From positions 3,215-67,214 of the IMG/VR virus record IMGVR_UViG_3300022756_000004: 64,000 nucleotides of DNA. One strand, written 5' to 3'. Positions 1 to 64,000 of this stretch are shown here, in pieces. The position numbers were made by a program, and so were the translations under genes. Each line of letters opens with the position of its first letter. Within the stretch, counting starts at the first letter, position 1. Origin of the DNA: a virus. The notes under the pieces are model-generated. The model was not told where the DNA came from and did no database searches. It worked only from the letters and a program-made list of their open reading frames with translations.

Positions 1-1
1 C

Positions 2-1525
2 CTGCTGCGAGGTGAGGACCAAGACGGGCTGGAGTTGTACATCCCGTCCGCGCGCAAAATGGTGGACGCAGCGAATCGTTTCCTCGCTAAGGACTTCAGC
101 TATGTGGTGAGCCCCAAATTCGGAGACAATGCGCAGCGAGCCGAAGCTGAACTGGCGATGAGCAATCTCTTCAAGCGCGAGAAGATGCACTCCAAATTCA
201 ACAACCAGCGGCGCTACTATCTCATTCGCGGGGATGCGCTATGGCACATCACCGCTGACGAGACCAAGCTGCCAGGTTCCAAGATAAGCATTCATGAGCT
301 GAACCCTAGTAACTACTTCGCGATCGAAGATCCCGATAATTCGGATCGGTTGCTGGGTGCGCACCTCGTAGACTTCGTGCAAGACCCGAACAAGCCGGAC
401 GATCGCTCGGCCAAGATTGTTCGTCGTCAGACGTACCTTCGAGCGAACGCCGTGCTCGACAAGAATGGTGGTTACTTTGTCCCACTGGGGAGCGATCCCG
501 GAGGATGGACTAGTGCGCTAACCTTCTGGGAAATTGGTAAGTGGGACGATCGGTATCTGAAGACGGCAGATCTCAAGCCGGTATCGAATCCAGCGACTAA
601 GCCTCAGTTCGCGCTGGATGCTCGCATCACTTCGATGCCGATCTACCACTGGAAGAACAATCAGATCCCCGGACAGACCTACGGCCTCAGCGAGATCGCA
701 GGCGTAGAGACTCTCATCTCGGGCATCAATCAGTCTCTCACAGACGAGAACCTGACGCTGGTGATGCAAGGTCTCGGCGTGTACGCGACGGACGCAGCTC
801 CGCCAAAGAACGCAGACGGCACTGATGGCGATTGGACCATCGGCCCCGCCACAGTGGCTGAGGTGGGACAGGGCAACTTCTTCAATCGCGTGAGCGGCGT
901 GTCCACCGTGGCCCCGTTCCAAGATCACAGCAAGTCGCTTCACGAGCACATGTCTCAGGCGCTGGGCATTCCCGAGATCGCGCAAGGCCGAGTAGACGTC
1001 ACGGTGGCGGAATCGGGCATCTCGCTGTCGCTTCAGCTGGGACCGATTCTTTCGAACAATGAGGTGAAGGAAGTAGAGATTCTGGGTACGCACGACCAGA
1101 TGTTCTACGACCTGATGACCATGTGGTTCCCCGTGTTCGAGAGTCTGGACCTTCCGGATGTGCGGGTTGTCTCAGTAGTGGGCGATCCCATGCCCGTGAA
1201 CCGCGAGGCTCGCATCCAAGAGATCCTGCTGCTCCAGGCTAGTGGTCTCATCACTATCGCACAGGCACAGGCCAAGCTGTCGCAGTACGGCTACACCTTC
1301 GACGAAGGTGATGATCTCAAGGTGGTTCAGGAGGCTGCTGCGATCGCTGCCGCTCAGAATGGCGATGAGCTGGCGAATCGTTGGGCTCAGGAGATTGAAG
1401 GCCAAGCGAAGAATTGGTCTGCGAATATCGGCACCTCCAGTGTTGCGAGTGCCGCAGTTCAGGGCACGGGCGCACCCTCTGTGACCACGGTAACGAACAA
1501 CAACGCGGGGCCGGGCGCAAGGTAG
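2..1525 (+). CDS. Portal protein (5' truncated by window edge)
   Basis: Frame is open from base 2. ~500 aa with SPP1-gp6-like portal features (RGDALW, YGLSEI..., SGISL), first gene of the head cluster. Confidence 0.8.
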   Translation: MLRGEDQDGLELYIPSARKMVDAANRFLAKDFSYVVSPKFGDNAQRAEAELAMSNLFKREKMHSKFNNQRRYYLIRGDALWHITADETKLPGSKISIHELNPSNYFAIEDPDNSDRLLGAHLVDFVQDPNKPDDRSAKIVRRQTYLRANAVLDKNGGYFVPLGSDPGGWTSALTFWEIGKWDDRYLKTADLKPVSNPATKPQFALDARITSMPIYHWKNNQIPGQTYGLSEIAGVETLISGINQSLTDENLTLVMQGLGVYATDAAPPKNADGTDGDWTIGPATVAEVGQGNFFNRVSGVSTVAPFQDHSKSLHEHMSQALGIPEIAQGRVDVTVAESGISLSLQLGPILSNNEVKEVEILGTHDQMFYDLMTMWFPVFESLDLPDVRVVSVVGDPMPVNREARIQEILLLQASGLITIAQAQAKLSQYGYTFDEGDDLKVVQEAAAIAAAQNGDELANRWAQEIEGQAKNWSANIGTSSVASAAVQGTGAPSVTTVTNNNAGPGAR

Positions 1526-1552
1526 AATAGGTCAAAGCACTGAGGAGGAGTC

Positions 1553-1750
1553 GTGGCGTTCGGCATTCGCAAGTTTGCGGTACGAGTGCAGCGGCAGAAC
1601 GCGAGTGTCAGGCGTCCCGTCCATAACACCCTGGTCATGCAACACCGGATCGGGGCGGGCGTCAAGGCTCCCAAGTCTGCCAAGAAGGCGGAAGATAGAT
1701 TGAAGAATCTTCTACGCGGGTCCAAGCTGAAGAGGGGATTGAAGCACTGA
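1553..1750 (+). CDS. Small basic protein
   Basis: GAGGAGG RBS, GTG start, K/R-rich 65 aa, TGATG coupling to next gene. Confidence 0.7.
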   Translation: MAFGIRKFAVRVQRQNASVRRPVHNTLVMQHRIGAGVKAPKSAKKAEDRLKNLLRGSKLKRGLKH

Positions 1751-2802
1751 TGGCACGTCGTCGTAAGTACAATCCCTCCCAGAAGCGGGACTTCCATGGT
1801 CGTTGGTCAACCGGTTCTCTTGGAGGACTCAAGACCGCTGGCGCTACTCCTATCAAGAGGAGTAGTTCTATGGCTAGCGCTACCGGGGGAAACACCAAGC
1901 GTTACGATGCGTTCCTTGCGAAACAGGCACAGCAGAAGCAGGCCGCGCGTAGGACGAACATCAAGCGGGCCGCGCTTGGTGCGGTGGTCGTAGGTGCTGC
2001 CGGTGCGGGGGCGTATATTGGTTCACGTGGAAACAACAAGGGAACCAAGGATGCCCCGCTCGGAAACGTCGCACACGTTCCCGTCAAATCTAAAGGACCG
2101 AAAGCGCCGTTCATTGGAAAGATCACTGAGCCAACGAAAATGGAGACTGCACCGAGCCCGTCTCGCACAGTTTCTCCTGCACCTGTTCACGCGAAAGCAG
2201 TAAACGGAACCGAGGTTAAGCCGAGTAAGCCCACGGCTAAATCGAATCCCACTTCTTCGCCAGTGGCAGCCAAGGTGACGACCGGTGTCGCAACAGTGCA
2301 GAGCGAACGTGCACTGGTAGATCTGAAGCGCAAGGGGCCGAAGCCGAAGTCTAATCCTACGAGCAATTCCGTCCCTACGCCGGGCGCGCTCATCACCGAA
2401 GACGGCAAGCACGTCACGGTCGTCAAGGGGCTGAACGACGCCGAGCGCATTCGTCTGGAGAACAACGCCGTTGCCGCAGCGAAGAAGCTGGCGGACTTGG
2501 AGAAGAAGGCGGGCGTCAACGTAGGTTCGCAGGCTCGTAGGGACTTCGAAAAGAAGAACAAGGCGAAGCGAACCAAGGCGCAGGCTAAGCTCGACGCCAA
2601 TGAGGCTATCCGCCTCAAGCGCCGTGAGGATATGTCCAAGGCTATCCAAGATAGCTTCGGGGCCGGGGCAGTGGTAAAGGCTACAGGGTCCCGGAGGGAC
2701 CGAGCTGAGGCGCGGTACGTGTCTATCCTTGAGAATATGATGGATAGGGGTACAGCTCTCAATCGTGCGCAGCGCAAGTTCCTCAAAGATTACGGAGTAT
2801 GA
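1750..2802 (+). CDS. Basic head-region protein with RDxxGRW motif and hydrophobic segment
   Basis: N-terminal QKRDFHGRWS, then AALGAVVVGAAGAGAYIG; K/P-rich; coupled to upstream gene. Confidence 0.8.
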   Translation: MARRRKYNPSQKRDFHGRWSTGSLGGLKTAGATPIKRSSSMASATGGNTKRYDAFLAKQAQQKQAARRTNIKRAALGAVVVGAAGAGAYIGSRGNNKGTKDAPLGNVAHVPVKSKGPKAPFIGKITEPTKMETAPSPSRTVSPAPVHAKAVNGTEVKPSKPTAKSNPTSSPVAAKVTTGVATVQSERALVDLKRKGPKPKSNPTSNSVPTPGALITEDGKHVTVVKGLNDAERIRLENNAVAAAKKLADLEKKAGVNVGSQARRDFEKKNKAKRTKAQAKLDANEAIRLKRREDMSKAIQDSFGAGAVVKATGSRRDRAEARYVSILENMMDRGTALNRAQRKFLKDYGV

Positions 2803-2803
2803 T

Positions 2804-3160
2804 ATGGGACTACGTCGTGGATACAAGCGAGACACCCGAGGCCGGTTCTCTAGGACTGCGGGATCGAAGGGCACCAAGAGCGTAGCGAAGCGTTCGTCTC
2901 CTAAGCGCAAGAGATCGGCGCTCGCAAGCCACAAGGCGGCTCGTCGGGCGATCGCTCAGCATAAGGCTTCAAAGCTTCCGAAGTTGACCACGGCTCAGGC
3001 GAACGCTCGGCGCAAGAAGATCAGGCGGAACGTCAATATCGCGAGGGCTGTGATTATCGCTGGCGCGGTGGGTGCGCAGGCGTACGGAGCGCATCAGGCA
3101 GCTTCTCCAACCCTCGCGACTCGTCGTATGCACGCTCATGACATGGGGCAGCGAATGTAA
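2804..3160 (+). CDS. Basic head-region protein with RDxxGRF motif
   Basis: ATG at 2804 after GGAG. YKRDTRGRFS, very R/K-rich, hydrophobic AVIIAGAVGAQAYG. Confidence 0.75.
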   Translation: MGLRRGYKRDTRGRFSRTAGSKGTKSVAKRSSPKRKRSALASHKAARRAIAQHKASKLPKLTTAQANARRKKIRRNVNIARAVIIAGAVGAQAYGAHQAASPTLATRRMHAHDMGQRM

Positions 3161-3240
3161 TATGGCTCTGTCTAGGATTGAGGACGAAGATTACATGAAG
3201 CGAGCCAGGGCTTATCTGGAGTTAGGAGGTTTTGATCCCA

Positions 3241-3430
3241 TTGTCTCCGAAACGTAAACGTGGAGTGTATCACGGCTTTAAGTCCAAGAAGCAATGGCGA
3301 AGACCGATGGGCCTTTGCGAGTAAACAGCCATGGGCGCACGAGAAGGCGCATCGCACAGCGGGCGGGCCGAAGATACGGTATCGTAGGTTGCCAGCGAGC
3401 AAGCACAGCGGAAAGAAGGGAAGGCGATGA
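3241..3430 (+). pseudogene. Frameshifted small basic gene (GFKSKKQWR / WAFASKQPWA...)
   Basis: AGGAGG then TTG at 3241 reads MSPKRKRGVYHGFKSKKQWR. The +1 frame from 3302 continues RWAFASKQPWAHEKAHR...KKGRR to TGA 3430, which overlaps the ATG at 3427. Confidence 0.55.
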
Positions 3431-3972
3431 GCCGGTTCAATAGTCGCCAGGCGCGAGATCGTTTCGGCCGATGGACTTCGGGCCGTAAGGTCTCGAGCGT
3501 GCCCTACACTCGGCATAGTCTTCGCTCTCAGACGGCAGGCATCAACGCTGGCACCAACATCTCCAAGAACTATCGTGTCTCGGCGGGGGTGCATTTCCGC
3601 GTGGAGCGGCGCAGCCCGACCAAGTTCGAAAGTGCAGTCACGGCCAAGAACGAATCCGCCATCAAGAAGCTCGTAAAGAAGATCAGTCCGGGCGAGCACC
3701 TAGATCCCGTGATTGAGAAGACCATTCGCAAGGCCCAGAATCGAGTAACGAGCAAGGTCCTGGGCCAAACGGTGAATCTCGGCAAGAAGGTCAATGTCCG
3801 TGGCGGAACCACGCGGTCCGGCCTTCCTTCCGTGACGGTTCGATATGGTGGCAGCAAGAAGGCTGCTGCGAATCGTTCTTCGGGTATCTCTCAGTTCAAC
3901 TCTGCGATGCAGGGGAAGCGCGTTGCGAGGGCAGCCTCCAAGGCTCCTCGGCCTCAGCGTCGAGGTAAGTAA
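3427..3972 (+). CDS. Basic head-region protein with RDxxGRW motif
   Basis: QARDRFGRWTS at N-terminus, 181 aa, very basic. Confidence 0.8.
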   Translation: MSRFNSRQARDRFGRWTSGRKVSSVPYTRHSLRSQTAGINAGTNISKNYRVSAGVHFRVERRSPTKFESAVTAKNESAIKKLVKKISPGEHLDPVIEKTIRKAQNRVTSKVLGQTVNLGKKVNVRGGTTRSGLPSVTVRYGGSKKAAANRSSGISQFNSAMQGKRVARAASKAPRPQRRGK

Positions 3973-3992
3973 TGTTCACGGAAGGAGACGTC

Positions 3993-4136
3993 ATGGGAAA
4001 GCCATCCAAGGGGACGAAGAAGGATCGGCGTCTCAAATCTAATAAGAGCACGAAGAAGAAGCGCAAGGGCAGCGGATCTGCGAAGAAGTTGAACAAGAAG
4101 AAGTCCCCGGCCTTCAACAAGATTCTGGTGTACTGA
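3993..4136 (+). CDS. 47-aa lysine-rich protein (not in ORF track)
   Basis: AAGGAG RBS. MGKPSKGTKKDRRLKSNKSTKKKRKGSGSAKKLNKKKSPAFNKILVY. TGATG coupling to the JAB gene. Confidence 0.75.
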   Translation: MGKPSKGTKKDRRLKSNKSTKKKRKGSGSAKKLNKKKSPAFNKILVY

Positions 4137-4498
4137 TGATTGATCTTCCAGCGAATACCATTCATGGCCTGGTGGCTCTGGCGAACAGCATTCAGGAAAT
4201 CTGCGGATATGTGCTGGATGATGGCAGTTTCATTGTGATGCCGAATATCTCTGATGCCCCGATGGATTCGTACGAGGTGAATCCGGAGTCTCAGGGATGG
4301 ATCCTCCCAATGGTTTGGGAGAGAGTTGTCGCGATGTTCCATACACATCCTCGAGGCATCTGCTGGCCTAGTGATGAAGACATGAGGAATTGGCCTCCGG
4401 CTGCTTCTGAGGGCGGTGCGAGATACTTCATCGTCACTGCCCGAGAGGTGAGAGAGTTCAGATTGGACGAGGATGGCAAGCCAAAGCCTGTCGGATAA
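4136..4498 (+). CDS. JAB/MPN+ (JAMM) metalloprotease
   Basis: EICG near N-terminus plus HTHPRGICWPSDED, the canonical E...HxHx7Sx2D motif. Confidence 0.85.
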   Translation: MIDLPANTIHGLVALANSIQEICGYVLDDGSFIVMPNISDAPMDSYEVNPESQGWILPMVWERVVAMFHTHPRGICWPSDEDMRNWPPAASEGGARYFIVTAREVREFRLDEDGKPKPVG

Positions 4499-5375
4499 GG
4501 AGAACTGGCTTGTCCGCTTCCTCAGGGTTCAGAAGGCATCTGACGCCCAAGTTGCCGCAGTGCTACAGGCTGCATTAGAGGACCTTGACAAGCACCTCAG
4601 CCGCATTGACGCTGCGCCGGGTGTAGGTGCCGCTGTGCGGCGTGCTCAACTGCTGGGCAACCGTGGGGCCATCACGATGGTGCTCTCATCGCTGTACAAG
4701 AAGCTCGGAGATGTAGTTCGAGAGGGCCAGGCGAATGCGGCACAGGCGGCCACGGAGGCCGAGTTTCATTCTGCATCTAAGATCTATGATCGCATCATTG
4801 AAGATCCGGCTAAGCGGGAAGTCCTCAAGCGATCGTTGGAACAGACCTCTCGACGTAATATTCAAGTCACGGTAACGAGGATGACCGACTCTCAGCAGCC
4901 GCTGAGTAAGCGGTTATATAGGTCTGAAGCCCTATCTAAAGGCCAAGTTAGCCGAGTCGTAAATAGCCATCTCGCTAAGGGATCGTCTGCGGCAGACATG
5001 GCGAAGGATCTAAGGTCGTTCTTCAACCCCAAAGTGCCCGGTGGAGTGAGCTTTAGAGCTCAAACCTTGGCTCGAAGCGAAATAAATAATGCGTTTCATG
5101 CGCAAGCTGCGGCTGATATGGCCGATCGACCTTGGGTGAATCAGTCCAGATGGCATCTTTCCGGCTCGCACAAAGTTCCCGACGAGTGCAATACCTACGC
5201 CTCGATCGGGTTATTTCCGGTAGATCGTATTCCCAAGAAGCCTCATCCGAATTGCTTGTGCTATATCACTCCCGATCTTCCGGATGTTCAGACAGTGATC
5301 AACGATTATCTGGCTGGGAAATACAATTCGTGGCTCGCCGAACACACAGATGATGGGCTCCGCCGGTCCGCATGA
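4473..5375 (+). CDS. MuF-like minor head protein
   Basis: TLARSEINNAFH and C...PHPNCLC motifs; located between portal and scaffold. Confidence 0.8.
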   Translation: MASQSLSDKENWLVRFLRVQKASDAQVAAVLQAALEDLDKHLSRIDAAPGVGAAVRRAQLLGNRGAITMVLSSLYKKLGDVVREGQANAAQAATEAEFHSASKIYDRIIEDPAKREVLKRSLEQTSRRNIQVTVTRMTDSQQPLSKRLYRSEALSKGQVSRVVNSHLAKGSSAADMAKDLRSFFNPKVPGGVSFRAQTLARSEINNAFHAQAAADMADRPWVNQSRWHLSGSHKVPDECNTYASIGLFPVDRIPKKPHPNCLCYITPDLPDVQTVINDYLAGKYNSWLAEHTDDGLRRSA

Positions 5376-5427
5376 GGTAGTATGTCGGCAGGCTTCAAGC
5401 ATACCGACGAACCGGAGGTTCTCCGAA

Positions 5428-6177
5428 ATGAGCAAGAGCTCCCTTCCCCGACTGGATCTTTTTCTGCTGCCGTTCCGTGGCGGAAACAACGATGGCTCTG
5501 CGGGAGATGATGGCAACGAATCGTCAAAGGGTGCCGTCGATAAGGTGGCGGACAAGGATGATGACGATGATGGCGACGAAGATCACGATGATGATGATCT
5601 GTCTGGCATCGCAGATCCACGAGATCGCCAGATCGCGGCACTGAGCAGGGAAGCGGCACGGCATCGCCGCGAGAAGAACAAGAACAAGAAGGAAGCGGAG
5701 CGCATTCAGGGAGAGCTGGATGCCCTGAAGAACGGCAAGGGAACCGAGCAGGAGCAGTGGGAAGCTGAGAAGAGGTCGTTCGAGCAGAAGTACGAAGAGC
5801 TGCTCACGAACACTTCCAACACAGTCCTTCGAAACGCGGTGAGGGATCCCGACAATAAGTACTCGTGGTACGATGTACCGGTGGTAATGAGCTTGGTCAA
5901 TCGCGACGTAATCGAGATCGATCTCGAAGAAGGCGTCGTGGACGGCTTGGAGGCCGAACTGAAGCGCATTGCCAAAGAGAAGCCGTATCTCGTGAAGAAG
6001 GCTCCTGCTGGTGGCGGGAACTCCAATAACGGGAACAACGGAAATGGATCGGTATCCGGCAGCGCCGGATCTGCGGGTAGCACAGGAAGCAATCCGTCCG
6101 GTCGGAATAGCTCCAACGACGCAAAAGCGGCCCAGAGGGCGACACTCGAAAGTAAGTATCCGGGGCTTAGTGTATAG
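5428..6177 (+). CDS. Capsid scaffolding protein
   Basis: GGAGG RBS, ATG 5428. Acidic N-region, coiled coil (LSREAARHR), KPYL and C-terminal KYPGL; upstream of capsid. Confidence 0.8.
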   Translation: MSKSSLPRLDLFLLPFRGGNNDGSAGDDGNESSKGAVDKVADKDDDDDGDEDHDDDDLSGIADPRDRQIAALSREAARHRREKNKNKKEAERIQGELDALKNGKGTEQEQWEAEKRSFEQKYEELLTNTSNTVLRNAVRDPDNKYSWYDVPVVMSLVNRDVIEIDLEEGVVDGLEAELKRIAKEKPYLVKKAPAGGGNSNNGNNGNGSVSGSAGSAGSTGSNPSGRNSSNDAKAAQRATLESKYPGLSV

Positions 6178-6204
6178 CTCTGGAACAATCCAAGGAAGGT
6201 AATC

Positions 6205-6603
6205 GTGGCTCGTTACGATAAGTACGACCCGATGGTGGGCGGTTTCCGCGCGCCCCTTGCCGCTGACTGGCTGCTCGCTGATGTGAATCGACCCCGTGGG
6301 GTCGGTCTCAATTCCAGTGGCCAGATCGTCAAGGGAGCTGGCAACACCGGCATCGTGGGCATTCTGATTCTCACTAAGATCCGCAAGGCTGGTGAGATCG
6401 TGGACACCATGGACGCGGGCGAGATTGTGGAATGGGATCCCGTTACTGCGGGTACGTTCGGCACGGCGGGAACTACTTATTACGCCGATGCGACTACGGG
6501 TGTCATCAATTCCACTTCGGCCACTGGCAAGTTCCAGGTTGGCCGGACGGCTGAAGGCACTCGTCTTGTCTGCCGCGTGAACCGGACGGCGGTGCCCGCA
6601 TGA
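6205..6603 (+). CDS. Capsid decoration/minor capsid protein
   Basis: 132 aa G/T-rich, between scaffold and major capsid, ATGA-coupled. Confidence 0.7.
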   Translation: MARYDKYDPMVGGFRAPLAADWLLADVNRPRGVGLNSSGQIVKGAGNTGIVGILILTKIRKAGEIVDTMDAGEIVEWDPVTAGTFGTAGTTYYADATTGVINSTSATGKFQVGRTAEGTRLVCRVNRTAVPA

Positions 6604-7784
6604 TCAAGTCGAATCTCCTCGAACTGCTGCTCCTTCCGTTCAAGGGTGCGGACTTCAAGGGCGGTTACCACACCGAAGGTGACATCGTCACCGTCACTCT
6701 CGACGGTATTGATGTTAACTCGCTGTGGGATGAATTCCAGGCTACCCTCGACATCTACAACGCGAAGCGCGCTCAGCTCATCGGGCTGCTGACCTACCCG
6801 GTCACCAACCTCGTCGAGACTGTCCCGCAGGTTGGCGATGCGACCTTCGAAGAGGCGTCTGAGTTCGGCGTCCCGAAGTCGAGCCGCGTGACCGTCGATT
6901 ACTTCCAGCTGGGTTACGACTTCAAGTGGTACGACGTCGCGAACCGCTTCACCTGGAAGTACCTGGCAGATGCGGACGCCCGTCAGATCCAGGCGATCCA
7001 CAACAAGATCCTCGAGGCTGACCAGAAGCTCGTCTTCCGGAAGGTCATGGAGGCGATCTTCGACAACCGGAACCGCTCCGCGGACATCCGAACCCAGACG
7101 TACAACGTCTATCCGATCTACAACGCTGACGGAACCGTTCCGCCCACCTACAAGGGCGAGACCTTCGACGGCACCCACTCTCACTTCGTGGTGTCGGCTG
7201 GCGCGCAGATCGACTCGGGTGACCTCGAGGATGCGTACGAGCACATCGCCGAGCACGGCTTCTCCATCGAGAACGGCACCACTGTCGTTTCCATGGTGAA
7301 CCGCGCGCAGGCGAAGGAGATCCGAAAGTTCAAGGCCGGGGCCGTCAACAACAACGGCGTCACCGCGAACTACGACTTCATCCCGGCGGCGGGTCAGCCC
7401 GCCATCATCATCCCGAATGCGGATGGTCTCCTGGGTGAGCGGCCTCCGAGCCAGTACAAGGGCTTCAAGGTGATTGGCTCCTACGCGGATGTCCTGATCA
7501 TCGAGGAGTCGTACATCCCCGAGGGCTACATGCTGACCTTCGGTTCGGGTGGCGCGGGCAATCTGCAGAACCTCGTCGGCCTGCGCGAGCACGCCAACCA
7601 GGCGATGCGCGGCCTGCGACTGCTGCCGGGTAACCAGCAGAACTACCCCCTCGTGGAGTCGTTCTACAACCGTGGCTTCGGCACCGGCATCCGTCAGCGC
7701 GGTGGTGCGGTCGTGACGCAGTTCAAGGCGTCCGGTTCGTACGACATCCCGACCGTGTACGCGAACGGTGGAGGGCTGGTCTAG
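6600..7784 (+). CDS. Major capsid protein
   Basis: 394 aa, strongest codon bias of the region, EEASEFGVP motif, position in head operon. Confidence 0.85.
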   Translation: MIKSNLLELLLLPFKGADFKGGYHTEGDIVTVTLDGIDVNSLWDEFQATLDIYNAKRAQLIGLLTYPVTNLVETVPQVGDATFEEASEFGVPKSSRVTVDYFQLGYDFKWYDVANRFTWKYLADADARQIQAIHNKILEADQKLVFRKVMEAIFDNRNRSADIRTQTYNVYPIYNADGTVPPTYKGETFDGTHSHFVVSAGAQIDSGDLEDAYEHIAEHGFSIENGTTVVSMVNRAQAKEIRKFKAGAVNNNGVTANYDFIPAAGQPAIIIPNADGLLGERPPSQYKGFKVIGSYADVLIIEESYIPEGYMLTFGSGGAGNLQNLVGLREHANQAMRGLRLLPGNQQNYPLVESFYNRGFGTGIRQRGGAVVTQFKASGSYDIPTVYANGGGLV

Positions 7785-7786
7785 TC

Positions 7787-8170
7787 ATGAGCCTGCATGG
7801 TAAGATCGATCTCTCCCGGCCTCTCACGGACGCCGAGAAGGAGTGGCTGGTCACCCGTCCGGGTGGCAAAGCCTCGGTCGCAGTGAACGATCGGCAGTTC
7901 GGTCACATGTCGGACGAAGAGCGGTCTGCCTTGCAGGTCTCTCATCAGGAAGACGTGGACGACGAGGCCTCTCGTCTCCGGGCCTATCTCCAGGAAGAAG
8001 ACGAAGACGGGGAAGGTTTCGATCCCGAGGACGTCGGAAAGGTTGCGCCCCTCACGGTCACGGAGCTTCGCGCGTGGCTGAAGAAGAAGGGCGAGGACCA
8101 GACCGGATCCAAGGAAGAACTCCAGATCCGTATGCTGGAAAAGATGGAAGCTGACCGCGAGGCCAAGTAG
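7787..8170 (+). CDS. Protein with C-terminal SAP/HeH-like domain
   Basis: LTVTELRAWLKKKGEDQTGSKEELQIRM matches the SAP pattern. Confidence 0.7.
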   Translation: MSLHGKIDLSRPLTDAEKEWLVTRPGGKASVAVNDRQFGHMSDEERSALQVSHQEDVDDEASRLRAYLQEEDEDGEGFDPEDVGKVAPLTVTELRAWLKKKGEDQTGSKEELQIRMLEKMEADREAK

Positions 8171-8178
8171 CCATTCGT

Positions 8179-8222
8179 AGGGAGGGGGTAGCTGGGCCTG
8201 TGACTAGCTGCTCCCTTCTTTC
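8179..8222 (+). terminator. Intrinsic terminator after capsid operon
   Basis: GGGAGGGGGTAGCTGG / CTAGCTGCTCCCTTC stem followed by TTT. Confidence 0.65.
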
Positions 8223-8236
8223 GTAGGGGAGAAGGA

Positions 8237-8887
8237 ATGACTGTATACGCGGGAAGGTATGGACCGGAGGGTTTAGAGTATCCGGACGGAACTCACGCCG
8301 TAAACCGTGCTGTCTCAGTGTATATTTCTGACGGAACTACATTGGCGATTCTATTTGGCAATAGGGATCGTTCCGTCAATTTGCCAAATCCATTGTACAC
8401 AGATTCTATTGGAAACTTGGCCTTCTGGACTAATCCGGGAAACTACATTGGCGAGATTGATGGAAGCCATCAGTTCTCTATTCAGGTTCCTGAGGATCCT
8501 GACGAAGCCGTAACCGGTAGTACTTCAGCCGAACTAGTGATCGTTCAGCGCATGGTCGCCCAGGACACCTCGGGCCATCGCCTTATGGTTCCGGATGACG
8601 ACGGTCAGGCGATATACGCGGACTCTTCGGATCCCACTCACATTTCTCGTCCAGTATGGATGACGACCAATGCCTGGAGCAATGGTATTCAGGCGGATCT
8701 ATTGGCTCTCGGCCAAGTCGTAGAGCCTACTTGGGATTGGACTCCGAACCAGCCGATATGGATTGGCTCTGACGGATTTCTAACGCAAGACTATCCTGTC
8801 GGTGCCGCTTTCTTGCGTCGTGTGGCGGAAGCCGTCACTCCGATTACCATTTATTTCTCGCCACAGCAGTCGATAGCAATAATCTAA
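8237..8887 (+). CDS. Virion structural (fibre-associated) protein
   Basis: GAAGGA RBS. TDSIGNLAFW..PGNY and W.WTP.QPIW.G.DG.LTQ motifs typical of phage fibre/decoration proteins. Confidence 0.65.
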   Translation: MTVYAGRYGPEGLEYPDGTHAVNRAVSVYISDGTTLAILFGNRDRSVNLPNPLYTDSIGNLAFWTNPGNYIGEIDGSHQFSIQVPEDPDEAVTGSTSAELVIVQRMVAQDTSGHRLMVPDDDGQAIYADSSDPTHISRPVWMTTNAWSNGIQADLLALGQVVEPTWDWTPNQPIWIGSDGFLTQDYPVGAAFLRRVAEAVTPITIYFSPQQSIAII

Positions 8888-8896
8888 GGAGCGAGC

Positions 8897-9403
8897 ATGG
8901 CTGGCGATAAGTACCTCTACAACAATGCGGGAACGACCACTGAAAAGGCAGCGATCCAGACCTCGGCTGGTGCCGGTGACGCGGGAAAAATTCCCGCCCT
9001 GGATGCCGCTGGCCTGTTGTCTACGACAATGATGCCGGTTGGCATCGGCGCTGATACGGCTGCGATCACTGCTTCGGAAGCTCTCAGTGCAGGTGATCTC
9101 GTCAATGTGTGGAACTCGACCGGAGCCAAGGTTCGCAAGGCTGACGCTTCTACCTCAGGAAAGGAAGCACACGGATTTGTTCTGGCTGCGGTATCTTCCA
9201 GCGCGACGGCAACCGTGTACTTCGAGGGTAATGACACCGGAGTAACGGGCCTAACTCCCGGACCTCAGTTCCTGTCTACGACCCCAGGAGCGGCTACTTT
9301 GACAGCTCCTTCCGGATCGGGCAATGTGGTGCAGCGAGTTGGATTCGCAACAGCAGCAACGGCGCTCAACTTCCAGTCTCAGCCTCCGATTGTATTGGCG
9401 TAG
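8897..9403 (+). CDS. Virion structural protein (decoration/fibre-like)
   Basis: AAGGAG RBS. ASEALSAGDLVN...AHGFV...GLTPG...VQRVGFA. Confidence 0.7.
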   Translation: MAGDKYLYNNAGTTTEKAAIQTSAGAGDAGKIPALDAAGLLSTTMMPVGIGADTAAITASEALSAGDLVNVWNSTGAKVRKADASTSGKEAHGFVLAAVSSSATATVYFEGNDTGVTGLTPGPQFLSTTPGAATLTAPSGSGNVVQRVGFATAATALNFQSQPPIVLA

Positions 9404-9406
9404 TCT

Positions 9407-11221
9407 ATGGCAGTCAGGACCGTTCGTCTAAATGGCGGTTCCATCTCGGCCACTGACATTGACGGCGTCGTTAATGTCAAGGACTACGGGGCTGTAGGAG
9501 ATGGAACTACAGACGACACAACAGCAGTCGGAGCGGCGTACACGGCTGCTTCGGGACGACCATTGTTCTTCCCAAACGGAACGTATTTGGTCACAGCGCT
9601 TCCGGCGCTTACCGATAAGGATCGTCTTGTAGGATCTGGATATAGTTCCATCATCAAGTATGCTGGATCCGGGACGTTGCTCACTCTTACAAGTAAGCAA
9701 GACGTTTCATTTCGGTCTTTGGATATATGGATATCTGCTGCTGGCGGAAAAGCCTTTGATCTATCCGGATGCTTTCAGATCTCTTTTGACGATGTGCGAA
9801 TTCGTGGTGCGCATGACGGCTCCACTGGATCTACATACTATGGGCAGAAGGGTTTGATCCTTCGGGATAATACGGGGAATACTAGGATCCATAATTGTGT
9901 TTTTGAAAATCTTGGCGAGGGAATAGAAACTTCGTGCATCCAGAATGAGATGACGAATTCCAAGATTGTCAATTGCTACAACAGCATTAAAGGTATTGGT
10001 GGAACGGCCAATGCTGGATTCATAGCCATTGGATGCGAGTTCATTGGAGACACCGATCCAGATACCGTTGCGGCGCATGTGAATATCACAGGTACTGCGA
10101 ACACATGGATATTCGATGGATGCTGGTTTGAAGGATCTACCACCGGATTGGTGGTGGGCGTATTCGGCTCTGGCGGTCCCAGTAGCTTCTTGATGTCGGG
10201 TTGCAAGGTTGCTGCACGAAGCGTCGGCATCCAATTCAATAATTGCCGCCAGCCCACTCTCATTGGTTGCGAGTTCAACGTGGACTCTGGCGGAACCATG
10301 ACAGAGATCGTGTTCGGAGGAAGTCCAGCCGGAGATGAAGTTATCGAAGGCATGGCCATCAACTTGGTCACGACTCTTCGATCTGACTTCGTCGATGCTG
10401 ATTTTCCACAGTACTGGAATATCTTTCGGCGTGGCTCGATGCGCACTCCGAACTTCCATTCTACGGCTAATGCAATTGTGGATGGTACCACCACCACTGG
10501 AGATCTAAAGGTGGTGAATGGATCACCGACGGCCGGTAAAGTATTGACCTCAACCGGCACTGATGGATCCATGTCATGGGCTACCCCCGACGCTACGCAG
10601 GCTGAGCTTGACGCGAAGCAGGGATTGGACGCCACCCTGACAGCTCTTGCCGCTGTTACAACGGCAGCGGACAAAGTTATCTATGCCACCGGAGTGGATA
10701 CTTTCACGACTACTGACCTCACCAGTACGGCTAGAACTTTGCTGGATGATACTTCTACTTCGGCAATGCGAACTACTCTTGGGCTGGTCATTGGTACAAA
10801 TGTGCAAGCTTGGGACGCAGATCTAGACACGCTTGCGGCGAAGGCTATTCCCACTGGTGCTCTGATCGGCACAACAGATGCTCAGACGATGAGCGCTAAA
10901 AGAATTAATCCTAGAGTTACTACGGTTGCTGCTCCGACCGGAACTCCGTCTATTAACTCGGACAACTCTGACTTTGCTATATTCACGGGCATGACCACGG
11001 CCGTTACGTCCATGACGACTAACCTCACCGGCACTCCGGTAGACGGTCAGAGGTTGTGGATATCCTTTACGGGAACTGCGGCCAGGACAATCGCGTGGGG
11101 AGCAAGTTACGAAGCTTCTACAGTGGCTTTGCCTACGACCACTGTGACAACAGCTCGTCTAGACGTTGGTTTTGTGTGGAATGCGGCAACGTCCAAATGG
11201 CGCTGCGTCGCGGTGGCCTAG
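9407..11221 (+). CDS. Tailspike/fibre with pectate-lyase-like beta-helix (putative depolymerase)
   Basis: VNVKDYGAVGDGTTDDT...FFPNGTY N-terminal motif, beta-helix repeats, actinophage-type fibre C-terminus. Confidence 0.8.
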   Translation: MAVRTVRLNGGSISATDIDGVVNVKDYGAVGDGTTDDTTAVGAAYTAASGRPLFFPNGTYLVTALPALTDKDRLVGSGYSSIIKYAGSGTLLTLTSKQDVSFRSLDIWISAAGGKAFDLSGCFQISFDDVRIRGAHDGSTGSTYYGQKGLILRDNTGNTRIHNCVFENLGEGIETSCIQNEMTNSKIVNCYNSIKGIGGTANAGFIAIGCEFIGDTDPDTVAAHVNITGTANTWIFDGCWFEGSTTGLVVGVFGSGGPSSFLMSGCKVAARSVGIQFNNCRQPTLIGCEFNVDSGGTMTEIVFGGSPAGDEVIEGMAINLVTTLRSDFVDADFPQYWNIFRRGSMRTPNFHSTANAIVDGTTTTGDLKVVNGSPTAGKVLTSTGTDGSMSWATPDATQAELDAKQGLDATLTALAAVTTAADKVIYATGVDTFTTTDLTSTARTLLDDTSTSAMRTTLGLVIGTNVQAWDADLDTLAAKAIPTGALIGTTDAQTMSAKRINPRVTTVAAPTGTPSINSDNSDFAIFTGMTTAVTSMTTNLTGTPVDGQRLWISFTGTAARTIAWGASYEASTVALPTTTVTTARLDVGFVWNAATSKWRCVAVA

Positions 11222-11222
11222 C

Positions 11223-11888
11223 ATGACCGCCGTTATTGTGGGATCTGCGCAAATTGCAGGAAACGGTACGTCTCTGACGTGCAACAAACCGACGGATACG
11301 GCTGATGGCGATCTTATGATCGCATTTCAGTTTGATGATTATGGAACTTATGCTGCGATGACGGCTCCGGCTGGATGGGCGGCGATCACTGGGCTGGATC
11401 GAGGATCCAATCTTCTGCATTTTAAGTCGTGGAGTAAGGTCGCCGCCAGTGAAGGGGCTAGCTATATATTCCAACAAGGATCTGGGAATCCAGATGGAGT
11501 TTTGCTGATTGTAACCATTCGTGGTGCGATCAATACTTCTGGTACTTGGATCTGGTCGACTCCGGTGTGGACGGCCACCGGAACTCCGAGAGTCACACCT
11601 ACTGTCGCTGGAATACTTCCCGGCGGGATATTGCTGTGCAGTGCATCCGCAGACATGAACAATGTCACCGCTGCCTGGACTGCCCCCTCTGACATGGTGA
11701 GTCTCGGGGCTCCGCAATCCACTACATATGGAACCATGTGCGTCGCAGGAATGGCCTCAGCTGCCAATCCATCTGGAACTAAATCTTTCGCAGTAACAGG
11801 AGCTCAGTTCGGCACCAGTGGCGGAATTGAGTGGGCTATTGGACTTCAACCTTTAGTTTCTGCCGGACAATTCATGGGCCTATTTTAA
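11223..11888 (+). CDS. Minor virion protein paired with fibre
   Basis: ATG directly after the fibre stop. P..TADGDLMIA...TAPAGW motif. Confidence 0.7.
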   Translation: MTAVIVGSAQIAGNGTSLTCNKPTDTADGDLMIAFQFDDYGTYAAMTAPAGWAAITGLDRGSNLLHFKSWSKVAASEGASYIFQQGSGNPDGVLLIVTIRGAINTSGTWIWSTPVWTATGTPRVTPTVAGILPGGILLCSASADMNNVTAAWTAPSDMVSLGAPQSTTYGTMCVAGMASAANPSGTKSFAVTGAQFGTSGGIEWAIGLQPLVSAGQFMGLF

Positions 11889-11912
11889 TCAGCCGTAAGG
11901 TAGGATGTCATC

Positions 11913-12236
11913 ATGGCAACAACTCTGGAGGACGTGAAGAATAACCTTCCGCCAGACGCGGTCGGTGAAGGATGGGACGACGTCAAGATTACGGGCTTGG
12001 TGGAGACAGGTGATTCTCTGGCTCGGATCATGATGACGTATTGGAGTGGTCGGGCGGCGGCCTACTCGAAGTTCGTGACCGTTTCTGAATCAGGGTCTAC
12101 GAGGTCCCTTTCAGATGTTCACAAGCAGGCTCTCGACATGCTCAAGTATTGGACTGATCGAGCCAATCGTGAAGAGGGAATCGTAGACGATCCCAGATTG
12201 CGCTCCATTCGTTTCGGTCGAATGAAGCGGGTATGA
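11913..12236 (+). CDS. Head-to-tail adaptor
   Basis: VSESGSTRSLSD motif, size and position. Confidence 0.7.
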   Translation: MATTLEDVKNNLPPDAVGEGWDDVKITGLVETGDSLARIMMTYWSGRAAAYSKFVTVSESGSTRSLSDVHKQALDMLKYWTDRANREEGIVDDPRLRSIRFGRMKRV

Positions 12237-12237
12237 G

Positions 12238-12684
12238 ATGTTGTTTGTTCCTTTTCCGGACGGTTTTGTTCCTCCCGATCCTCCTCCATATGAGCCGGGG
12301 GAACCAGGGCTAAGCGTCCTACGACAGCTGACGCATTGGTTCATTTTGCAGGACCCCAGCTACATACAGCTGACCCCAAGGGATCGGGTTAGCACTGGCA
12401 ATGGCGGCTTTACGTTGGCCGATGGTGCCCCGCGTAGCCAGCAAAGAGTCAAGATGATATTCACCGCTGGCAGCAGCGATGGAATCGTTGCGAGCCAGGA
12501 CGGCCAGGATCGACAGTACGACTTTATAGTAGTTGGTGAATGGAATGCCACTATCCATACGGATGACTACTGGGTAGATCCGCTGACAGCTCAGAAGTAT
12601 GTCGTAACCGGCGTGTCGGCTGCCAATGGCTACGAAGTGAAAGCCAGCATTAAGAGTTATGGTCCGGAGGCTCTTTATGGCTAG
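12238..12684 (+). CDS. Head-to-tail stopper
   Basis: Beta-rich 148 aa following the adaptor. Confidence 0.6.
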   Translation: MLFVPFPDGFVPPDPPPYEPGEPGLSVLRQLTHWFILQDPSYIQLTPRDRVSTGNGGFTLADGAPRSQQRVKMIFTAGSSDGIVASQDGQDRQYDFIVVGEWNATIHTDDYWVDPLTAQKYVVTGVSAANGYEVKASIKSYGPEALYG

Positions 12685-13036
12685 CACAATCAAGTTCACT
12701 TTCGACGACGGCGGCATGTCTCAGAGAATTGAGATTATGGAGGTCAAGCTCAAGGGCGCTGTCGGCATTCTGGTAGACTACGCTTCTCTCAAGGGAATGG
12801 AGCATCTGAAGACCGATGCGCCTTGGACTGATAGAACCGGCGCGGCCCGCGCGGGTCTTCACACGATCTCGTTCAGTGGCGGAGACAAGTACACTATCAT
12901 ATTCTCTCACGCGGTGCACTACGGAATTTGGCTGGAAGTCAAGTTCAGCGGTCGAGATGAAGTAATCATGCCGACTGTTCGAAAGACTGGTCGAGATCTA
13001 ATGCAATCTCTCGACGGTTTGTTGGGGCGGATATGA
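12677..13036 (+). CDS. Neck protein (HK97 gp10-like)
   Basis: APWTDRTGAAR...YGIWLEV motif. Confidence 0.75.
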   Translation: MASTIKFTFDDGGMSQRIEIMEVKLKGAVGILVDYASLKGMEHLKTDAPWTDRTGAARAGLHTISFSGGDKYTIIFSHAVHYGIWLEVKFSGRDEVIMPTVRKTGRDLMQSLDGLLGRI

Positions 13037-13449
13037 GTAGACGAGCAGTATTCCAGGCGTTGGTCAACGACACGTTTTTAAACAGCCAGGGCATTACCGA
13101 TAGCACTGTCTTTGCGAATTATAGCAAGGATGAGACTCCGGTGCGGGGATTTCCGTTCGTCATCCTGCGGTGGCAGGAACGACCGATGCGTGGTAATCTG
13201 ATCGGACCACAGATTCTTACCGTGTGGGTTCATTGGCCCAAGGAAGATTCTACGGACTTCGCCAAGGTGGATCTTATCCTCCGTCGGATAGAAGAAGTTC
13301 TTGTTGGCATGGAACAGGTAGACGGAGCCGATGGATATATCGTTACTTGTGTGAGATTTACCGGAGAAGGCGGCGATTTAGTAGATCCGGGGTACAACAC
13401 CATTACGAAGAACGGTGCTTTCGAAGTGCTGTTCCGGGCTTCTGCATGA
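13033..13449 (+). CDS. Tail terminator
   Basis: 138 aa, PFVILRW, position before major tail. Confidence 0.65.
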   Translation: MSRRAVFQALVNDTFLNSQGITDSTVFANYSKDETPVRGFPFVILRWQERPMRGNLIGPQILTVWVHWPKEDSTDFAKVDLILRRIEEVLVGMEQVDGADGYIVTCVRFTGEGGDLVDPGYNTITKNGAFEVLFRASA

Positions 13450-13487
13450 GGTATACTTAGGGGCAACCCAAGGAAGGACAGTCCAAA

Positions 13488-13769
13488 GTGGCGCAGGAAA
13501 AGGCAAAGACTTCTGATTCCGAAGAGACGACTTCGGTAGCAGAGAAGACGCCGGTCAAGTACGTAATGTATGACGGCCCGGCCTCCCGGAGGGAGATCAC
13601 GGTCGATCAGTGGTCGGCTAAAGGCATCAAGGTGGACAAGGATTCCAACTGGATGTTCGGCAACAGCTTCAAGCTGCCGGTGGCAGATTTTCCTCCGGAG
13701 GCTGTGGAGTACCTTCTCAACGAGCGTCGGGCTGACAACCGAACTTCTTTCCGGCTCGTGACTGAGTAG
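13488..13769 (+). CDS. Hypothetical tail-region protein
   Basis: AAGGA RBS, phage-like codon usage. Confidence 0.7.
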   Translation: MAQEKAKTSDSEETTSVAEKTPVKYVMYDGPASRREITVDQWSAKGIKVDKDSNWMFGNSFKLPVADFPPEAVEYLLNERRADNRTSFRLVTE

Positions 13770-13772
13770 CTC

Positions 13773-13967
13773 GTGGAGGAGCTGAGATGCGACAGCAAGA
13801 AACATGGGGTCCTGAATGACGGTGTCATCGAGATCAAATGTTCTTCTCGCTGGTGCGGATCAGAGCCCGGTGTGATCGTACTACATCGGTTCGATGCGGG
13901 GAGCGGCGTTCTTCTCGAAACTCGAAAATTCAAGGATCCCTCCAAAGGAGAACAGAAATGCCACTAG
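13773..13967 (+). CDS. Small Cys/His protein
   Basis: ELRC..KKHG...IEIKC..RWCG; fills the gap before major tail. Confidence 0.6.
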   Translation: MEELRCDSKKHGVLNDGVIEIKCSSRWCGSEPGVIVLHRFDAGSGVLLETRKFKDPSKGEQKCH

Positions 13968-14800
13968 CAGAAGCTCTGCCGTACGGCGTCCGAGACCTGA
14001 AGATCACCCCGTATCTCGACGCTGCCGGTACCCAGCTCTCGACCACCTCGGTGGATCTTCCGAACATGCAGACCCTAACCTTCAAGGAGAAGGAAGAGTT
14101 CCAGGATCTGCGCGGCGATGACCGCATCGTGACCACCCGTGGTAAGGGTGCGCAGGTTGAATGGGATCTCGAGGCGGGCGGTATCTCGCCGAAGGTGTGG
14201 GCGATTTTCACCGGCGGCGAGCTGGTCGAGTCGGGCACCACTCCGAATATCAAGATCCTCCTCCGTAAGCGCGGCTCGGACACTCGTTCGTACTTCAAGA
14301 TCGAGGGACAGTCGATCTCGGACTCCGGCGGTGACGTTCGTGTCACCATCTACCGCGCCCGTTGCAACGACACCATCGAGGGCGAGTTCAAGGACGGCGA
14401 GTTCTTCATCACCAAGGGTTCCGGTCTCGGCCTGCCCCTGCTGGATGACCAGAACGATCTCCTGTACGACATCGTGCAGAACGAGAGCCAGACCTCCATC
14501 ACTCTCACTCCGACCCCGAACCCGCTGCCGACTCCGCAGAATCTCACCGTTGGTGCGGTTACTGCGACCACGGTTGCCCTCACCTGGGATGCGGTCACTG
14601 CTGCGACCAGCTACTTGGTCGAGAAGTCAGTGTCTCCGTACAGCACTTGGACCACTCTCACGGGCACCATCACCGGTGCTTCGATCGCGGGTACCGGACT
14701 TACCACGGCGACCGCATACAAGTTCCGTGTCTCGGCGATCTTCGCATCCGGCCCGAACTCGGATCCGTCGACCACCACCGGTATCGTCACCACCTCGTAA
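13958..14800 (+). CDS. Major tail protein with C-terminal fibronectin-III domain
   Basis: AAAGGAG RBS. LPYGVRDLKI...LRGDD; C-terminal PQNL...LTWDAV...Y...GLTTATAYKFRVSA. Confidence 0.85.
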   Translation: MPLAEALPYGVRDLKITPYLDAAGTQLSTTSVDLPNMQTLTFKEKEEFQDLRGDDRIVTTRGKGAQVEWDLEAGGISPKVWAIFTGGELVESGTTPNIKILLRKRGSDTRSYFKIEGQSISDSGGDVRVTIYRARCNDTIEGEFKDGEFFITKGSGLGLPLLDDQNDLLYDIVQNESQTSITLTPTPNPLPTPQNLTVGAVTATTVALTWDAVTAATSYLVEKSVSPYSTWTTLTGTITGASIAGTGLTTATAYKFRVSAIFASGPNSDPSTTTGIVTTS

Positions 14801-14835
14801 GCAAGTCAGTTTCATAGGAGCCCTAGGAGGCCAAC

Positions 14836-15381
14836 ATGACCGATCCGTACGCAGTAACCTCGTGGGGCGTGGTCAACGCACCATTCGACATGACCACGCC
14901 TTCCGGGCAGAAGTGCCTCGTTCGTAAGCTCGAGATGGAAGACGTGCTCGCGCATGGCCTTATCAATGAGCTGGACGGAATCTCCACCGCCCTGATTGAC
15001 GAGAGCGCACCAGAGGAAGAGCAGGAGTCGGGAGCCTCCCTCCTCGTTGCCTTCAAGGATACCGAGAAGTTTGGCCGTCTGGAGAAGACGATCAACAAGA
15101 TCGTCCAGATCACCGTGGTTCAGCCCGTGATCTACGGCATCCCGGACGAAGTCATCAATCCCCAGACTCGTAAACCGGAGGCCGGTCCTCGGGTCGAGGG
15201 TCGAGCATACGTGGATCAGATCTCGTTCATGGACAAGATGTCCATCTTCGGCAAGGTGTTCGAAGGGTTTAAGGGCCTCGAGCAGTTTCGCGAAGACGAA
15301 CAAGCCAGCGATCTGGGAACTCTGGAGAATGTCGAAGCGGTATCAGCGACCGCCGAGCTCCCTGTTGGGAATCCCGCCTAG
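14836..15381 (+). CDS. Tail assembly chaperone
   Basis: AGGAGG RBS, between major tail and tape measure. Confidence 0.75.
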   Translation: MTDPYAVTSWGVVNAPFDMTTPSGQKCLVRKLEMEDVLAHGLINELDGISTALIDESAPEEEQESGASLLVAFKDTEKFGRLEKTINKIVQITVVQPVIYGIPDEVINPQTRKPEAGPRVEGRAYVDQISFMDKMSIFGKVFEGFKGLEQFREDEQASDLGTLENVEAVSATAELPVGNPA

Positions 15382-15631
15382 CACCATTCGAGGGTTCTAT
15401 CTAGACAGAGGGATATTTTTATTCTGTAGCAAGATCGAGGCAGAAATGGACGAGGCAGGGCACAAGGCGTCGAACCCCACGTTCGCTCGTGCCGCCCGCA
15501 TTCGAGTCTTTAACCGCTACATTCATCCGGAACAGGCATCCGGAAAAGGCGTGTACAAAGATCCCGTCGTCACGGTCAAGAGTGAACCCGAGGTTCAAGA
15601 GCGAGACCTAGGAGCGAACTTCTTTGGCTGA
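15329..15631 (+). CDS. Second tail assembly chaperone ORF
   Basis: Overlaps first chaperone in the +1 frame; RPPSSLLGI...FYLDRG. Confidence 0.65.
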   Translation: MSKRYQRPPSSLLGIPPSTIRGFYLDRGIFLFCSKIEAEMDEAGHKASNPTFARAARIRVFNRYIHPEQASGKGVYKDPVVTVKSEPEVQERDLGANFFG

Positions 15632-16076
15632 TTACGATCTTGTAGAGAAATTCTGGTCTTTTGTAGACGTCACTCCCGATCATTGGCTTTGGAATGGTTC
15701 TCTGACAAAGGGCTACGGCAAATTCACTTACTACGAAGATGGCGTTCGGATCCAAGAGCAAGCGCATCTATTCTCTCATCGTGTTATAGAAGGATCTGTC
15801 TATCCCGATATGGAGGCAGATCATACTTGTAAGGTGCGACATTGCGTTAAATGGGGTCCTGGACATTTAGAATGGGCGACACATTCTCTCAATGTGTTGA
15901 GGTCCGATCATGCCAATCGGAAGAAAACGCATTGCGCGAACGGCCATAGTTTTTCTGATTTCGGAGTGGTTAGCAGAAGCGGTAGCAGAGGATGCAACGA
16001 ATGCAATCGCCTATCCTATCACGCTAGAAAAATCGGAATGACCGTCAAGCAGTATTGCGAATTGGGGTTGGGCTAA
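15624..16076 (+). CDS. HNH homing endonuclease
   Basis: WLWNG...GYG...AH...DHTC..RHCV...HLE..T...N plus KTHCANGH...CNEC; AT-richer than flanks. Confidence 0.85.
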   Translation: MADYDLVEKFWSFVDVTPDHWLWNGSLTKGYGKFTYYEDGVRIQEQAHLFSHRVIEGSVYPDMEADHTCKVRHCVKWGPGHLEWATHSLNVLRSDHANRKKTHCANGHSFSDFGVVSRSGSRGCNECNRLSYHARKIGMTVKQYCELGLG

Positions 16077-19000
16077 TGGCCGACTACGACCTAGGGACTG
16101 CGCACGGCAAGATCGAGATTGACAGCGATACCCGTGGGACCGCCCAGGCACTTCGTCAGCTGGCGGAACTGAAGGCTGCGGCTGCTCAGTTGGATCGGTC
16201 GTTTGCCGAAACTCGAAGTTCCTTGGAAAACTTTTCCCACAATATCGAGGCAGTCGGGGCGTCCTCGGATTCTGGTGGGCGCAAGGTCGGTACGCTATCC
16301 AGTCGAGTTAAGACTCTCGGCACGGATAGCGATGGAGCTTCTGGCGGCGTAAGTCGCCTGAATATCGATATTCAGAAGTTGTCTGAGCTGTCTATCGCAG
16401 CCGGACAGCGGGTGGCAAAGCTACACGGAGAGATTCAGAAGTTCACTTCTCTCAGCGGTGCCCTGGGCAATATCGCTGGTAAATTCACGGACGTAGACGA
16501 TATTCTAGCCAAGGCTCCGCAGTGGCAGCAAAATATCGTAAGGGCTTCTAAGGCAGTTGCTACCTTCGGTGCTGCTTCTGGTATCATCCGTGGTGTTGTA
16601 ACATCATTTGGTGGCATGATTGCCGGTACTGCGGCATTCGGCATCATCGCGCCACGCGTGCGTACTGGCATCACCGCTATTCGAGGCTTGCTCGGTGCGG
16701 CTGCTCTCATGTCTCCGGCCTTTGCAACAGCCGGAGTGGCGCTACGTGGATTCGCTAGCTCTATTGGACTAGCCAGTCGAGGATTCTCAGCCTTCGCTGG
16801 AGGTGTCGGGCAGGCTACTCGCGGCGCTTCTCAGATGGTTATTGGTGCCCTTCTTCTGCAGAGAGGTTTAGCTGGGATCGCTACAGCGGCCAAGTTCGCT
16901 GTACTCGGGATGGGAGGCATTGCGGTAGCCGCTGCGGGCCTCCAGCTCGTCGGTACCGTGGTGCTGGGCGTGGCCAATGCGCTCAAGACGATGTCCGGAG
17001 CGGCTCTGCTGGCTCCCGGTGCGTTCACTGCGATCGGCATCACTGTTGGCGTGGCGAAGGTTGCATTCAAGGGAATGGGAGATGCCTTCAAGGCAGCTGC
17101 CTTGGATGGCAAAGAGTTCGATGACGCTGTCAAGAAGCTCTCTCCGGAGATGCAAAAGACGGCTCGAGCTGCCCATGAGATGAAGGCCAAGTTCAGCGAG
17201 ATCAGGGATGTCGCTCAGCTCACGGCTTTGAGTGGTTTCTCGGACGACATCAAGCTCGTCGGCAACACCTACATGCCGACTCTGGAACGGGGTGTGAGTG
17301 CTGTCGGAACGGGCCTGGCTAGAGTTCGTTCTGGATTCAAGGACTTCCTCCTTCAGCCTGCCACGATTCAGGACGTCAACTCGGCGTTCGGCAATACCCG
17401 TACCATTCTGGACAATCTTTCTCGCGCGGTGTGGCCATTCTTGGCAGCACTGCGGGACATTGGCTCTGTCGGTCTTGAGGTTCTAGCTGGCATCTCAAAT
17501 GGTGCTGGGCAGGCTGCGGCCAAATTTGCCAACTTCATCTCCGAGGCTCGTCGTACCGGAGAACTAAAGCAATTCATCACCGATGGCATCCAGGCTTTCA
17601 AGGATCTTGGAACTACGCTGGGAGCTACCGGCCGGGCGATCAAGACCATCTTCGAAGCCTTCGGTGCTTCGGGTGAGAACTCCCTCTCTCGATTGGCCAA
17701 GGGAGCCAAGGGCTTCGAAGATGCGATGAAGAAATCTGCTTCTGGCGGAAGCTTGCAGACTATCGCAGATTCCTTCAAGCGTATCTCCAGTATCTCTATG
17801 ACGGTAGTAGTAACTGCTCTTCAGCAGTTGATGAATATCGTGGAGAAGCTGGCTCCGTTTGCTGCGCAGATGCAAGAGTCATTCGGATCTGGTCTGGTTA
17901 CGGCGTTCAAGGCAGTGGGAACCGCTGTCTCATTCTTCGCTAGCATCATCTCCAATATCCCCGGACTTGGTGGATTCCTTGGATCTATTCTGGCGATCGG
18001 CGTTGCCCTCAAGGCGATGGCGATTCTTTTCACTCCCATTGTTCGTGCCATTCAGATTCTAGTTGGTGTCTTCAAGCTTTTGCAAGGCGCGATCAATACG
18101 ATCGCTGGTGTGAATACTGCTCTTGCTGCGATGGAGGCTCGTGGTGGAGCAGCAGCGGTGGCAGCAGGCCGAGTTCGAACGGCAATGATCCTGCTTCAGA
18201 TTGCTGGAGCTGCCCTTATCGCGACGCTTGCAGCCGTAACGGTTGCTTGGTTGGCTATTGATTCCGCCAACCAGAACGCCGAGGCTGGGATCAAGCGCGT
18301 TGCGGATCGCCAGAAGGAGTTGAAGGAAGAGACCAATAATCTGGTCGATGCGCTGACCAACAGCGGCGGTCAGATGAGCAAGAACGTGTTCGAGGTCATC
18401 TCCACAGATGTCAAGAACATGGTCAAGGATATGGAGACGGCTGCCGATCAGACGACTTCCACTTGGCAGGGTACCGGCGCGTCTCTGGAAACTCTATTCA
18501 CGCATCCGGGAGCACTCGCAAAATCTTTGTTCGATGGAATCTCGGGAGATTCAAAGAAGGCGTTTGGCGATCTGAAGGGTACCGCTCTCGAGGGTGCCCT
18601 GAGCATGAAGGCGACTGGCGAAGCGGCAGAGAAGGCCGCAACCCAGATCCAGCAGACCGGTCTATCGGCCGAGGCACTGGGTCGATTGGTTGTCGGTAGT
18701 GACGCCGATCTTCAGATTCTGATCTCGGCTCTGGCAAAGACGGACAACGGTGGCAAGGAAGCCAGCATCGCTCTGGCGCAATTGCGGCAGCAGAGCCTAC
18801 CGCTAATCGAGTCCATGGCTCGCCTCGGGCCGAATGCGATTACGCTTTCCGAGGCCATGAAGACCTTGGGGGATGCGGGCGCTTCAGCATCAGACAAGAT
18901 GAGTGCTCTCCGGACTGCGCTTCAGTCTCTGGGCATTCTGGAGTCCTCGGCTGAAGAGGCGATGTTCAATATCGCCAAGGCTGTTCAGGCGATTGTTGAT

Positions 19001-21937
19001 TCTGGTTCCGGATTCAAGGAAGGTGGTGGCTTCGGCCAAGAACTCCTGACGAATCTTGGAAAACTGAACGGTGCCAGCGCCAATGCAGTAATTCTCCGAG
19101 ATAAGCTCAAGGAACTCGGCGATCAGCTTCTCCAGGTTGCTGCCAACGGCGGAGACATCACCGCTGCGTTCGGTAACATGACTCCGGCCTTTGATGCTCT
19201 TTCGCAGCAGACCGGGCTTGGCCGAGATAAGCTTATCGAGTTGGCTCGGGCCTTCGGTGTGGTTCCAAATGAGCTCAATGTTCTGGTCGCGATCAAGGGC
19301 AAAGACGCGGCCATCGCTGAGCTTACTTCTCTGTCTCTTCAGGCAACGGCTCTGGGGCAAGGCGTCCACGAGATCACGATGGTCATGAAGGACCAGGATG
19401 CTATCACAGCGCTTCGCACGCTGGGCATCCAGGTTCAGGAAATCAACAAGACCACCGGCGAAGTTAAGATCAATGTAGACACTGCACAGATCGAAGCTCT
19501 TCAGATCGCTCTGTCGCAGATGAAGAATAACCAGCCGATCACTATTCCGGCTCCCAAGGTGGACCAGCCGGTCGTACCGGTTCCAGTTCCGCCAACTACT
19601 CAGCCCAATGTCCCGGCTCCGAAGGTTGATGTTCCAACCGTACCTCAGCCAATTCCTCCGACTACGCTTCCGGTAATTCCAGCTCCTACCGTAGACAAGC
19701 CCGTGGTTCCTGCTCCGGCTGCTCCGGTGATCCCAACGATCCCGGCTCCTACGGTAGACAAGCCGGTAATCCCACAGCCCGATCCGCCTGCTCCTATCGC
19801 ACCGATCTCAGTGCAGATCCAGGGTGTAGATGGCGTGGTCGCTGGGCTGGGCTCGGTTACCGCTGCTGTTCACGGAGTAGACGACGCCACTGCGGGCAGC
19901 ACGGGCAAGTGGAACGACTACGCAGCGGCTATCAGCACGGCGATGGGCACCGCGCAGACTGCGGTGAACACTGCTATATCCAGCATCGGAACTGCGCTTG
20001 CGGGCGCGTCAAGCGGTGCCAACGCCAGCGGTCAAGCACTGGGTCAGGGCTTCGCAGACGGTATCAATTCCAAGGTTGCAGCGGTACAGGCTGCGGCGCT
20101 CGCTCTGGCCAACGCTGCGGCGGCTCCGTTGCCCCGTTCACCTGCGCTCACTGGTCCATTCTCCGGATCCGGATGGACTCCCTTCCGAGGGAAGAAGCTG
20201 GCGGAAGGGTTCGCCGAGGGCATCCTCGCTGGAGCTGCGACAACTAAGGACGCCGGTGTCGTAATCGCTGCCAGCGTCAGCGATGCGCTGGACGGAGTGA
20301 TGGGGCTTCTTGGTAAGCCGAAGTCACTTCTCGGTGCGAATCGTATTCCGGGTGCTGGTGGTTCTCTATTTGTTCGAGATACTACGAAGACCGATTCTGA
20401 TCTTGCCAAGGCTCGTTCGGACAAGCAGGCTGCGGCGGCAGTTACGGCTGAGGAGAATGCGCGCTTCGCAGACTCTGATGCTGCTAAGAAGGCCGCCGAA
20501 TCCACGGCCGATAGCTCGGTCTCAACTGGTAAGGTCGGCGACAGCAGTCAAGTAGACAAATTTGTTAAATCGATGGACGATGCTCAGTACGGCATGGGCA
20601 AGTTCAATGAGTCAATGGTAGACTGCTCTGCGTTTGTTTCTTCGGTAGCTAATGTCGCAACAGGACGTGCTCCGTTCTCTGAGCGTGGCAGTACGGCCAA
20701 CATGCGCGAATTCCTCAAGGCTCGTGGATTCAAAGAGGGCACTGGTGGCTCTGGAGATTTGCGTGTTGGCTGGTTCAATGATCCCAGCTCTCCTGGTGGA
20801 GGGCATACCGCACTCACAACCGGCAGTGGACTCAACGCCGAGAGTACAACCGGTGGAGTTCGATTCGGCAAGGGCGCGGCTGGATCTAATGACAAGCAAT
20901 TCACAGATCACATGTTCTTGTCGATGTCAAAGTCTCAAGACCAAACAGAAGAGTCTCTTAAACAGCAGGAGAATATTCTCGACGGCCTGAGCGGTACTTC
21001 TTCGGATACCAAGGATTCGTCCGCGGATACCGCTGAAAATACCGACATCATGGCGAAGAACATCCAGACGGGCGATTCCCCCACGGATCAAGCCGTCAAG
21101 GCTTTGCAGAGTGGTACTGCGAGCGACGAAGAAGTCATCCGAGCTCTTCAGACCATTGACGACACAATCGCCAGCACGCCGGATCGTACTACCCATGACG
21201 ATCTCAAGTCTCTCGAAGAAGCGGTCATGGAAGACCGTGGAATCAAGAAGTTCGATTCATCTGAGGGTGCCAGCACAGATCCAACCAGCGACATCATCTC
21301 GGTTGCTTCTTCGATCGTGGGGCTGTGGGACACAATAGAATCGGGCTTCACTGCGGCCACCACGGCGGCAGAGCAACTGATCCGAGGATTCTCCAGTACG
21401 AAGGACGTCAACACCTTCGTAGATTCGGTGCAGTCGGTAGCTTCTACCTTTAGTTCTGTGGTCTCTACAGTATCCAGCATCGTCTCCACGGTGGCGAGCC
21501 TCGCCGCGCTGGCTGGTGCAGCCATTCCCGGAATTGGCCAGGTCGCAGCAGTCGCGTCGGTGGTCACTGGCGGAATTGCCAATGTCAACTCCGTGATCGA
21601 CACGGTTCAGCAGGTGTTCAAGATTGTTGGCCGGTTCGTGGGCGGTGCACTGTCCTCGCTGGCCGGTGGAGCGAATGGACCTCTCATGGGTGATGTCAAG
21701 GTTCTGCTGGACACAAACGACAATACGATCAAGACCTGGAGCGAAGACAATCCAGACGACAAGCGGGTTCATTCTCTGAACGATCCGTTCGCGACACAGA
21801 CCCAGAACAATCAAACCACAACCGGAGTCGGTCAACTTCAGGTGTTCGCTGGACCCGGAGACGATCCCAACAAGGTTATGGCTGATGCGATGTTCGCGGT
21901 TCGTGCCGCCCAAATTGGAGCAGGAGCGTTCGGATAA
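16076..21937 (+). CDS. Tape measure protein
   Basis: ~1950 aa Ala/Gly-rich helical protein, longest ORF, with Pro-rich repeats and a C-terminal DCS...GH motif. Confidence 0.92.
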   Translation: MADYDLGTAHGKIEIDSDTRGTAQALRQLAELKAAAAQLDRSFAETRSSLENFSHNIEAVGASSDSGGRKVGTLSSRVKTLGTDSDGASGGVSRLNIDIQKLSELSIAAGQRVAKLHGEIQKFTSLSGALGNIAGKFTDVDDILAKAPQWQQNIVRASKAVATFGAASGIIRGVVTSFGGMIAGTAAFGIIAPRVRTGITAIRGLLGAAALMSPAFATAGVALRGFASSIGLASRGFSAFAGGVGQATRGASQMVIGALLLQRGLAGIATAAKFAVLGMGGIAVAAAGLQLVGTVVLGVANALKTMSGAALLAPGAFTAIGITVGVAKVAFKGMGDAFKAAALDGKEFDDAVKKLSPEMQKTARAAHEMKAKFSEIRDVAQLTALSGFSDDIKLVGNTYMPTLERGVSAVGTGLARVRSGFKDFLLQPATIQDVNSAFGNTRTILDNLSRAVWPFLAALRDIGSVGLEVLAGISNGAGQAAAKFANFISEARRTGELKQFITDGIQAFKDLGTTLGATGRAIKTIFEAFGASGENSLSRLAKGAKGFEDAMKKSASGGSLQTIADSFKRISSISMTVVVTALQQLMNIVEKLAPFAAQMQESFGSGLVTAFKAVGTAVSFFASIISNIPGLGGFLGSILAIGVALKAMAILFTPIVRAIQILVGVFKLLQGAINTIAGVNTALAAMEARGGAAAVAAGRVRTAMILLQIAGAALIATLAAVTVAWLAIDSANQNAEAGIKRVADRQKELKEETNNLVDALTNSGGQMSKNVFEVISTDVKNMVKDMETAADQTTSTWQGTGASLETLFTHPGALAKSLFDGISGDSKKAFGDLKGTALEGALSMKATGEAAEKAATQIQQTGLSAEALGRLVVGSDADLQILISALAKTDNGGKEASIALAQLRQQSLPLIESMARLGPNAITLSEAMKTLGDAGASASDKMSALRTALQSLGILESSAEEAMFNIAKAVQAIVDSGSGFKEGGGFGQELLTNLGKLNGASANAVILRDKLKELGDQLLQVAANGGDITAAFGNMTPAFDALSQQTGLGRDKLIELARAFGVVPNELNVLVAIKGKDAAIAELTSLSLQATALGQGVHEITMVMKDQDAITALRTLGIQVQEINKTTGEVKINVDTAQIEALQIALSQMKNNQPITIPAPKVDQPVVPVPVPPTTQPNVPAPKVDVPTVPQPIPPTTLPVIPAPTVDKPVVPAPAAPVIPTIPAPTVDKPVIPQPDPPAPIAPISVQIQGVDGVVAGLGSVTAAVHGVDDATAGSTGKWNDYAAAISTAMGTAQTAVNTAISSIGTALAGASSGANASGQALGQGFADGINSKVAAVQAAALALANAAAAPLPRSPALTGPFSGSGWTPFRGKKLAEGFAEGILAGAATTKDAGVVIAASVSDALDGVMGLLGKPKSLLGANRIPGAGGSLFVRDTTKTDSDLAKARSDKQAAAAVTAEENARFADSDAAKKAAESTADSSVSTGKVGDSSQVDKFVKSMDDAQYGMGKFNESMVDCSAFVSSVANVATGRAPFSERGSTANMREFLKARGFKEGTGGSGDLRVGWFNDPSSPGGGHTALTTGSGLNAESTTGGVRFGKGAAGSNDKQFTDHMFLSMSKSQDQTEESLKQQENILDGLSGTSSDTKDSSADTAENTDIMAKNIQTGDSPTDQAVKALQSGTASDEEVIRALQTIDDTIASTPDRTTHDDLKSLEEAVMEDRGIKKFDSSEGASTDPTSDIISVASSIVGLWDTIESGFTAATTAAEQLIRGFSSTKDVNTFVDSVQSVASTFSSVVSTVSSIVSTVASLAALAGAAIPGIGQVAAVASVVTGGIANVNSVIDTVQQVFKIVGRFVGGALSSLAGGANGPLMGDVKVLLDTNDNTIKTWSEDNPDDKRVHSLNDPFATQTQNNQTTTGVGQLQVFAGPGDDPNKVMADAMFAVRAAQIGAGAFG

Positions 21938-22797
21938 TGGCGATGCGGCCCGGACAGTTCTCGATCGGAAGTGTTATCTTCGGTCGAAATACTATGTATC
22001 CGATCAACGAGCTCAACATGAACGGATACGACGTCACTGCTGGAGACTATCAACTCTCTTCAGCCGACGAGGTTCGCATGACCAGGGACTTCTTCAAGCC
22101 GACCTCGATCAGCTTTACGATCGGTGTGCTGGATAACTTTCTGATCGAGAACCTGGCTGGATACGGCACGGGTGTCGCTCCTCCTGATGGGAAAGTCCTA
22201 TTGGACAACTTCATCAGAGAGTGGCGCGCTGACGAAGTGCGTAACGTATGGGGCGCAACTAAGCCCATCAAAAACCGGCAGGACAACAACCAGACCACTC
22301 TAATATACGGTAGGCCGCGCAAGTTGGCGGTAGGCAAAGCTAGCCTAAAATCTGAGTTCGCCATTGTGATCGCCGAGTATCAGCGGCTGGATACGTTGGC
22401 CTACTCGGACACGGAGTACTTCATCAACGTAGCTCCAGGAGCTTCGGCGGTGAATGCGATTCGTCAGGGCGGACAGGCTCCGGCGTGGCTGCGGTTCTTG
22501 GTCACTGGACCTGCGAATAATCTGCTCATCAACTTCGGCAGCCTATTTCAGATCCAGGTGAACTACAACATTCCGGCGGGGCAAGTCCTGGAGATCAATT
22601 CGTATCCATGGACGAGGCGTGTTATACTGGCACCGAGCAATTTGAACCTGTCGCCTCTGATGGTTCCGCCTTCGCCGTATCTCAGTGACGTGAAGTTCCC
22701 CGCGAACTCCACAGTTCCTGTCACCTGGTCTGCTGGCGGAACCACGGGGGCTACGAATCTGTCCGTGCTGTGGCGAGAAGCCTATCTCTACTGGTGA
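21937..22797 (+). CDS. Minor tail protein (distal tail, Dit-like)
   Basis: Immediately follows tape measure, TAATG coupling. Confidence 0.75.
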   Translation: MAMRPGQFSIGSVIFGRNTMYPINELNMNGYDVTAGDYQLSSADEVRMTRDFFKPTSISFTIGVLDNFLIENLAGYGTGVAPPDGKVLLDNFIREWRADEVRNVWGATKPIKNRQDNNQTTLIYGRPRKLAVGKASLKSEFAIVIAEYQRLDTLAYSDTEYFINVAPGASAVNAIRQGGQAPAWLRFLVTGPANNLLINFGSLFQIQVNYNIPAGQVLEINSYPWTRRVILAPSNLNLSPLMVPPSPYLSDVKFPANSTVPVTWSAGGTTGATNLSVLWREAYLYW

Positions 22798-22812
22798 GCC
22801 CTGGGAGGCCGT

Positions 22813-23955
22813 GTGAGATATATCGTTGAGCAGGCGGTAACTGGAGTTATCCAGTCACGAGACCTGCAAGTTATCAACCCGAAGATTGTCATCAATCTGT
22901 CGGGTGCTGCGGTGATTGAGTTCGAAGTACCCTATGACACTTCAGCAGACATCATTGCTGCTGGAATTGATTTCAAGGCGTATGGGCAGTATGTCTATTG
23001 CGAAGAGAATACGGTAGCTGGTCAGCGCCAGATCGTAGCCTTCGGAATCACTCAGCCTTGTACGGTAGATCCGGACACCGGCAACATGAAGGTCTCCATC
23101 GCCGGTCCATCGAACTATCTCAAGAATATCCCGTGGTTGGATAACTACAATCCAATCGCTATTGATCCATTTGCGGTGGCGGCAAGGATCTGGAACCATG
23201 TGCAGACGCAAACTCATGGGAACATCGGAATCACCCTGGAGCCCGCAAGCTCGGGGACGCTCCTCCTCCCTGGCTTCGGGTTCGATGGAACCGAACTCTC
23301 CATCAACTTCTTCGCATATTTTGTGCGAGCAGCTGACTTCCGAGACTGCGGAGACGAGTTCAACAAGCTCGCCCGAGATATTCCATTCGACTATATAGAG
23401 ACAGCCGCATGGAATGGATCGTACACCGCGATCAACAAGAAGATCGTCATGTCGTATCCCCGACGTGGCTCAATGCGAACAGACCTGGCTTTCCGGTTCG
23501 GTGAGAATATCCTGAACGGCAGCCCCGCGACCGAGGCAGAGATCAAATGGGTATCGGATGTGATTGTCAAAGGGTGGTTTCCGGGGAAGGTTTACTCTTC
23601 CACTCTGAGCAATGCGGATCCTACCCGTTTTCGCCGCGTCATCAAGGAAGACGACGCGAAGATCAACAGCAAGGAACGGGCCGAAGTATGGGCAGCTCGC
23701 AAACTTCAGCGCAGGCAGATCCCGAACTACTGGTCCAGCATCACGATTGACATGGATCATCCTAGCGCTCCGTTCGGTAGTTGGCAGCTCGGGGATGACA
23801 TCTACGTCGAAGGCGTGATGCCATGGGTCGGTGACGTGAAGGACTGGCACAAGGTTCTCTCCGCCACCATTGAGCCGGATAAGCGACACGTCACTCTCGG
23901 GCTGATGCACACCGGTGCATTCAATTACGACCCGATCACCTTCCCGGATTCGTAG
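22813..23955 (+). CDS. Minor tail protein (hub/Tal-like)
   Basis: Position; YPRRG..RTDL.FRFGENI motif. Confidence 0.75.
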   Translation: MRYIVEQAVTGVIQSRDLQVINPKIVINLSGAAVIEFEVPYDTSADIIAAGIDFKAYGQYVYCEENTVAGQRQIVAFGITQPCTVDPDTGNMKVSIAGPSNYLKNIPWLDNYNPIAIDPFAVAARIWNHVQTQTHGNIGITLEPASSGTLLLPGFGFDGTELSINFFAYFVRAADFRDCGDEFNKLARDIPFDYIETAAWNGSYTAINKKIVMSYPRRGSMRTDLAFRFGENILNGSPATEAEIKWVSDVIVKGWFPGKVYSSTLSNADPTRFRRVIKEDDAKINSKERAEVWAARKLQRRQIPNYWSSITIDMDHPSAPFGSWQLGDDIYVEGVMPWVGDVKDWHKVLSATIEPDKRHVTLGLMHTGAFNYDPITFPDS

Positions 23956-23963
23956 GAGGCGCT

Positions 23964-25625
23964 GTGAGCTGGGGTGACTACGAATCTTCAACGACCAGAG
24001 CACTACGGTCGATTGATAGTTCCAAGTATAATCAAGACTTCACTCGGAACATGCAAGCCCTGAACTACGCGACGGACTTCATGGCCGACTACATGACCGT
24101 CATGCAGACGGGCATCGACGACGCGAACAAAGACATCATCCAGAAGATTCAGGACTTCATCGAGGACCTGATCATCATCTTCGGTGGCGGAGACACGGGA
24201 GACTCTGGTTTTGACTGGGGAGATCTCAAGTACATCATCCAGGCTATCGGCGCGCTGTTTGGCTTCGGTGGATCTGGTCCGGTCAACCTGCTGGACGCAG
24301 CTGGACATCTGCTCACCAATTTCGGCGGGGCGGCCATCAATGGATTCATTGACGCCTTCATCAGTTTCCTTATCGGGTTGGTTGACGGCATTCCGATTGT
24401 TGGTGGATCCATTGCTGCTGCTCTCGCGGGTCTGATCAATCAGAAAGCTTCCAAGCAGGAAACGAGCAACGTATCGGCGATCTTCGATTGCGAGAATGCC
24501 GACTACCGCACGGCTTTCCCGAGTGCCGCGAGCATGTGGAGCTACGCGAATACTGGTGGCTTCGCCCATAACGGGACGTGGTACCTCAAGCTTGCGCCAA
24601 CGGCCGGTTATGCTGGTTTCTCAAAGATGAAGATCGGAATTAAAACTACTACTACTCCTAACGAGAAGATTCAGTTTGACTGGTGGCAGCGCCGTGAGTC
24701 TGCGAGCTTCCCAGCTTGCCTGATCGTGCAGTACTACGACAGCGCGGGCACCTTCGTTTCAGACGGTATGCCGACGGTCATCCCGGATAGCACCGCAGAT
24801 AACTCTTCCTGGATCAATTATCGCTCTCAGATCACTGTGCCGAGCGGTGTGGCTGCGTTCGTTCCGTCCGTCAAGTTGAATCTAGCCGGTGGTGGATCTC
24901 CGACGGGCTACTGGGTCTTTGACGACATGGTGACGCGCCGGGCTCCGGACCCCAACGTTCAGCAAGTTCCGGTTCAGTCTCTGTCTGTATCTATCGATCC
25001 CAACGAGCAGACCACCATTAGTCGAAACGCTCTGTCCTTTGGAGCGGCTCCCAACACTTCCTCCGGTGGTTCTACCACAGCCAACGCGCACACTCATCCT
25101 CTGGCTAGGATCCCAGACTATGTGCCGTCCGGTGGCGGAAACGACATGCTGGAGTTGGGATACATTCGTATCCTGCAGAATAAGGTTCTGACCCAGGTTG
25201 GTTTCGCAACCGGCGGATCAAATACATTCGCGGGTATCACAGCAGCTCGCATGGGAATCTGGAAGATGGATCCGATCACTGGGCAGCTCATTCTTCAGAC
25301 TCCTACGTTGGCCACTACGGACATCAAGGCATCGATCACGACTCAGAACAAGGAATTTCGTTTCGGTCTGGGATTGAAGATCAATGCCATTCAGGGAGAT
25401 GTTTTCGCAGTTGGAATTTGCCAGCAAACAGGTTTCGGGCAGAACTGCGCCTCTCTTCTTTGCCAGACGGTGACCGACGTCACGAACCCTGCCAGTCAAT
25501 TCCCCAGACGCCTATATGGATACGTGGATCTGACTTCAGCGAGCGGTGTGCTGCCCGCGACAATCAATGAATCTAGCATCAACTACGGAGCCTCGACGAA
25601 GATTCCGTTCTACGTTCTACAGTAA
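23964..25625 (+). CDS. Minor tail/baseplate protein with carbohydrate-binding-like module
   Basis: AGGAGG RBS. YYDSAG...ITVPSGV...WVFDD pattern resembles a galactose-binding-like fold. Confidence 0.75.
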   Translation: MSWGDYESSTTRALRSIDSSKYNQDFTRNMQALNYATDFMADYMTVMQTGIDDANKDIIQKIQDFIEDLIIIFGGGDTGDSGFDWGDLKYIIQAIGALFGFGGSGPVNLLDAAGHLLTNFGGAAINGFIDAFISFLIGLVDGIPIVGGSIAAALAGLINQKASKQETSNVSAIFDCENADYRTAFPSAASMWSYANTGGFAHNGTWYLKLAPTAGYAGFSKMKIGIKTTTTPNEKIQFDWWQRRESASFPACLIVQYYDSAGTFVSDGMPTVIPDSTADNSSWINYRSQITVPSGVAAFVPSVKLNLAGGGSPTGYWVFDDMVTRRAPDPNVQQVPVQSLSVSIDPNEQTTISRNALSFGAAPNTSSGGSTTANAHTHPLARIPDYVPSGGGNDMLELGYIRILQNKVLTQVGFATGGSNTFAGITAARMGIWKMDPITGQLILQTPTLATTDIKASITTQNKEFRFGLGLKINAIQGDVFAVGICQQTGFGQNCASLLCQTVTDVTNPASQFPRRLYGYVDLTSASGVLPATINESSINYGASTKIPFYVLQ

Positions 25626-25633
25626 GGGATCAC

Positions 25634-26074
25634 ATGGCTGACAAGTTGGCGAATGTCAAGGCGTTCTACTATGCTACGACCTTCGATGGATACGGGATCC
25701 GGAACTTCACGGATCGGACTTACATGACGGAGGGTCAGAAGTACATCCACGATGAACTTCTCCCCTGGCTGTATCTGGCAATTGTCGCTGACGACCCGGC
25801 ATTCGATGCGCACGCGGTTGTGATGGGGCAGAAACCGGAGAGCGAATCTCCCGACGATGCGGTGGTGAAACGTTACATCCTGGAGCTGGCTCGAGACGGC
25901 GTGGCCTTGGGTCGATACGACAAGGGATCAGCGGCTTACCATATGGTCTTCACTCAGGGTCAGACCGGATGCTACTTCGACAAGCTGTTTGATGCGATGA
26001 AGAAAGACGACCCGGAATGGTATCCGAAAGACATCCCGGACTTCCGTAACGCTGTGCTCACACTAGGACAATAG
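25634..26074 (+). CDS. Hypothetical protein
   Basis: RBS, tight packing. Confidence 0.7.
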   Translation: MADKLANVKAFYYATTFDGYGIRNFTDRTYMTEGQKYIHDELLPWLYLAIVADDPAFDAHAVVMGQKPESESPDDAVVKRYILELARDGVALGRYDKGSAAYHMVFTQGQTGCYFDKLFDAMKKDDPEWYPKDIPDFRNAVLTLGQ

Positions 26075-26082
26075 GAGTCAAC

Positions 26083-26409
26083 ATGGTAGCCCTTCGCAGT
26101 CCTCTCCTGGATCTTCAGCTGGATCCCATTGCTTCCCTGTACGTGGGTCATCTGGAGCGCCAGCTTCTGGCGTACCAGATCAATGACATCAAGTATCGAG
26201 CTCTTCTGGAGATGCTGACCGGGGAAGCCTGGGATGACCTGGCCACCGATCTCGAGAACAAGGAACTCTTTGATATCGCCGTAGCTCTGACCGAAAAGAA
26301 ACTCGGCGTCGGCAACATGGAGGCACGGAGAATCATTCGTCAGCGGCAGGCCAAAGCCAATTCCACAGAAGACGGAACGAACAAGGCTTTGGACCCTGGC
26401 CTCAGCTAA
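26083..26409 (+). CDS. Hypothetical protein
   Basis: AGGAG RBS, tight packing. Confidence 0.7.
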   Translation: MVALRSPLLDLQLDPIASLYVGHLERQLLAYQINDIKYRALLEMLTGEAWDDLATDLENKELFDIAVALTEKKLGVGNMEARRIIRQRQAKANSTEDGTNKALDPGLS

Positions 26410-26445
26410 CAGGTAGGGTACACTAAGGGTGAAAGGAGGTGTGAC

Positions 26446-27216
26446 ATGAGCTTCCGACAGGCTTATGGAAACGACTGGTCTGAGAATAGCTGGCGGATGT
26501 GCAACAGAGACGAATGCGCATTGCCGATTTCTCCTGACATGACATTCGTTGATACTGCACCAATTCGAAAAGGCGAGCCGCTGACTATCCTGTCAGCCTG
26601 GCTCAAGTACTACGACGACAATATCGATCCGGTCAGCAGTCCGGTATGGGGCTGGTCTGCCGACAATGATGTAGAGACCAGCAACCATCTATCCGGTACT
26701 GCGCTGGACATCAACGCGCCGAAGTACCCATGGGGTTCGCGGGTTATGCCTCGTGATCGCATCGCGAAGGTTCGGAAGGGGCTGGATCTTTTCGAAGGTA
26801 CGATCTTCTGGGGTGCGGACTGGGATCGCGCCGACGAGATGCACTTCCAGATGAACTTCGAAGAGGGCGACAAGCGCAACGATGCGTTTGCTGCGAAGCT
26901 CAATGGGGGATATCTGGGAATTTATGGTGGTGGGGGAAACAAGACAGGAGCAACCTCCGTGTGGAATGAGCAGATCAAGAACTTCCTCGGCAACATGGTC
27001 AGCTATGGAACCATCATGTTCCATCTGGACCGCAAGTTGGAAGACGTTCGGCATCAGACCGTGGACGGCTGGCCTCAGCTGGGCAAGAACGAGAAGGGTC
27101 CTCTGACTCTGATCGACAATCAGGCAGCCCAGAATGCCAAGCTGGACGCTATCTCCGCCAAGCTGGACGAGCTTCTGGCTCTCCAGAAGCAGCAGCTGAA
27201 TCCCAAGTCGGTGTGA
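26446..27216 (+). CDS. Endolysin (lysin A), M15-type Zn peptidase
   Basis: GAAAGGAGG RBS. SNHLSGTALD...WGADW...DEMHFQ; C-terminal GWPQLG motif. Confidence 0.88.
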   Translation: MSFRQAYGNDWSENSWRMCNRDECALPISPDMTFVDTAPIRKGEPLTILSAWLKYYDDNIDPVSSPVWGWSADNDVETSNHLSGTALDINAPKYPWGSRVMPRDRIAKVRKGLDLFEGTIFWGADWDRADEMHFQMNFEEGDKRNDAFAAKLNGGYLGIYGGGGNKTGATSVWNEQIKNFLGNMVSYGTIMFHLDRKLEDVRHQTVDGWPQLGKNEKGPLTLIDNQAAQNAKLDAISAKLDELLALQKQQLNPKSV

Positions 27217-27217
27217 A

Positions 27218-27505
27218 GTGACCGCGCCGAATGATCCGCTCTGGGCGGTCAAGGAACTGATTCAGAGTCAGCCTTGGTACAAGCGATTCTCCAACACGAT
27301 TACGGCGAGCGTTGGATCTTTGGTCGGCCTTCTCTGGCTGGCCGTCTCATTCGGGGTGGATGTTCCAGACGATGTGTCCAAGTGGGTCTTTGTAGTGATC
27401 GGGATTCTGACGGCTCTGGGAATTCTCAAGACCCCGAATGGAATGACGGAAACTCAGCTGAAGGAAATCCAGGAAGTCACTGCCGGTCGGCATCGCAAGC
27501 TCTGA
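27218..27505 (+). CDS. Holin
   Basis: Two hydrophobic helices, basic C-terminus, directly after lysin. Confidence 0.75.
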   Translation: MTAPNDPLWAVKELIQSQPWYKRFSNTITASVGSLVGLLWLAVSFGVDVPDDVSKWVFVVIGILTALGILKTPNGMTETQLKEIQEVTAGRHRKL

Positions 27506-27526
27506 CCGGTCTATCTAGGATGTGAT

Positions 27527-27844
27527 GTGCTCCGTTGGCTAGCTCAAACTTCACCCGACCCCACTGGAGGCGTGCTGCTCCAGTATGGGGCAATCGGGGC
27601 GATTTTGGTGCTTGCGGTTTGGGCCGTTTACTATCTCTATCGGAGACAGGAACGCCAACATGATCAAGAACGAGATTCATGGCGACTAATGTTTCAAGAG
27701 GAGCGTCAGCGTGGCGACCGCCTCGAGGAGAGACTACTTGGACTCCATGGAGAGATCGGCAACAAGTTCGCCGGAGCGCTGGCGGAGTCCACCGCCTCGA
27801 TGCGAGAATGGTCCGAGACAATGAAAAATCGAGGCGATCGATGA
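27527..27844 (+). CDS. Membrane protein of lysis cassette
   Basis: LLQYGAIGAILVLAVWAVYYL transmembrane segment plus coiled coil. Confidence 0.7.
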   Translation: MLRWLAQTSPDPTGGVLLQYGAIGAILVLAVWAVYYLYRRQERQHDQERDSWRLMFQEERQRGDRLEERLLGLHGEIGNKFAGALAESTASMREWSETMKNRGDR

Positions 27845-28032
27845 TGGTCGATGCGGAGCACAGTTCTGGGGCTGGCTCGGGTGCGGCGCGCAGGGATCCA
27901 GACCAGATCATGAAGGAGTCCAGAGTCCTCCTCGCTCAGCTGATGGCTGGCTTTGACGAGTTGGAGAAGGTGATCGTAGAGACACGGCAGGACGCTCGCC
28001 GGGAGCGCGGCTCTAATAGATGGGGTCGATGA
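27841..28032 (+). CDS. Small hypothetical protein
   Basis: ATGA coupling with neighbours. Confidence 0.55.
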   Translation: MMVDAEHSSGAGSGAARRDPDQIMKESRVLLAQLMAGFDELEKVIVETRQDARRERGSNRWGR

Positions 28033-28196
28033 TGGGGTTCTGGCCTTTGAGTTCTCGTAGGCGCAATGCGGCGCTTGCCGAGGAAAAGAAGTATGCCGAG
28101 ATGCAGCACAAGATTGACGATCTTCGTGCGATGGTGACCTTGCTGGAGTCCAATTTCAAAGAGATTGAGAATCGTCGAAAGAAGGATGTTGTATGA
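28032..28196 (+). CDS. 54-aa coiled-coil protein (not in ORF track)
   Basis: MGFWPLSSRRRN...KKDVV, coupled on both sides. Confidence 0.6.
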   Translation: MGFWPLSSRRRNAALAEEKKYAEMQHKIDDLRAMVTLLESNFKEIENRRKKDVV

Positions 28197-28612
28197 GCCC
28201 GGAAGAGGCGAAGCTACAGGAGGCTATCGAAGCAGTTGGTAAGTTGGGCGCTTCGGTGGATGAACTTGCTCAACGAGCCAATGTCAACCGGGACAACATC
28301 AAGAGAGGAGAGGTAAGAGATCGCTGGTTGGCTGCTAGCGTTGCCCTGGACATTATCCTTTCGCTTGCTTTGATATTCGCTGGATATTTCATTGATAGCA
28401 ATCAGAACGAGATCGGCAAGATCCAGCAGAGCCAACAAGAACTCACGGAAGTAAATCGTAGCAATCAATGCGCGATGGTGAACATGTTTCTTTCTTATTC
28501 CACAACGGTTCAGAGATCTACTACTCTGACGGAGGAAGAGAAGAATCAGCGGCTTCAGGCATACGCGGTCATCCAAAAGATCCACGATGATCTGAAGTGC
28601 GCTAACGAGTAG
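28193..28612 (+). CDS. Membrane protein of lysis cassette
   Basis: One transmembrane segment (WLAASVALDIILSLALIFAGYF) and two Cys in the C-domain. Confidence 0.7.
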   Translation: MSPEEAKLQEAIEAVGKLGASVDELAQRANVNRDNIKRGEVRDRWLAASVALDIILSLALIFAGYFIDSNQNEIGKIQQSQQELTEVNRSNQCAMVNMFLSYSTTVQRSTTLTEEEKNQRLQAYAVIQKIHDDLKCANE

Positions 28613-28838
28613 GGTTCTATCCCTCCCTAAGAAGAACCCCCTTCAGAATCAGCGCCTGCTCGTAGGGCTATGCGTCCGGGGTTCGTTCCCTCCCTCTATT
28701 AGAACCCCCTTCATTTTTCTGTGCGAGGGGGTTCGTTCGTATATGCGGGGTTCATTCCCTCCCTATTAAGAACCCCCTTCAATTTCGGCGCGCTCGTACG
28801 CGGGGTTCGATCCCTCCTATTAAAGAACCCTCCCTTCA
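28612..28838. repeat. Four degenerate 34-36-bp hairpin repeats
   Basis: GGGTTCnnTCCCTCC..TAwwAGAACCC(T)CC(C)TTCA at 28612, 28679, 28748 and 28803. Confidence 0.85.
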
Positions 28839-29078
28839 AAGATCAAGATCTGCGCGCTCGCAGGGCTGCGTGTTAAAACCTTTCGTATTGCTGCGTGTTT
28901 GCTCCGCGCGCGCCCACTGTTCTCCGCGCTCGCGCGCGCCCGTTCCCCTATACCCTTACGGGGCGGGTACGGGGTGGCCAAAAGGCCCCCTACCAGGCAA
29001 GTTAGGCAAAATCCCGGCTTGTACGTAATGTTTTGGGCAGCACCACAACCCACCACAACCACAGCAAGGGGCAAGGCA

Positions 29079-29408
29079 ATGGCAACCACACACAGCGGCA
29101 GCGGGCAACGCAAGGTCCGGGTAACGGCTCCCAGCGGGGGCTCTGCCCGCAAGGGCAACCGCTACACCATGGGCACGGGTCTGTCCCAAGCAACGCAAGC
29201 CCTTTGGGCTACCCCTAGCCCTTACCAGGTCCCCGGCAACCCCTTTGCCCCCGGCATACCCAGCTTGGCCACACGCAACAAAATTGCGGACAGGGCTATG
29301 GCTGGATTGGGCTCCACGGCACCCGCCAAGGGTGGGCACTGGGGCAAGGTCTGTCCGGCCTGCGGCTTGCAGCGTAGCCGTACCAACCTTTGCGGCTGCA
29401 ACTCCTAA
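29079..29408 (+). CDS. Early protein with C-terminal CxxC...CxC Zn ribbon
   Basis: AAGGGG RBS. VCPACGLQRSRTNLCGCNS; no Glu, one Asp. Confidence 0.7.
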   Translation: MATTHSGSGQRKVRVTAPSGGSARKGNRYTMGTGLSQATQALWATPSPYQVPGNPFAPGIPSLATRNKIADRAMAGLGSTAPAKGGHWGKVCPACGLQRSRTNLCGCNS

Positions 29409-29412
29409 GCAC

Positions 29413-29462
29413 GCCGGTAGTGTGTGGGGCACCCTACGGGGTTCCCCGCGCAGTGCTTACGC
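29413..29462 (+). repeat. Intergenic hairpin element copy 1
   Basis: GCCGGTAG-stem-loop-GTGCTTACGC, also at 29794-29845. Confidence 0.7.
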
Positions 29463-29510
29463 GCTACGTGGTCCAATCCTGGCCACACCCTTGCCCTTAC
29501 AGGGCAAGGT

Positions 29511-29536
29511 TCCACCACAGTTAGGGTACAATCATG
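29511..29536 (+). repeat. Start-associated repeat copy 1
   Basis: TCCACCACAGTTAGGGTACAATCATG, 25/26 identical to 29851-29876; both end in the start codon. Confidence 0.85.
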
Positions 29537-29794
29537 CCTTCGCTTCGCAAGCGGCTGGCGTACGGGGTTCTCAGCGCTATCGCTGCCCCCGCCGCTGGTC
29601 TCCTCGTCACCTGGCTCAGGGGTCTCCCCTGGTATCGCATCGGTCAGCTCCTGCGGCACGGTCCGGCTACGCCGTGGCAGCGCCGTACGGTTCGCCGCCT
29701 CAGCAATGGGCTTCAGCCCGGCGGTGTCTACGCGCCCTGGTGGGGTACCTACCCCGATGCTCAGCGCGAGATCTCTCGCCTTCGCAACCGGTAG
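29534..29794 (+). CDS. Early basic membrane-associated protein
   Basis: Starts within the start-associated repeat; hydrophobic N-terminus. Confidence 0.7.
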   Translation: MPSLRKRLAYGVLSAIAAPAAGLLVTWLRGLPWYRIGQLLRHGPATPWQRRTVRRLSNGLQPGGVYAPWWGTYPDAQREISRLRNR

Positions 29795-29876
29795 CCGGTA
29801 GCGCATGGTGCACCCCTCGCGGGGTGCTCCGTGCGGTGCTTACGCACCAATCCACCACAGTTAGGGTCCAATCATG
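29794..29876 (+). repeat. Intergenic hairpin element copy 2 plus start-associated repeat copy 2
   Basis: Matches 29413-29462 and 29511-29536. Confidence 0.75.
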
Positions 29877-30257
29877 GGAGACCTGTCTCAACTCCGCATG
29901 GGCATGTGCAACGACTATGGCCTCTGGGAGTACTACACGCATACCTACGAGCCCGCCGAGAAGATTCCTGAGGATCATCCTCTGGATGGCCTGCTGTCCG
30001 AGTTGGGCGAGGTCCCCGGCGGGTACTACGCGCAGAACTGCGAGAATTGCGGGGTTCAGCCCTACGATGTCCGCATCTACGGCACCTACAACTACGAGGA
30101 CCGGGAGTGCACTCAGCCCGTAGGAGACAGCGCCCTGTCTTACTGCGAGCCCTGCCTGGTCCAGCAGATCATCGGTACCTACCGCTCCCAGGTATGGCAC
30201 GACGATGTTCAGATCTGCTGGTACGTGGCGGAGGCTAAGCCTCACCCGTACGTCTAA
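29874..30257 (+). CDS. Early acidic protein with two CxxC motifs
   Basis: CENC and CEPC; starts within the repeat. Confidence 0.75.
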   Translation: MGDLSQLRMGMCNDYGLWEYYTHTYEPAEKIPEDHPLDGLLSELGEVPGGYYAQNCENCGVQPYDVRIYGTYNYEDRECTQPVGDSALSYCEPCLVQQIIGTYRSQVWHDDVQICWYVAEAKPHPYV

Positions 30258-30313
30258 GCCCTGGTGGAGTGATCTGACCTTACGGTCACTCCACCAGTCA
30301 CCACCTCCGTACC

Positions 30314-30341
30314 TTGCGATTTGCGCTGGGTATGGTACAGT
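30314..30341 (+). promoter_or_regulatory. SigA-like promoter with extended -10
   Basis: TTGCGA-16-TACAGT with GGGTATGG upstream of the -10. Confidence 0.65.
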
Positions 30342-30386
30342 TCAATCTGTACCGGGCGGCACCGGTACACGACGAGAGGAAATACC

Positions 30387-30860
30387 ATGACCACTTCCGA
30401 GAAGTCCAACATGGACCTCGAATTGGAGCGTATGCTCGCGGGTGACATCGTCGACGAGTCCGACAAGGACTGGACGTATCTCCTGGACAAATCTCCGCAG
30501 TCCAACCACCAGCTCTTCGCCAAGATCATGCGCGAGAAGCTGGGCAACGAGGCCGTGGACAATGCGTCTCCGGAGCAGATGATCTACTGGCTCCTCGCCA
30601 TGCACCGCTGGATGCAGAAGACCCAGGCCAACCGCGACCGTACCGAGTTCCACGGGCGCACGGTGGGCTCGGTCCTGAAAGGCTCCGCCACCTTGGCGGA
30701 GCGGCTGGCTCCGCGTGACCAGGACGAGGTCCTGGTGACCCCGGTCCCGCTGGCCATCGGCGAGCCGGTCAAGCCCAAGCGGGCGGCTCGCAAGCCGCGC
30801 ACTCCGCGCGCTAAGGTCCAGGCTCCCAAGGTGGATGCGCCCGAGGCCATCTCCGCGTGA
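30387..30860 (+). CDS. Hypothetical protein, paralog of 39949-40404
   Basis: GAGAGGA RBS; K/P/A-rich tail. Confidence 0.8.
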   Translation: MTTSEKSNMDLELERMLAGDIVDESDKDWTYLLDKSPQSNHQLFAKIMREKLGNEAVDNASPEQMIYWLLAMHRWMQKTQANRDRTEFHGRTVGSVLKGSATLAERLAPRDQDEVLVTPVPLAIGEPVKPKRAARKPRTPRAKVQAPKVDAPEAISA

Positions 30861-31093
30861 TCCAAGAAAGGATTCTTGCCGGGGCTCTAGGTCTACGACC
30901 TAGGGTCTCGGGAGGGAGACCTCACATTTCCCCCTGTGGTGGAGGGTGAATACCCTCCCCGGCTGATCATTGGCGATTAGGTCGGGGAGGGGTTTGACTT
31001 CCCACCCGCGAGCTGGACAGCGAAGTCCCTTGGCGAACAGCGTAGTTCGTAGCCGCCCCCTAACTCAAAAGGCGAAACACAGAAAGGACGAGA

Positions 31094-31345
31094 ATGGCGT
31101 TCCCCTGCAAGGCGAAGAACCTCAAGCCCAACGACGAGATCAACTTGGGCAAGACCCGATGGATCCACTCTGAAGACGGACCCCGACCTCCGGTCACTGG
31201 CTGGGCGGTGGTCATGGGCATCTCGCGCAACGAAGGAAACGAGCGCGATGGTAAGCTAGACATCGGCGTGAAGTTCGGCGAGGACGAGTACATTCGGTTC
31301 TCCGTGGACCACGACCAGTACTTCCAGACGAAGCGGGAGAAGTGA
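31094..31345 (+). CDS. Hypothetical protein
   Basis: GAAAGGA RBS. Confidence 0.7.
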   Translation: MAFPCKAKNLKPNDEINLGKTRWIHSEDGPRPPVTGWAVVMGISRNEGNERDGKLDIGVKFGEDEYIRFSVDHDQYFQTKREK

Positions 31346-31421
31346 TGGACTTCGAGGCAATGACTCCGGAGGAGTTCGAAGCATACTTCGGCATGGCAGA
31401 TTTCCGGGGGAAGCTGTGAAC

Positions 31422-31835
31422 ATGGCAGAGCTCAAGGACGTCGAGTTCAAGGACCAGCATATGCTCGTGAGGCACGCGATCCGAGCGTGGCTTCCGGCCA
31501 TCAACAAGGAGTCCAATCCCCGGCTGATGAATGCCTCCCTCACGGGAGACTACCTCTGGAACGAGGAGCATCAGCATGGCTGGGTCGGAGTCTGCCTGGA
31601 CTGGCACGGCACGGCCGAGGTCCATCAGGTTCTCATAGAAGGCGGCGAGATCGTGGCCGCTTTGCCCATGGAAGAATGCTCCGGGGACTATCAGGAGTAC
31701 GTGTTCATGCGCGTCTTCGGAGAGCTGGCGGAGTTTGACGCCATGACGAAGTCAACAGATCCGATCGCGATGTACGGTCTCCGCCAAGCGGCTGATTTGG
31801 AAGCGATTCACGGATATTACGAGGAGAACAACTAA
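31422..31835 (+). CDS. Hypothetical protein
   Basis: Codon usage, coupled to next gene. Confidence 0.7.
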   Translation: MAELKDVEFKDQHMLVRHAIRAWLPAINKESNPRLMNASLTGDYLWNEEHQHGWVGVCLDWHGTAEVHQVLIEGGEIVAALPMEECSGDYQEYVFMRVFGELAEFDAMTKSTDPIAMYGLRQAADLEAIHGYYEENN

Positions 31836-32053
31836 TGCCTTGGCTGTTCCGGCCGAGGATCGGTCCATGGGTGTTCGTGAAGCGTGCTTCGCGTACCCCG
31901 GTGGGAGCGGTTCTGCCGTTCTCGGTCATCGGACTTATCGTGGTGGCGTTCGTCATGCTGCCTGCTATCCCGGTGGCCGCGACGATAATCGCGATGGTAA
32001 TCTGGCTGGGAGTTTTCTTCTGGTCCATACGAAAGGTCACGAAGTGGCATTGA
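31835..32053 (+). CDS. Small membrane protein
   Basis: Two hydrophobic segments, TAATG coupling. Confidence 0.6.
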   Translation: MPWLFRPRIGPWVFVKRASRTPVGAVLPFSVIGLIVVAFVMLPAIPVAATIIAMVIWLGVFFWSIRKVTKWH

Positions 32054-32472
32054 AACTGAAGATGAACGTAGACGTACCGGAGAATCTCCTCTCGGAGATC
32101 CTCGTCACCGCATTCGACGGCGACGGCGCGGGCTCCCGCTTCTGGTCCGAACCGCATCCCAATGACGACGATGACGACTGGATCATCACGGACCCGTTCG
32201 ACGACAGGAAGGATCCCGCCTGGAAGGGCGTACGCATCCGCCACGTCGAGCAGGACGAGGACGACGCGACCTTCTGGACCGTCGACTGGAACACCCTGGT
32301 CACGGGGATGCAGAATATCCTGGACGGAGACTTCTCCGGACATCAGGGTCTTCGCAAGCTCCAGGGCTACATCCAGGAAGCCGTCATCGAAGATGACGGA
32401 GGGCAGCTGGACACGAACGCCGTGGACACCATCGTCCAGTTCGGCCTCTTCGGAAACGAGCAGTACTCATGA
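32050..32472 (+). CDS. Hypothetical acidic protein
   Basis: TTG start after GAAAGG; C-terminal D..AVD.IVQFGLFG...Y motif. Confidence 0.7.
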   Translation: MKLKMNVDVPENLLSEILVTAFDGDGAGSRFWSEPHPNDDDDDWIITDPFDDRKDPAWKGVRIRHVEQDEDDATFWTVDWNTLVTGMQNILDGDFSGHQGLRKLQGYIQEAVIEDDGGQLDTNAVDTIVQFGLFGNEQYS

Positions 32473-32708
32473 ACGTCAATCTGACGAACAGCGGAATCCA
32501 CGCTGAGATTCAGGGCGCTCGAGAGATCACGCAGAAGGCCGTGCCTGATGCGGAGCTGAAGCGAGTCATCCTCATCGAGTCTCCGGACTTCCTCGGCCTC
32601 GGGGTGTACGAGGTGTGGTTCTCCACGAATCACGACACCATGGTTCACGTGACGGTGGAAGGCCAGCTCGTCGCGGTGGACCTTCCGTATGAGGAGGAGC
32701 ATTTGTGA
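32469..32708 (+). CDS. Hypothetical protein
   Basis: ATGA coupling. Confidence 0.65.
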   Translation: MNVNLTNSGIHAEIQGAREITQKAVPDAELKRVILIESPDFLGLGVYEVWFSTNHDTMVHVTVEGQLVAVDLPYEEEHL

Positions 32709-32884
32709 CCGGCGAAGACAGCCACCTGGAAGCCGCGTACGAAGATGCCAACGGGGATCCGCACGGCATCGGCTCGCCCGAATGGGAGGAGCAAGACGTC
32801 GAGGAAGAGACTCGAGAATGCCGCGTCTGCGGAGCTATTGAGGAGGTGGAGATCTGTGAGTGCCCCGAAGGACCTCGCTACTGA
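32705..32884 (+). CDS. 59-aa acidic Cys protein (not in ORF track)
   Basis: GAGGAG RBS, GTGA overlap; ...ECRVCG...CEC. Confidence 0.55.
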   Translation: MTGEDSHLEAAYEDANGDPHGIGSPEWEEQDVEEETRECRVCGAIEEVEICECPEGPRY

Positions 32885-33014
32885 AGAAGACCCCTGTGAC
32901 CTCTGCGGCGAGGATATCGACGGAAATTCCGGCCTCTTCTGGGACCCGGAGAAGTTGAAAGCTGTGTTCGCACACGACCAGTGCGGCATCGATGCGGGCT
33001 TGAACCCCGCCTGA
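32856..33014 (+). CDS. Small CxxC...HxxC Zn-finger protein
   Basis: GAGGAGG RBS; CDLC...HDQC. Confidence 0.55.
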   Translation: MSAPKDLATEEDPCDLCGEDIDGNSGLFWDPEKLKAVFAHDQCGIDAGLNPA

Positions 33015-33026
33015 AAGGAAACACAA

Positions 33027-33386
33027 GTGAAGAAGTACATCGCAGCCGGTTTGATCAGCATCGCGGCCACCCTGGGCATAGCCGGTACCGCTCAAGCGGG
33101 CACGCCCGAACAGAACAACGCAGCCATGAGTGAGTTCAGCTCCACGGTCGGCGTTGCCACGACCACCGGCGGTCTCGTAGGCACGGGCATCGGGTTCATC
33201 CTGGGCTGTGCCGTGGGTGGAGTCGTGACCAGCCCGACCGTGGTGTTCATCCCGTTGGGATGCCTCACCGGCGGAGCGACCTTCGCGGCGGCTGGCGGAG
33301 TCCTCGGCACTTTGATCGTGGGCGGACCGACCGCCGTGATCAAGGGTGTCCAGATGGCCTCGGTGCTGCTGACTCCGGCAGCATGA
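33027..33386 (+). CDS. Secreted glycine-zipper protein
   Basis: Signal peptide ending AQA; GGLVGTGIGFILGC...GC..GG...GGVLG. Confidence 0.75.
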   Translation: MKKYIAAGLISIAATLGIAGTAQAGTPEQNNAAMSEFSSTVGVATTTGGLVGTGIGFILGCAVGGVVTSPTVVFIPLGCLTGGATFAAAGGVLGTLIVGGPTAVIKGVQMASVLLTPAA

Positions 33387-33526
33387 CCACCTATCGCATC
33401 ACGCTTCGAGAACTTGTTCAGGACAAAGCCCTCTGGAAGACGAAGCGTGAGTGGAATCTTCAGGCCGAGAGTGAGCAAGAAGCGATGCAAAAGGCCGTAG
33501 ATGGAATGAAGGGAAAAAACACCTAG
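33383..33526 (+). CDS. Small hypothetical protein
   Basis: ATGA overlap; MTTYRITL...AESEQEA. Confidence 0.55.
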   Translation: MTTYRITLRELVQDKALWKTKREWNLQAESEQEAMQKAVDGMKGKNT

Positions 33527-33532
33527 TCGCCA

Positions 33533-33561
33533 TTGCCCGCGATGGGCGGGTATGGTACAGT
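33533..33561 (+). promoter_or_regulatory. SigA-like promoter with extended -10
   Basis: TTGCCC-17-TACAGT; GGGTATGGTACAGT identical to the copy at 30328. Confidence 0.7.
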
Positions 33562-33592
33562 GATCAAGCGGCCCAGACGAAAGGCAAAATCG

Positions 33593-34345
33593 ATGCCGAG
33601 CATCACTTGTGGCTCATGCCACAGCACCCACTCGTCCATCCAGGCGGTTCGGGATTGCTACAACTTCAAGGAGCCCGAACCGGCTCCGTATCTCGACTAC
33701 GAGCACAAGCCTTCCGGAGAGAAGTACGGCGATGAGACGCCGGACCATCTCAAGGAGGCTGACGAGCTCGCCAAGCTGTATCCGCGCAAGACTGTGGACC
33801 CCAGCGAGCGCGTCTACCTGAGCGTTCCCTACGAGGACAAGGACAAGGCTAAGCCTCTCGGGGCTCGATGGGATAAGGGCGCGAAGCTCTGGTGGGTCTC
33901 CCAGGAAGACTGGGATAAGCACGCCGACGACCTCCGCCAGTGGAAGCCGGAACCGATCGCAGTTCGCAAGGTTGGAGAGCCGAAGCGGCCTGCGGCAGAA
34001 GTGAAGGCTCTGAGCTTCACCCCGGAGCAACTCCCTGGCGGATACTATGCTCTTCTCAACGAAGAGAATGCGTGGAAGTTCTACCGAGTTTCCTGGGGAA
34101 AGGAGGGAGGTCGATGGGAAGGTCGGGCGTTCTTGGAGGTGCAGGCTAGCGACGATCTCCACAAGATCTCCAATCCGCATACGCGCAACGCGATCTTCGC
34201 TCGTATAGCCGAGGATCCCAGGGAGGCTGCCCTCCAGTACGGCCATCAGGTTGGTCAGTGCTCGCGGTGCAATCGCACACTGACCGATGAGCAGAGCATT
34301 GCAGATGGAATCGGCCCCGTCTGCAAGGAGAAGGCGGGATGGTAA
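33593..34345 (+). CDS. DUF5710-like plus DUF6011-like Zn-finger protein
   Basis: YLSVPYEDKDKAKPLGARWD...WWV and CSRCNRTLTD..SI..GIGPVC. Confidence 0.8.
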   Translation: MPSITCGSCHSTHSSIQAVRDCYNFKEPEPAPYLDYEHKPSGEKYGDETPDHLKEADELAKLYPRKTVDPSERVYLSVPYEDKDKAKPLGARWDKGAKLWWVSQEDWDKHADDLRQWKPEPIAVRKVGEPKRPAAEVKALSFTPEQLPGGYYALLNEENAWKFYRVSWGKEGGRWEGRAFLEVQASDDLHKISNPHTRNAIFARIAEDPREAALQYGHQVGQCSRCNRTLTDEQSIADGIGPVCKEKAGW

Positions 34346-34560
34346 TGTACAGCTCTCGCTGCGAGAATTGCAGCAAGGACATCTACATTCTTCGATGGGC
34401 TACCAAGATCGCTGTCCGGATGGGGAAGAATAAAGGCAAGGAAGTCAAGATCCCGATCTGGCGACATCGGGTACAGGTAGCTCCGGGAGCCCTCTGCGGA
34501 GAGGGCCTCAACATGAATCTCACCGCAACACCGCCACCAGGAGAGGAATTCAAGGAATGA
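34339..34560 (+). CDS. Small Cys protein
   Basis: CENC...WRH...C, overlapping neighbours. Confidence 0.55.
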   Translation: MVMYSSRCENCSKDIYILRWATKIAVRMGKNKGKEVKIPIWRHRVQVAPGALCGEGLNMNLTATPPPGEEFKE

Positions 34561-34781
34561 CGCTGGATGGGGACGCCAAGCGAAATGAAGTGAACTGGGC
34601 AAGGAATCATGCCCGGACCTGGGCGGAGAATAACGGCCTCGAAGACGACGAGGCGGATGGCTTCGCTGAGTACTTCAAGGACGGGTGGCTTCTCCATCTG
34701 GAAAAGAACGCGGACGAGGTGGACCGCGCTCTACAAAAGGTGTACGAATCGTACCGAGAGGAAAAGGCAAGTGGTCGCTAA
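34557..34781 (+). CDS. Hypothetical protein
   Basis: ATGA coupling. Confidence 0.65.
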   Translation: MTLDGDAKRNEVNWARNHARTWAENNGLEDDEADGFAEYFKDGWLLHLEKNADEVDRALQKVYESYREEKASGR

Positions 34782-35802
34782 CGACCGCACGGCTCGGAAG
34801 ATCAAGCAGATCGAGGATCTGCTCCGCATCGCCTCCGACCCGCGTTCCAATACCCATGAACGAGAACTGGCGCAGCAGAAAGCTGACGCCATCATGTTCC
34901 AGAATCGCATTGACCGTGCGATGCTCAACAAGAGTCAGCCCTCCGCTGCGCGCGAGGTAATCGTGCGAGAGTACGACGCGGCGGCTGCCGAGGAATTCAT
35001 CGGCGTAGCTAACCATATGCGAGCCAATCTGTTCATCCATGCCGGTTGCATGGCGAACGACCGCTGGCGAAAGACCACGGTCGTGGGATACGAGGACGAC
35101 ATCCAGATGGCAGAGATGCTCTGGGCCTCGGTGTTCCTGCACTTCACTCGAACGGTCTTCCCGAAGTGGGAGAACTACAAGACCTTCGACGCCAATGTGT
35201 ACGACCTCAAATCGGCCGGTTACTCCTGGCCGTTTGTGCGAGAGGAAGGACTGAAGCGGGAAGCCGGAGATCAGACCGGCAAGCTCACCGCGAAGAACGC
35301 TGGCAGCAAGCTCCGCACGGCATTCAAGCGCGAAGCCGCGCGACGCGGGGAGAAGGTCAGCAGCCAGCCGATCAACTTCAAGAAGTGGCGAACTTCGTTC
35401 GCCGATGCCTACGCTTCCCGGCTCGGACAGCGCTTGTACGCAATGCGGGCGAAGAACGAGGCCGAGGCAGGCGAAGCCGGAGTGCTGGCGCTGGTGTCCG
35501 ACCAGGACAAGATCAAGCAGCAGTTCTACGCGCTGTTCCCGGAGCTGAATCCGGAAGTTCGCAAGTGTCGTCAGCAGGAGGCCTCCGATGCGGAGGAAGC
35601 TCGCTGGAATGCCCTGACTCCGGAAGAACAGGCCAGGGAAATGCGGGAACGGGAGAAGGAAGACGCGAAGTGGGCTCGGCAGTACGCCAAGCGACCCGCT
35701 TACTACGACGAAGGCGGATGGTCCGCTGGAACCCGAGCCGCCGACAAGGCGGACCTCGGACAGGAACGTATCGGAGCTAGCTCCGGAAGGGAATTGGAAT
35801 GA
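34771..35802 (+). CDS. DUF2786-like protein
   Basis: KI..LL..A......E...A..KA..IM N-terminus; SF..AY..RL..RL and G..AA..ADLG C-terminus. Confidence 0.75.
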   Translation: MVANDRTARKIKQIEDLLRIASDPRSNTHERELAQQKADAIMFQNRIDRAMLNKSQPSAAREVIVREYDAAAAEEFIGVANHMRANLFIHAGCMANDRWRKTTVVGYEDDIQMAEMLWASVFLHFTRTVFPKWENYKTFDANVYDLKSAGYSWPFVREEGLKREAGDQTGKLTAKNAGSKLRTAFKREAARRGEKVSSQPINFKKWRTSFADAYASRLGQRLYAMRAKNEAEAGEAGVLALVSDQDKIKQQFYALFPELNPEVRKCRQQEASDAEEARWNALTPEEQAREMREREKEDAKWARQYAKRPAYYDEGGWSAGTRAADKADLGQERIGASSGRELE

Positions 35803-35999
35803 GCAATCGGGAGGACAAAGTCACCCTGACCGCCATCCTGGGATTCATGATGATCTTCGCCTTCGTTGGGGGAACGGTTCTCGGGTCCGGACTGTGGCTG
35901 CTCGGCGCTCCGATCGTCATGTCCTATGTTGCGACCACTCTGATCGGCGCAGGTGTCGGCCTGTTCTTGGGTGTCCTGGCGGAGGTGAATAACCGATGA
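35799..35999 (+). CDS. Small membrane protein
   Basis: Two transmembrane segments. Confidence 0.65.
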   Translation: MSNREDKVTLTAILGFMMIFAFVGGTVLGSGLWLLGAPIVMSYVATTLIGAGVGLFLGVLAEVNNR

Positions 36000-36409
36000 C
36001 CGAGCCTGAGCGGGAGAACATCTTCTACGTTTCCGCCAGGAGCCAGAAGGGTTTCACTATGGATCCTGCTCAGGCCATGATCGATCTCACGGGTGCCCCG
36101 GTCATCGCGCCGGGGCATGTGAAGAACATCCTGGAGAAGCAGGACCGGCGTTACATGCGCTCGCTGGACGTACAGCGGCAGGCAGTGAAGCGCATCTGGG
36201 ACTCCCTCATGGACACCATGGAGTCGTCCCTCACGGCTCAGGACTTAGGAGACCTGGAACGCCAGAAGTGCCTGGACAACAAGGCGCTCGGGTTCCTCAC
36301 CTCTCTCGCCATCCTGGAATACGGACATGATTACAAACAAGATCCCGAAGCCACTCTGGAAAAGGTGGCCGAGATGGCTCGGGTACGATACGATCAGGAG
36401 TCAGAATAA
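35996..36409 (+). CDS. Hypothetical protein
   Basis: GGAGG RBS, coupling. Confidence 0.7.
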   Translation: MTEPERENIFYVSARSQKGFTMDPAQAMIDLTGAPVIAPGHVKNILEKQDRRYMRSLDVQRQAVKRIWDSLMDTMESSLTAQDLGDLERQKCLDNKALGFLTSLAILEYGHDYKQDPEATLEKVAEMARVRYDQESE

Positions 36410-36657
36410 TGAAGAGCACGCAGGAGACCATCGCCGGAGCCATTGAAGAGGCCAAGGAGGGGATTCGGCAGTTGGTCTCCATCATCAAGGAGGAAGTCGG
36501 CTCGGTCGGCCTCACCGACGAAGAGCAGTTCATGACCTTCATCATGGCCGCGACCATCAGCAAGGTCTGCGAAGGAGAGAAGATCGCTCTCGCAAGCAAC
36601 TTCGCGGCAGCTCTCATGATCCGTGATCTGGAGGCGAAACTCCAGGAGCAGAAGTGA
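36409..36657 (+). CDS. Hypothetical protein
   Basis: AGGAG RBS, TAATG coupling. Confidence 0.7.
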   Translation: MKSTQETIAGAIEEAKEGIRQLVSIIKEEVGSVGLTDEEQFMTFIMAATISKVCEGEKIALASNFAAALMIRDLEAKLQEQK

Positions 36658-37259
36658 GCGCTGTCCAAAAGGCAGCTGACTTCATCGCCCTCCTGAAGGA
36701 GAATGGCTGGAAGGGCAAGCTGGACCTGGATGAGAAGAACGACTGGGCGAAGATATTCGCCCATCGGGATCAGGAACGGCTGGAGATCGGCTGGTGTGTC
36801 AATCAGCTGATCGGCCCTCCGAAGTACGAGTTTGCCGGGACTATCGCCAACCTGCATAGCGCAGCGGTGGCCCGGCAGCACGTACGGGCGAGCAAGCCAG
36901 ACATGTCCATATACCTCAAGCGCAAGCGCCGCAAGGTGCGGGCGGTACAGCGTGCCAACCAAAATAACTCAAGCAGCGCACCGGAAGAGTTCGACACAAC
37001 CCAGCACGAACTTCCGTTCGACATTCACGAGTCCACCGACAAGGAAATCTTGCGAGCCATTCGTGGCTCCACCATCATCTGGAAGAACACCCTCACGGGG
37101 ATGCCGGAGAGCGAGTACGTGCCACGAGAGATGAATCGCGATCTGAACAACACGTTCTACGTGGCGGAAAGCTCCGAAGGAAGAGCGTACGTCAGCTTCA
37201 TGACGAGCGGCGGCGTATTCCGTGCGGTTGCACTCGAACAGATTCTACAAGTAAGGTAA
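36654..37259 (+). CDS. Hypothetical protein
   Basis: AGGAG RBS, GTGA coupling. Confidence 0.75.
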   Translation: MSAVQKAADFIALLKENGWKGKLDLDEKNDWAKIFAHRDQERLEIGWCVNQLIGPPKYEFAGTIANLHSAAVARQHVRASKPDMSIYLKRKRRKVRAVQRANQNNSSSAPEEFDTTQHELPFDIHESTDKEILRAIRGSTIIWKNTLTGMPESEYVPREMNRDLNNTFYVAESSEGRAYVSFMTSGGVFRAVALEQILQVR

Positions 37260-37420
37260 GCACATGTCACACGCAGATATCGTTTCCATCTGCTGGGCGG
37301 TGGTGGGCGTCGTGTTCATCATCGCCGTAGCGGTAGTCCTCATGTGGGAGATGAAATGATCCCCGACTGGATTCTCTGGTGGCTGTGGGAGCACATGCCA
37401 CGAGGAGGAAGGCCGGGCTG

Positions 37421-37612
37421 ATGCCCAGTAAGAACTCTAATCCTGCACCAACATACTGCTACTCCTCCCTTCAGTTCGAGGGAGAGACCCACCGATGCAA
37501 GTGCTCATGGCCGGGATGTGAAGGAACATTCCACATGTGCTTCTGCGGAAAACACTGGAAGAATAAGGAGGTGAACAATGGCCAAGACAATACGGATCGA
37601 AAAGTATCGTAA
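37421..37612 (+). CDS. Small Cys/His-rich protein
   Basis: HRCKC...C...HMCFCG..W. Confidence 0.5.
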   Translation: MPSKNSNPAPTYCYSSLQFEGETHRCKCSWPGCEGTFHMCFCGKHWKNKEVNNGQDNTDRKVS

Positions 37613-39509
37613 CGAGATTCGGGTGTACTGCCCCTGGAGTGAAGGCGGACCCCAGGCGTGCAAGTCCGTGCACGGCGCTCGGTGGAACCCGAAAGAGAAG
37701 TGCTGGACGTACCCGCTGCTCTGGCACGTCTGCCTGGAGATCCGCAAGAAGATCGCCACGCCTCTGAAGATGGAGATCGAGCTCGGAGAGGAGATGAGTG
37801 CATGGGCGTACGCCGAAAAGGCGCGCCAAGCCGAAATCCCAGACGTATTAGGTTTGGAGGCTGTGACACTGGACCGCCTCCCGACTTTGAATCCGGTACT
37901 TTTTGGTGCGGCATCGAATCGGCCGTTCCAGACTGTTGGGATCAAGTTCGGAGCGATGAACCGAGAGGTTCTGCTGGCGGATGATCCTGGTCTCGGCAAG
38001 ACGATGCAGACGATCGGCATGTTCCAAGAGGCTAATGTCACGGGGCCGATTTTGGTGGTGGCTCCTAAGGCTGCGGCCCTGATCACTTGGCCCAACGAGA
38101 TCCGTAGGTGGACGGACAACGAAGAGGTCTTCGTCTTCAATGCGGACATCCCGGTTGGCCGACGGAACGATCGTATCCGCACTATCTTCGAGAAAGCGTG
38201 GATGCATCCGGACCGTAGGTTCTGGGTGATCATCAATCCGTACTGGCTGCGGGCGGACGTTAAGCTGGACAACTACGGCAAGTATGAGCGGGACGACGCC
38301 GGGTTCAAGATCACTACGAGCAAGCTTCCTTCTATTTTCGAGAAGCCGTGGGCCGGTATCGTGGTGGACGAATCTCACACAACCCTCGCAGGCAGCACTG
38401 GCAACGCGAAGAAATGGTCGCAACAGCGCCGAGGCCTGGGAGCTGTCCAGCTCAAAGATAAGGGCATTCGGGTCGCCATCTCCGGAACTCCGTTCCGAGG
38501 CAAGCCTGAGAACCTGTTCGGAACTCTCCAATGGTTGCGACCGGATCTCTACACTTCCTATTGGAAGTGGGTCGGTCGGCACTTCGTCACCGAGAACGAT
38601 GGATATTCGCAGGTCATCACAGGCGGCATCCTGGACGAAAAGGCTTTCTACGACGAAGCTGCCAGCGTGATGATCCGTCGCACCAAGGATCAGGTCGCCC
38701 CGGATCTTCCGCCAAAGATGTACGGCGGGGAGCCCCTGGACAAGGACGACCCGGATAGCGTCGTGGGCGTGTGGTTGCCCATGGACAAGAAGCAAGAGAC
38801 CCAATACAAGGCCATGGCGAAGGCTGCTGAGGCCGAAATCGAAGGAGGTAGGCTGGAAGCTATCGGCATCCTGGCGGAGATGACCCGACTGAAGCAGTTC
38901 TCCAACTCTGCGATGTCGGTGGTGACGGACAAGAATGGAGAGCCGAAGTATCATCCCGTGCTCCCGAGTAATAAGGTGGAATGGATCGAGGAGTTCCTCT
39001 CTGAGCGAGATTTGGTGGGGCAAGGTGCCAAGGGCATGAGCAAACTCATCGTCGCGAGCCAGTTCACTGGATTCATCAACATGCTCGGTGCGCATCTGAG
39101 CAGCATCGGAGTGGAGTTCTACAAGCTCACTGGCGAGACGAACGCCAAGGAACGAGTTCGTATCGTCGAGGAGTTCCAGGAGAATCCGGATAGCGCCAAA
39201 GTGTTCCTCTTGAATACCAAGGCGGGCGGCGTCTCCTTGACCCTGGATCAGGCCGACGACGTAATCATCTGCGATGAGACATTCATCCCGGATGATCAGT
39301 TGCAGGTAGAGGATCGCGCGCATCGATTGTCCCGTACGGATCACAATGTGACAATCTGGTACCTTCGAAGCCTCGGTACGATCGAGGAGAGTATCGGAGC
39401 AACCACAACGGAGCGGGAGAAAGTATGTCGCGGTCTAATCGACGGGACAAGAGGCGTGGACTTTGGGAAGCAATTTCTGAGTTCCTCTCGGCAATCATTG
39501 AAGGACTGA
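37578..39509 (+). CDS. SNF2-family (SF2) helicase
   Basis: LLADDPGLGKT, VVDESH, SGTP, GGVSLTL, QVEDRAHR. Confidence 0.92.
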   Translation: MAKTIRIEKYRNEIRVYCPWSEGGPQACKSVHGARWNPKEKCWTYPLLWHVCLEIRKKIATPLKMEIELGEEMSAWAYAEKARQAEIPDVLGLEAVTLDRLPTLNPVLFGAASNRPFQTVGIKFGAMNREVLLADDPGLGKTMQTIGMFQEANVTGPILVVAPKAAALITWPNEIRRWTDNEEVFVFNADIPVGRRNDRIRTIFEKAWMHPDRRFWVIINPYWLRADVKLDNYGKYERDDAGFKITTSKLPSIFEKPWAGIVVDESHTTLAGSTGNAKKWSQQRRGLGAVQLKDKGIRVAISGTPFRGKPENLFGTLQWLRPDLYTSYWKWVGRHFVTENDGYSQVITGGILDEKAFYDEAASVMIRRTKDQVAPDLPPKMYGGEPLDKDDPDSVVGVWLPMDKKQETQYKAMAKAAEAEIEGGRLEAIGILAEMTRLKQFSNSAMSVVTDKNGEPKYHPVLPSNKVEWIEEFLSERDLVGQGAKGMSKLIVASQFTGFINMLGAHLSSIGVEFYKLTGETNAKERVRIVEEFQENPDSAKVFLLNTKAGGVSLTLDQADDVIICDETFIPDDQLQVEDRAHRLSRTDHNVTIWYLRSLGTIEESIGATTTEREKVCRGLIDGTRGVDFGKQFLSSSRQSLKD

Positions 39510-39513
39510 TCCC

Positions 39514-39813
39514 ATGGTAGATTTTCTATGGGCTGTTCTGGATGGAATGGTTGGAGGTTCTGTTGGAGCCGGAGGGATGTTCTTCAGCGTTAATCGCTGG
39601 ATCCGTCCGATCTGGGAGAAGAAGGCCATCCGAAACTGGTATCCGCCAGCAGTGATGGCAGAGGCAATGTTCCCTCGAGACGAAGAGCTGGAGCGCCTGG
39701 CGCTGCGGCGTGAGCTGCACGATAGCGGCCGATTGTACCCGGCCAGGACCGACGCAGGCCGACCGGCACGGCTGCATAAGGCCAAGCCGCGAGGCAAGCG
39801 GTCAACGCTTTAG
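39514..39813 (+). CDS. Hypothetical membrane-anchored protein
   Basis: AAGGA RBS, hydrophobic N-terminus. Confidence 0.55.
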   Translation: MVDFLWAVLDGMVGGSVGAGGMFFSVNRWIRPIWEKKAIRNWYPPAVMAEAMFPRDEELERLALRRELHDSGRLYPARTDAGRPARLHKAKPRGKRSTL

Positions 39814-39948
39814 GGAGATTGTCCAAATAAAAGGCAAACAAAGTTTGCAAAAGTTGCCCGACATGGGCTGTCAATGGTGTAGGCTGTACTAAGGCAGCAA
39901 GCGCCGAGCGTGAACGAATGGCCGAGAGGCCCCTACTAAAGGAACGAA

Positions 39949-40404
39949 ATGGCACCGTCAACCAAGGATCAGCTCCAGGCTCTCACGGCCGAAGACATCA
40001 AGCCCACCGAGGCGCACGTCTCCCTCGCGAACTTCCTGACCGAGTTCGGTCCGGTCGAGGTCACCGCCGATCAGGCGTGGGCATTCATCATGGGGCATCG
40101 CATCTGGCAGTCCTCGGAAGAGCGCAAGGTGGAGAAGGACAACCTCAAGGGCTCGAAGGCGGAAGAGGCCGAGATCAAGAAGGCCGAGCGCGAGTTGGCC
40201 CGCGCCGAGAAGAAGGCTGCGGCCGAGAAGACCGCCGAAGAGCGCGAAGCCAAGAAGGCTGCGAAGGCTGCGAAGGACGCGGACAGCGACGACGACCTGG
40301 CCGAGACCTCGGACGAGGAGGGTCTCGAGGACGGCGAAGACGTCGTGGAAGAGGCCAAGCCGAAGCGGCGTCGGCGCAACGTTCCCGCTGCCGGGGAGTT
40401 CTAA
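39949..40404 (+). CDS. Highly charged protein, paralog of 30387-30860
   Basis: AAAGGA RBS, strong codon bias, K/A/E-rich then acidic tail. Confidence 0.85.
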   Translation: MAPSTKDQLQALTAEDIKPTEAHVSLANFLTEFGPVEVTADQAWAFIMGHRIWQSSEERKVEKDNLKGSKAEEAEIKKAERELARAEKKAAAEKTAEEREAKKAAKAAKDADSDDDLAETSDEEGLEDGEDVVEEAKPKRRRRNVPAAGEF

Positions 40405-40614
40405 GACCACCCCCTCCCTAACCCCTCGCGGGGACAGTAGCAGCCAGGCTTGTAAACCGGGTGAGGCGCTGAAAGGGTGGCCGGGTCCAGGATTCAAGGG
40501 GTTGACTCCTGGGCTGCGGTGGAGATTGGATCAATCTGCGGCCCGGTGCGAGTCCGGTTTGAAAAGACAGCGCTAAGACAATGATCCAATCTCCTCCGGA
40601 GGTACCGGTTAAGA

Positions 40615-40926
40615 ATGGCGAACAGCCCGGAGGCAAACAAGAGAAGACTGGAGCAATTGGTATGGGTGTACGACGACACTCAGCCCGAAGGCGGATATGA
40701 TTATGCAGCGGCTGTCCCTCCCGAACGGCACGGGAGTAAGGCGACTTACGTCAACTGGGGCTGTCGTTGCCCACATTGCACTCTGGCTAATACCAACGAA
40801 CAAGGAATAAGGCGACATGCAAATAGACTTGCCGCTTTTGCGGCAGAGCGAGCGCACCTGTTTTCGCAGGTGTACGCAAAGATGGTGGTGGGGATATCGC
40901 GAGGGCCTCGTTCTCCGAAAGCCTGA
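40615..40926 (+). CDS. HG...GCRC..C Zn-binding protein
   Basis: HGSKATYVNWGCRCPHC motif; overlaps next gene by 110 bp. Confidence 0.5.
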   Translation: MANSPEANKRRLEQLVWVYDDTQPEGGYDYAAAVPPERHGSKATYVNWGCRCPHCTLANTNEQGIRRHANRLAAFAAERAHLFSQVYAKMVVGISRGPRSPKA

Positions 40927-41998
40927 CTCCGGAGCCGCGTGGTTCGGGACTGGCCTCCATGTCTGCTTGGCGGAATGGTACATCCCAGGCACGAAGCGGG
41001 GACGCCCTCTGCTGGAGACCTGGGAGCAGTACACGAAGGACTCGTACGAGAGCATCCGGGTGTATCCGGACTTCGGTGACGACGAAGCTGCGACTTATGA
41101 GGACGCAGTAATTCTCGGTCGCGAGATGCTCGAGATGTACGAAGAGCGATACGGCCTGGACGATCAGTTCGAGGTCATCGCACCCGAGCAGCGGTTCCGT
41201 GTTCTCATCCCCGATCCGGCCAATCCGAAGCGAGCGATCGCCGAGAACGTAGGAACTTTTGACGCGGTGATTCGGGATCATTCCGACGGCCGTATCAAGA
41301 TGGTGGATCACAAGAGCTGCCGATACTTCGCGTTCAAGCATCTGACGCTTGACGATCAGGGCGGTAGTTACTGCGCACTTAGTACGCACGCGCTTCGTCA
41401 ACAGGGGCTGATTGGCCCCAAAGAGGCTGTCTCGGGGATGATCTACAACTTCCTTCGGAAGGCGCGGCGGGATACGCGCCCCGAGAACGCTGAGGGGCTG
41501 AAGCTCAACAAGCCCGAGAAGAAGCACTACGCGGCAGCCTTGACAGAATATGTTTCGGATACATTTCAGTCAGAGAAAGCTTACACGGGATTCATGAAAA
41601 TGACCCTTCCGGCTCTCAAGGCGGAGGCCGATAAAATCGACCTCGTGGTTGGCGGAGATGTCAGCAAGGTTCAGCCCAGCCCAATCTTCTATCGTCACTT
41701 CGTGGAGCGCACGGCTAAAGAGCGCAATCGGCAGATCGTAAGGATCGGCCAAGAGGTTCAGATCATGAACATGGTGCGCCAGGGTCTCATTCCGATCACC
41801 AAGAATCCAACCGAAGCCTGCGCCAACATGTGTGACTTCTTCGACCTGTGCGAACTGGACGAAACTTCCGGAGACACCGAGGACATGAAGTCCATGATGT
41901 ACTCCGTACGAGACCCGTATGCGGATCACAGGGAAGGAGCAGAAAACAGCAAGACTTCGGTCTCAGCTGATACTCGGAGAAAGGTTCCCCGTGGCTAG
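40817..41998 (+). CDS. Cas4-like/PD-(D/E)XK exonuclease
   Basis: S....FRRC...W, GTG.H, GTFDA...VDHKS, C-terminal C...CDF..LC. Confidence 0.85.
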   Translation: MQIDLPLLRQSERTCFRRCTQRWWWGYREGLVLRKPDSGAAWFGTGLHVCLAEWYIPGTKRGRPLLETWEQYTKDSYESIRVYPDFGDDEAATYEDAVILGREMLEMYEERYGLDDQFEVIAPEQRFRVLIPDPANPKRAIAENVGTFDAVIRDHSDGRIKMVDHKSCRYFAFKHLTLDDQGGSYCALSTHALRQQGLIGPKEAVSGMIYNFLRKARRDTRPENAEGLKLNKPEKKHYAAALTEYVSDTFQSEKAYTGFMKMTLPALKAEADKIDLVVGGDVSKVQPSPIFYRHFVERTAKERNRQIVRIGQEVQIMNMVRQGLIPITKNPTEACANMCDFFDLCELDETSGDTEDMKSMMYSVRDPYADHREGAENSKTSVSADTRRKVPRG

Positions 41999-42182
41999 GA
42001 GCCTCAAGACCCTTGGCATCCAAGAATCGAACGCCCTTCGCCAGAGAGTCCGGCGTCAGCATGGTTTGGGTCGGATCAGAAAGATCGACGCAGATTTCCT
42101 GGTAGATCTACTCGACAAGTTCGAAGCCCGAGTCGTCTCCATGCAAGAGGGAGACGACGATGAAACAAGAAGGGAGTTGTAA
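41991..42182 (+). CDS. Small hypothetical protein
   Basis: GAAAGG RBS, GTG start. Confidence 0.6.
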   Translation: MARSLKTLGIQESNALRQRVRRQHGLGRIRKIDADFLVDLLDKFEARVVSMQEGDDDETRREL

Positions 42183-43028
42183 ATGGCGACCCATCCCAGC
42201 ATCATTTCGCTCGAGGATGAAGAGGATAAGGTAAATCTCCTCGTCTACGGGAAGTCCGGCGTAGGCAAAACGGTATGGGCAGGCAGCGCGAACAACGTTC
42301 TGTTCATCGCCCCCGAGGACGACGGCACCATTTCCGCCAAGCGACGAGGTTCCAAGGCGAAGAAGTGGAAGATCAAGTCCTGGGACGACCTCATGGAAGC
42401 CCTGGAGTGGCTGGAGGACAACGAGGATCACGGCTACGACGTGATCTGCATTGATTCCATCACGCACATGCAGCAGATTCTGCTCCGTCACATTCTCGAA
42501 CTGGTGGTGGAGGAGAAGCCGGACCGCGATCTGGACATCCCCGCGATCCAGGATCATCAGAAGTGGCAGAACATGTTCAAGCGGTTCGTTCTGCGCTTCA
42601 ACGCCTTGCCTGTGAACGTTGTGTGGACCGCTCTGGTCCGCAACGAGACGGACGAAGAGGGAAGCGATTTCCTCACGCCCGACATTCAGGGCAAGGGCTA
42701 CCAGATGTCCCAGACCATCTGCTCGTACATGACTAGCTATGGCTGCTTGCAAGCCAAGCGGGTCAAGAACAAGGAAGCGAAGGAAGGAGAACCGGAGTAC
42801 CGCATTGTTCGTGGAATCACCTGGGAGGATACCGGGGTGGTGCAGGGCAAGGATCGCACGGGCGTTCTGGCTCCCAAGACCACGGACAGGTCTCTTCAGC
42901 AAGTCCTGGATATGATCTTCCCTCCCGATGGCGGAAAGACCACCGCGCGGGCACCTCGAAACGGTGCCGTGAAAACCAAGTCCACTCGCGTGTCCACTTC
43001 GACCGCAGTCGAGAAAGTTGAGGCATAA
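42183..43028 (+). CDS. AAA_24/Sak4-like P-loop ATPase (recombination)
   Basis: LVYGKSGVGKT, ICIDSIT, KDRTG. Confidence 0.85.
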   Translation: MATHPSIISLEDEEDKVNLLVYGKSGVGKTVWAGSANNVLFIAPEDDGTISAKRRGSKAKKWKIKSWDDLMEALEWLEDNEDHGYDVICIDSITHMQQILLRHILELVVEEKPDRDLDIPAIQDHQKWQNMFKRFVLRFNALPVNVVWTALVRNETDEEGSDFLTPDIQGKGYQMSQTICSYMTSYGCLQAKRVKNKEAKEGEPEYRIVRGITWEDTGVVQGKDRTGVLAPKTTDRSLQQVLDMIFPPDGGKTTARAPRNGAVKTKSTRVSTSTAVEKVEA

Positions 43029-43030
43029 GA

Positions 43031-43903
43031 ATGCCCGTTGTCAAGTTCGGAAATCATGTCAGCAATGCTGCGACCGCAGCGGACGAGGTCGCCGATGGCG
43101 GCTACAGCGGTCCCATTCCCACCGAGCGGGGGATCTACCCCTGCTACGTCAAGATCTTCGATCTGGTGACCAACAGCAAGGGCGACCCGATGCTCAAGGG
43201 TCTCGCGGTCATCGATGTCCCGAAGAAGCACAAGTTCGCCAAGTTCAACGGCTACGGCATCTGGTTCCAGCAGAACATCACGGATCAGGGCAAGCCGTTC
43301 GTGAACCAGCTCCTCAACGCGCTCTCGGACGGCTCCGCGGAACACGCCGCGAAGATCCGCAAGGCGTTCTGGACCACGGGTGCTCAGACTGAGAAGGCGC
43401 TGCCGTCCAAGCCCAGTCAGTCAGCGGGGGCAATCCTCAAGATCGGGCCGCTGCGCTTCATGGATCTGGACGACAAGAAGCTCCGCATCCTCATCGCGGG
43501 CAAGCCGGAGACCTACAAGGACGAGCCGAAGCTGTCCGCCGGTAAGTACGTCATGAAGCAGAACGACGAAGTCAACTCGGACGACGATGACGAGGATGAC
43601 GACGACGAGATCGATACCGGCTCGGATGTTCTCGATGACGACGAGGATCTCGAGGACGACGAAGACGACGATGAGGATGACGACTTCGACGAGGACGAGG
43701 ATTCGGACGACGAAGATGAGGACGAGGACGACGACGAGGACGAAGTCGACACCGAAGACGACGACCTGGACGACGAGGACGAGGATTCGGACGACGAAGA
43801 TGAGGACGAGGACGACGAGCCCGCTGCGCCCGTGACGCCGATCAAGAAGGCTTCGGCGAAGAAGACCACCGGCGCGAAGAAGCGCGGAGAGCCTGCGTTC
43901 TGA
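43031..43903 (+). CDS. Putative ssDNA-binding protein with very long acidic tail
   Basis: Follows the exonuclease and ATPase; GIY...K.....NSKGDPML N-terminus, D/E tract, C-terminal PAF. Confidence 0.7.
   Translation: MPVVKFGNHVSNAATAADEVADGGYSGPIPTERGIYPCYVKIFDLVTNSKGDPMLKGLAVIDVPKKHKFAKFNGYGIWFQQNITDQGKPFVNQLLNALSDGSAEHAAKIRKAFWTTGAQTEKALPSKPSQSAGAILKIGPLRFMDLDDKKLRILIAGKPETYKDEPKLSAGKYVMKQNDEVNSDDDDEDDDDEIDTGSDVLDDDEDLEDDEDDDEDDDFDEDEDSDDEDEDEDDDEDEVDTEDDDLDDEDEDSDDEDEDEDDEPAAPVTPIKKASAKKTTGAKKRGEPAF
43687..43818 (+). repeat. 48-bp perfect direct repeat in acidic tail
   Basis: 43687-43734 equals 43771-43818. Confidence 0.85.
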
Positions 43904-43991
43904 TGTGCCAGTACTGCGGCCATCTGTCCCATATGCATGGGCCGATGGGATGCATCCTTTGCAAATGCACTAGCACAGGGAATCACACCTG

Positions 43992-44216
43992 ATGAGGTAC
44001 TTCAAGACCCGGTTGCATTACAACCCGCGACCGTCTGAACGATGGACCTGGATCTATGGCCACCGCTATACATCCAAGGGCATCAAAGAAATCAAGATTG
44101 GAGGGTGCTACCACTACTGGCCCTCCAAAACGACTCACTGGTTCGTGTGGAGTGTTCATCACAGCGACAATACGTGGCTGCGCGGTGAGCATGAGAGGCT
44201 CCATGTGAGCCGGTGA
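43992..44216 (+). CDS. Hypothetical W/H-rich protein
   Basis: 74-aa ORF with weak RBS. Confidence 0.45.
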   Translation: MRYFKTRLHYNPRPSERWTWIYGHRYTSKGIKEIKIGGCYHYWPSKTTHWFVWSVHHSDNTWLRGEHERLHVSR

Positions 44217-44360
44217 TGGGATGGGGTGAGAGAGCGCACACGGCTGGCTCCTCTTAAATGACCGCGCCACTGTACCGAGGCGTTTTCCTGGCTTCGGTCC
44301 GACGACAGGCGGCCCCTCTCTTCCTGTTGTATATTAGATGATTAACAAGGAGGTGAATAT

Positions 44361-44438
44361 ATGGGTTCCAGCGATGCCAGCATCGGCGTACTGTTGCTCC
44401 AGCTGCTGAAGTACATGCAGATGGGGAGCGGCAACTAA
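44361..44438 (+). CDS. 25-aa peptide MGSSDASIGVLLLQLLKYMQMGSGN
   Basis: AAGGAGGTGA RBS, AT-rich upstream region, terminator downstream. Confidence 0.65.
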   Translation: MGSSDASIGVLLLQLLKYMQMGSGN

Positions 44439-44473
44439 GGTCTGCCAAGAGTTGCAACGAACTCCAACGGCAT

Positions 44474-44509
44474 AGCGGGGATCGGTTTGACGACGGCCGG
44501 TCCCCGTTT
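44474..44509 (+). terminator. Intrinsic terminator
   Basis: CGGGGATCGG / CCGGTCCCCG stem followed by TTT. Confidence 0.65.
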
Positions 44510-44550
44510 CCACAATAAATGACAGGTCGGATTGGCCCGTAATACACCTC

Positions 44551-44564
44551 GGGTATGGTAGGCT
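44551..44564 (+). promoter_or_regulatory. Extended -10 promoter
   Basis: GGGTATGGTAGGCT, same GGGTATGGTA core as 30328 and 33548. Confidence 0.6.
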
Positions 44565-44596
44565 GATACAACCTGTTAGGTCTGGAAAGGCGAGAA

Positions 44597-45040
44597 GTGC
44601 AGACTTACATGACCCGGCTCGGCCTCTGGCGGACAGCTGTGGATCTCCATCTGGAGGAGCTGGACGAGTGCATCAACACTTCTGTGCATGTTCTCTCGTG
44701 GCTTATGGGGTCCGATGAGCCCCGGTTTCCGCCAGAGGAAACGCCTAGCTGGCTCGACGTGACTACGGCTTGGACCGGACACGAACATGCTCTGGCGAAT
44801 TACGGCGCGGTTCTGTGCAATCGGCATTGGGTTCTCTCTGGAGGCAAGATTCGCCCCGAGGCCCCCTGGTTTGCCCGGCAACAGCGCATAATTCGAGAGC
44901 AGGGATGGTCGTACAGCCGCCCGGCATGGGCTACCGACGTTAACGTGCTTACCGGGCACCGCTCAGAATTACTCAAGCTACGGCCTGAGTGGTATGGACC
45001 CAAGTTCGATATGACACCGAGGGAAGTAGAGGGAACGTGA
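44597..45040 (+). CDS. Pyrimidine-dimer glycosylase/endoV-like (MSMEG_6728-like) protein
   Basis: MQT...W.GHE.AL..YG...C...P.W......HRS.LL...PEWY...F pattern. Confidence 0.7.
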   Translation: MQTYMTRLGLWRTAVDLHLEELDECINTSVHVLSWLMGSDEPRFPPEETPSWLDVTTAWTGHEHALANYGAVLCNRHWVLSGGKIRPEAPWFARQQRIIREQGWSYSRPAWATDVNVLTGHRSELLKLRPEWYGPKFDMTPREVEGT

Positions 45041-45894
45041 AAGTAGCCATTCTGGGATGTGGCCCGACCGGTTTGTTGGCGGCGCACGCCTGCGCGATGA
45101 ACGCAGTGGACTTCACCATCTTGTCCAAGCGTCGTAAGTCCTTCCTATTCGGTAGCCAATATCTGCACGAGCCCATCCCCGGGATCAGTGACTTCGACCG
45201 AAAGGTTGAGATCACGTATCGCACGGATGGCTCCCCCGCAGAGTATCGGCGCAAGGTTCACGGTCCCGCCTGGGATGGCGTCATCCTCCCCGAGGATTTC
45301 GAACAGCACGATCAGGCGTGGGATATCCGGTTCGCATACGATCGGCTCTGGGCCGAGTACGGCCGGATGGTGCAAGAGTTCGAGATCCCGATGAAGCCGG
45401 AAGGCAACAACAACGCGGGACACTGGAACATCCCGGCAGCCATCTCGCGCGGCAAGTTGCACGAATACGATCTGGTGGTGTCCACCGTTCCCCGAACGTA
45501 TTGGAAGATGCCGGGGGATCAGTTCATTCATTCCAGCGGATGGGTTCTGGGGGATGCGCCGGAGCACGGCCAGTTCTGCCCGTTCACCACTCCTCAGGAC
45601 AACATGATCATCTGCAACGGGGAGGCCGAGCCCAGCTGGACCCGACTGAGCCGTGTCTTCGACTACACGACCGTGGAATGGCCTGGCGGAACGAAGCCGC
45701 CCATTCCCGGAATCTCGGAGATCATCAAGCCGTTGCGGTTCGAGGCAGGCCCCATCCCTCCTCCCCCGAACTGGATGTTCGTCGGAAGGTACGGAAAGTG
45801 GCACAAAGGCGTTCTAGTGACGGATGCTTTCAACGAGGTCCTGCAAGCCACCGGGACCAAGCCCGAGTGGATCTACAAGAAAGAGGCGCAATGA
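45037..45894 (+). CDS. FAD/NAD(P)-dependent oxidoreductase
   Basis: KVAILGCGPTGLLAA Rossmann motif, G.QYLH, VSTVP, C-terminal VGRYGKW (UDP-galactopyranose-mutase-like architecture). Confidence 0.8.
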   Translation: MKVAILGCGPTGLLAAHACAMNAVDFTILSKRRKSFLFGSQYLHEPIPGISDFDRKVEITYRTDGSPAEYRRKVHGPAWDGVILPEDFEQHDQAWDIRFAYDRLWAEYGRMVQEFEIPMKPEGNNNAGHWNIPAAISRGKLHEYDLVVSTVPRTYWKMPGDQFIHSSGWVLGDAPEHGQFCPFTTPQDNMIICNGEAEPSWTRLSRVFDYTTVEWPGGTKPPIPGISEIIKPLRFEAGPIPPPPNWMFVGRYGKWHKGVLVTDAFNEVLQATGTKPEWIYKKEAQ

Positions 45895-46376
45895 GTTCGG
45901 ATTCGGTATTTTGCAGCGTAGATTTGCTTTTTCATCCGGAAACCAAGCAGGCAGAGCGTATCCTCAACGAGATTCTCCCTGGAGTAATCGAGCTCTTCCT
46001 GGCCAAAAACAAGGATTACAAGATCGAGGGGATCGACATCGCTGCCACGCTCGGCGTACGCGGGCAGTGGTCGGACATGTTTCGGAAGATCGCCAAGCTC
46101 AAGCAGGAGATGTGGGACCAGGACGGTTCTGGCCTCCAATTTGAGACCGCCGAAGAAGTGATCAAGGACCTTATCGGACACTGCCTGCTGTCCCTGCTGT
46201 TCCTCAAGGACGCGAAGCCGAAGACCGTAAAGCTTTCCGAGGGATTCCTCCAGACCACCGGAGGATATCCCGGAGGATATCCCGTCGTCGGCGAGGCCAA
46301 TCCGACCAAAGGATTTGTTGAAGGTCGCCCTTTCGTGGGGACGGCTCGGAAGATCGTGGACAACCCGCAGGCATGA
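45891..46376 (+). CDS. Nmad1/DUF1599-like helical protein
   Basis: F..KNKDY.....G..G....M.RK..KL...DLIGH pattern. Confidence 0.65.
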   Translation: MSSDSVFCSVDLLFHPETKQAERILNEILPGVIELFLAKNKDYKIEGIDIAATLGVRGQWSDMFRKIAKLKQEMWDQDGSGLQFETAEEVIKDLIGHCLLSLLFLKDAKPKTVKLSEGFLQTTGGYPGGYPVVGEANPTKGFVEGRPFVGTARKIVDNPQA

Positions 46377-46522
46377 GCGGACTGAAAGAGTTCTCGGTGG
46401 CCTTCGAAATCAAGGATATCGATGCCAATTTCGCGGCATTGTTCTTCGGTCCGGAATTCTGGGAGTGGCTGATGCAACCGCAGATTGAAGAATGGGAAAA
46501 CGAAGGAGGAGCAATCCGATGA
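46373..46522 (+). CDS. 49-aa hypothetical protein (not in ORF track)
   Basis: ATGA coupling on both sides. Confidence 0.5.
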   Translation: MSGLKEFSVAFEIKDIDANFAALFFGPEFWEWLMQPQIEEWENEGGAIR

Positions 46523-46686
46523 CATTCTGGCACTTGTTGATTCTTATCTTGGTCTGCTGGATTCTCGGCTCGGTGTGGCTCTCGATGTACATCGGGCACC
46601 GCATCAAGATGGCCGAGATGGAGCAGAAAGTGATCGATCGCGAATACGAGATCGAGAAGCTCAAGAGCGACTTCAGGAACTCATGA
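46519..46686 (+). CDS. Small membrane protein
   Basis: AGGAGG RBS, transmembrane segment plus coiled coil. Confidence 0.65.
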   Translation: MTFWHLLILILVCWILGSVWLSMYIGHRIKMAEMEQKVIDREYEIEKLKSDFRNS

Positions 46687-47033
46687 GCACCAAGAGCGCT
46701 GCACAACTAAGGATGTGGAGGGCTGTCCAGGCCGGGAAACTGATACCTTCCTCGGAGTGCCAAGAATGTGGGAAAACTCCACTTCCAACCAAGAATGGTC
46801 GTCGGGCAATTCAAGGCCATCACCACAATGGATACGAGGATGCGCTGGACGTCATTTGGCTATGCCCTAGCTGTCATAAGCTGGCTCATCGATATACGGC
46901 TTCTGAAGAGACTAAGAGGAGGATGAGCGTGGCCAATAAGGGGCGAGTGCTTAACTTGTCTCCCGAAGACAGAGCCAAGAAGGCGGAGTCTTGCAGGATT
47001 CAGGCTCCGTGGAAGGCTAGGTGGGGCGCATAA
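46683..47033 (+). CDS. HNH-like endonuclease with NUMOD3-like tail
   Basis: CQECG...HH..Y...LDVIWLCPSCH...H, then SEETKRRMS..NKG. Confidence 0.75.
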   Translation: MSTKSAAQLRMWRAVQAGKLIPSSECQECGKTPLPTKNGRRAIQGHHHNGYEDALDVIWLCPSCHKLAHRYTASEETKRRMSVANKGRVLNLSPEDRAKKAESCRIQAPWKARWGA

Positions 47034-50000
47034 TGCGATACGTCAGCCTTCATACCCACAGTACGTTCTCGTACGGGGATGGATTCGGCCCCGTAAAATC
47101 CCATGTGGCCCGCGTGGCGGAACTGGGCATGAAGGCTGTCGCCCTGACAGAACATGGGAATACGAGCTCCCACGTACAGCTCGAGAAAGCCTGCAAGGAC
47201 TATGGGATTAAACCCCTTTACGGCTGCGAGCTCTATACGGCACCGACTGATTTCGAAGCCGACGATGGTCGCCCAATCCGAACTCGTAAGAAGTTCCATC
47301 AAACTGTTATCGCTCGAGACGAAGAAGGCTATCGCAATCTCAATCGGATGGTCTCCGCCAGCTGGAGAGATCACTTCTTCCAGTGGCCGACAACTTCTGC
47401 TCGACTTCTCAACGAGTTCGGCTCAGGCCTCGTGGTACTCAGCGGGTGTGCTGACTCACTCCTATCTTGTACCTTACTCGGTGGAAAGGAACTTGGCCCT
47501 AAACGACTGGAGTACTCCGGAGAAGATTTTGCCCGAGCTCGTGAGGTCATTGAGCGATATCAAGACATATTTGGGGAATGGTACTTTCTGGAAGTACAAC
47601 GCTTTCCGGGCCTGGAGCGAACTTGCGTTCTTAATCCTGCTTTTGCAGAGCTTTCACGAATTACTGGAGCTCGACTCGCCGCAAGCTCTGATGTCCACTA
47701 CCCATTTCCAAACGATAATGAAATGCAACGGGTTCTCCACGCAGCCCACCGAGGAGGAACTGTAGAGCAGGTAGACGCGAGCTGGGAGTACGACATCCTG
47801 CTCACCTATCCTACCTCGGACAAGGAAATACGTGATGACCTGGTCGCAACAGGACTCTCTAAGGTAGATGCGCGAGCTGCAATTGATGCAACCGCTCTTA
47901 TCGCAGACGAGTGCACAGTATCTCTTCCAAGAAACGAGCCGATTAAGTTCCCCTATCCTGGTTCCGACATGGATGGAATGGATAAAACCTGGGCGTGGGA
48001 ACGAGAGCCCGAAGACGAAGAGGGATTCGTACGAGAATACGGGTCTATTGAAGAATACGTATGGCAGAAACTTCGGGATGGCTGGCGTTTTCGGGCTGAG
48101 GGTAATTCCGAGATGGTCCGCTCTGACGCCCGAACGAAGGAGTACGTGGACCGCCTTCAATACGAAATGGAGCAGGTTTCTGAGAAAGGATTCCTGCATT
48201 ATTTCGCCATGCTGTCTGATGCCGTGTCCTGGGCTAAGGATCACAAGATCCCTGTGGGACCCGCTCGCGGTTCAGCTGCCGCGTCTCTCACCTGCTACCT
48301 ACTTCGGATCACTGAAGTGGATCCGATGCAGTTTCCCAACATGTTGTTTGCTCGCTTTATCGACCCCAATCGTCTCGACCTCCCTGACGTTGACCTCGAT
48401 TTCGCCGATGATCGCCGAGATGAGGTCCGGAAATACCTTGTTTCGGTTTACGGGGCCGATCGTGTTGGGAATATTGGAAACTTTACACGGTACAAGGGCA
48501 AGAACTCAATTGACGATATTGCACGAGTGTACCGGATTCCGGGGTACGAGGCTAACGCTATCAAGGATCTCATCGTCGAGAGGTCGGGTGGTGACGCTCG
48601 CCAGTCAGAATCTCTTGCAGATACGTTTGCCATGTTCCCTAAAGCCAGGGAAGTTCTGGATCGGCATCCAGAATTCGCTCTCGCCGAGCGGCTCGAGGGT
48701 AACTACCGTGGACTCGGGGTTCACGCCGCCGGTATTGTAATCTCCAATGCACCCATCACGGACACTTGCGCGGTCTACACGCGGCCGAAAGCCAACTCGG
48801 ACCAGAACGTAACCGTGGTGGCGTACGACAAGAAGGACACCGAGTACCTCGGTATGCTGAAGGCGGACTTCCTGGGATTGTCCACCATGGGCATGATCGG
48901 TATTGCCCTGGACATCATTGGCATGGACCTGGAGGATCTGTATCGTGTCCCCATCACCGAAGAACGAACCCTACGTGCATTTAAGGATAACGACCTCACG
49001 GGAATATTCCAATTTGAAGGCCGGGCCACGGCAATCGTCAACGCTGATGTTGTCCCGGACAACTTCGGGCACCTGGCGGATATCAATGCTCTCTCCCGCC
49101 CCGGACCGCTCTTCTCTGGAATGACCGCTGAGTACTGCCACGTCAAGCACGGCAGAAAGGAGGCTGAGAAGCTGCACCCGGTCGTTGACCGGTTGACCGG
49201 CTGGACCTATGGTCAGATTGTATATCAAGAACAGGTTCTCAGTATCGTCAAGGATCTCGCAGGATTCCCAATGGCGCGCGTCGGCGATATCCGTCGTATC
49301 ATTAGCCAGAAACTCGGCCAGATGGCCATGGCTAATGCATACCAGGAATTCGAGGAAGGATGTTTCAAGACCCATGGGATCAAGGCGGATCTAGCTCGCC
49401 GGATCTGGAACTTTATCGCTACGAGCTCTACCTACAGCTTCAACCAGAGTCATTCGGTGAGCTACTCGCTGCTTGCATTCTGGTGCATGTACCTGAAGTT
49501 GTACCACCCGACTGCTTTCTACGCCGCCCAGCTCACAAAGGTCGGCGACGGCAAGGATGATCTGTATGACCGAGGCAAGCTCATGCAAGACGCCATCCGC
49601 CACGGGATTACGATTGCGCCCCCGGACATCGAGCTTTCGGGACCGAACTGGACAGCCGACACGGATTCGAAACGGGTCCTGGCTGGCTTCATGCAGGTTT
49701 CCGGAATCGGACCGGCCACGACGCAGAACATACTTCAGTGGCGGAAGGACGAGAGAGAGTTTCGAGAGCTGTCATCTTCTGGGATCAATGCTCCTTATCA
49801 GTGGGGCGATCTCATCGCCGTCAAGGGGATTGGTCCCAAGACCATCGAAAAGATCAAGGAGTTTGCGGAGGCGGAGGATCCTTTCGGGATCCACGCGGTA
49901 GAGCGCAAGGTCGGCCCGGTGCGTACAGCAATTCAGAATGGAGAGGATGGGATGGAGATGTTACCCGCTCCGTCCCACCACTCCACTGAGATGCCGCGCG

Positions 50001-50335
50001 ATGGGGTTCATACTGTGACTTGGCTCGGTATCGCCCGGAGCCTTAACTACAAGGACTACGTAGAAGCGACCCGTACTCGCACTGGCCAAGACGAGGAGGA
50101 GATCCTGGCCAATATGCGGGATCCCGAATTGCGAAAGTCATGCGTAGTGCGCGCCTACGACGAGGGTGACGAAGATGTCTACCTGCGATTCAACAGGTGG
50201 CAGTATCCGAAGTTCCAGGAGGCTCTGGAAGAACTGAATCCTGAAGAGGATCTGGTTCTGATCCGGGGCACCAAGCGCGAGGACTTCGGTATTTCAATCC
50301 ACGTAAAAGATCTCTGGGTGATATCTGGTGACTAG
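47033..50335 (+). CDS. dnaE: DNA polymerase III alpha subunit (DnaE-like)
   Basis: PHP domain LHTHS.FS..DG and ALTEHG; ARGSAA.SL, PDVDLDF, HAAG, K.DFLGL, YQEQ, YSFN.SH. Confidence 0.95.
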   Translation: MRYVSLHTHSTFSYGDGFGPVKSHVARVAELGMKAVALTEHGNTSSHVQLEKACKDYGIKPLYGCELYTAPTDFEADDGRPIRTRKKFHQTVIARDEEGYRNLNRMVSASWRDHFFQWPTTSARLLNEFGSGLVVLSGCADSLLSCTLLGGKELGPKRLEYSGEDFARAREVIERYQDIFGEWYFLEVQRFPGLERTCVLNPAFAELSRITGARLAASSDVHYPFPNDNEMQRVLHAAHRGGTVEQVDASWEYDILLTYPTSDKEIRDDLVATGLSKVDARAAIDATALIADECTVSLPRNEPIKFPYPGSDMDGMDKTWAWEREPEDEEGFVREYGSIEEYVWQKLRDGWRFRAEGNSEMVRSDARTKEYVDRLQYEMEQVSEKGFLHYFAMLSDAVSWAKDHKIPVGPARGSAAASLTCYLLRITEVDPMQFPNMLFARFIDPNRLDLPDVDLDFADDRRDEVRKYLVSVYGADRVGNIGNFTRYKGKNSIDDIARVYRIPGYEANAIKDLIVERSGGDARQSESLADTFAMFPKAREVLDRHPEFALAERLEGNYRGLGVHAAGIVISNAPITDTCAVYTRPKANSDQNVTVVAYDKKDTEYLGMLKADFLGLSTMGMIGIALDIIGMDLEDLYRVPITEERTLRAFKDNDLTGIFQFEGRATAIVNADVVPDNFGHLADINALSRPGPLFSGMTAEYCHVKHGRKEAEKLHPVVDRLTGWTYGQIVYQEQVLSIVKDLAGFPMARVGDIRRIISQKLGQMAMANAYQEFEEGCFKTHGIKADLARRIWNFIATSSTYSFNQSHSVSYSLLAFWCMYLKLYHPTAFYAAQLTKVGDGKDDLYDRGKLMQDAIRHGITIAPPDIELSGPNWTADTDSKRVLAGFMQVSGIGPATTQNILQWRKDEREFRELSSSGINAPYQWGDLIAVKGIGPKTIEKIKEFAEAEDPFGIHAVERKVGPVRTAIQNGEDGMEMLPAPSHHSTEMPRDGVHTVTWLGIARSLNYKDYVEATRTRTGQDEEEILANMRDPELRKSCVVRAYDEGDEDVYLRFNRWQYPKFQEALEELNPEEDLVLIRGTKREDFGISIHVKDLWVISGD

Positions 50336-50762
50336 ATATACATCAGCTCAGGCCATTATCAAGTTCTGGGGTCGAGTGGACATAACTCCAATTTGCTGGA
50401 ACTGGACGGCTGGAAGAGCTGGGAAATACGGACAGTGCTACACATTTACCGTCCCCAAATATGTCCACGTCGTATCCTATGAATTGGAGATTGGGTCAGT
50501 TCCAGAGGGGCTAGTTCTTGATCATATCTGTAATAATAAGATATGTGTAAATCCTCTTCATCTTGAGCCAAAAACTCAACGAGAAAATATTCTTCGTGGA
50601 ACTGGAGTGGCAGCAAACAACTCTCGAAAGACCCGCTGTTCAAACAATCACGAATTTAGTAAGGAGAATACCAGGAATTCAGTCAGAGGCAGAGTTTGCA
50701 GAGAATGCGAACGGATCAGAGACAAGAAAAGAGTAAGACCGTTATCAGGAGATGATGAATGA
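50328..50762 (+). CDS. HNH homing endonuclease
   Basis: CWNW.....YG...H..SYE...DHIC.NK.CVNP.HLE..T..EN; AT-rich. Confidence 0.88.
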   Translation: MTRYTSAQAIIKFWGRVDITPICWNWTAGRAGKYGQCYTFTVPKYVHVVSYELEIGSVPEGLVLDHICNNKICVNPLHLEPKTQRENILRGTGVAANNSRKTRCSNNHEFSKENTRNSVRGRVCRECERIRDKKRVRPLSGDDE

Positions 50763-51214
50763 CACAAGTAGTTAAGCCCTCGAATATCGAGGATCAGGTT
50801 CTGAGCTTCATGCGGCAGGCCGGTCAGCTCGGAGAGATCGGCTATCCGCACTTCTACTCGGACCTCCGCCAGAACAGGTGGGAGATGCTCATGGGAACCC
50901 ACGGCGAGATCATGGAGTACATGGTCGCTGAGGCTCGGGACGATCTGGTCGAAGCGGTGGACGGCCTCATCGACTCCATGTGGGTGATGATGGGAACGCT
51001 GCTCACCTACGTCGGCGCAGACTGCGCTCGGGATCTCATGAACGAAGTGGCACGAGCGAACCTGTCCAAGGTGGACGGCTCGTTGGCTCCACTGGAGCTG
51101 AACGACAAAGGCAAGGTCGTGAAGCCCGAAGCCTGGGAACCCCCGGATATCGAGGGCATCCTGAATCGGCACGGCTGGAAGCTGAACGAGAACGGAACCC
51201 CGATCAGTGACTGA
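50759..51214 (+). CDS. MazG-like NTP pyrophosphohydrolase (dUTPase-like)
   Basis: E..E....DLVE..DGL.D...EV..AN.SK...GKV.KP..W.PPDI. Confidence 0.8.
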   Translation: MTQVVKPSNIEDQVLSFMRQAGQLGEIGYPHFYSDLRQNRWEMLMGTHGEIMEYMVAEARDDLVEAVDGLIDSMWVMMGTLLTYVGADCARDLMNEVARANLSKVDGSLAPLELNDKGKVVKPEAWEPPDIEGILNRHGWKLNENGTPISD

Positions 51215-51572
51215 CAAGGGCTTCGAAAAGGCGGCTGAGTTCCTCGAGGATGAGCCGAGCAACCTTCCGGCGAACACGCACGATCCAGAGACCGGTGAGC
51301 CGATCGGCCAGGGACTGACGGAGCTGGACTTCGCCATGTTTCAGAACCGATTCGGACCGGCAATGGCTGGAGAGATATCTCCCCAGCGTCGAGCGCTGGC
51401 GGAAGCTCGTATGAGGACGGTAGCGGCCCTCCTCGGACAGCAGGCTTCCACCTTCGTGGAATACCTGAAGAAGATCGGTCTGCCCTATACGTTCGACACT
51501 AATGCCGACGGCAAGAAGATCATCTGCATCACCCTGGAAGACATCGCCGAGAACGACATGAAGAGAGGCTGA
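51207..51572 (+). CDS. Hypothetical protein
   Basis: Tight packing, codon usage. Confidence 0.7.
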   Translation: MTDKGFEKAAEFLEDEPSNLPANTHDPETGEPIGQGLTELDFAMFQNRFGPAMAGEISPQRRALAEARMRTVAALLGQQASTFVEYLKKIGLPYTFDTNADGKKIICITLEDIAENDMKRG

Positions 51573-51573
51573 A

Positions 51574-52104
51574 ATGGGCGTAGGAGCTAACGCCATTCGA
51601 ACGGACCGACAGATCGTCACGCTGTGCGGCAGTATGCGGTTCTGGGGTCAGATGGTGGAAGTCGCCAAGGTGATGACCATGGATGGAGCTGTGGTACTTG
51701 CTCCGTTCGTGGACGTATCCATTCTGGATGATGAGGCTGAGGGGACCCATCGCAAGAAGAAGCAACTGGACGATTTGCACATGGACAAGATCGCCATGAG
51801 CACCCGAGTGATCGTCGTGATGGTGGACAATTACGTCGGAGAGTCCACTCAGAAAGAGATCAGCTACGCTGCGGCCCAGGGTATCGAGATTCAGTTTCGG
51901 AACTTCCCCACCGCCATCGGAAACACCGGAGCGACGATCAACCAGCCCAAAGCATCAGAAGATGTTCAACTGATTAATACCGGAAACGGTAAGGTCTTCG
52001 CCAACGGCGTTGAGGTAGATCCGGAGACGATGAAGCCGGTTCGCCAGGCCATGCATCTAGACAGCCTCCCTCCCTTCGACCCGTTCGAGGACGAGACGCT
52101 GTGA
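51574..52104 (+). CDS. Nucleoside 2-deoxyribosyltransferase-like (DUF4406-like) protein
   Basis: VTLCGSMRF...G.VVLAP...LH.DKI.MS...YVGEST.KEI.YA. Confidence 0.65.
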   Translation: MGVGANAIRTDRQIVTLCGSMRFWGQMVEVAKVMTMDGAVVLAPFVDVSILDDEAEGTHRKKKQLDDLHMDKIAMSTRVIVVMVDNYVGESTQKEISYAAAQGIEIQFRNFPTAIGNTGATINQPKASEDVQLINTGNGKVFANGVEVDPETMKPVRQAMHLDSLPPFDPFEDETL

Positions 52105-52203
52105 TCTTCGTATTTGGACTGGTGGTTGGACTGATCGTCGGCGGCATTTTGGGATTTATCGCCGGTCTGTTCATCGCCTCTATCGAGAACCCATAGGAGC
52201 ACA

Positions 52204-53457
52204 ATGACGGAACCTGATATCGAAGGTATCTTTGACCGCAAGAATAAAGAGGAGTTGGGATACATTCCAGGGAAACAGGTAGCTAAGTACGCGGACGAGA
52301 GCATGTTCGTGGCGGAGAAGACCGAGGCGCTAACTCCTCGGGTAACTCTGATCCATGCGAACAACGATCCGCTCGGGCAGTTGGCACAGCTCGGAATGAT
52401 GTACCAGGGCAAGAGCGTTCGCAATATCGCCGAGATCACGGACGAGGATCGGCGGTATTACTTCAAGGACGGTCGCAAGAACATCCTCGGGATGCCTTCC
52501 GAGGCTATCGTGTTCCACTTTCTCATCGAGAACGTGACGCGGTCGTATACTCATCAGCTGGTTCGCACGCGGCACGCCAGCTACGCACAGGAGTCTCTGC
52601 GATTTGCAGTCAAGGAAGATTTCCCGGTGGCTCTTCCGCCAAGCCTGGCGGGTACGAAGGACCTCGACGAGCGGGCTCTGGAGTTCTGCTTGCAGATGGG
52701 ATGGGATCCAACCGACGGATTCCCGAACAGCAACATGGATCGAGCTCGGGCACAGGCCCGGTCCAATCGGACCGAAGCTGAGATCATGCGGGATCAGTGG
52801 GATGACGAAGTAGACCGACTGGCACGTTCGTACAACATTCTGATCCATCAGGGAATGCCTGCGGAGGACGCCCGAGGGCTGCTCCCGCACAACATTCTCA
52901 CCAAGGTCAACATGGTGATCTCGTTGAGGGCTCTGATGGGCATGGCTGGCCAACGGCTGTGCACTCAAGCACAGTTCGAACACCGGCAGGTGTGGGATCA
53001 GCTGCTCGCGGCTATGCGAACCTACGGGCACACCAAGGTCTACGCCAGAGATGGCCAAGATGAGTACGGGGAGTGGCAGGATTCTCCGAATTCGGGCTGG
53101 CAGTTCGACGCCATGGCGAATCAGTTCCTCCCCATCTGCTATCAGACCGGCAAGTGCCAGTTCGAGAGCGACTTCGATCGGTATTGCAACATCCGAGATC
53201 GGGTGCAGGCCAACGCCAAGATCGGCCGTCCTAGTAGCGAGTGGAATCGGGAATGGCTCGTGCCGGTGGCTCCGGATTACGATCCGCTGGTGGATCTCGG
53301 GATGCCCACATCTCCTCCGTTCCCCACCGTAGAAACCAGGGTCGGTATCCCGGCCATCAATCCGCAGGAATGGCTCCATCCCAATGCGGCTATCCAGCCG
53401 GATGGCCTGTGGCGGAGCCAGGAAGCGCAAGAGAACATCAAGGACAGGAGGCTCTGA
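52204..53457 (+). CDS. thyX: Flavin-dependent thymidylate synthase-like protein (divergent)
   Basis: F.IENVTR..THQLVRTR.ASY.QES.RF, EDARGLLP, RLC.QAQ.E. Confidence 0.8.
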   Translation: MTEPDIEGIFDRKNKEELGYIPGKQVAKYADESMFVAEKTEALTPRVTLIHANNDPLGQLAQLGMMYQGKSVRNIAEITDEDRRYYFKDGRKNILGMPSEAIVFHFLIENVTRSYTHQLVRTRHASYAQESLRFAVKEDFPVALPPSLAGTKDLDERALEFCLQMGWDPTDGFPNSNMDRARAQARSNRTEAEIMRDQWDDEVDRLARSYNILIHQGMPAEDARGLLPHNILTKVNMVISLRALMGMAGQRLCTQAQFEHRQVWDQLLAAMRTYGHTKVYARDGQDEYGEWQDSPNSGWQFDAMANQFLPICYQTGKCQFESDFDRYCNIRDRVQANAKIGRPSSEWNREWLVPVAPDYDPLVDLGMPTSPPFPTVETRVGIPAINPQEWLHPNAAIQPDGLWRSQEAQENIKDRRL

Positions 53458-53673
53458 ATGAGTCAGCTGATCGTGAGCGGTGAGGATCGTTCCGAGTTCT
53501 ACGAGAAGATCCGAGAGTCCATCAATATCTGTTCGGTGGATAACGAACTGAATATTCCGGACTTCATCCTGGCCGAGTACGTTTTGAAGAATCTCCTCGC
53601 ATTGAAAGAGACTCTCCAGGCTTCGTCTACCTGGAAGGGCGAGGCTTTCGATTTCACGCCGGGGAGGCAATGA
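53458..53673 (+). CDS. Hypothetical protein
   Basis: AGGAGG RBS; S.DN..N.PDFILA.Y motif. Confidence 0.7.
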   Translation: MSQLIVSGEDRSEFYEKIRESINICSVDNELNIPDFILAEYVLKNLLALKETLQASSTWKGEAFDFTPGRQ

Positions 53674-53907
53674 AGCGCTGGCTGGATCAGTTCTGGCACC
53701 AATACGGCCTCGGACATCTCATCTGCCGTAATTTCGAAGAAGTCCTGGGGCAAGGTCCCACCTACGAAGTATGCACCTGCGGAAAGGAATGGAAGTGAAG
53801 ACGTTCTTTCAGAAGCTGTTCATGGCGGTCGCTGTCTCCACGGCGGCGAAGCTGGCCTTCATCGGTCTCGAGGCCGTGATCGAGAAGGTCATCAAGGAGC
53901 ACAAGCA

Positions 53908-54201
53908 GTGAAGAAGTACTACGAGATTCAGGTGAGCAACATCGACGAATGCAGCCTCCCCGAGGTTGTTGACATGGTCGAGAAGCTGCGAGCCATGCAG
54001 TTTCCCGGTACTTTCTGGGGCTGGGTCGGTGCGAAGCTGATGGTCACGGGCTACCAGAAGATGATCGATCTCTGCAAGAAGGAATGGGACAAGAAGATCC
54101 TCAAGGACCCGTCCAAGTTGGCGGAGATGCCCAAGTTCCCCGGCTTTCATCTCATGAAGGTGTACGAGGATTACGACAAGATCATGCGGGAGAAGAAGTA
54201 G
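53908..54201 (+). CDS. Hypothetical protein
   Basis: AAGGAG RBS. Confidence 0.65.
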   Translation: MKKYYEIQVSNIDECSLPEVVDMVEKLRAMQFPGTFWGWVGAKLMVTGYQKMIDLCKKEWDKKILKDPSKLAEMPKFPGFHLMKVYEDYDKIMREKK

Positions 54202-54825
54202 ATGGGACAGACACCCAGGGCCATGGGATCCGACGACTACGAGGATATCACCGGCAAGGTGGATCTGGACGGCGGTCTGAATCTCGACGACCCGATCTTC
54301 AAGGCGATCGCCGAGGCAAACCAGATCGCCAACTTCAAGAAGGCCGCAGGCGAAGCGGCTTGGACGGCGGTCCAGAACAACGTGAACGTGGAGATCCCGA
54401 ACCCCGGTATCGTCATCGCACCGGCCCGGAGCGTATCTGAGATCAGCGACGGGGATCACACCTTCAAGGATCTGTACTTCGCTCGGATGCTCCTGAACGC
54501 GGCGCTGTTCAACGAGTGGTCGGGCTGGCAGTTCCCGCACAAGCGAGTCCGCAGCGTGCAGAAGTCCAAGCTCCACGCGGACGGAACCATGTTCGAAGGC
54601 GGATGGTTCATCGTCATGGCCGAGCTGGAGCAGCGGGACGGATCCTTCAGACAGATCTCGTTCCATTACGAGATTATGTGGTGGGATCTGTTCCAGATCA
54701 ATCCCCGTGTACGGGCTGCGGAGTGGGACGGACACGACGCATCCGAAGCCTATCGCCGTATCGGGGAGTTCCTGTCTCTGACGGTGGCTCCGGATAGCAC
54801 TCTCGGAACGCTGTTCAATGGCTGA
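54202..54825 (+). CDS. WDGH-motif protein
   Basis: SDG.HTF..LY..R...KS..H.DG...WFIV...QIS.HY...W..F...EWDGH. Confidence 0.75.
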   Translation: MGQTPRAMGSDDYEDITGKVDLDGGLNLDDPIFKAIAEANQIANFKKAAGEAAWTAVQNNVNVEIPNPGIVIAPARSVSEISDGDHTFKDLYFARMLLNAALFNEWSGWQFPHKRVRSVQKSKLHADGTMFEGGWFIVMAELEQRDGSFRQISFHYEIMWWDLFQINPRVRAAEWDGHDASEAYRRIGEFLSLTVAPDSTLGTLFNG

Positions 54826-55090
54826 GATTCTGACCCGTGAGGGCATGATCCAACAGATGAACGTCGTGGCGGAACGAGCCCTTGTGCTCGCCCGTCGGGC
54901 CAAGCTTCGCAGTGAAGACAAGAATGAGATGGCTAAGGCCATCCAGAAGGAGGGCATCTCGGAAGAAGTTTACCAGCTGATCGTAGACGCATACTCAGCG
55001 GGTTTCAATGCAGCGACCCAGCCGTGGATGGACGTTCTCAAGAATTTCAAGACAATGCCCCTCTACAAAACCAATGGCCGTCACAAATAA
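54818..55090 (+). CDS. Hypothetical protein
   Basis: Overlap coupling. Confidence 0.6.
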   Translation: MAEILTREGMIQQMNVVAERALVLARRAKLRSEDKNEMAKAIQKEGISEEVYQLIVDAYSAGFNAATQPWMDVLKNFKTMPLYKTNGRHK

Positions 55091-55104
55091 GTGAGGCGAA
55101 GACC

Positions 55105-55305
55105 ATGCCCGAACTCAAGGGCGATCATCCCCAATCCTCCGTATATGTCGAGGTAGCGATCCCTACCGAGAATGGAGAGAGGGTTGTATTCTACACCGAG
55201 GAGTACACCACCGATCAACTGGACTTACAAGCCGTCCAGAGAATGCTCGCAAAGTCCGGCGAAGCTGTAGCCGAGAATCTCGGTCTTCGTAACCACCCGA
55301 TGTAA
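55105..55305 (+). CDS. Hypothetical protein
   Basis: GAGG RBS. Confidence 0.55.
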   Translation: MPELKGDHPQSSVYVEVAIPTENGERVVFYTEEYTTDQLDLQAVQRMLAKSGEAVAENLGLRNHPM

Positions 55306-55460
55306 GGATGATCATGGGACATCTCAAGACAAAACTTCAACGACACGGATACGCCCCGACACGGGTATCGGCTTAGGTAAAGAAAGTGAGATTTCTAGAC
55401 ATGCTACTATCCAGGTTTCTCGAAACCAATGTCCCCAAGAAAAAGGAAGGAGGAAGGCGA

Positions 55461-55778
55461 ATGATCTCTCCTAACGAAGTTGTTTCCGCCAACGCAGATT
55501 GCCCGCACGAGCACCCCCTCGACATCGAATCACTCGTAAAAGGCGCTCAGCGACAGCGGAAACTGTACGTGAAGGACAAGATTCTCGCTAACAGCCCCTT
55601 GGTGCGGATGTTCTTCCGTACCGGCGAGGGTCACGACCACACCCCGATCATCACGGGGCATCTGGTTCGCGCACGAGCCGTCGAAATCGACGGCATGAAC
55701 GATATGTTCGAAGTAACCATTCGGGTTAATGCCGAACAGGCGGCCCAACTCCCCTTCGTGGAGGTCTACGATGCCTGA
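55461..55778 (+). CDS. Hypothetical protein
   Basis: AAGGAGG RBS. Confidence 0.65.
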   Translation: MISPNEVVSANADCPHEHPLDIESLVKGAQRQRKLYVKDKILANSPLVRMFFRTGEGHDHTPIITGHLVRARAVEIDGMNDMFEVTIRVNAEQAAQLPFVEVYDA

Positions 55779-56457
55779 AGTTATCAGCCGCTATCGCGCA
55801 GGCGACAGCAAAACTCTCCCCACACTATACCGAATTCCGTCCAAGTATGGAGCAGCGGTTCTCGTGAATCCTGACAAGTACGTCACCCAGTCCCTTCCCC
55901 GTCAAGGCGGTGCTCATCGCGAGGGACCCACCACGAATTCTTTCCGCGCGATGAGCGCGGATACACAAATCTTTCCGGTCTATCGGGATAAGGAAGGCAA
56001 TCCACGTCCCGCGAAGATGACCCAATCCATTCGGGACGAAACGGGCAAGCCCAGTTGGAAGCGAAACTGGTGGGATCGGAACCAGCACAACGCCAAACCG
56101 CACCTGATCGCTGTGGGAATCGGTTTGGTCGTGATGTTCTTGGCCCTGATCCTGGCTGAGTGTGGCTCGGCCCATGCCGCTACCGCACCCGTGCCGTCAA
56201 CGAGCGCAGGAGTGCAGCTGGACCCCTCTAATTGGGGTCCGGGCAGCGCGCAGGGTGGCCCCGTGCCCGCGCCTATGCCGAACCGTTTCGAAGGTTTCCC
56301 GGGAAAGCTCCAGATCTGCCGGATCCTGGACTCCTGGCGATGGGGTCCGAATGCCCCCGCAATCCGTACGTTGGAACTTCGGTTCCCCGAACAGCGCTGT
56401 GCGCTACAGAACATCCCCGTGGGATACGACTCGGAGGCGTACACCCCGGGAGAGTGA
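55771..56457 (+). CDS. Membrane protein with Pro-rich C-domain
   Basis: GGAGG RBS; central transmembrane segment ending AHA. Confidence 0.65.
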   Translation: MPEVISRYRAGDSKTLPTLYRIPSKYGAAVLVNPDKYVTQSLPRQGGAHREGPTTNSFRAMSADTQIFPVYRDKEGNPRPAKMTQSIRDETGKPSWKRNWWDRNQHNAKPHLIAVGIGLVVMFLALILAECGSAHAATAPVPSTSAGVQLDPSNWGPGSAQGGPVPAPMPNRFEGFPGKLQICRILDSWRWGPNAPAIRTLELRFPEQRCALQNIPVGYDSEAYTPGE

Positions 56458-56464
56458 GTCATGA

Positions 56465-57148
56465 GTGAAACCCCAGGTCGATGACCTGGACGCAGACCGG
56501 CGTCCTCGGGTAGTAAAGGAAATAGAAGTTCCGCGCATGGTTGAGATCATCGGTATCGATCCTGGCGGAACTACTGGGTGGACCCTGATGAAAGTTCCGC
56601 CAGAAGCCTTGCTACCCGAGGGCCCGAGCGTCTTACGGTCGGTAAAGGAATGGCGCATTGGTCAAGTTGACTGCGGCTCAACAAAAGGCAATCTGGGAAA
56701 TAGTCTCTACGCAGGGATCTCTACTGCTGGAGAGTCTGCTGGAGCAGCTGTCCTCGGAAAGTTGCTCCGAGCTTATGACGGCTCTGCCATCGTGGTTGAG
56801 TCTTTCATTCTCAGACAATTCAGTAAGGATCAAGATCTCCTTTCCCCGCAAAGGATCACTGCGAAAATCGAGCAGTACCTGTACCTCGACGGACGCAACT
56901 ACTTCACGCAATCCCCGTCCGAGGCGAAAACAAGCGCAACGGACGAGCGCCTGAAGGTCTGGGGATTCTACACTAGCGAGGGAGGGATGCAGCACGCACG
57001 CGACGCGACACGGCACGCGCTGACGTTCTTGCGCCGAGCCTCCCAGCCCGGAAGAAAGGCGGCTGAGCTGAGAGCGGCTGCGTGGCCCTGGTTCTACGCA
57101 CCCGGAGAGAAATACGGACCTCCTCTTCGATGTGAGGAAACCGCGTAA
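56465..57148 (+). CDS. RuvC-like Holliday junction resolvase
   Basis: IIGIDPGGTTGW, IVVESF, HARDA. Confidence 0.8.
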   Translation: MKPQVDDLDADRRPRVVKEIEVPRMVEIIGIDPGGTTGWTLMKVPPEALLPEGPSVLRSVKEWRIGQVDCGSTKGNLGNSLYAGISTAGESAGAAVLGKLLRAYDGSAIVVESFILRQFSKDQDLLSPQRITAKIEQYLYLDGRNYFTQSPSEAKTSATDERLKVWGFYTSEGGMQHARDATRHALTFLRRASQPGRKAAELRAAAWPWFYAPGEKYGPPLRCEETA

Positions 57149-57154
57149 CCGTCC

Positions 57155-57193
57155 ATACCGACCTGGTAGTGTGGTACAGCGCCAGGTCGGTAT
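57155..57193. promoter_or_regulatory. 12-bp inverted repeat around an extended -10-like element
   Basis: ATACCGACCTGG-15 nt containing TGTGGTACAGC-CCAGGTCGGTAT. Confidence 0.65.
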
Positions 57194-57221
57194 AGGCGTT
57201 TAGTGTGAATAGGAGACTTGC

Positions 57222-57485
57222 GTGGCTGAACCAAGGGTGAACGGAATTCGGGTTTACTTCAACGATGACGAAGTAGAGGCCATTAAAGATCTGGCTGAGG
57301 GAATGAGTATCTCGGATAGTTCCGCCATCCGGTATATGATGACGGTAGGATTGAATGCTCTGCGACATGCGCAACGGGAGCCGGTTAACCTGGACGTGGC
57401 GAATGCCTCGGTCCTGGAGCGACTGACCACTGCGATGAGCGAGCCGGGGGAGCGAAATAGGACGCCGATTCTGCGGTCGGCTTAG
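57222..57485 (+). CDS. Ribbon-helix-helix DNA-binding protein
   Basis: IRVYFNDDEVEAIKDLAEGMSISDSSAIRYMM; AGGAG RBS. Confidence 0.7.
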   Translation: MAEPRVNGIRVYFNDDEVEAIKDLAEGMSISDSSAIRYMMTVGLNALRHAQREPVNLDVANASVLERLTTAMSEPGERNRTPILRSA

Positions 57486-57520
57486 TCCAGTTGGTGTTGG
57501 ATCTAGGGTAAAGGGCTGCC

Positions 57521-60415
57521 GTGGGTGATTTGAAAAATGTCGGCAATGACGGCGACAATGTTAGAAACATGATTAGTGTGAAGCCCTTCCGGCTCACAGC
57601 CTTGGAATACCATCGACGAGGATGGATTCCCTTTCCCCTGCCCCCACGAGATAAGTTTCCTCCACCAGAAGGCGCGACCGGTAAGAAGAATCCTGTCCCC
57701 GAGGATCGACTGGAACGTGTCACAGAGTATCTGGCTGACGGTTTCCAAGCTCGGGTGGACGGTCGTCCGCAGCACTTTGAAGCGGACGTATGCAACATCG
57801 GTCTCCGCATGGATCACAGCGTCATAGGTATCGACGTGGACCATTACGAGGCCAAGCACGGAGCGGATGAATTGGCCGCTCTGGAGAAGAAACTCGGGAA
57901 ACTGCCCGTCACCTGGACGTCTTCCGCCAGGACGGACGGCCATTCCGGTATCCGTTTCTTCCGTATCCCGAATAAATATCTCCCAGGTAGTAAGCTAGGC
58001 GGGAAGCACGGCTTGAGTTTTAGTGGTAAGGCTGCCAACGCTATTGATGTGGTGCAGTACAGCCACCGTTACACTGCGGCCCCTCCAAGCTACCACCCAG
58101 ACGTACAGGCCGAGTACCGCTGGTTTGCGCCGGGCGAGCCCCTTGATAAAATCCCCAGCGGGTATCGGGTAGAGATCAAGGCCGTCTCAGAACGACACGA
58201 GCGCACCGAAGGTCCTCGGGATAAGTCGGTTGAAGGATATATCGCAAGTGGATATGGTGCGACCGTACGGTTCCTTGAGGAAAAAACCAGCATCAAAATC
58301 CCGTACGTGGAAGAGCTGCCCGACCTGCCGGAGGCTTGGGTTCTGTTCTTGTCTCGAGGTGGGATCCGGGATGATCTCAAGGCTCGGGACATCACCTCCA
58401 CGGAACGGGAGCTGCTCTCCTGGGCCGCAAAGAACTTTCCGGGTGGTAAGTCTGCGGCTCCATGCAAGACGGTCCGTAAGGCTGCGGAGACGCACAAGGA
58501 GCGGATGAAGACCGGTGAATCTTCGCACGACAAGATCGTGGAGATGCACTGGAATATCTACAACTATGCGCTCGAAGGACATCGCGGTGCTCTGCTCACT
58601 TCCGCCAGGCTAGAGAAACTGTGGACCCGTACAGTTCTCAAGGGCAACACCGTACACGGACAGAAGCGCCATCTCACCGAAGCCAGCGGGGAAATCTTCC
58701 GTAGCCGAGTGGAAGCCCTTCGCAAGATCAAGGGTATGGCGGATGAAGTCTTCGAGGACGGAGGCAATCCGTTCAAGACGGGCTGCACTTGCCATGATCA
58801 GGAGGAGACTCAGCGAGAACTGGAACAGGCTGGCATCCCCAGCGGTATCGGTCAGATCCGAGATCTGGAGGAGTATGATCATAGCGATCGGGGCCGAGGC
58901 GAGATGTTCCGGGACATGTTCACCGCCGAGCGAGTCAAGGTAGTGGGCAGCGGCGATACCTCCAAGTGGTTCTTCTGGAAGCTGGACGGTACTGAGTTCG
59001 GCTGGCGACAGGATAACGATCTGGCTATGCGCCTCGTGGAGGCAATCTCCAAGGCGTATAAGACCAAGTATACGCAGCTTCTCCAGAAGTATCGCGAGCA
59101 GGTGGCCGCAGATGATCCCGAGGCCAAGCTCACCGGGGGCGAGATGCGCAAGTATCGCCAGCTCTACGAGAGCGCGGGCAACGCAGCTACGATCAAGAAC
59201 TGCCTCACGATGCTAGGTACTCTACCCGATATCCGAGTGGAGGATACCTTCTTCGATCATAAGCCGCATCTCCTGGGCTTTGATGACGGGGTGGTCGAGT
59301 TGCTTCCCGGACAGCCCTGGAAGTTCCGAGACAAGACGTTTGACGATCGTGTGAGTATGTCCGTCGGACGCCCCTTCATCGGCAAAAGCCTGCGGGAACT
59401 GGCTGCGGTTAAGGATCCCGGCTACTTGGCTCTTCTGGATTATCAGAAGACCTTCGTCCCAGACCTGGAGCTGTGGCATTTCGTACAAGCCATCCTCGGA
59501 TATACCCTGTATGGCGGAAATCCCTCTCGTCAGATTTACTTCTTCCATGGTGAGTCCAGTACCGGTAAGTCCATGCTCGTGAATGCTCTGCAGAAGGCTC
59601 TCGGGCCGTATGGCGCTAGCTCGAATGGCGATGTCTTCAACGACAAGGACGGTGGCCGCAACCCGGAAATCATGAAGACTCGGGGCAAGCGCCTCGTTCA
59701 GTTGCCCGAGTTCGGTGACGGACACTGGATTACGAACGACAGCCTCAAGCGGCTGGCCTCCGAGGATATCCTCTCGGTTCGTGATAACTATGCCAAGAGC
59801 GATCAGATCGTAGAGTTCCAGCAGACCGCTACCTTCATTGGACCGACCAACTCAGTACCTCGAATCAATGGTATCGACACGGCGGTTAAGCGCCGCATCG
59901 TGGCGGTGCCGTTTGACGAGGTAATGCCTGATTCACAACTGGACTTGGACAAGGCCAATTTCTTGGCTACGCAGGGTCGAGATGCAGTAATCGCATGGGC
60001 TTTGGAGGGCTGGAACGCCTATTCCGCCAGTGGGGGAGGAGTGCTTCGGTCCAATAATTGGCCGCGCGTAGTGACGCAACGCACCAAGGAATTCATCGGG
60101 GAGATGTCCTCGATCGGTGAATTCGTGGAGGATTACATCAAGGTCACGGACAAGCCCGAGGACAAACTGTACGCAAAGTTCGTGTTCTCTCGCTATCTGG
60201 TGTGGGCAGACGAGCAGGGAATCCACGAAAGCAAGCGCATGGATCAGCGTAGGCTGTCGCGGGCTATCGCAGACTTCACCGGAAAGAAAACTCAGACGGT
60301 GAAGAACGGTAAGTCTGTGGAGCGTGGATGGAGCGGAGTTCGTCTCACGGGTGGTAATCCTAAGGTGCAGGGAAGGGGTTTCGAAGTAATCTCTGAACAA
60401 AGTACTGAGAAGTAA
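57521..60415 (+). CDS. Bifunctional primase-polymerase fused to D5/SF3 helicase
   Basis: G.IPFPL...K.PP, NIGL, GIDVD, APPS.HP; GESSTGKS, KRL..LPE, TN..P, RRI..VPF. Exact start uncertain. Confidence 0.9.
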   Translation: MGDLKNVGNDGDNVRNMISVKPFRLTALEYHRRGWIPFPLPPRDKFPPPEGATGKKNPVPEDRLERVTEYLADGFQARVDGRPQHFEADVCNIGLRMDHSVIGIDVDHYEAKHGADELAALEKKLGKLPVTWTSSARTDGHSGIRFFRIPNKYLPGSKLGGKHGLSFSGKAANAIDVVQYSHRYTAAPPSYHPDVQAEYRWFAPGEPLDKIPSGYRVEIKAVSERHERTEGPRDKSVEGYIASGYGATVRFLEEKTSIKIPYVEELPDLPEAWVLFLSRGGIRDDLKARDITSTERELLSWAAKNFPGGKSAAPCKTVRKAAETHKERMKTGESSHDKIVEMHWNIYNYALEGHRGALLTSARLEKLWTRTVLKGNTVHGQKRHLTEASGEIFRSRVEALRKIKGMADEVFEDGGNPFKTGCTCHDQEETQRELEQAGIPSGIGQIRDLEEYDHSDRGRGEMFRDMFTAERVKVVGSGDTSKWFFWKLDGTEFGWRQDNDLAMRLVEAISKAYKTKYTQLLQKYREQVAADDPEAKLTGGEMRKYRQLYESAGNAATIKNCLTMLGTLPDIRVEDTFFDHKPHLLGFDDGVVELLPGQPWKFRDKTFDDRVSMSVGRPFIGKSLRELAAVKDPGYLALLDYQKTFVPDLELWHFVQAILGYTLYGGNPSRQIYFFHGESSTGKSMLVNALQKALGPYGASSNGDVFNDKDGGRNPEIMKTRGKRLVQLPEFGDGHWITNDSLKRLASEDILSVRDNYAKSDQIVEFQQTATFIGPTNSVPRINGIDTAVKRRIVAVPFDEVMPDSQLDLDKANFLATQGRDAVIAWALEGWNAYSASGGGVLRSNNWPRVVTQRTKEFIGEMSSIGEFVEDYIKVTDKPEDKLYAKFVFSRYLVWADEQGIHESKRMDQRRLSRAIADFTGKKTQTVKNGKSVERGWSGVRLTGGNPKVQGRGFEVISEQSTEK

Positions 60416-60432
60416 AGGATTAAATTATGGAC

Positions 60433-60725
60433 GCGGATAGGGTAACGATGGGTAACGATGGGGGTAACGCGGTGCGCGTTACCCTATCTGCGCAGGTGGG
60501 GGCATGTTTTTGAGCCCTGGTAACGCGGTAACGCTTAACGGCCCTACCTTCTCTATATACGTAATACGTAAGGCCCTATACGAGGTTCTTAGGGTTGTAT
60601 TTTCCTCACATGCGTATAAGTACATCGTTACCTCGTTACCTCGTTACCAAGGGGGTCGAAAAGGCTTCTACCAGGGGATATGAGGTAACGATGGCATCGT
60701 TACCAGGGTAACGCTCATCGTTACC
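60433..60725. repeat. Putative replication origin with 13 GGTAACG/CGTTACC iterons
   Basis: 7 forward and 6 reverse heptamers around an AT-rich core, directly after the primase-helicase gene. Confidence 0.8.
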
Positions 60726-60802
60726 ACAAAAGTTCGATAGCCAGAATAAACATCGGAATAGCCTGTTTACCAGGGTATATGTATGAAAAGGTGGTAGGGG
60801 TA

Positions 60803-61084
60803 ATGGCACTGAATCGGGATCAATTGGCTCAGCTGGCATATGATGCGGCGGGTCCGACAGAACGAGACGCTCTCAAGGCTCGGTCTCAGGAAAAGATGGC
60901 TGAGGCCATGAAGAATGCAGCTGAGTCTTTCGCCAAGATGGCTGAGGCTATCGCTAGCGCGGCTCCGGCATTTGCGAAGGCAGCAGAGGCTCTGGAAGAT
61001 ATACGGAAGAATGGAGTGGTGGTTCGCAATGGAGACACGCACTCGGGGTTCGTGGTTCCGTTCATCGTAAAGAAGGAGGACTGA
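60803..61084 (+). CDS. Hypothetical helical protein
   Basis: AK.AEA repeats. Confidence 0.6.
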   Translation: MALNRDQLAQLAYDAAGPTERDALKARSQEKMAEAMKNAAESFAKMAEAIASAAPAFAKAAEALEDIRKNGVVVRNGDTHSGFVVPFIVKKED

Positions 61085-61265
61085 GCATTATGGGCGAAGC
61101 GGATACGCTGTGGTATCTCAAGTGGGTGAAAAGGGTTCCCGTTACCAACTTGCATGGACAAGAAGTGGATCTTGTCGTGGTGGAATGGTTTGCAGCAGAG
61201 CCAGCTGGCTCTGGTCGGTTAAGCAAGCGTACCGAATGGGAGCTATAGCTGGTACACTGAGCATC

Positions 61266-61655
61266 ATGACGAGCCCCCTAGTGCGCGGGCAAGAACCCGG
61301 CGAATCAGAATTCTCCTATGGCAAGGGAATGGTGCCGCCACAAAACCGGGGCTACATTCCTACGAACAGGGATCTATTGAATGCGGCGTATCAGACAGAT
61401 CCTGCGAATGAGGGTGCGACGGTAGAGGGTACGTTGGTAGCTAACCCGTCGCAGAGCCATCCAGACCCCATCACTGGGGTGTATGTGCCCGGCGATCTGG
61501 ATCAGTATGCGACCCCTCGTGTACGTGAAACAGGGCCTTCTGTTCCAGCTGGCATTGACCCCGGCAAGTACAATCCCGGTCATTACGCAGACGGCCTCCA
61601 AGACGGCAGTGGAGACGCATGGCGGGCTAGCCTGCCGCCTAACCCTGTGGTATAA
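61266..61655 (+). CDS. Hypothetical P/G-rich protein, probably leaderless
   Basis: TGG-TACACT 7 nt upstream of the ATG, no SD. Confidence 0.65.
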   Translation: MTSPLVRGQEPGESEFSYGKGMVPPQNRGYIPTNRDLLNAAYQTDPANEGATVEGTLVANPSQSHPDPITGVYVPGDLDQYATPRVRETGPSVPAGIDPGKYNPGHYADGLQDGSGDAWRASLPPNPVV

Positions 61656-61697
61656 CGCACGTACAAGCACGCGCAGAGCGCAACGAAAGGACAGCCC

Positions 61698-62024
61698 GTG
61701 GCTGGCAAGATTGAAGATGGCAAGGCTCTCACCGAGGACGGCAAGAATGTCTTTCATGAGATCAGTACTCTCTCGGCCCTCGTGCCTTCGCTCGCGGGAT
61801 TCAGTACGATGTGCTGGGAGAATCCTGGAAGTGCGGGGGCGCTGAAAGAAGAAGAACTGAATGCGGTGTGCAACTCATTCGCTGAGCGTACGACTGACAT
61901 TCTCTATACGCGCATCTATCAGCACATGTTCGCCACGATGAAGCGTGCCCGCCCCTTCTTCACAGATGAGCAAATTGATATTCAGATCTCAGAACTTGTC
62001 GTGGGGATGGATTTGTGGAACTAG
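61698..62024 (+). CDS. Hypothetical protein
   Basis: GAAAGGA RBS. Confidence 0.7.
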   Translation: MAGKIEDGKALTEDGKNVFHEISTLSALVPSLAGFSTMCWENPGSAGALKEEELNAVCNSFAERTTDILYTRIYQHMFATMKRARPFFTDEQIDIQISELVVGMDLWN

Positions 62025-63334
62025 ATATCGACAAGCGCTTCGAACTGGATAGCCTGCGTGGCAGGCCCGACGGTCCAGTGAAGTACATCCCCGAGTTGGG
62101 GATGGAAGTTCCCACGTATATCGATCCTCGTAAGGATTTGTGGCCCAAGGGTTCAGAAGATGTTCTCATGTACCACGTTCCCCTCAAGATGCGAGGGCCG
62201 TACAAGGTACGAGCAGGCGAAGAGCGCGGCCCTATTGGGGAACGCATCAATGATGCGAATTACTGCCTGTGCATGGCGACTACTCGACAAGACTATATAC
62301 GAAAAGGTCGAGAGCAGGTTATCGCGGGTAGGCCATGCCGAAGTAAGGCGATCAATCTCAGCGGATGGTGCAGTCAGCATGGTGGTGCGCTGCATCCTCT
62401 GGACAAGAGCGAACCTCAAGAAACTTCTCGCGAGTACAGATTCGTCAATGGTCTTCTTGATCCCAAGGACATGGACGATGAGGAACTTGCCAGGGGTCAG
62501 CTTCGCAAGAAGGATGGAACGTGGACTAACTTTCGTTCTGTTCCGGCTGCTGTGTTTCAATCTGCCCAGCGAGAGCTTTTCGAAAGAGCTGATACTAGGC
62601 TGAGGGAGAACTTGCTTCAGGCTGTGGACACCATGGCTGAGATAGCCAGTGGCTCAGCTTATGAACCTGAAGTTCGTATACGTGCCGCTCAGTTCATATA
62701 TGAGCGCGTACGCGGTAAGAATCCGGACGTGGTGATCCACACCCAGGACAAGCCCTTCGAAGTCATGATGACCGACATGGTCATTGGGGGTGGCAGTCGT
62801 GCCGCCTCGCGTGCTATGCGCGCGCTCGAGAACGCAGTAGATGCAGAGGTGATCGAAGGCTATGATGATCTTGCTGTGGTATACGACGATAGCCACAACC
62901 TTGATCCTGCTATGGATCATATGGAGACTGGTGAAGAGGTAGAGCTCGTACCTCTCACACCTGACGTGCCTGAGCATCATGGTCCGGCAGGCAAGCCCAT
63001 GACCACTCCACCAGTGGACCCACTGCTACGCGACAAGTGGGAGAAGGATCGCATTGCCAATGAGACCGATGTGGACGAGACAGTTCAGTCCCTCAAGGCG
63101 AGGCTGGATGCTGCTCGTCGCAAGCGCTACGCTGCTCGGGGCAAGGGCTTGGATCATGTGGATTCGTACCCCTACAAGTGGACCAATGCTGAAGGCGACG
63201 AATGGCAGAAGGATCCGGACGATCCACAATACGAAGTACCTGTGAACGTGATTACCTTTCATGAGCCCGAGCTCGCGAAGGTACCCGCGCACGTGAAGGC
63301 AGCAGATACTCGAAGGATCAGGAAGGGACGATGA
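62015..63334 (+). CDS. Putative terminase small subunit / DNA-packaging protein
   Basis: C.A.T...C...C..HGG finger, then helical AV.T..EIA...E.RIRAAQ.IYER..GK.P typical of small terminases. Position wraps towards the portal. Confidence 0.5.
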   Translation: MELDIDKRFELDSLRGRPDGPVKYIPELGMEVPTYIDPRKDLWPKGSEDVLMYHVPLKMRGPYKVRAGEERGPIGERINDANYCLCMATTRQDYIRKGREQVIAGRPCRSKAINLSGWCSQHGGALHPLDKSEPQETSREYRFVNGLLDPKDMDDEELARGQLRKKDGTWTNFRSVPAAVFQSAQRELFERADTRLRENLLQAVDTMAEIASGSAYEPEVRIRAAQFIYERVRGKNPDVVIHTQDKPFEVMMTDMVIGGGSRAASRAMRALENAVDAEVIEGYDDLAVVYDDSHNLDPAMDHMETGEEVELVPLTPDVPEHHGPAGKPMTTPPVDPLLRDKWEKDRIANETDVDETVQSLKARLDAARRKRYAARGKGLDHVDSYPYKWTNAEGDEWQKDPDDPQYEVPVNVITFHEPELAKVPAHVKAADTRRIRKGR

Positions 63335-63564
63335 CGCTGCACGCCATCCCTGCACCTGGTCGGGACACCATGGACCACTATCCCGGCATGCAGTGTTGGT
63401 GTATGCCGATCCTCCATGCATGCGAATGCGAAGAGCGTTGCCCACCGATTACCGTTCACGCGGCTCATGGGCTGCCAGCTCAAGTTTCCTGGCATAGCAA
63501 GGCTCGTTCCAAAATACCTACGGAATTAAGGAAGGATAGACATGGGAAGCTTCACGCTCGATAA
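63331..63564 (+). CDS. Small Cys/His protein
   Basis: H....CWC.P motif, ATGA coupling. Confidence 0.55.
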   Translation: MTLHAIPAPGRDTMDHYPGMQCWCMPILHACECEERCPPITVHAAHGLPAQVSWHSKARSKIPTELRKDRHGKLHAR

Positions 63565-63726
63565 CGTAGTGCTTGGCGGAAAGATAGGTGCTGCGGTTCT
63601 CAGTTTCGTAGCCAACATTGCACCGCTCATTGTGCAGCTCTTTAACTAGTAGGAGGCCCTTGCGTTACCGCGCCGTTGTGGTAGGCTTGGGGCTGCAAGG
63701 CGGACAACGACGGGAACGGTGGGGAC

Positions 63727-64000
63727 ATGTTGGAATTCCTTTTCAACCTGAACATCATCGTTGCTTTGTTAAGACGAATCGACCGAAAGCAGGACGAACT
63801 GATGTCGACGGTAACCGAAGCATTCTCCAACCTCGCGGGTCAGGCCAACAAGGCTTTCGGCGAGATCAGTGGCAAGATCAGCGACCTGTCCGGTAAGATC
63901 GAACAGCTCACTGCGGCCCTCGCGAATCGTGAGCTCACCCCCGAGGAGACTGCGGCCCTCGAAGAAGTCAAGACCGCCGTGCAGAAGCTGGACGACATCG
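63727..64000 (+). CDS. Coiled-coil protein (3' truncated)
   Basis: Open to window end; in-frame starts at 63727 and 63802. Confidence 0.6.
   Translation, partial: MLEFLFNLNIIVALLRRIDRKQDELMSTVTEAFSNLAGQANKAFGEISGKISDLSGKIEQLTAALANRELTPEETAALEEVKTAVQKLDDI

Follow-up and report, generated by a model that had tools for sequence, protein, structure and literature searches.

The window analysed here is a stretch of 64,000 nucleotides that contains the head operon of a phage. The source phage is described as actinobacterial. The features considered in this study are listed below by their positions in the window.

2-1525, plus strand: portal gene (context), 5' end outside the window; phrog_64, E 1e-34
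4136-4498, plus strand: JAB/MPN+ (JAMM) zinc peptidase gene, putative leader peptidase, 120 aa; PF14464, E21/H69/H71/D82
4473-5375, plus strand: MuF-like minor head protein gene (context); phrog_17987, E 4e-68; PF04233 weak, 19.2 bits
5428-6177, plus strand: scaffolding protein gene, 249 aa; PF06810, 38.9 bits; phrog_4866, E 2.6e-28
5428-5484, plus strand: scaffold leader, 19 codons ending LLPFRGG; cut Gly19/Asn20 predicted from the Patience scaffold homologue
6205-6603, plus strand: minor capsid protein gene (context); phrog_5042, E 5e-54; same annotation in relatives
6600-7784, plus strand: major capsid protein (MCP) gene, 394 aa; phrog_3990, E 7e-173
6600-6650, plus strand: MCP leader, 17 codons ending LLPFKGA; cut Ala17/Asp18 predicted from the Patience and Adjutor capsid models

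The JAB gene sits between the portal and MuF genes. It lies directly upstream of MuF, overlapping its start by 26 nt, and this adjacency is repeated in related loci. Three lysine/arginine-rich genes (1750-2802, 2804-3160, and 3427-3972) also occupy the interval between portal and JAB. The scaffold ATG at 5428 is preceded by a GGAGG 9 nt upstream, in agreement with the start that the earlier note had assigned. Relatives of the MCP are present in 161 phage records.

In the Pfam scan, residues 15-110 of the JAB protein scored 29 bits for Prok-JAB (PF14464), whose cut-off is 25, and reading of the sequence found the catalytic residues complete (E21 ... H69-x-H71-x7-S79-x2-D82), which confirms the claim of an intact JAMM gene at this place. 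The 25 JAB homologues share a mean identity of 29%, and E21, H69, H71, and D82 are invariant in all 25 members, with S79 present in 23. The AF2 model has a pLDDT of 93.1. With this model, Foldseek gave 5ld9_A as the top match (E 4.7e-8, TM 0.71), and 97 PDB chains matched at E<=0.001, the top ones listed being mostly JAMM enzymes. The best structural matches are Pyrococcus furiosus JAMM1 (with and without SAMP2), Rpn11, AMSH, BRCC36, and the bacterial Ubl-deubiquitinase 8tyx. By its profile, zinc-site residues, and MPN fold, the protein is a JAMM/MPN+ metallopeptidase, for which catalysis is predicted.

The S78 (HK97 type), ClpP-like, and S49 (lambda C type) prohead proteases are serine proteases whose genes lie between those of portal and capsid and which act on capsid and scaffold as the head matures. 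The candidate here shares the placement but is a small zinc JAMM enzyme, and it is not a member of the known prohead protease families S78, ClpP-like S14, and S49. Searches of the whole 67,214-base genome, rated 99% complete, with PF04586 (S78), PF00574 (ClpP), and PF01343 (S49) gave no match at E<=1, so the absence of an HK97-type or ClpP-type prohead protease described earlier holds genome-wide. DUF6527 was not found in the 67,214 bases either, and the Pfam scan detected no peptidase family besides JAB among ten head-operon products. These products, which run from the portal to that of the gene following the MCP, also contained no E1, E2, or Ubl, in which the locus differs from Ubl-conjugation operons of the Bil, Bub, and CBASS type.

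A leader common to scaffold and major capsid protein

The scaffold and the MCP begin with a similar short sequence, as the earlier note had observed. In a six-frame translation of all 64 kb, the only two occurrences of the pattern LLPF[KR]G[GA] are the N-termini of these two proteins. Five leader residues are identical between scaffold and MCP, and three of the five are written with different codons, which indicates conservation at the protein level and rules out a recent DNA duplication. In related loci, too, the leader residues common to both proteins often differ in codon. When a phage-specific motif pattern was used in ten related loci, nine matched only at the N-termini of scaffold and MCP, once each; the pattern for the tenth had been written too narrowly and matched the MCP N-terminus only.

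Published data on two relatives bear on the fate of the leader. The accessible text of the Patience study reports that peptides of the scaffold (gp21) begin after PIFGG (Gly34), and a peptide beginning there is neither a tryptic nor an initiation product (Pope 2014). The cryo-EM models of the MCP are described as beginning at Thr20 in Patience and at Asn28 in Adjutor (Nat Commun 2025). We checked these residues in the sequences and found Thr20 directly after PIFGG and Asn28 directly after GLSGHD. The N-termini of both phages, as far as the accessible descriptions go, fit removal at the shared motif, although missing N-terminal density in the relatives' maps can also reflect disorder instead of removal. 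Another capsid cut, at residues 82/83, was proposed for Patience in the accessible part of the earlier study (Pope 2014), and this does not fit the later model, which is described as starting at Thr20.

The earlier note had suggested cleavage after a diglycine-like motif. The predicted position on the MCP is the bond behind the pair that closes LLPFKGA; the second Gly-Gly, which in FKGG precedes a Tyr, is not taken as the site. The reason is Adjutor, whose capsid model begins with Asn28 in NQGGY and so still contains the equivalent GGY.

Peptidase genes and leaders in 49 capsid lineages

We compared 49 MCP lineages, in 41 of which the peptidase region is visible, and delimited the MCP leaders by local alignment to the mature MCP N-terminus. 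Across the 49 lineages, the leader recurs on both scaffold and MCP, with a motif that depends on the phage (FFAFGGDGG, PIFGG, DIVGAD, or GLSGHD). The JAB gene has the placement of a head-maturation protease, inside the head operon between portal and MCP, and the order is the same in 29 of the 41 lineages. PF14464 had no match in ten related contigs, and direct reading of the locus then revealed DUF6527 and HExxH genes. A DUF6527 (BubE-type) gene (36.8-40.2 bits) takes the place of JAB in the head operon of 3/41 lineages, in each case between portal and MuF, and an HExxH protein does so in 2/41. In a further 3/41, a JAB or JAB-like gene lies away from the head operon. The Triscuit JAB is located about 5 kb upstream of the terminase; for the Hiddenleaf group (36 Microbacterium phage records) and Wollypog, the only candidates scored 15.7 and 12.4 bits, below the Pfam cut-off, and were far from the head operon.

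BubE is reported to be a Ser-His peptidase (catalytic residues Ser92 and His102), able to cleave a BubA-GFP peptide fusion and to remove BubA-target conjugates, and the C-terminal Gly of BubA has been modelled at its active site. The phage DUF6527 proteins belong to the same family by profile score, and the phage copies in the three lineages stand in the head operon. In the HExxH-A protein, H87, E88, H91, and E126 are invariant and the SprT-like matches are below cut-off; these two features alone make it a candidate peptidase. Its structure, predicted from a 6-row alignment, has a pLDDT of 56.2 and gave no Foldseek match at E<=0.001.

Two lineages (2/41), L062 and L090, have neither peptidase nor leader. 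Theirs are the only leaderless MCPs, their PF06810 scaffolds are leaderless as well, and JAB, DUF6527, and the HExxH protein were found in neither, with the reservation that L062 is a 13-kb contig, 20% complete, and a peptidase may lie elsewhere in its genome. In the MCP tree, each of the two falls on a supported branch of its own. Two others (2/41), L085 and the fragment L089, have the leader and no detected peptidase. A scan of the whole 46.7-kb contig of L085 (84% complete) with JAB and DUF6527 profiles of our own and motif patterns gave no convincing peptidase, the single HExxH-bearing ORF being on the opposite strand. Overall, the peptidase gene is replaced or lost in step with the leader.

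The survey does not uphold a leader confined to JAB phages: DUF6527 or HExxH genes substitute for JAB in some leader-bearing phages and two have no detected peptidase. A leader in phages lacking JAB had been set beforehand as evidence against the proposal, and such phages were found. Taken literally this goes against the earlier note, but the pattern nonetheless supports a peptidase encoded at that place.

Leader and leader also vary together. In 43 lineages, the best 7-mer score between scaffold and MCP averaged 22.2 within a phage and 17.3 between phages, and none of 10,000 re-pairings reached the observed within-phage mean, a test that is inflated by phage relatedness. The phage's own scaffold ranked first for its MCP in 8/43 lineages and among the top three in 15/43; the scaffold starts of some lineages (e.g., L003, L036, and L071) were called too far upstream, which lowers the within-phage scores. 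The general form of the leader is unchanged across the JAB, DUF6527, and HExxH lineages. Its conservation over three unrelated peptidase families could serve assembly and not enzyme recognition.

Proposed leader removal and its alternatives

In the reading proposed here, scaffold and MCP would both carry a short propeptide at the N-terminus when synthesised, hydrophobic and closing with LLPF-(R/K)-G-(G/A), and the JAB protein (4136-4498) would act as the head-maturation peptidase on both. Cleavage would fall immediately behind the two small residues, just as related deubiquitinases cut behind the Gly-Gly of ubiquitin-like proteins, and the predicted mature N-termini would be Asn20 of the scaffold and Asp18 of the capsid. 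Judged from the sequences, the JAB protein probably removes both leaders after the Gly-Gly/Ala pair. For this phage, we infer all three elements: the removal of the leader, the JAB protein as the remover, and the exact bond cut. A complex prediction of JAB with MCP residues 1-40 and Zn (25-row alignment, controls not run) scored 0.13, with the mark at 0.32, and carries no weight on binding in either direction.

JAMM/MPN+ enzymes that process ubiquitin-like proteins cut after the terminal Gly-Gly of the Ubl. JAMM1 with SAMP2, Rpn11, AMSH, BRCC36, and 8tyx have the same fold and catalytic motif as the JAB protein, and the cut after a Gly-Gly-like tail would be a further likeness. The substrate proposed here differs, as it would be a 17-19-residue N-terminal propeptide and not a beta-grasp Ubl domain, and the setting is virion assembly. 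A literature search on JAB, JAMM, or MPN proteins as prohead or capsid maturation proteases found no paper making the link, and a JAB-type head-maturation protease would be a previously undescribed type. Some records of relatives already name the JAB gene 'protease', 'metalloprotease', or 'capsid maturation protease', so the idea is not wholly new. The earlier suggestion of a deubiquitinase-type head-maturation protease remains the best-supported reading, given the 49 lineages and the N-termini of Patience and Adjutor, with its cut site, the exclusivity of JAB, and its novelty corrected.

The leaders may instead be cut by a host peptidase or by self-processing, with another role in head assembly for the JAB protein, such as trimming another head protein. 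We consider this unlikely. Its precedent is phage 80alpha, whose host peptidase Prp removes 13-14 N-terminal residues from capsid and scaffold, cutting between Phe and Ala, and whose motif copies ribosomal protein L27. The comparison with 80alpha drawn in the earlier note is apt, as in both cases a short N-terminal sequence is common to an otherwise unrelated scaffold and MCP and one site-specific peptidase acts, or here is proposed to act. However, Prp is host-encoded, whereas the candidate here is a phage-encoded JAMM protein and the motif ends in Gly-Gly/Ala and varies from phage to phage. The leader of L085, found with no recognisable phage peptidase, and the constant general form of the leader over the three kinds of lineage would agree with a host enzyme. 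On the other hand, Patience (recorded on M. smegmatis mc2 155) and Adjutor/PLot are all mycobacteriophages and their motifs differ, which argues against a single host enzyme of fixed specificity. Moreover, the peptidase gene is also missing in both leaderless lineages, one genomic place is occupied by three peptidase families, and the motif is on no other protein of the window.

It is improbable that the JAB protein, like DUF6527 in relatives, is a counter-defence deubiquitinase that strips host ubiquitin-like tags off virion proteins, with the leader unrelated to it. Bacterial systems in which a phage tail protein is conjugated with a ubiquitin-like protein are described in the accessible text of a preprint (bioRxiv 10.1101/2023.09.04.556158), the peptidases of Ubl-conjugation systems include both JAB and DUF6527, and relatives of DUF6527 are found across 276 phage records of diverse kinds. 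This role fits less well with a JAB gene that, across about 29% identity, keeps its place beside MuF in the head operon, with replacement by HExxH proteins, for which no deubiquitinase activity is known, with the joint loss of JAB and leader, and with Patience, where the reported cut is exactly after the Gly-Gly of the shared motif.

Quite improbable, in our judgement, is a leader that stays uncleaved in this phage as an assembly or chaperone-docking signal, with the N-terminus merely disordered in the relatives' capsid maps. In 80alpha, assembly requires the scaffold leader but not its cleavage, and absent density in the published maps, as far as they are described, is no proof of removal. 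The gp21 peptide after Gly34 of Patience, reported as neither tryptic nor an initiation product, is difficult to reconcile with such a signal, and so is the coincidence of the described model starts with the motif ends in two phages.

A tail-assembly role like that of lambda K, suggested by the PHROG label 'tail protein', is very improbable and was rejected: the tail labels belong to the matches phrog_5556, phrog_30, and phrog_2635, and lambdoid tail-assembly clusters are described as containing JAB domains (Iyer 2006), but this JAB is a stand-alone 120-aa domain without NlpC/P60, encoded in the head module between portal and MuF and not beside a Ubl tail assembly protein or tail genes. Lambda K itself has two domains, JAB and NlpC/P60, and is encoded in the tail module beside the ubiquitin-like protein I, and the accessible text of that study treats phage JABs in a tail context only (Iyer 2006). 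The likeness to lambda K, within what that text describes, is that a phage JAB has been suggested to act on a morphogenesis protein, processing it behind a terminal glycine; the JAB here is single-domain and in the head module.

Possible enzyme exchange and implications

A broader scenario would have an actinobacterial phage lineage turn peptidases of Ubl systems into capsid maturation enzymes, with the end of the propeptide imitating a Ubl tail. The enzyme gene in the head operon would have been exchanged among unrelated families, JAMM zinc, BubE-type DUF6527 serine, and HExxH zinc peptidases, and leader and enzyme would have been discarded together twice. We regard this scenario as evenly balanced between true and false.

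The head-maturation proteases known to us belong to a few serine protease families; the one addition is Prp, the host cysteine protease that 80alpha uses. Under the broader scenario, a metallopeptidase class would join them and phage DUF6527 proteins would gain a first concrete role. If leader removal by JAB is true, a JAMM maturation peptidase with a propeptide ending in a Ubl-like Gly-Gly would be a new enzymatic solution, and virus assembly would be linked to the bacterial ubiquitin-like toolkit. It would also explain a gene that is labelled inconsistently in >100 actinophage records ('tail protein', 'metalloprotease', 'capsid maturation protease', and 'hypothetical'). Patience, Adjutor, Terapin, and LittleFella, relatives that are in culture, allow a direct test of the idea, and the natural exchanges among JAB, DUF6527, HExxH, and no peptidase offer ready-made controls.

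Head operon and its JAMM gene

The window (bases 3215-67214 of the 67,214-base record, which is rated 99% complete) begins at its left end with a head-morphogenesis operon on the plus strand.

Genes of the head operon
to 1525, +, portal protein
1750-2802, 2804-3160 and 3427-3972, +, three lysine/arginine-rich proteins between portal and JAB
4136-4498, +, JAB, 120 aa (Prok-JAB, 29 bits)
4473-5375, +, MuF-like protein
5428-6177, +, scaffolding protein (PF06810)
6205-6603, +, minor capsid protein
6600-7784, +, major capsid protein, MCP (phrog_3990, E 7e-173)

The Prok-JAB score of the 120-aa product lies above the cut-off of 25 bits, and the catalytic residues E21 and H69-x-H71-x7-S79-x2-D82 are all present. 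Among 25 homologues with a mean identity of 29%, seven residues never vary (E21, G24, N37, H69, H71, P72, and D82), whereas position 79 is Ser in 23 sequences and Thr in the other two. The AF2 model (pLDDT 93.1) best matches P. furiosus JAMM1, with and without the ubiquitin-like SAMP2, followed by Rpn11, AMSH, BRCC36, and a bacterial Ubl-deubiquitinase. Profile, motif, and fold all place the window gene in the JAMM family; profile, motif, and gene order also agree with the earlier note, which had placed an intact JAMM gene between portal and MuF. Comparison with the known prohead protease families placed the JAB in none of them. Peptidase_S78, ClpP, and Peptidase_S49 gave no match in the whole 67,214-base genome, confirming that no HK97- or ClpP-type protease is recognizable, and no peptidase family besides JAB was found among ten head-operon products scanned.

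None of the three lysine/arginine-rich proteins matches a Pfam family above cut-off. The third resembles phrog_12708, labeled 'head maturation protease' (E 7e-16). These proteins may be internal head proteins or ejected proteins. Directly 3' of the MCP gene, the product of 7787-8170 is an acidic protein of 127 aa; its SAP domain scores 23.9 bits, exactly the Pfam cut-off.

A leader common to scaffold and MCP

The scaffold start chosen in the earlier note is sound, with an ATG at 5428 and GGAGG 9 nt upstream. The first 19 residues of the scaffold end in LLPFRGG and the first 17 residues of the MCP end in LLPFKGA. When the full 64 kb were translated in six frames, the only two matches to LLPF[KR]G[GA] were the N-termini of these proteins, bearing out the shared leader of the earlier note; the motif is absent from all three lysine/arginine-rich proteins. 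Different codons encode three of the five identical leader residues, and the shared motifs of four relatives likewise use different codons. The likeness is therefore kept at the protein level, and a recent DNA copy of the leader is ruled out by the differing codons in the window and the four relatives.

The MCP family has members in 161 phage records of GenBank (Mycobacterium 72, Gordonia 46, Microbacterium 38, Arthrobacter 2, and one each for Nocardia, Micrococcus, and Curtobacterium), with a best identity of about 65% to Gordonia phages. A viral-contig scan with the MCP alignment added 80 further loci. Profiles of JAB, MuF, scaffold, and MCP built for this analysis were run against all loci, which are designated by L numbers, and the MCPs were clustered at 85% identity into 49 lineages.

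The N-termini of scaffold and MCP from any one phage carry a common motif, which varies from phage to phage: FFAFGGDGG in Terapin, F-[LV]-F-G-[AC]-D-P in LittleFella, PIFGG in Patience, GL(TL)SGHD in PLot and Adjutor, DIVGAD in Kurnik, and I-[AI]-F-R-G-A-D in the locus L094. Common to these motifs is a hydrophobic stretch, in many cases including Pro, that runs into Gly and a small residue, with an acidic or polar residue next. Both N-termini were available for 43 lineages; in these, the best 7-mer score of scaffold against MCP averaged 22.2 within phages and 17.3 between them. None of 10,000 re-pairings reached the observed mean, a result inflated by relatedness and deflated by some miscalled scaffold starts. 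The phage's own scaffold ranked first for 8 of the 43 MCPs and among the top three for 15. In nine of ten loci tried, the phage-specific pattern matched nothing but the N-termini of scaffold and MCP; in the tenth, the pattern was too narrow and matched the MCP only.

Peptidase genes between portal and scaffold

A tblastn search with the JAB matched 116 records (Mycobacterium 69, Gordonia 46, Nocardia 1), in which the gene is labeled 'metalloprotease', 'capsid maturation protease', 'JAB/MPN domain protein', 'tail protein', or 'hypothetical'. The search missed the Micrococcus phage Kurnik, which has an intact JAB ORF of 34.9 bits between portal and MuF (L006 about 6626-6904; OR756649.1 13582-13860); the gene annotated over this stretch is a hypothetical protein in a different frame.

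The portal-scaffold region is off the contig in 8 of the 49 lineages, leaving 41 for the count. The co-occurrence of JAB and leader that the earlier note proposed to survey holds in part: the JAB is in the head operon of 29 lineages, nearly always directly upstream of MuF, and the leader is also present in two lineages in which no peptidase was found (L085 and L089). Three lineages (L040, L052, and L070/L071) have a DUF6527 protein at the JAB place, with scores of 36.8-40.2 bits against a cut-off of 23.6, and Prok-JAB has no match in their contigs. Conversely, DUF6527 is above cut-off in none of six genomes, those of the window and five JAB-bearing records. JAB and DUF6527 are mutually exclusive in the sampled genomes. 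DUF6527 is the BubE family. A 2024 preprint describes a Ser-His peptidase able to cut a peptide fusion of BubA and GFP and to take off BubA-target conjugates, with the C-terminal Gly of BubA modeled at the active site (10.1101/2024.11.21.623953). Two further lineages (L080 and a group of four loci around L093) have HExxH proteins at this place, with H87, E88, H91, and E126 invariant in six sequences and Pfam matches only below cut-off. A JAB or JAB-like gene lies elsewhere in the genome in three lineages, those of Triscuit (35.4 bits), Hiddenleaf, and Wollypog (a candidate of 12.4 bits). Hiddenleaf gp3 (L004 759-1193) is JAB-like, with HSH-x6-S-x2-D and a score of 15.7 bits, below cut-off; its gene is upstream of terminase and is kept in 36 Microbacterium phage records.

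The remaining two of the 41 lineages, L062 and L090, have no peptidase. In these alone, the MCP begins two residues ahead of the position at which the mature protein is conserved to start, with no alternative in-frame upstream start. Their scaffolds (PF06810, 77.2 and 57.5 bits) start directly at the low-complexity region that trails the leader in other phages. Leader and peptidase thus appear to have been lost together, in a 13-kb contig rated 20% complete (L062) and a contig rated 86% complete (L090). The MCP tree pairs L090 with the DUF6527 lineage L071 as its sister (support 100/99) and places L062 among the HExxH lineages (89/78); these supported branches require two separate changes.

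Relatives of DUF6527 (query L052 3778-4113) are present in 276 phage records, most of them from phages of Salmonella, Klebsiella, and Escherichia about 157 kb in size; in the 15 matches listed, they are annotated as hypothetical. In L052, the DUF6527 gene adjoins MuF, and there is also an HExxH-B gene (212-580) upstream of terminase. Toxin-like domains lie in MuF or beside it in two loci. In L089, an ADP-ribosyltransferase exoenzyme domain (80.9 bits) is part of an 808-aa protein (5063-7486); in L090, the 502-aa MuF (3329-4834) includes a papain-fold glutamine deamidase domain (25.6 bits).

Proposed propeptide removal and its alternatives

The most economical account, which we consider probable, is that the gene at the JAB place encodes a peptidase taking a propeptide off both scaffold and MCP. 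The window's peptidase would be a JAMM enzyme, cutting directly behind the Gly-Gly/Ala pair. Enzyme and leader would co-evolve, and the enzyme would have been swapped for other peptidases or discarded along with the leader. Among known systems, 80alpha comes nearest in logic: there, a leader common to capsid and scaffold proteins is taken off by the host Prp. The proposed window enzyme differs in being phage-encoded and of another catalytic class, with a variable motif. Less probably, a host peptidase could remove the leader, as in 80alpha, or the proteins could process themselves; leader-bearing L085 speaks for this, and the joint losses in L062 and L090 speak against it. It is unlikely that the JAB is a counter-defence deubiquitinase: its structural matches would fit such a role, and its place in the head operon speaks against it.

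Another unlikely alternative is that the leader is an uncleaved assembly signal; published N-termini of relatives speak against it and fit removal of the leader. Patience gp21, which aligns with the window scaffold over 212 residues (E 5e-9), yielded a peptide starting after Gly34 that, as the authors point out, stems neither from trypsin nor from translation initiation (Pope 2014), and PIFGG is residues 30-34 of gp21. The MCP models of Patience and Adjutor were built from Thr20 and Asn28, respectively, with no density earlier (Nat Commun 2025, PMC11965321). In the sequence records, Thr20 is right behind PIFGG and Asn28 is behind GLSGHD; therefore, the segment missing from the particles is the segment common with the scaffold. 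Absent cryo-EM density is not proof of leader removal. For Patience gp23 (L008 3923-5125), the mature N-terminus is disputed, as Pope 2014 inferred a cut between residues 82 and 83 and the 2025 model starts at Thr20.

Least likely, the JAB would belong to tail assembly, the only setting in which Iyer 2006 treats phage JABs. The gene is already named as a protease in relatives' records. We found no publication linking the JAB gene to the common leader, the published N-termini, or the DUF6527/HExxH exchanges.

The idea of the earlier note that a deubiquitinase-type JAB is the head-maturation protease is thus favored by comparative and literature evidence and is unproven. A cut at the other site it offers, behind FKGG, is improbable because the conserved GGY following the leader is retained. 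In the related loci L046 and L047, the MCP leader carries the putative cut-site motif VPFGGD twice, in tandem.

What the first reader, a model, noticed from the sequence alone, without database searches (positions are those of the whole stretch)
28849..29755. ~900-bp strand-specific GpA-free island at the start of the early region
Seen: on the + strand I find only two GA dinucleotides (about 29289 and 29305) in ~905 bp, whereas random expectation is roughly 1 in 16 positions and GA is very common elsewhere. There is no GATC between 28851 and 29769 and no TCGA between 28811 and ~30417. TC on the + strand persists, so the effect is largely one-stranded: the template strand lacks TpC. The constraint shapes function. 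The two proteins here are almost free of Asp/Glu (GAN codons), stops are TAA/TAG, and the ribosome-binding sites avoid GGAG (AAGGGG, TTAGGGT). Inference: this DNA must escape a sequence-specific process. Options are (a) first-injected DNA avoiding host restriction, ADP-ribosylation or deamination motifs, or (b) DNA that must stay free of a phage-made context-dependent base modification so host RNA polymerase can transcribe it first. Option (b) would tie it to the modification-like operon at 44.6-53.5 kb.
Basis: partly seen in the sequence, partly recalled or inferred. Interest (0 to 1): 0.85.

Follow-up and report, generated by a model that had tools for sequence, protein, structure and literature searches.

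The report
Phage early genes purged of GA
The first one or two early genes of this soil/sediment phage, with their leader and spacers, have been rewritten by selection so that their message strand almost never contains the two-letter step GA, most likely so that these messages survive something in the infected cell that attacks GA.

Summary
Window 28848-29877 (1030 nt) has 5 GA on the + strand; every other 1030-nt window has at least 52. It runs from a conserved motif at the late/early boundary to the start codon of the third early gene.

It is not an amino-acid effect. Non-coding parts have 0 GA where 10.3 and 6.3 are expected. Codons before an A-starting codon end in G in 0 of 31 and 1 of 13 cases, against 29-42% in control genes.

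The same desert lies in the same slot in 3 of 11 related whole genomes scanned. In Gordonia phage LittleFella it covers an unrelated gene.

The depletion is strand-specific: sense-strand TC is normal in LittleFella.

Best reading, confidence 0.45: an early message hardened against a GA-specific attack on mRNA. CmdT, which ADP-ribosylates GA in single-stranded RNA, is the only characterised precedent. The agent is unidentified.

This scan noted similar dinucleotide-purged early islands in other phages. My literature searches found none in print.

The parts
28612..28850 (+). Four palindromic 34-36-nt repeats (GGGGTTC...GAACCCC) that close the late/lysis operon. This is context and not part of the island. 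GA is present here at 3-4 per 100 nt.
   Evidence: Sequence. Conserved in the relative L017 at 81% identity. GA profile.
28861..28879 (+). Unique conserved motif CAGGGCTGCGTGTTAAAAC, which marks the 5' edge of the island. It is a candidate early promoter or regulatory site. Its function is not shown.
   Evidence: There is 1 match in the window at up to 3 mismatches. It is identical in L017. Close variants sit at the same place in LittleFella, Suzy, Terapin and LilyPad, and a 2-mismatch variant is present in Nocardia phage P3.1. The last upstream GA is at 28847.
28848..29877 (+). The GA-depleted island as a whole: 5 GA in 1030 nt on the + (sense) strand.
   Evidence: 51.5 GA expected from local composition and 87.7 from genome frequency. 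Every other 1030-nt window has at least 52 (mean 89.1, sd 13.0).
28880..29078 (+). Non-coding leader with 0 GA where 10.3 are expected. It is 81% identical to L017, which is more conserved than ORF1.
   Evidence: A frame-specific test of a 52-codon ORF inside it gave differences of 8/9/13 by codon position, so there is no coding signal. The RNA fold is no better than shuffles (z = +0.3).
29002..29031 (+). Possible SigA-type promoter TTAGGC-N18-TAATGT. Both hexamers are conserved in L017 while the spacer varies. This is an inference read by eye from the sequence and the alignment.
   Evidence: The consensus scan found no sigma-70-type site. If this were the only transcription start, about 190 nt of GA-free DNA would lie upstream of the message.
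29079..29408 (+). ORF1: a 109-aa basic protein with 1 Asp and 0 Glu and a C-terminal CxxC...CxC zinc-knuckle-like end. Stop TAA. It holds 2 GA.
   Evidence: It is a real gene. Against L017, differences by codon position are 23/22/47, and 28 codon changes are synonymous. Homologues are P0001-P0003, with remote ones P0011-P0025. There is no PHROG hit and no Pfam hit above cut-off. The AlphaFold2 model is poor, mean pLDDT 53.
29409..29533 (+). Intergenic spacer 1: strong hairpins followed by the shared start-associated sequence CCACCACAGTTAGGGTACAATC. It has 0 GA where 6.3 are expected.
   Evidence: RNA fold -69.4 kcal/mol, z = -5.2, with 0 of 200 shuffles as good. 88% identical to L017. GA count.
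29534..29794 (+). ORF2: an 86-aa protein with a hydrophobic helix and a basic region. It has 0 GA in the first 222 nt and 3 GA in the conserved C-terminal tail. Stop TAG.
   Evidence: Homologues P0005 and P0006 (71% identity) also have no Asp or Glu in the first 58 and 79 residues respectively.
29795..29873 (+). Intergenic spacer 2: hairpins and the same start-associated sequence. It is GA-free.
   Evidence: GA gap 29770-29878.
29874..30257 (+). ORF3: the first gene with normal GA content (7.3 per 100 nt, 15.7% Asp+Glu). It marks the 3' edge of the island.

Best explanation
The island is an early expression cassette made of a leader, one or two small genes and their hairpin spacers. Selection has purged GA from its message strand, so that the mRNA offers almost no target to a GA-specific activity acting on single-stranded RNA in the infected cell.

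While ordinary messages are inactivated, these can still be translated. Their small, fast-evolving, orphan products are probably counter-defence or host-takeover proteins.

The only characterised activity with this exact specificity is the defence toxin CmdT. It ADP-ribosylates the adenine of GA in single-stranded RNA and stops translation. A GA-preferring endoribonuclease would leave the same footprint.

Shown: the purge, its strand specificity, its independence from protein composition, its persistence through sequence divergence, and its recurrence on an unrelated gene in the same slot.

For: (1) Size of the effect. There are 5 GA in 1030 nt, against at least 52 in any other window of that length.

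(2) The signal is at nucleotide level, not at protein or codon level. Leader: 0 GA against 10.3 expected. Spacer: 0 against 6.3. Resampling synonymous codons gives 13.7 expected GA at codon phases 2-3 and 3-1 for ORF1, 7.9 for ORF2 (first 222 nt), 13.8 for LittleFella gp37 and 15.1 for L017 ORF1. Observed values are 1, 0, 0 and 2, and 0 of 5000 resamples were as low in each case. Codons before an A-starting codon end in G in 0/31, 1/13, 0/32 and 1/30 cases, against 6/19, 12/38, 72/250 and 76/180 in controls. GGA makes up 1/16, 0/9, 0/8 and 0/14 Gly codons, against 23/84 and 12/50.

(3) Strand specificity. GA observed/expected is 0.04, 0.12 and 0.03 in the three islands. Sense-strand TC is 0.77, 0.53 and 1.18.

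(4) Persistence. ORF1 of the window and of L017 differ at 47 of 106 third codon positions, and the leaders are only 81% identical, yet both stay purged.

(5) Convergence. LittleFella has the desert (475 + 178 nt) at the same slot, over gp37, which is unrelated to ORF1 (hhalign probability 0.12%).

(6) The purge follows the genes, not the site. Suzy, Terapin and LilyPad keep the motif but lack these genes, and the DNA after their motif has normal GA.

(7) The edges coincide with expression features: the motif on the 5' side and the start of the next gene on the 3' side, in all 3 genomes.

(8) Ribosome-binding sites are GA-free, unlike those of 45 of 48 other genes. The CmdT paper points out that Shine-Dalgarno sequences nearly always contain GA.

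(9) Residual GA sit at conserved acidic residues: D in ...IADRA..., D in gp37 ...QQADN..., and the ORF2 tail. Remote ORF1 homologues range from 0 to 11% Asp+Glu, with D>N and E>Q at aligned columns. This is what minimising targets under protein constraint would give.

(10) CmdT's specificity is GA in ssRNA. It does not modify dsRNA and modifies ssDNA only weakly (PMC11618068, passages read).
Against: No GA-specific effector has been shown or looked for in the hosts of these phages. The window comes from a sediment metagenome and its host is only inferred from relatives that infect Gordonia, Nocardia and Mycobacterium.

CmdTAC was characterised in E. coli and is triggered by the capsid protein. 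That timing fits an antidote made under fire, but it is not an obvious threat to early genes.

The transcription start is unknown. A promoter-like site at 29002-29031 would leave about 190 nt of GA-free DNA outside the message unless a second start lies at the motif. The consensus scan found neither promoter nor terminator.

A template-strand DNA reading predicts the same pattern and cannot be excluded by sequence.

The phage encodes no recognisable ADP-ribose-removing domain: Macro and NADAR each 0 of 1 genome.

The functions of ORF1, ORF2 and gp37 are unknown.

Only three island-bearing genomes could be read as DNA, and two of them are close kin.
Confidence: 0.45

Rival explanations
1. This is a DNA-level reading. 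The template (-) strand is kept free of TC because a dinucleotide-specific DNA-damaging activity would corrupt or block transcription of these first genes. Candidates are a TC-specific cytosine deaminase of the DddA or APOBEC kind, or another base-modifying toxin. Damage on the non-template strand would not matter for immediate expression.
For: It predicts the same strand asymmetry and the same edges as the RNA reading. It would also explain GA-free DNA upstream of a late transcription start without needing a second promoter. TC on the sense strand is also low in the window (0.77) and in L017 (0.53), as if both strands mattered somewhat. The TC preference of such deaminases is recalled, not checked in any call.
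Against: LittleFella shows no sense-strand TC depletion (1.18). The rest of the genome would still be damaged. During transcription the non-template strand is the exposed one, and it keeps its TC. Four-letter DarT motifs (TNTC and TTTW, recalled) cannot explain loss of GA in every context. No such enzyme is known for these hosts.
Confidence: 0.17
2. The phage modifies its own DNA in a GA/TC context, using the ThyX, oxidoreductase and MazG genes at 44.6-53.5 kb. The island stays unmodified on the template strand so that host RNA polymerase can read it first.
For: A long ThyX-like gene (Pfam Thy1, 7.2e-29), a MazG-like pyrophosphatase and an FAD-binding-like protein flank DnaE. Phage DpdA enzymes with a strict GA motif exist (iggy, PMC10484667, abstract seen in the listing). 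Other notes of this scan propose this reading for phages that do carry thymine-modification genes.
Against: The ThyX-like gene is in 5 of 5 relatives, 3 of which have no island. There is no TGT/DpdA, and no modifying transferase was recognised in the 20 proteins scanned in that region. The island's duplex keeps 45 GA steps on the other strand. All downstream early genes have normal GA and TC and must still be transcribed by the same polymerase. Two unrelated proteins would have to serve the same unlocking role.
Confidence: 0.08
3. The sequence must avoid GA for an intrinsic RNA reason rather than because of an attack. Examples are keeping the message free of Shine-Dalgarno-like sites (GGAG, GAGG, AGGA), or free of sites for a host RNA-binding regulator or a housekeeping RNase that prefers G|A, as RNase Y does in Bacillus.
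For: All strong Shine-Dalgarno cores contain GA. RNase Y sites are enriched for GA (PMC11780869, passages read). The LittleFella leader is highly structured and pairs its ribosome-binding site (z = -8.4), which suggests translational control.
Against: GA is missing in every context, not only in GGA or GAG. The RNase Y motif is weak: 63% of sites lack it. That Actinobacteria lack RNase Y is recalled, not tested here. No other gene in the genome shows the trait.
Confidence: 0.1
4. The island is first-entering DNA purged of restriction sites.
For: No GATC or TCGA for about 0.9-1.6 kb. GATC is otherwise very frequent, with 565 copies in the window.
Against: The island is mid-genome. The relative Terapin is circularly permuted. 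Only one strand is purged. Only 16 of 64 palindromic hexamers and 2 of 16 tetramers contain GA. Restriction anywhere else in the genome would still kill the phage.
Confidence: 0.03
5. The pattern is a by-product. Either acid-free basic proteins are what is selected, or tRNAs that read GAN and NGA codons are depleted by an anticodon nuclease, or the stretch is a relic of G>A hypermutation.
For: The proteins have 0.8-2.8% Asp+Glu. AA is enriched in the island (observed/expected 1.55).
Against: Non-coding parts and cross-codon GA are purged as strongly. The island is A-poor (17% A) and GC-rich, the opposite of what hypermutation gives. E>Q needs a G>C change. The purge persists through about 28% nucleotide divergence in ORF1.
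Confidence: 0.03

Closest known systems
CmdTAC defence: CmdT ADP-ribosylates N6 of adenine in GA dinucleotides of single-stranded RNA (PMC11618068; passages read)
   Same: The specificity is the same: GA, on single-stranded RNA and therefore on one strand, including Shine-Dalgarno sequences. The consequence is a block of translation. A message without GA would be immune.
   Different: CmdTAC was studied in E. coli against T-even phages. No CmdT-like gene was sought or shown in the hosts of these phages. The passages I read describe escape by a phage protein (Alt.-3 variants), not by recoding. Activation is by the capsid protein.
ACA-less mRNAs in the MazF single-protein-production system (PMC9102682 and PMC3542334; abstracts seen in the listing)
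   Same: A message recoded to lack a toxin's RNA motif stays translatable while all other messages are destroyed.
   Different: That system is engineered, uses a trinucleotide and works by RNA cleavage. Here the purge is natural, concerns a dinucleotide, and is deep enough to remove Asp and Glu from the proteins.
Restriction-site and short-palindrome avoidance in phage genomes (recalled, not checked in a call)
   Same: Selection removes the sequence that a host weapon recognises.
   Different: Classical avoidance is genome-wide, symmetric on both strands and concerns 4-6-nt sites. This one is local (1 kb), one-stranded and concerns a dinucleotide.
GA-motif 7-deazaguanine DNA modification by phage DpdA (iggy, PMC10484667; CAjan, PMC7544227; title and abstract start seen)
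   Same: The dinucleotide GA is the recognition unit.
   Different: That is a double-stranded DNA modification that needs a TGT-family DpdA. None is encoded here, and the island's other strand keeps its GA.
Dinucleotide-purged early-gene islands noted by this scan in other phages (e1-5337002, e1-6110429, e1-5878424: sense TC/CC; e1-5344246, e1-5952764, e1-6143071, e1-6096534: GA/TC)
   Same: About 0.5-1.3 kb islands over first-expressed small genes, at nucleotide level, conserved among relatives.
   Different: They are in other phage lineages and some concern other dinucleotides. Several involve both strands or phages that carry thymine-modification genes. They are unchecked AI notes and I did not re-test them.

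Membership tests
Target-site avoidance of a GA-specific ssRNA effector (CmdT-like) | The depleted unit is the dinucleotide GA in all sequence contexts. | tested here: met
   GA observed/expected is 0.04, 0.12 and 0.03 in three islands. No other dinucleotide falls below 0.53.
Target-site avoidance of a GA-specific ssRNA effector (CmdT-like) | Depletion is on the sense (RNA) strand only. | tested here: met
   Sense-strand TC (GA on the other strand) is 0.77, 0.53 and 1.18. It is fully normal in LittleFella and partly low in the window lineage.
Target-site avoidance of a GA-specific ssRNA effector (CmdT-like) | The whole depleted stretch is transcribed as one message. | not testable with these tools
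   No RNA run holds the stretch. The promoter scan found nothing. A promoter-like site at 29002-29031 would leave about 190 nt outside the message.
Target-site avoidance of a GA-specific ssRNA effector (CmdT-like) | The host encodes a GA-specific RNA-modifying or RNA-cleaving effector. | not tested
   The host is unknown and no model accession for CmdT was at hand. [quoted passage not shown]
Self-modification avoidance (DpdA / 7-deazaguanine at GA) | The phage encodes a TGT-family DpdA transglycosylase. | tested here: not met
   PF01702: 0 of 1 genome, while the control matched in 14 of 14 genomes.
Self-modification avoidance (ThyX-linked pyrimidine modification) | The island co-occurs with the modification genes. 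| tested here: not met
   The ThyX-like gene is in 5 of 5 relatives. Only 2 of those 5 have an island.
Self-modification avoidance (any double-strand GA/TC mark) | The island is free of the motif on both strands. | tested here: not met
   There are 45 TC on the + strand of 28849-29755, and 56 in the LittleFella island.
Restriction-site avoidance of first-entering DNA | The stretch lies at a fixed genome end that enters first. | tested here: not met
   The island is mid-genome. Terapin is listed as circularly permuted. The own genome assembles with a 13-nt overlap. The ends of this phage itself have not been mapped.

The most novel reading that the evidence does not exclude
Phages of several lineages keep 'hardened' first messages: counter-defence genes recoded to lack the exact dinucleotide that a host mRNA-modifying or mRNA-cleaving effector reads. 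A dinucleotide desert would then be a genomic footprint of that effector's specificity. Here it would predict a so far undescribed GA-specific mRNA-targeting defence, CmdT-like or a new RNase, in Gordonia and related Mycobacteriales. It would also mark ORF1, ORF2 and gp37 as its antidotes.
Probability: 0.35. Interest if true: 0.9.

Novelty: new variant of a known kind. Interest (0 to 1): 0.8.

Why it matters
If the reading holds, it describes a counter-defence written into the nucleotide sequence itself rather than carried by a protein inhibitor. Immunity to a dinucleotide-specific attack is bought at the price of proteins without Asp or Glu.

It would give a purely computational way to do two things: find the most urgent early genes of unknown phages, and read off the sequence specificity of unknown host effectors.

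It is directly testable, because LittleFella and its host Gordonia terrae 3612 are in culture.

It also warns annotators. GA-free DNA has no TGA stops and yields long spurious ORFs in several frames.

Tried and rejected
DNA similarity of 27500-31500 to isolated phages found no match. tblastn of ORF3, gp37, P0012 and P0015 against isolated phages found nothing beyond self.

The motif scan of IMG/VR gave 10 stretches. Only 3 come from kin (Terapin, Suzy and the 68,928-nt contig). The other 7 are chance matches in unrelated contigs and show no GA desert.

More island-bearing DNA was sought with ORF1, with the downstream early gene, with gp37 and with the P0012 subfamily, in IMG/VR, metagenome and genome collections. 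Only the one 68,928-nt contig turned up, under the ids L017, L018, L023 and G001.

Contigs of four soil metagenome runs were laid on 28200-30900. Relatives about 90% identical cover the island, but the table of differences was cut (265 rows not shown). I could therefore not count GA-creating changes. No RNA holder is listed.

Rfam gave 0 matches. The sigma-70 and terminator scan found 0 sites.

For ORF1, the AlphaFold2 model had mean pLDDT 53, so I ran no fold search. The ESM Atlas gave nothing at 0.9 or above. Pfam gave only Zn_ribbon_NUD at E = 0.018, below its cut-off. PHROGs gave none for ORF1, ORF2 or ORF3.

In the own genome, Macro, NADAR and cutinase each gave 0 of 1.

The control gene 30384-30857 also fell below the resampling null (13 observed against 23 expected, P = 0.0004). 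The null therefore overestimates cross-codon GA by roughly 1.4-fold. This does not change the result for the island genes.

A 52-codon ORF inside the leader was rejected as coding.

Hypermutation, tRNA-level and protein-composition readings were rejected (see the rival explanations).

Literature searches for GA-free or dinucleotide-free phage genes returned nothing relevant in their listings. Supplementary files were not opened. The taxonomic table of CmdTAC homologues (Extended Data and supplements of PMC11618068) could bear on whether Actinobacteria carry it.
Full report
WHAT THE WINDOW IS

The window is 64 kb of a 67,214-nt phage genome whose ends overlap by 13 nt. All genes lie on the + strand. 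It comes from a freshwater-sediment metagenome, and relatives occur in soil metagenomes.

By DnaE-type polymerase, the nearest isolated phages are:
- Gordonia phages of the genus Terapinvirus: LittleFella at 66% amino-acid identity, and LilyPad, Suzy, Madi and Terapin at 62-64%
- Nocardia phage P3.1
- Mycobacterium phages of the PBI1 type

Terapin is listed as circularly permuted and lacks integrase and repressor (PMC5559632, table and passages).

The finding lies at the boundary between two blocks. Upstream is the late block: tail genes, an endolysin at 26446-27216 and small membrane-protein-like genes. Downstream is the early/replication block, which includes an SNF2 helicase, a PD-(D/E)XK nuclease, Sak4, DnaE, a ThyX-like gene and a primase-polymerase.

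THE OBSERVATION

On the + strand, 28849-29755 holds 2 GA where 45 are expected from local composition. The lowest of 20,000 shuffles had 25. GA is otherwise the most over-represented purine step in the genome (observed/expected 1.22).

The two GA-free gaps measure 451 and 442 nt. The next longest in the whole genome is 119 nt, and no other dinucleotide has anything comparable.

After three clustered GA at 29756-29770, a further 108 nt are GA-free up to the start of ORF3. The natural unit is therefore 28848-29877: 5 GA in 1030 nt, when every other 1030-nt window has at least 52 (mean 89, sd 13).

- GATC and TCGA are absent as stated.
- The stops are TAA and TAG.
- The ribosome-binding sites contain no GA, while 45 of 48 other genes have GA within 20 nt of the start.

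NOT AN AMINO-ACID EFFECT

The non-coding leader (199 nt) has 0 GA against 10.3 expected. The spacer after ORF1 (125 nt) has 0 against 6.3.

I kept each protein and redrew synonymous codons from the genome's own usage. The table gives GA counts at codon phases 2-3 and 3-1.

| Gene | Expected GA | Observed GA |
|---|---|---|
| ORF1 | 13.7 | 1 |
| ORF2, first 222 nt | 7.9 | 0 |

None of 5000 resamples was as low as observed.

Direct codon counts point the same way:

| Measure | ORF1 | ORF2 | Control genes |
|---|---|---|---|
| Codons before an A-starting codon that end in G | 0 of 31 | 1 of 13 | 6/19, 12/38, 72/250, 76/180 |
| Gly codons that are GGA | 1 of 16 | 0 of 9 | 23/84 and 12/50 |
| Arg codons that are CGA or AGA | 0 of 8 | 0 of 13 | 26/81 and 11/40 |

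The cross-codon result also excludes a tRNA-level or codon-level cause.

One caveat: a control gene also fell below the resampling null (13 against 23). The null is therefore inflated by about 1.4-fold. This does not affect the conclusion.

The proteins are shaped by the ban. ORF1 has 1 acidic residue in 109 and ORF2 has 2 in 86, against 13% in the genome's long genes.

ORF1 IS A REAL GENE

Against its homologue in a 68,928-nt IMG/VR contig (L017, 67-68% amino-acid identity), differences fall 23/22/47 by codon position. Twenty-eight of 62 changed codons are synonymous.

RELATIVES

I scanned 11 whole genomes for gaps of all 16 dinucleotides. A GA desert stands out in 3:

| Genome | log10 expected number of such gaps |
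|---|---|
| Window genome | -13.6 and -13.3 |
| IMG/VR contig | -7.7 and -6.1 |
| LittleFella | -14.7 |

In the other 8 (Suzy, Terapin, LilyPad, P3.1, PBI1, Jalebi, Patos, Rumi) the most extreme gap of any dinucleotide reaches only -2.6 to -6.0, and none is a GA gap at this place.

In all three positive genomes the desert starts at the same unique motif, CAGGGCTRCGNNTTAAAAC, just after the lysis genes, and ends at the start of the next gene.

The IMG/VR contig shares the leader and ORF1 but not ORF2. Its island is 694 nt with 5 GA.

LittleFella's island (653 nt, 1 GA inside) has an unrelated AT-rich leader. It covers gp37, which is not homologous to ORF1 (hhalign probability 0.12%). gp37 has 1 acidic residue in 128 and 19.5% Asn+Gln.

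Suzy, Terapin and LilyPad keep the motif but have no gene there. The 0.5-1 kb of repeat-rich DNA after their motif has ordinary GA content.

The ban therefore goes with the expressed genes in this slot. It does not go with the site, and it does not go with descent of one gene.

PERSISTENCE AND PROTEIN-LEVEL TRACES

The window and L017 differ at 47 of 106 third codon positions in ORF1 and at 19% of leader positions, yet both remain purged.

A profile search found remote ORF1 relatives in metagenomes: 16 proteins at E <= 0.001, one of which (P0019) is repetitive and doubtful. Their Asp+Glu content runs from 0% (P0012, P0018, P0021) to 11%. At aligned columns the acid-poor members carry N or Q where others carry D or E.

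gp37 relatives have 1, 1, 1 and 6 acidic residues. ORF2 relatives have none in the first 58-79 residues and a few in a conserved tail.

The residual GA of the window lie at such conserved acidic residues, plus one GGA. This is the pattern expected if every GA carries a cost and is kept only where the protein needs it.

STRAND

GA observed/expected is 0.04, 0.12 and 0.03 in the three islands. TC on the same strand is 0.77, 0.53 and 1.18.

The duplex is thus not free of the GA:TC step. Whatever reads it distinguishes the strands, which points to RNA, to single-stranded DNA, or to the template role of one strand.

WHAT IT IS MOST LIKELY FOR

The only characterised activity with exactly this specificity is CmdT. 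It ADP-ribosylates N6 of adenine in GA of single-stranded RNA. It does not modify dsRNA, modifies ssDNA only weakly, and blocks translation. The authors note that Shine-Dalgarno sequences nearly always contain GA (PMC11618068, passages).

A message without GA would stay translatable after such a toxin is released. That is exactly when an antidote must still be made.

Other features fit a unit built to survive as RNA:
- Strong hairpins follow ORF1 (z = -5.2).
- The LittleFella leader is highly structured and pairs its ribosome-binding site (z = -8.4).

The slot also shows rapid gene turnover, as anti-defence loci do: ORF1+ORF2, ORF1 alone, gp37 or nothing. In soil relatives, 29643-30283 is replaced by other DNA.

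I put 0.45 on this RNA-target reading. The agent, whether CmdT-like or a GA-preferring RNase, is left open.

WEAK POINTS

- The transcription start is unknown. A promoter-like TTAGGC-N18-TAATGT at 29002-29031 has conserved hexamers and a variable spacer in L017. If it were the only start, about 190 nt of purged DNA would lie upstream of the message. The consensus scan found nothing.
- No GA-specific effector is known in the presumed hosts.
- A template-strand DNA reading predicts the same pattern: TC-specific damage on the strand that the polymerase reads.

Option (a), first-entering DNA escaping restriction, does not fit. The location is mid-genome in a lineage with permuted ends. The purge is one-stranded. 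Only 16 of 64 palindromic hexamers contain GA.

The ThyX-like gene is in 5 of 5 relatives tested, 3 of them without an island. No DpdA-type enzyme is encoded. The region holds DnaE, HNH endonucleases, a MazG-like protein, an FAD-binding-like protein and ThyX, but no recognisable transferase. In addition, Lee et al. state that the sequence motifs of thymidine hypermodification are not known (PMC5889632, passage).

NOVELTY

Four full-text searches returned no description of natural GA-free or dinucleotide-free phage genes in their listings.

Notes of this scan report similar islands in other phages, some with other dinucleotides. Those are unchecked AI notes, not independent support, but they suggest the phenomenon is general.

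The closest concepts in print are restriction-site avoidance and the engineered ACA-less messages used with MazF.

Noticed in passing
window 39937-40492: There are 465 nt without TA and an overlapping 318 nt without AT. They cover gene 39949-40404, whose product is 24.5% Asp+Glu. These are the second most extreme dinucleotide gaps in the genome (log10 expected -3.0 and -4.1).
   Followed up: no
whole window: GATC occurs 565 times and TCGA 339 times in 64 kb. From the base composition I estimate that GATC occurs at about twice the chance rate. TC (observed/expected 1.34) and GA (1.22) are the most over-represented steps.
   Followed up: no
L003 (Terapin) 5066-5900; L002 (Suzy) 6032-6500: After the same conserved motif, these phages have 0.5-0.9 kb of gene-free, repeat-rich DNA. 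It contains CTTTCGCGCC-type and GCGCATAATGCGC-type repeats, and in Suzy 193 nt without GG. A TTGYGW-N17-TAGCAT promoter-like site then sits about 90 nt before the first early gene. The region looks like an origin or a regulatory array.
   Followed up: partly
L001 (LittleFella) 11557-11775: The leader of gp37 folds as RNA far better than shuffles (-74.4 kcal/mol, z = -8.4). A long-range helix pairs the ribosome-binding site, which suggests a possible translational switch.
   Followed up: partly
window 29643-30283: In a 66,785-nt contig of a soil metagenome run, this stretch (the end of ORF2 plus ORF3) is replaced by 213 other letters. Other relatives skip 29165-30254 or 29683-30283. This is a gene-turnover hot spot just 3' of the island.
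   Followed up: no
window 28612-28850: Four palindromic repeats (GGGGTTC...GAACCCC) lie between the last late gene and the motif. They are conserved at 81% in the IMG/VR relative. No terminator-like T-run was scored.
   Followed up: partly
window 43031-43903: The product is 30% Asp+Glu. It matches phrog_9460, labelled methyltransferase, at 1.8e-30 but has no Pfam hit.
   Followed up: no
window 28820-29432, several frames and both strands: GA-free DNA has no TGA on the + strand, and the stretch is GC-rich. It therefore carries long spurious ORFs in several frames, for example 28899-29408, 28956-29432 (-) and 29245-30123. A simple GC3-based caller picked wrong frames there.
   Followed up: yes
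PBI1 record 45788-46075: There is a 287-nt stretch without CA, and overlapping stretches without GC and CC. At log10 expected -6.0 it is the strongest non-GA desert among the 11 genomes scanned.
   Followed up: no

Follow-up and report, generated by a model that had tools for sequence, protein, structure and literature searches.

Does the DNA around the dnaE gene of this phage encode a dedicated pathway of DNA base modification? The first-pass annotation had proposed as much, reading a run of seven genes as a route to a non-canonical pyrimidine nucleotide that the phage polymerase would incorporate. The window, 64,000 nucleotides of DNA, is nearly the whole of a 67-kb IMG/VR phage record, whose kin are Gordonia Terapinvirus and the cluster-D mycobacteriophages. 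Our best overall explanation, held with evenly balanced confidence, is that positions 44597-53457 form a module for replication and nucleotide supply, in an uncultivated actinobacteriophage belonging to the Terapinvirus/cluster-D lineage.

Gene content and layout

The region holds ten ORFs, all on the + strand, as are all called genes genome-wide:

44217-44596, + strand: gap 5' of g1, 380 nt, with one weak sigma-70-like match and a 25-codon ORF
44597-45040, + strand: g1, divergent member of the pyrimidine-dimer glycosylase superfamily (T4 endoV/MSMEG_6728), 147 aa, accessory (NF038085, family)
45037-45894, + strand: g2, predicted FAD/NAD(P)-Rossmann oxidoreductase, glutathione-reductase-2 type fold, 285 aa, conserved core (fold, phrog_8720)
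45891-46376, + strand: g3, helical protein, 161 aa, Nmad1/DUF1599-like by remote similarity, conserved core (phrog_10271, Atlas)
46485-47033, + strand: g4, HNH-type endonuclease, 182 aa, start codon uncertain (phrog_2340)
47033-50335, + strand: g5, DnaE-type DNA polymerase III alpha, phage replicase, about 1100 aa (Pfam, NCBIfam)
50328-50762, + strand: g6, HNH_3 homing endonuclease, 144 aa (PF13392, phrog_826)
50759-51214, + strand: g7, MazG-like all-alpha nucleotide pyrophosphohydrolase, 151 aa, accessory (PHROGs)
51207-51572, + strand: g8, unknown protein, 121 aa (no family)
51574-52104, + strand: g9, possibly an NDT/DUF4406-like fold, 176 aa, accessory (Atlas, tblastn)
52204-53457, + strand: g10, long ThyX-family enzyme, 417 aa, conserved core (PF02511, AF2/Foldseek)

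The tight coupling noted earlier holds when the junctions are read from the sequence: g1/g2 share a GTGA overlap and g2/g3 an ATGA overlap, followed by overlaps of 1 nt at g4/g5, 8 nt at g5/g6, ATGA at g6/g7 and 8 nt at g7/g8, and a gap of 1 nt at g8/g9, with real gaps only at g3/g4 (108 nt) and g9/g10 (99 nt). The number of genes does not, the earlier list of seven having overlooked an HNH endonuclease gene on either side of dnaE as well as the ORF at 51207-51572. Tight coupling is usual throughout this phage genome. Upstream of the run, where the first-pass annotation placed a promoter, the only + strand sigma-70-like site lies at 44487-44516, and a promoter scan of the region returned four such sites, no more than the 4.5 +/- 2.1 expected by chance. 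The same upstream gap contains the 25-codon ORF (44362-44439), preceded by a strong Shine-Dalgarno sequence; Rfam gave no match to 43000-54500.

The DnaE assignment of g5 is borne out by Pfam (PF07733, 9.5e-69; PHP, 1.4e-34; finger domain, 3.5e-32) and NCBIfam (NF004226, 8.6e-192), and the protein shares 59-66% identity with DnaE of Gordonia and Mycobacterium phages. On one side of it, g4 matches an endonuclease PHROG (phrog_2340, 4.4e-14), with Pfam HNH and NUMOD3 under cut-off, and was seen at one of 80 related loci; it is probably a free-standing homing endonuclease. On the other side, g6 matches PF13392 (3.8e-11), phrog_826 (3.9e-40) and the PADLOC HEase model (2.4e-4). Both are probably selfish homing endonucleases adjoining dnaE.

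Accessory genes

The remaining labels fared unevenly. The endoV-like label of g1 is upheld only transitively: 42 relatives were found in a representative library, and 28 of 38 aligned members match PF03013. The g1 protein itself matched neither Pfam, including its Pyr_excise models, nor PHROGs, and scored 31.5 bits (E 1.5e-7) against NF038085, whose cut-off is 100. Where the family conserves R, K, R and E, g1 carries E, E, I and T. PHROGs support a MazG-like g7 (phrog_671, 1.5e-25; phrog_12019, 2.9e-21), the Pfam PRA-PH match reaching only E 0.029. No match to g8 was found in Pfam, PHROGs, NCBIfam or PADLOC. For g9, which matched no family in Pfam, PHROGs or NCBIfam, the NDT-like label is a lead only, given by an Atlas score of 0.83 and by tblastn, where one of four phage matches is an Anabaena phage ORF annotated as a deoxyribosyltransferase (33.7% identity).

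A core of four genes

To define the conserved unit we used an oxidoreductase-anchored set of 80 IMG/VR loci, 38 of them spanning 18 kb or more, and a ThyX-anchored set of 80 long-ThyX loci. DnaE is present in all 38 of the longer oxidoreductase loci, long ThyX lies in the flank of 28 and g3 in that of 26; the ten loci lacking a flanking ThyX each show, at another place on the record, a match to PF02511 that passes the cut-off. In the reciprocal set the oxidoreductase lies in the flank of 59 loci, two more are on records already known to carry it, and seven of ten further records tested have it elsewhere, so that it accompanies long ThyX at 68 of 80 loci; the other 12 are truncated by contig ends. 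By comparison, g1, g7, g8 and g9 occur at 3, 4, 1 and 1 of the 38 core-bearing loci, g8 being restricted to the closest relative. The conserved unit is therefore only four genes (g2, g3, dnaE and long ThyX), and the seven-gene pathway does not survive as a unit.

These four genes co-occur over very divergent phages in varying order. In Microbacterium phage Aesir, oxidoreductase, ThyX and the g3 homologue are consecutive (gp51-gp53), and in OverHedge the oxidoreductase (gp52) adjoins ThyX (gp53); in Microbacterium phages and the IMG/VR loci L061, L083, L086, L126, L134 and L166 ThyX sits beside the oxidoreductase, 5' of dnaE. The arrangement around DnaE, once taken as a sign of a pathway, is replication-module synteny common to this actinophage lineage. 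Orthologues in the same module and synteny are the 'ThyX-like thymidylate synthase' (37-53% identity) and 'oxidoreductase' (34-51%) of SEA-PHAGES actinophages, carried by Gordonia Terapinvirus and Lambovirus, Mycobacterium cluster D, and Microbacterium phages such as OverHedge and Aesir; the SEA-PHAGES papers, in the portions available, merely name these genes. In relatives, the stretch from oxidoreductase to dnaE also holds genes for an NT5C-type deoxynucleotidase, a SAM methyltransferase and an SDR; our phage lacks these three genes of cluster D and Lambovirus, and carries in their place two HNH genes plus genes of the endoV-like, MazG-like and NDT-like kinds. Its dnaE is one ORF, whereas that of LittleFella and OverHedge is split.

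The FAD oxidoreductase label of g2 is upheld by its predicted fold: the AF2 model (pLDDT 90.7) resembles D-amino-acid oxidase, UDP-galactopyranose mutase (UGM), VioD, PHBH and StyA in Foldseek (TM 0.37-0.51), with halogenases also among the fold relatives, and GCGPxG, GDAP and GRYG motifs are invariant in the family. Pfam matches are under cut-off, and the strong match is to a PHROG of function unknown (phrog_8720, 4.5e-96). The family was found in 126 actinophage records and only three times in 185,579 species genomes, all three on MAG contigs, and both of those with flanks show the phage synteny; from these sequence searches it appears essentially confined to these phages. The g3 family was found in 122 phage records with genus counts close to those of g2, only Microbacterium differing (32 versus 36), and ThyX matches with query coverage of 80% or more occur in 88 cultured-phage records of the same genera. 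The Nmad1/DUF1599-like label of g3 is weak: it has an Atlas feature score of 0.92 to DUF1599 clusters and one of 30 homologues matches PF07659 (E 0.0022), while g3 itself matches phrog_10271 (1.9e-20) and nothing in Pfam. In the literature searched, no function is reported for the trio of oxidoreductase, g3-type protein and long ThyX.

A long, atypical ThyX

The first-pass reading of g10 as a divergent ThyX was correct. It matches PF02511 at 7.2e-29, above the Pfam gathering score, and reaches 76.4 bits against the NCBI thyX equivalog TIGR02170, below the cut-off of 87.9. Its AF2 model (pLDDT 81) matches T. maritima (TM0449) and M. tuberculosis ThyX in Foldseek (TMt 0.54-0.67, about 21-23% identity), and in the alignment with the T. 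maritima enzyme its R78, R80, S88, R90, R147 and R174 correspond to R121, R123, S131, R133, R224 and R251 of g10, which are conserved in 44-45 of 45 distinct sequences. Thus g10 has the ThyX fold and the dUMP-binding residues of solved ThyX structures. Because no ThyA was found in the genome, it is the sole thymidylate-synthase homologue there.

In other respects g10 departs from canonical ThyX. It is longer (417 aa versus 220-258 aa): residues from about 140 to 200 form an insertion, and the C-terminus is extended by 150 residues. The histidine of the RHR signature motif of ThyX is Thr in g10 and Gln, Ser, Thr or Asn throughout 45 relatives, and where T. maritima has His53, 40 of 45 sequences carry Leu and none carries His; the two missing histidines belong to the canonical flavin/folate/NADPH site. 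The extension brings four near-invariant cysteines (C253, C312, C318 and C328, kept in 44 of 45 sequences), and C253 lies two residues past R251, the arginine aligned to R174. The constant company of a flavoprotein and an Nmad1-like protein likewise sets g10 apart.

Possible function of the core

The likeliest reading, at about even odds, is that g10 provides the phage replicase with dTMP and may itself be reduced via its partner flavoprotein. Several points weigh against this reading. The missed equivalog cut-off and the replacement of both histidines mean that the g10 reaction is perhaps non-canonical, and we know of no characterised ThyX that needs a co-inherited flavoprotein or Nmad1-like protein. 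The nucleotidase, methyltransferase and SDR of relatives seem to fit nucleotide chemistry better than a simple supply of dTMP.

Most of these points would favour a narrowed form of the original idea, which we judge improbable: long ThyX, flavoprotein and Nmad1-like protein would make a non-canonical pyrimidine deoxynucleotide for DnaE to incorporate, an exocyclic-methylene or methyl intermediate being trapped or oxidised to 5-hydroxymethyl or another C5-substituted dUMP. The distinct ThyX subfamily, with its lost histidines and its four cysteines, one of them close to the R174-aligned arginine, fits such a route, as do the flavin oxidase/monooxygenase and halogenase fold of g2, the resemblance of g3 to Pfam 'Nucleotide modification associated domain 1' and the genomic link among the three. 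In the thymidine-hypermodification pathways of phages M6, ViI, SP10 and phiW-14, a dUMP hydroxymethylase of the ThyA family takes the first step, and a 5-hmdU DNA kinase is required along with aGPT-Pplase or other transferases. Unlike them, and against such a route, this phage has no detected ThyA, AAA_33 P-loop kinase or GT2 glycosyltransferase in its genome, as the first-pass annotation had said of the latter two enzymes, and no trimeric dUTPase was detected either. Those pathways likewise place a phage thymidylate-synthase homologue next to genes of nucleotide metabolism; plausible parallels here are a flavin-dependent step and the MazG-like enzyme. PMC8989533, a source on these pathways, describes ThyX chemistry (in the portion available) as running via an exocyclic methylene, which nucleophiles might capture. 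Precedent for a ThyX homologue shifting to another pyrimidine nucleotide substrate comes from PolB, a neofunctionalised ThyX paralogue of Streptomyces polyoxin biosynthesis (PMC5954106, in the portion available), likened to g10 by description. Against the route, no dTTP-excluding enzyme is conserved with the trio (MazG, 4 of 38 loci), and the more than 100 cultured carriers have no report of modified DNA in the full-text literature searched, an absence of report only. Nothing found shows a non-canonical base, and the dUMP-contacting Arg/Ser residues, intact wherever they could be aligned, fit ordinary dTMP synthesis equally or better.

Equally doubtful in our estimate is that g2 and g3 are independent of ThyX, members of an old syntenic replication module in which the flavoprotein has a redox, host-metabolism or replisome-associated role and the cysteines hold structural zinc. 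The carriers are one broad actinophage set with the same module order, so co-inheritance could suffice; indeed, co-occurrence may partly mirror descent, given one replication-module ancestry for all these phages. DnaE co-occurs as tightly as ThyX (38/38), and the flavoprotein sequence has no feature tying it to nucleotides. However, the association persists down to about 24-40% identity and outlasts rearrangement in the Microbacterium phages and the six reordered IMG/VR loci, and the flavoprotein family is essentially phage-confined.

That the whole ten-gene run is one modification operon, with the endoV-like protein removing uracil or a canonical base, MazG purging a canonical dNTP and the NDT-like protein swapping bases, draws on single-strand translational coupling and some support for every labelled family, but such coupling is ordinary here, homing endonucleases account for two genes out of ten, g1 lacks its family's conserved basic residues and Glu, and the conservation counts already disfavour it, leaving it very unlikely.

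Returning to dTMP supply, g10 would use methylene-tetrahydrofolate and FAD to methylate dUMP reductively, yielding dTMP. Direct reduction of its flavin by NADPH is improbable, since the canonical-site histidines are lost and four cysteines gained; judging from sequence, electrons may instead reach g10 via g2, perhaps through a Cys4-bound metal centre. Around this core, g7 could serve dNTP-pool housekeeping and g9 salvage, and g1 may be an endoV-family protein without the conserved catalytic-region residues; together with g4, g6 and g8 they would be lineage-specific add-ons, not the steps of one pathway. On this reading we expect canonical DNA in the virion, with g10 supplying the phage replicase.

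Organisation of the replication module

The window covers bases 3215–67214 of an IMG/VR virus record (67,214 bp; CheckV completeness 99%), with all likely genes on the + strand. At the nucleotide level the region has no megablast match in the phage collection. The window DnaE is 59–66% identical to the DnaE of Terapinvirus (Gordonia phages LittleFella and Terapin), Nocardia phage P3.1 and cluster-D mycobacteriophages such as PBI1 and Troll4. The first-pass annotation had read the run at 44551–53457 as a seven-gene base-modification pathway built around DnaE. The genes it named are present and tightly packed, but the run holds ten ORFs (g1–g10), both HNH genes having gone unlisted. The tight coupling it described is real: of the nine junctions, seven have a start codon that overlaps or directly adjoins the preceding stop codon. 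A purine-rich Shine-Dalgarno-like motif precedes most starts. The single promoter it placed ahead of the run is not confirmed: the sole sigma-70-like match upstream (44487–44516) is one of four in the region, where shuffled sequences give 4.5 ± 2.1, in a scan not tuned to actinobacterial promoters. An Rfam search of 43000–54500 returned no match, and PADLOC over the run returned one weak homing-endonuclease match (g6) and nothing else.

Features of the module
Upstream flank: helicase, exonuclease and Sak4-like annealing protein
43031–43903, +: 290-aa protein with a long poly-Asp/Glu C-terminal tail, after the Sak4-like gene
44362–44439, +: 25-codon ORF in the 380-nt gap upstream of g1
44597–53457, +: g1 endoV-like; g2 FAD oxidoreductase; g3 Nmad1-like helical protein; g4 HNH; g5 DnaE; g6 HNH; g7 MazG-like; g8; g9 NDT-like; g10 long ThyX (417 aa)
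46485–47033, +: g4, free-standing HNH endonuclease gene
50328–50762, +: g6, free-standing HNH endonuclease gene
54202–54825, +: WDGH-domain protein (207 aa; PF25311, 1.5e-26), downstream of the ThyX gene
Downstream flank: the WDGH-domain protein and primase/polymerase

On the strength of these flanking genes, the g1–g10 region is a phage replication module. A near-perfect Shine-Dalgarno sequence (AAGGAGGTG) sits 6 nt ahead of the ATG of the 25-codon ORF. The 290-aa protein matches phrog_9460 'methyltransferase' (1.8e-30) and has no Pfam domain; this label seems doubtful, and an SSB-like role as likely.

The conserved unit is smaller than the run

Conservation of the unit was tested in two sample sets, cultured phage genomes and IMG/VR metagenomic loci. 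The g2 oxidoreductase occurs in 126 cultured-phage records (Gordonia 46, Microbacterium 36, Mycobacterium 32, Streptomyces 9, Arthrobacter 2, Nocardia 1) and g3 in 122, with nearly equal genus counts. ThyX is matched with at least 80% query coverage in 88 cultured-phage records, and at any coverage in 283 records (Gordonia 46, Microbacterium 36, Mycobacterium 28).

An alignment-based IMG/VR scan starting from the oxidoreductase returned 80 loci, 38 of them at least 18 kb long, and these were scored for the genes of the run. All ten loci without ThyX in the flank come from records that have an above-cut-off PF02511 match at some other position, within open frames of 320–485 aa. As a unit, the seven-gene pathway does not hold, with g1, MazG (g7), g8 and g9 in only 3, 4, 1 and 1 of the 38 related loci.

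Genes present at oxidoreductase loci of at least 18 kb in IMG/VR
DnaE: 38/38
Long ThyX in flank: 28/38
g3: 26/38
MazG (g7): 4/38
g1: 3/38
g6-type HNH: 2/38
g8: 1/38
g9: 1/38
g4-type HNH: 0/38

A ThyX-first scan of IMG/VR, also alignment-based, likewise returned 80 loci; a search there with the single ThyX protein gave no relatives, these having come from the alignment-based search. The oxidoreductase is in the flank at 59 of the 80 long-ThyX loci, two more lie on contigs already known to carry it, and it was found in seven of ten long-ThyX records searched whole. The three records lacking it are 82%, 26% and 32% complete and their loci start inside dnaE; in nine further long-ThyX loci the sequence upstream of ThyX is shorter than 4.2 kb. 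The oxidoreductase thus accompanies 68 of the 80 long-ThyX loci, and the other 12 are uninformative.

Gene order varies among carriers. Microbacterium phages have the order oxidoreductase, ThyX, g3 homologue and then dnaE (Aesir gp51–53; OverHedge), which several IMG/VR loci share. Cluster-D and Lambovirus relatives have three extra genes between oxidoreductase and dnaE (locus L002 3399–5788, Benzema gp61–64; locus L006 11303–14556, Gibbin gp72–77), encoding an NT5C-type deoxypyrimidine 5'-nucleotidase, a Methyltransf_11 SAM methyltransferase and a short-chain dehydrogenase (SDR), none of which is in the window. Among 185,579 prokaryotic species genomes (one genome per species), only three oxidoreductase relatives were found, all on MAG contigs, with phage synteny at both matches that have flanks. 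On contigs L176 and L177, binned into MAGs assigned to Saccharibacteria and Scandinavium, the oxidoreductase, g3 and DnaE genes are arranged as in the phages, and these are probably phage contigs swept into MAG bins.

Given the counts in cultured phages and IMG/VR loci, we call the trio of oxidoreductase, g3 and long ThyX, together with DnaE, the conserved unit; the rest of the proposed pathway is accessory.

The long ThyX has lost two histidines and gained four cysteines

The ThyX label of g10 and its reported divergence are both borne out: it matches Pfam Thy1 (PF02511) at 101.4 bits against a gathering score of 24.8 (E 7.2e-29) and falls under the NCBIfam TIGR02170 equivalog cut-off (76.4 vs 87.9 bits). 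Its AF2 model (pLDDT 81) gave Foldseek TMt values of 0.54–0.67 at 21–23% identity to T. maritima and M. tuberculosis ThyX. Residues were transferred to T. maritima numbering via profile-to-PDB alignments, with the 12-residue tag removed, and compared across 45 distinct relatives from oxidoreductase-bearing loci. Residues R121, R123, S131, R133, R224 and R251 align with T. maritima R78, R80, S88, R90, R147 and R174, and this dUMP-binding Arg/Ser set is kept in 44–45 of the 45 sequences. The ThyX signature motif RHR-x7-S is absent from g10, where the corresponding stretch is R121-T122-R123-x7-S131; none of the 45 relatives has His at position 122, the residue there being Q, S, T or N. Similarly, T. 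maritima His53, presumably located at the flavin/folate site, aligns with g10 L95, a position occupied by Leu in 40 of 45 sequences and by His in none. PDB titles show this histidine to have been a target of folate-site studies.

An insertion and a C-terminal extension (~150 residues) further set the protein apart; a PDB sequence search with the extension gave chance-level matches only and no detectable relative. Each of the four cysteines C253, C312, C318 and C328 is found in 44 of 45 sequences, C253 lying two residues after R251. One distant and three clustered cysteines are a common arrangement for binding a metal centre, and the four may possibly hold one, with Zn or Fe-S as candidates. 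Inteins (PF14890) were seen in seven of 120 long-ThyX relatives among the matches listed, in proteins of 559–722 aa (P0049–P0051, P0053, P0055, P0062 and P0068); inteins usually sit in functional enzymes.

The partner proteins of ThyX

The FAD oxidoreductase label of g2 agrees with an N-terminal GxGxxG motif and a two-domain FAD fold; the protein matches phrog_8720 (4.5e-96), a family carrying no functional label, with Pfam FAD_binding_3 below cut-off (E 0.011). Foldseek with its AF2 model (pLDDT 90.7) found 500 or more PDB structures at E ≤1e-3. D-amino-acid oxidase, UGM, VioD and PHBH top the list, which also includes styrene monooxygenase and tryptophan halogenases. With TM-scores of 0.37–0.51, the modelled fold class is clear, that of a two-domain FAD enzyme (GR2-type) with a predicted cofactor, and the substrate is not. 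The family alignment has invariant GCGPxG, GDAP and GRYG motifs. Where the second Rossmann strand ends (residues 28–35), an invariant Ser is followed by Arg/Lys residues; FAD binders usually have Asp/Glu here, and Ser with basic residues is more typical of NADP(H) sites. Judged from these residues, the site could possibly bind a 2'-phosphorylated dinucleotide. Complex prediction for ThyX (residues 30–417) and the oxidoreductase, with alignments as input, gave 0.00 and 0.01 against a mark of 0.32, which is no verdict.

For g3, the Nmad1/DUF1599 label survives as a remote likeness. It has an Atlas feature score of 0.92, and DUF1599 clusters contain 23 of its 30 neighbours (a lead only); PF07659 is matched by one of 30 g3 homologues (E 0.0022), but g3 has no HMM match of its own: PF07659 gave none for g3 and five homologues at E ≤10, nor in a six-frame search of the genome.

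Accessory genes of the run

Pfam gave no match for g1, g3, g8 or g9, and PDB sequence searches with g1, g3, g9 and the g1 and g3 family profiles gave chance-level matches only (none for g1 with phmmer). The 1.8-billion-protein representative library holds 42 relatives of g1. Pfam Pyr_excise (PF03013) is matched by 28 of 38 aligned relatives (best E 1.6e-22), and the endoV-like call is therefore correct at the superfamily level; g1 itself does not match PF03013, and its NF038085 (MSMEG_6728_fam) score is below cut-off (E 1.5e-7). The conserved residue columns are, however, replaced in g1. The family's R21, K24, R26 and E28 in the N-terminal helix, whose counterparts in T4 endoV presumably serve in DNA binding and catalysis, are E, E, I and T, and its three closest relatives replace the same columns and also lack Glu at column 28.

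The MazG-like label of g7 is supported by phrog_671 (1.5e-25) and phrog_12019 (2.9e-21), with Pfam PRA-PH below cut-off (E 0.029). No Pfam, PHROG or NCBIfam match was found for g9, labelled NDT-like; its Atlas score of 0.83 to DUF2493/DUF4406 clusters is under the level at which the tool offers more than a lead, and an alignment covering 54% of the protein pairs it, at 33.7% identity, with one phage ORF annotated as deoxyribosyltransferase.

Both g4 and g6 are HNH endonucleases, and they flank an intact dnaE; g5 is a full-length DnaE, as labelled. The gene is annotated as two ORFs in LittleFella and OverHedge (L001 5941–9356; L004 9015–12366), and Terapin has extra ORFs between the dnaE pieces. 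In this lineage dnaE looks like a hotspot for homing-endonuclease traffic.

Thymidylate synthesis or pyrimidine modification

Thymidine hypermodification based on hmU has a ThyA-type hydroxymethylase, whereas this genome has none: a search of the 67-kb genome for the ThyA-family dUMP hydroxymethylase (PF00303) gave no match at E ≤1. The genome also gave no match to AAA_33 kinase or GT2 glycosyltransferase, in keeping with the earlier statement that no kinase or glycosyltransferase is recognisable, and among 30 other ORFs scanned outside the structural half of the window none fits an hmU kinase, aGPT-Pplase or glycosyltransferase.

More than 100 published phage genomes already include the trio genes, under the labels 'oxidoreductase', 'hypothetical protein' and 'ThyX-like thymidylate synthase', and the passages of publications that name them give annotation lists only. 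The full-text literature searched, with supplements and most subscription journals falling outside it, held no functional study of the oxidoreductase, long ThyX or g3 and no report of modified DNA in carrier phages.

The ordinary reading, to which we give about even credence from the sequence, is that g10 supplies dTMP to the phage DnaE, since it is the genome's only thymidylate-synthase homologue and its nucleotide-binding residues are intact. It would make dTMP from dUMP with the reductive half-reaction outsourced, electrons passing from NAD(P)H to the flavoprotein, possibly to a metal centre, and on to the ThyX flavin. Such outsourcing is suggested by three features: both histidines are gone, the cysteines have been gained, and the flavoprotein partner is obligate. 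To our knowledge, every characterised ThyX works alone with NADPH.

An unlikely alternative is that the trio makes a non-canonical pyrimidine. This is chemically plausible via the exocyclic-methylene intermediate of ThyX chemistry discussed in passages of PMC8989533, and PolB, described in part of PMC5954106 as a ThyX paralogue of polyoxin biosynthesis, is a precedent for new function. A hint in this direction comes from the nucleotidase, methyltransferase and SDR genes found at this position in relatives, but the kinase and dNTP-exclusion functions of the known systems did not turn up in the genome scans. We consider it quite doubtful that the trio is an unrecognised three-component flavin, possibly iron-sulfur, system in well over 100 actinobacteriophages, one making not simply dTMP but a C5-modified deoxyuridylate, such as a hydroxymethyl or more oxidised form, for incorporation by the phage DnaE; if true, phage DNA would here be modified through ThyX and not, as in the hmU pathways, through ThyA.

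It is likewise improbable that the partners are merely syntenic and unrelated to ThyX. The original idea, that the whole ten-gene operon is one pathway, is contradicted by the conservation counts and is most improbable.

What is new here is a subfamily of ThyX marked out by its Cys4 extension and its dedicated partners. Interest in ThyX in general comes from its use as a drug target and from its odd mechanism. For annotation, 'oxidoreductase', 'hypothetical protein' and 'ThyX-like' in these phages denote one unit, to which the window's endoV-like, MazG-like and NDT-like neighbours are incidental. Dozens of the carrier phages have been cultured, their hosts being laboratory strains of Mycobacterium smegmatis, Gordonia and Microbacterium. 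In this large, phage-restricted subfamily, the loss of two hallmark histidines, the gain of four near-invariant cysteines and the constant presence of a dedicated flavoprotein point to a new way of powering flavin-dependent thymidylate synthesis, or to a new pyrimidine-modifying chemistry.
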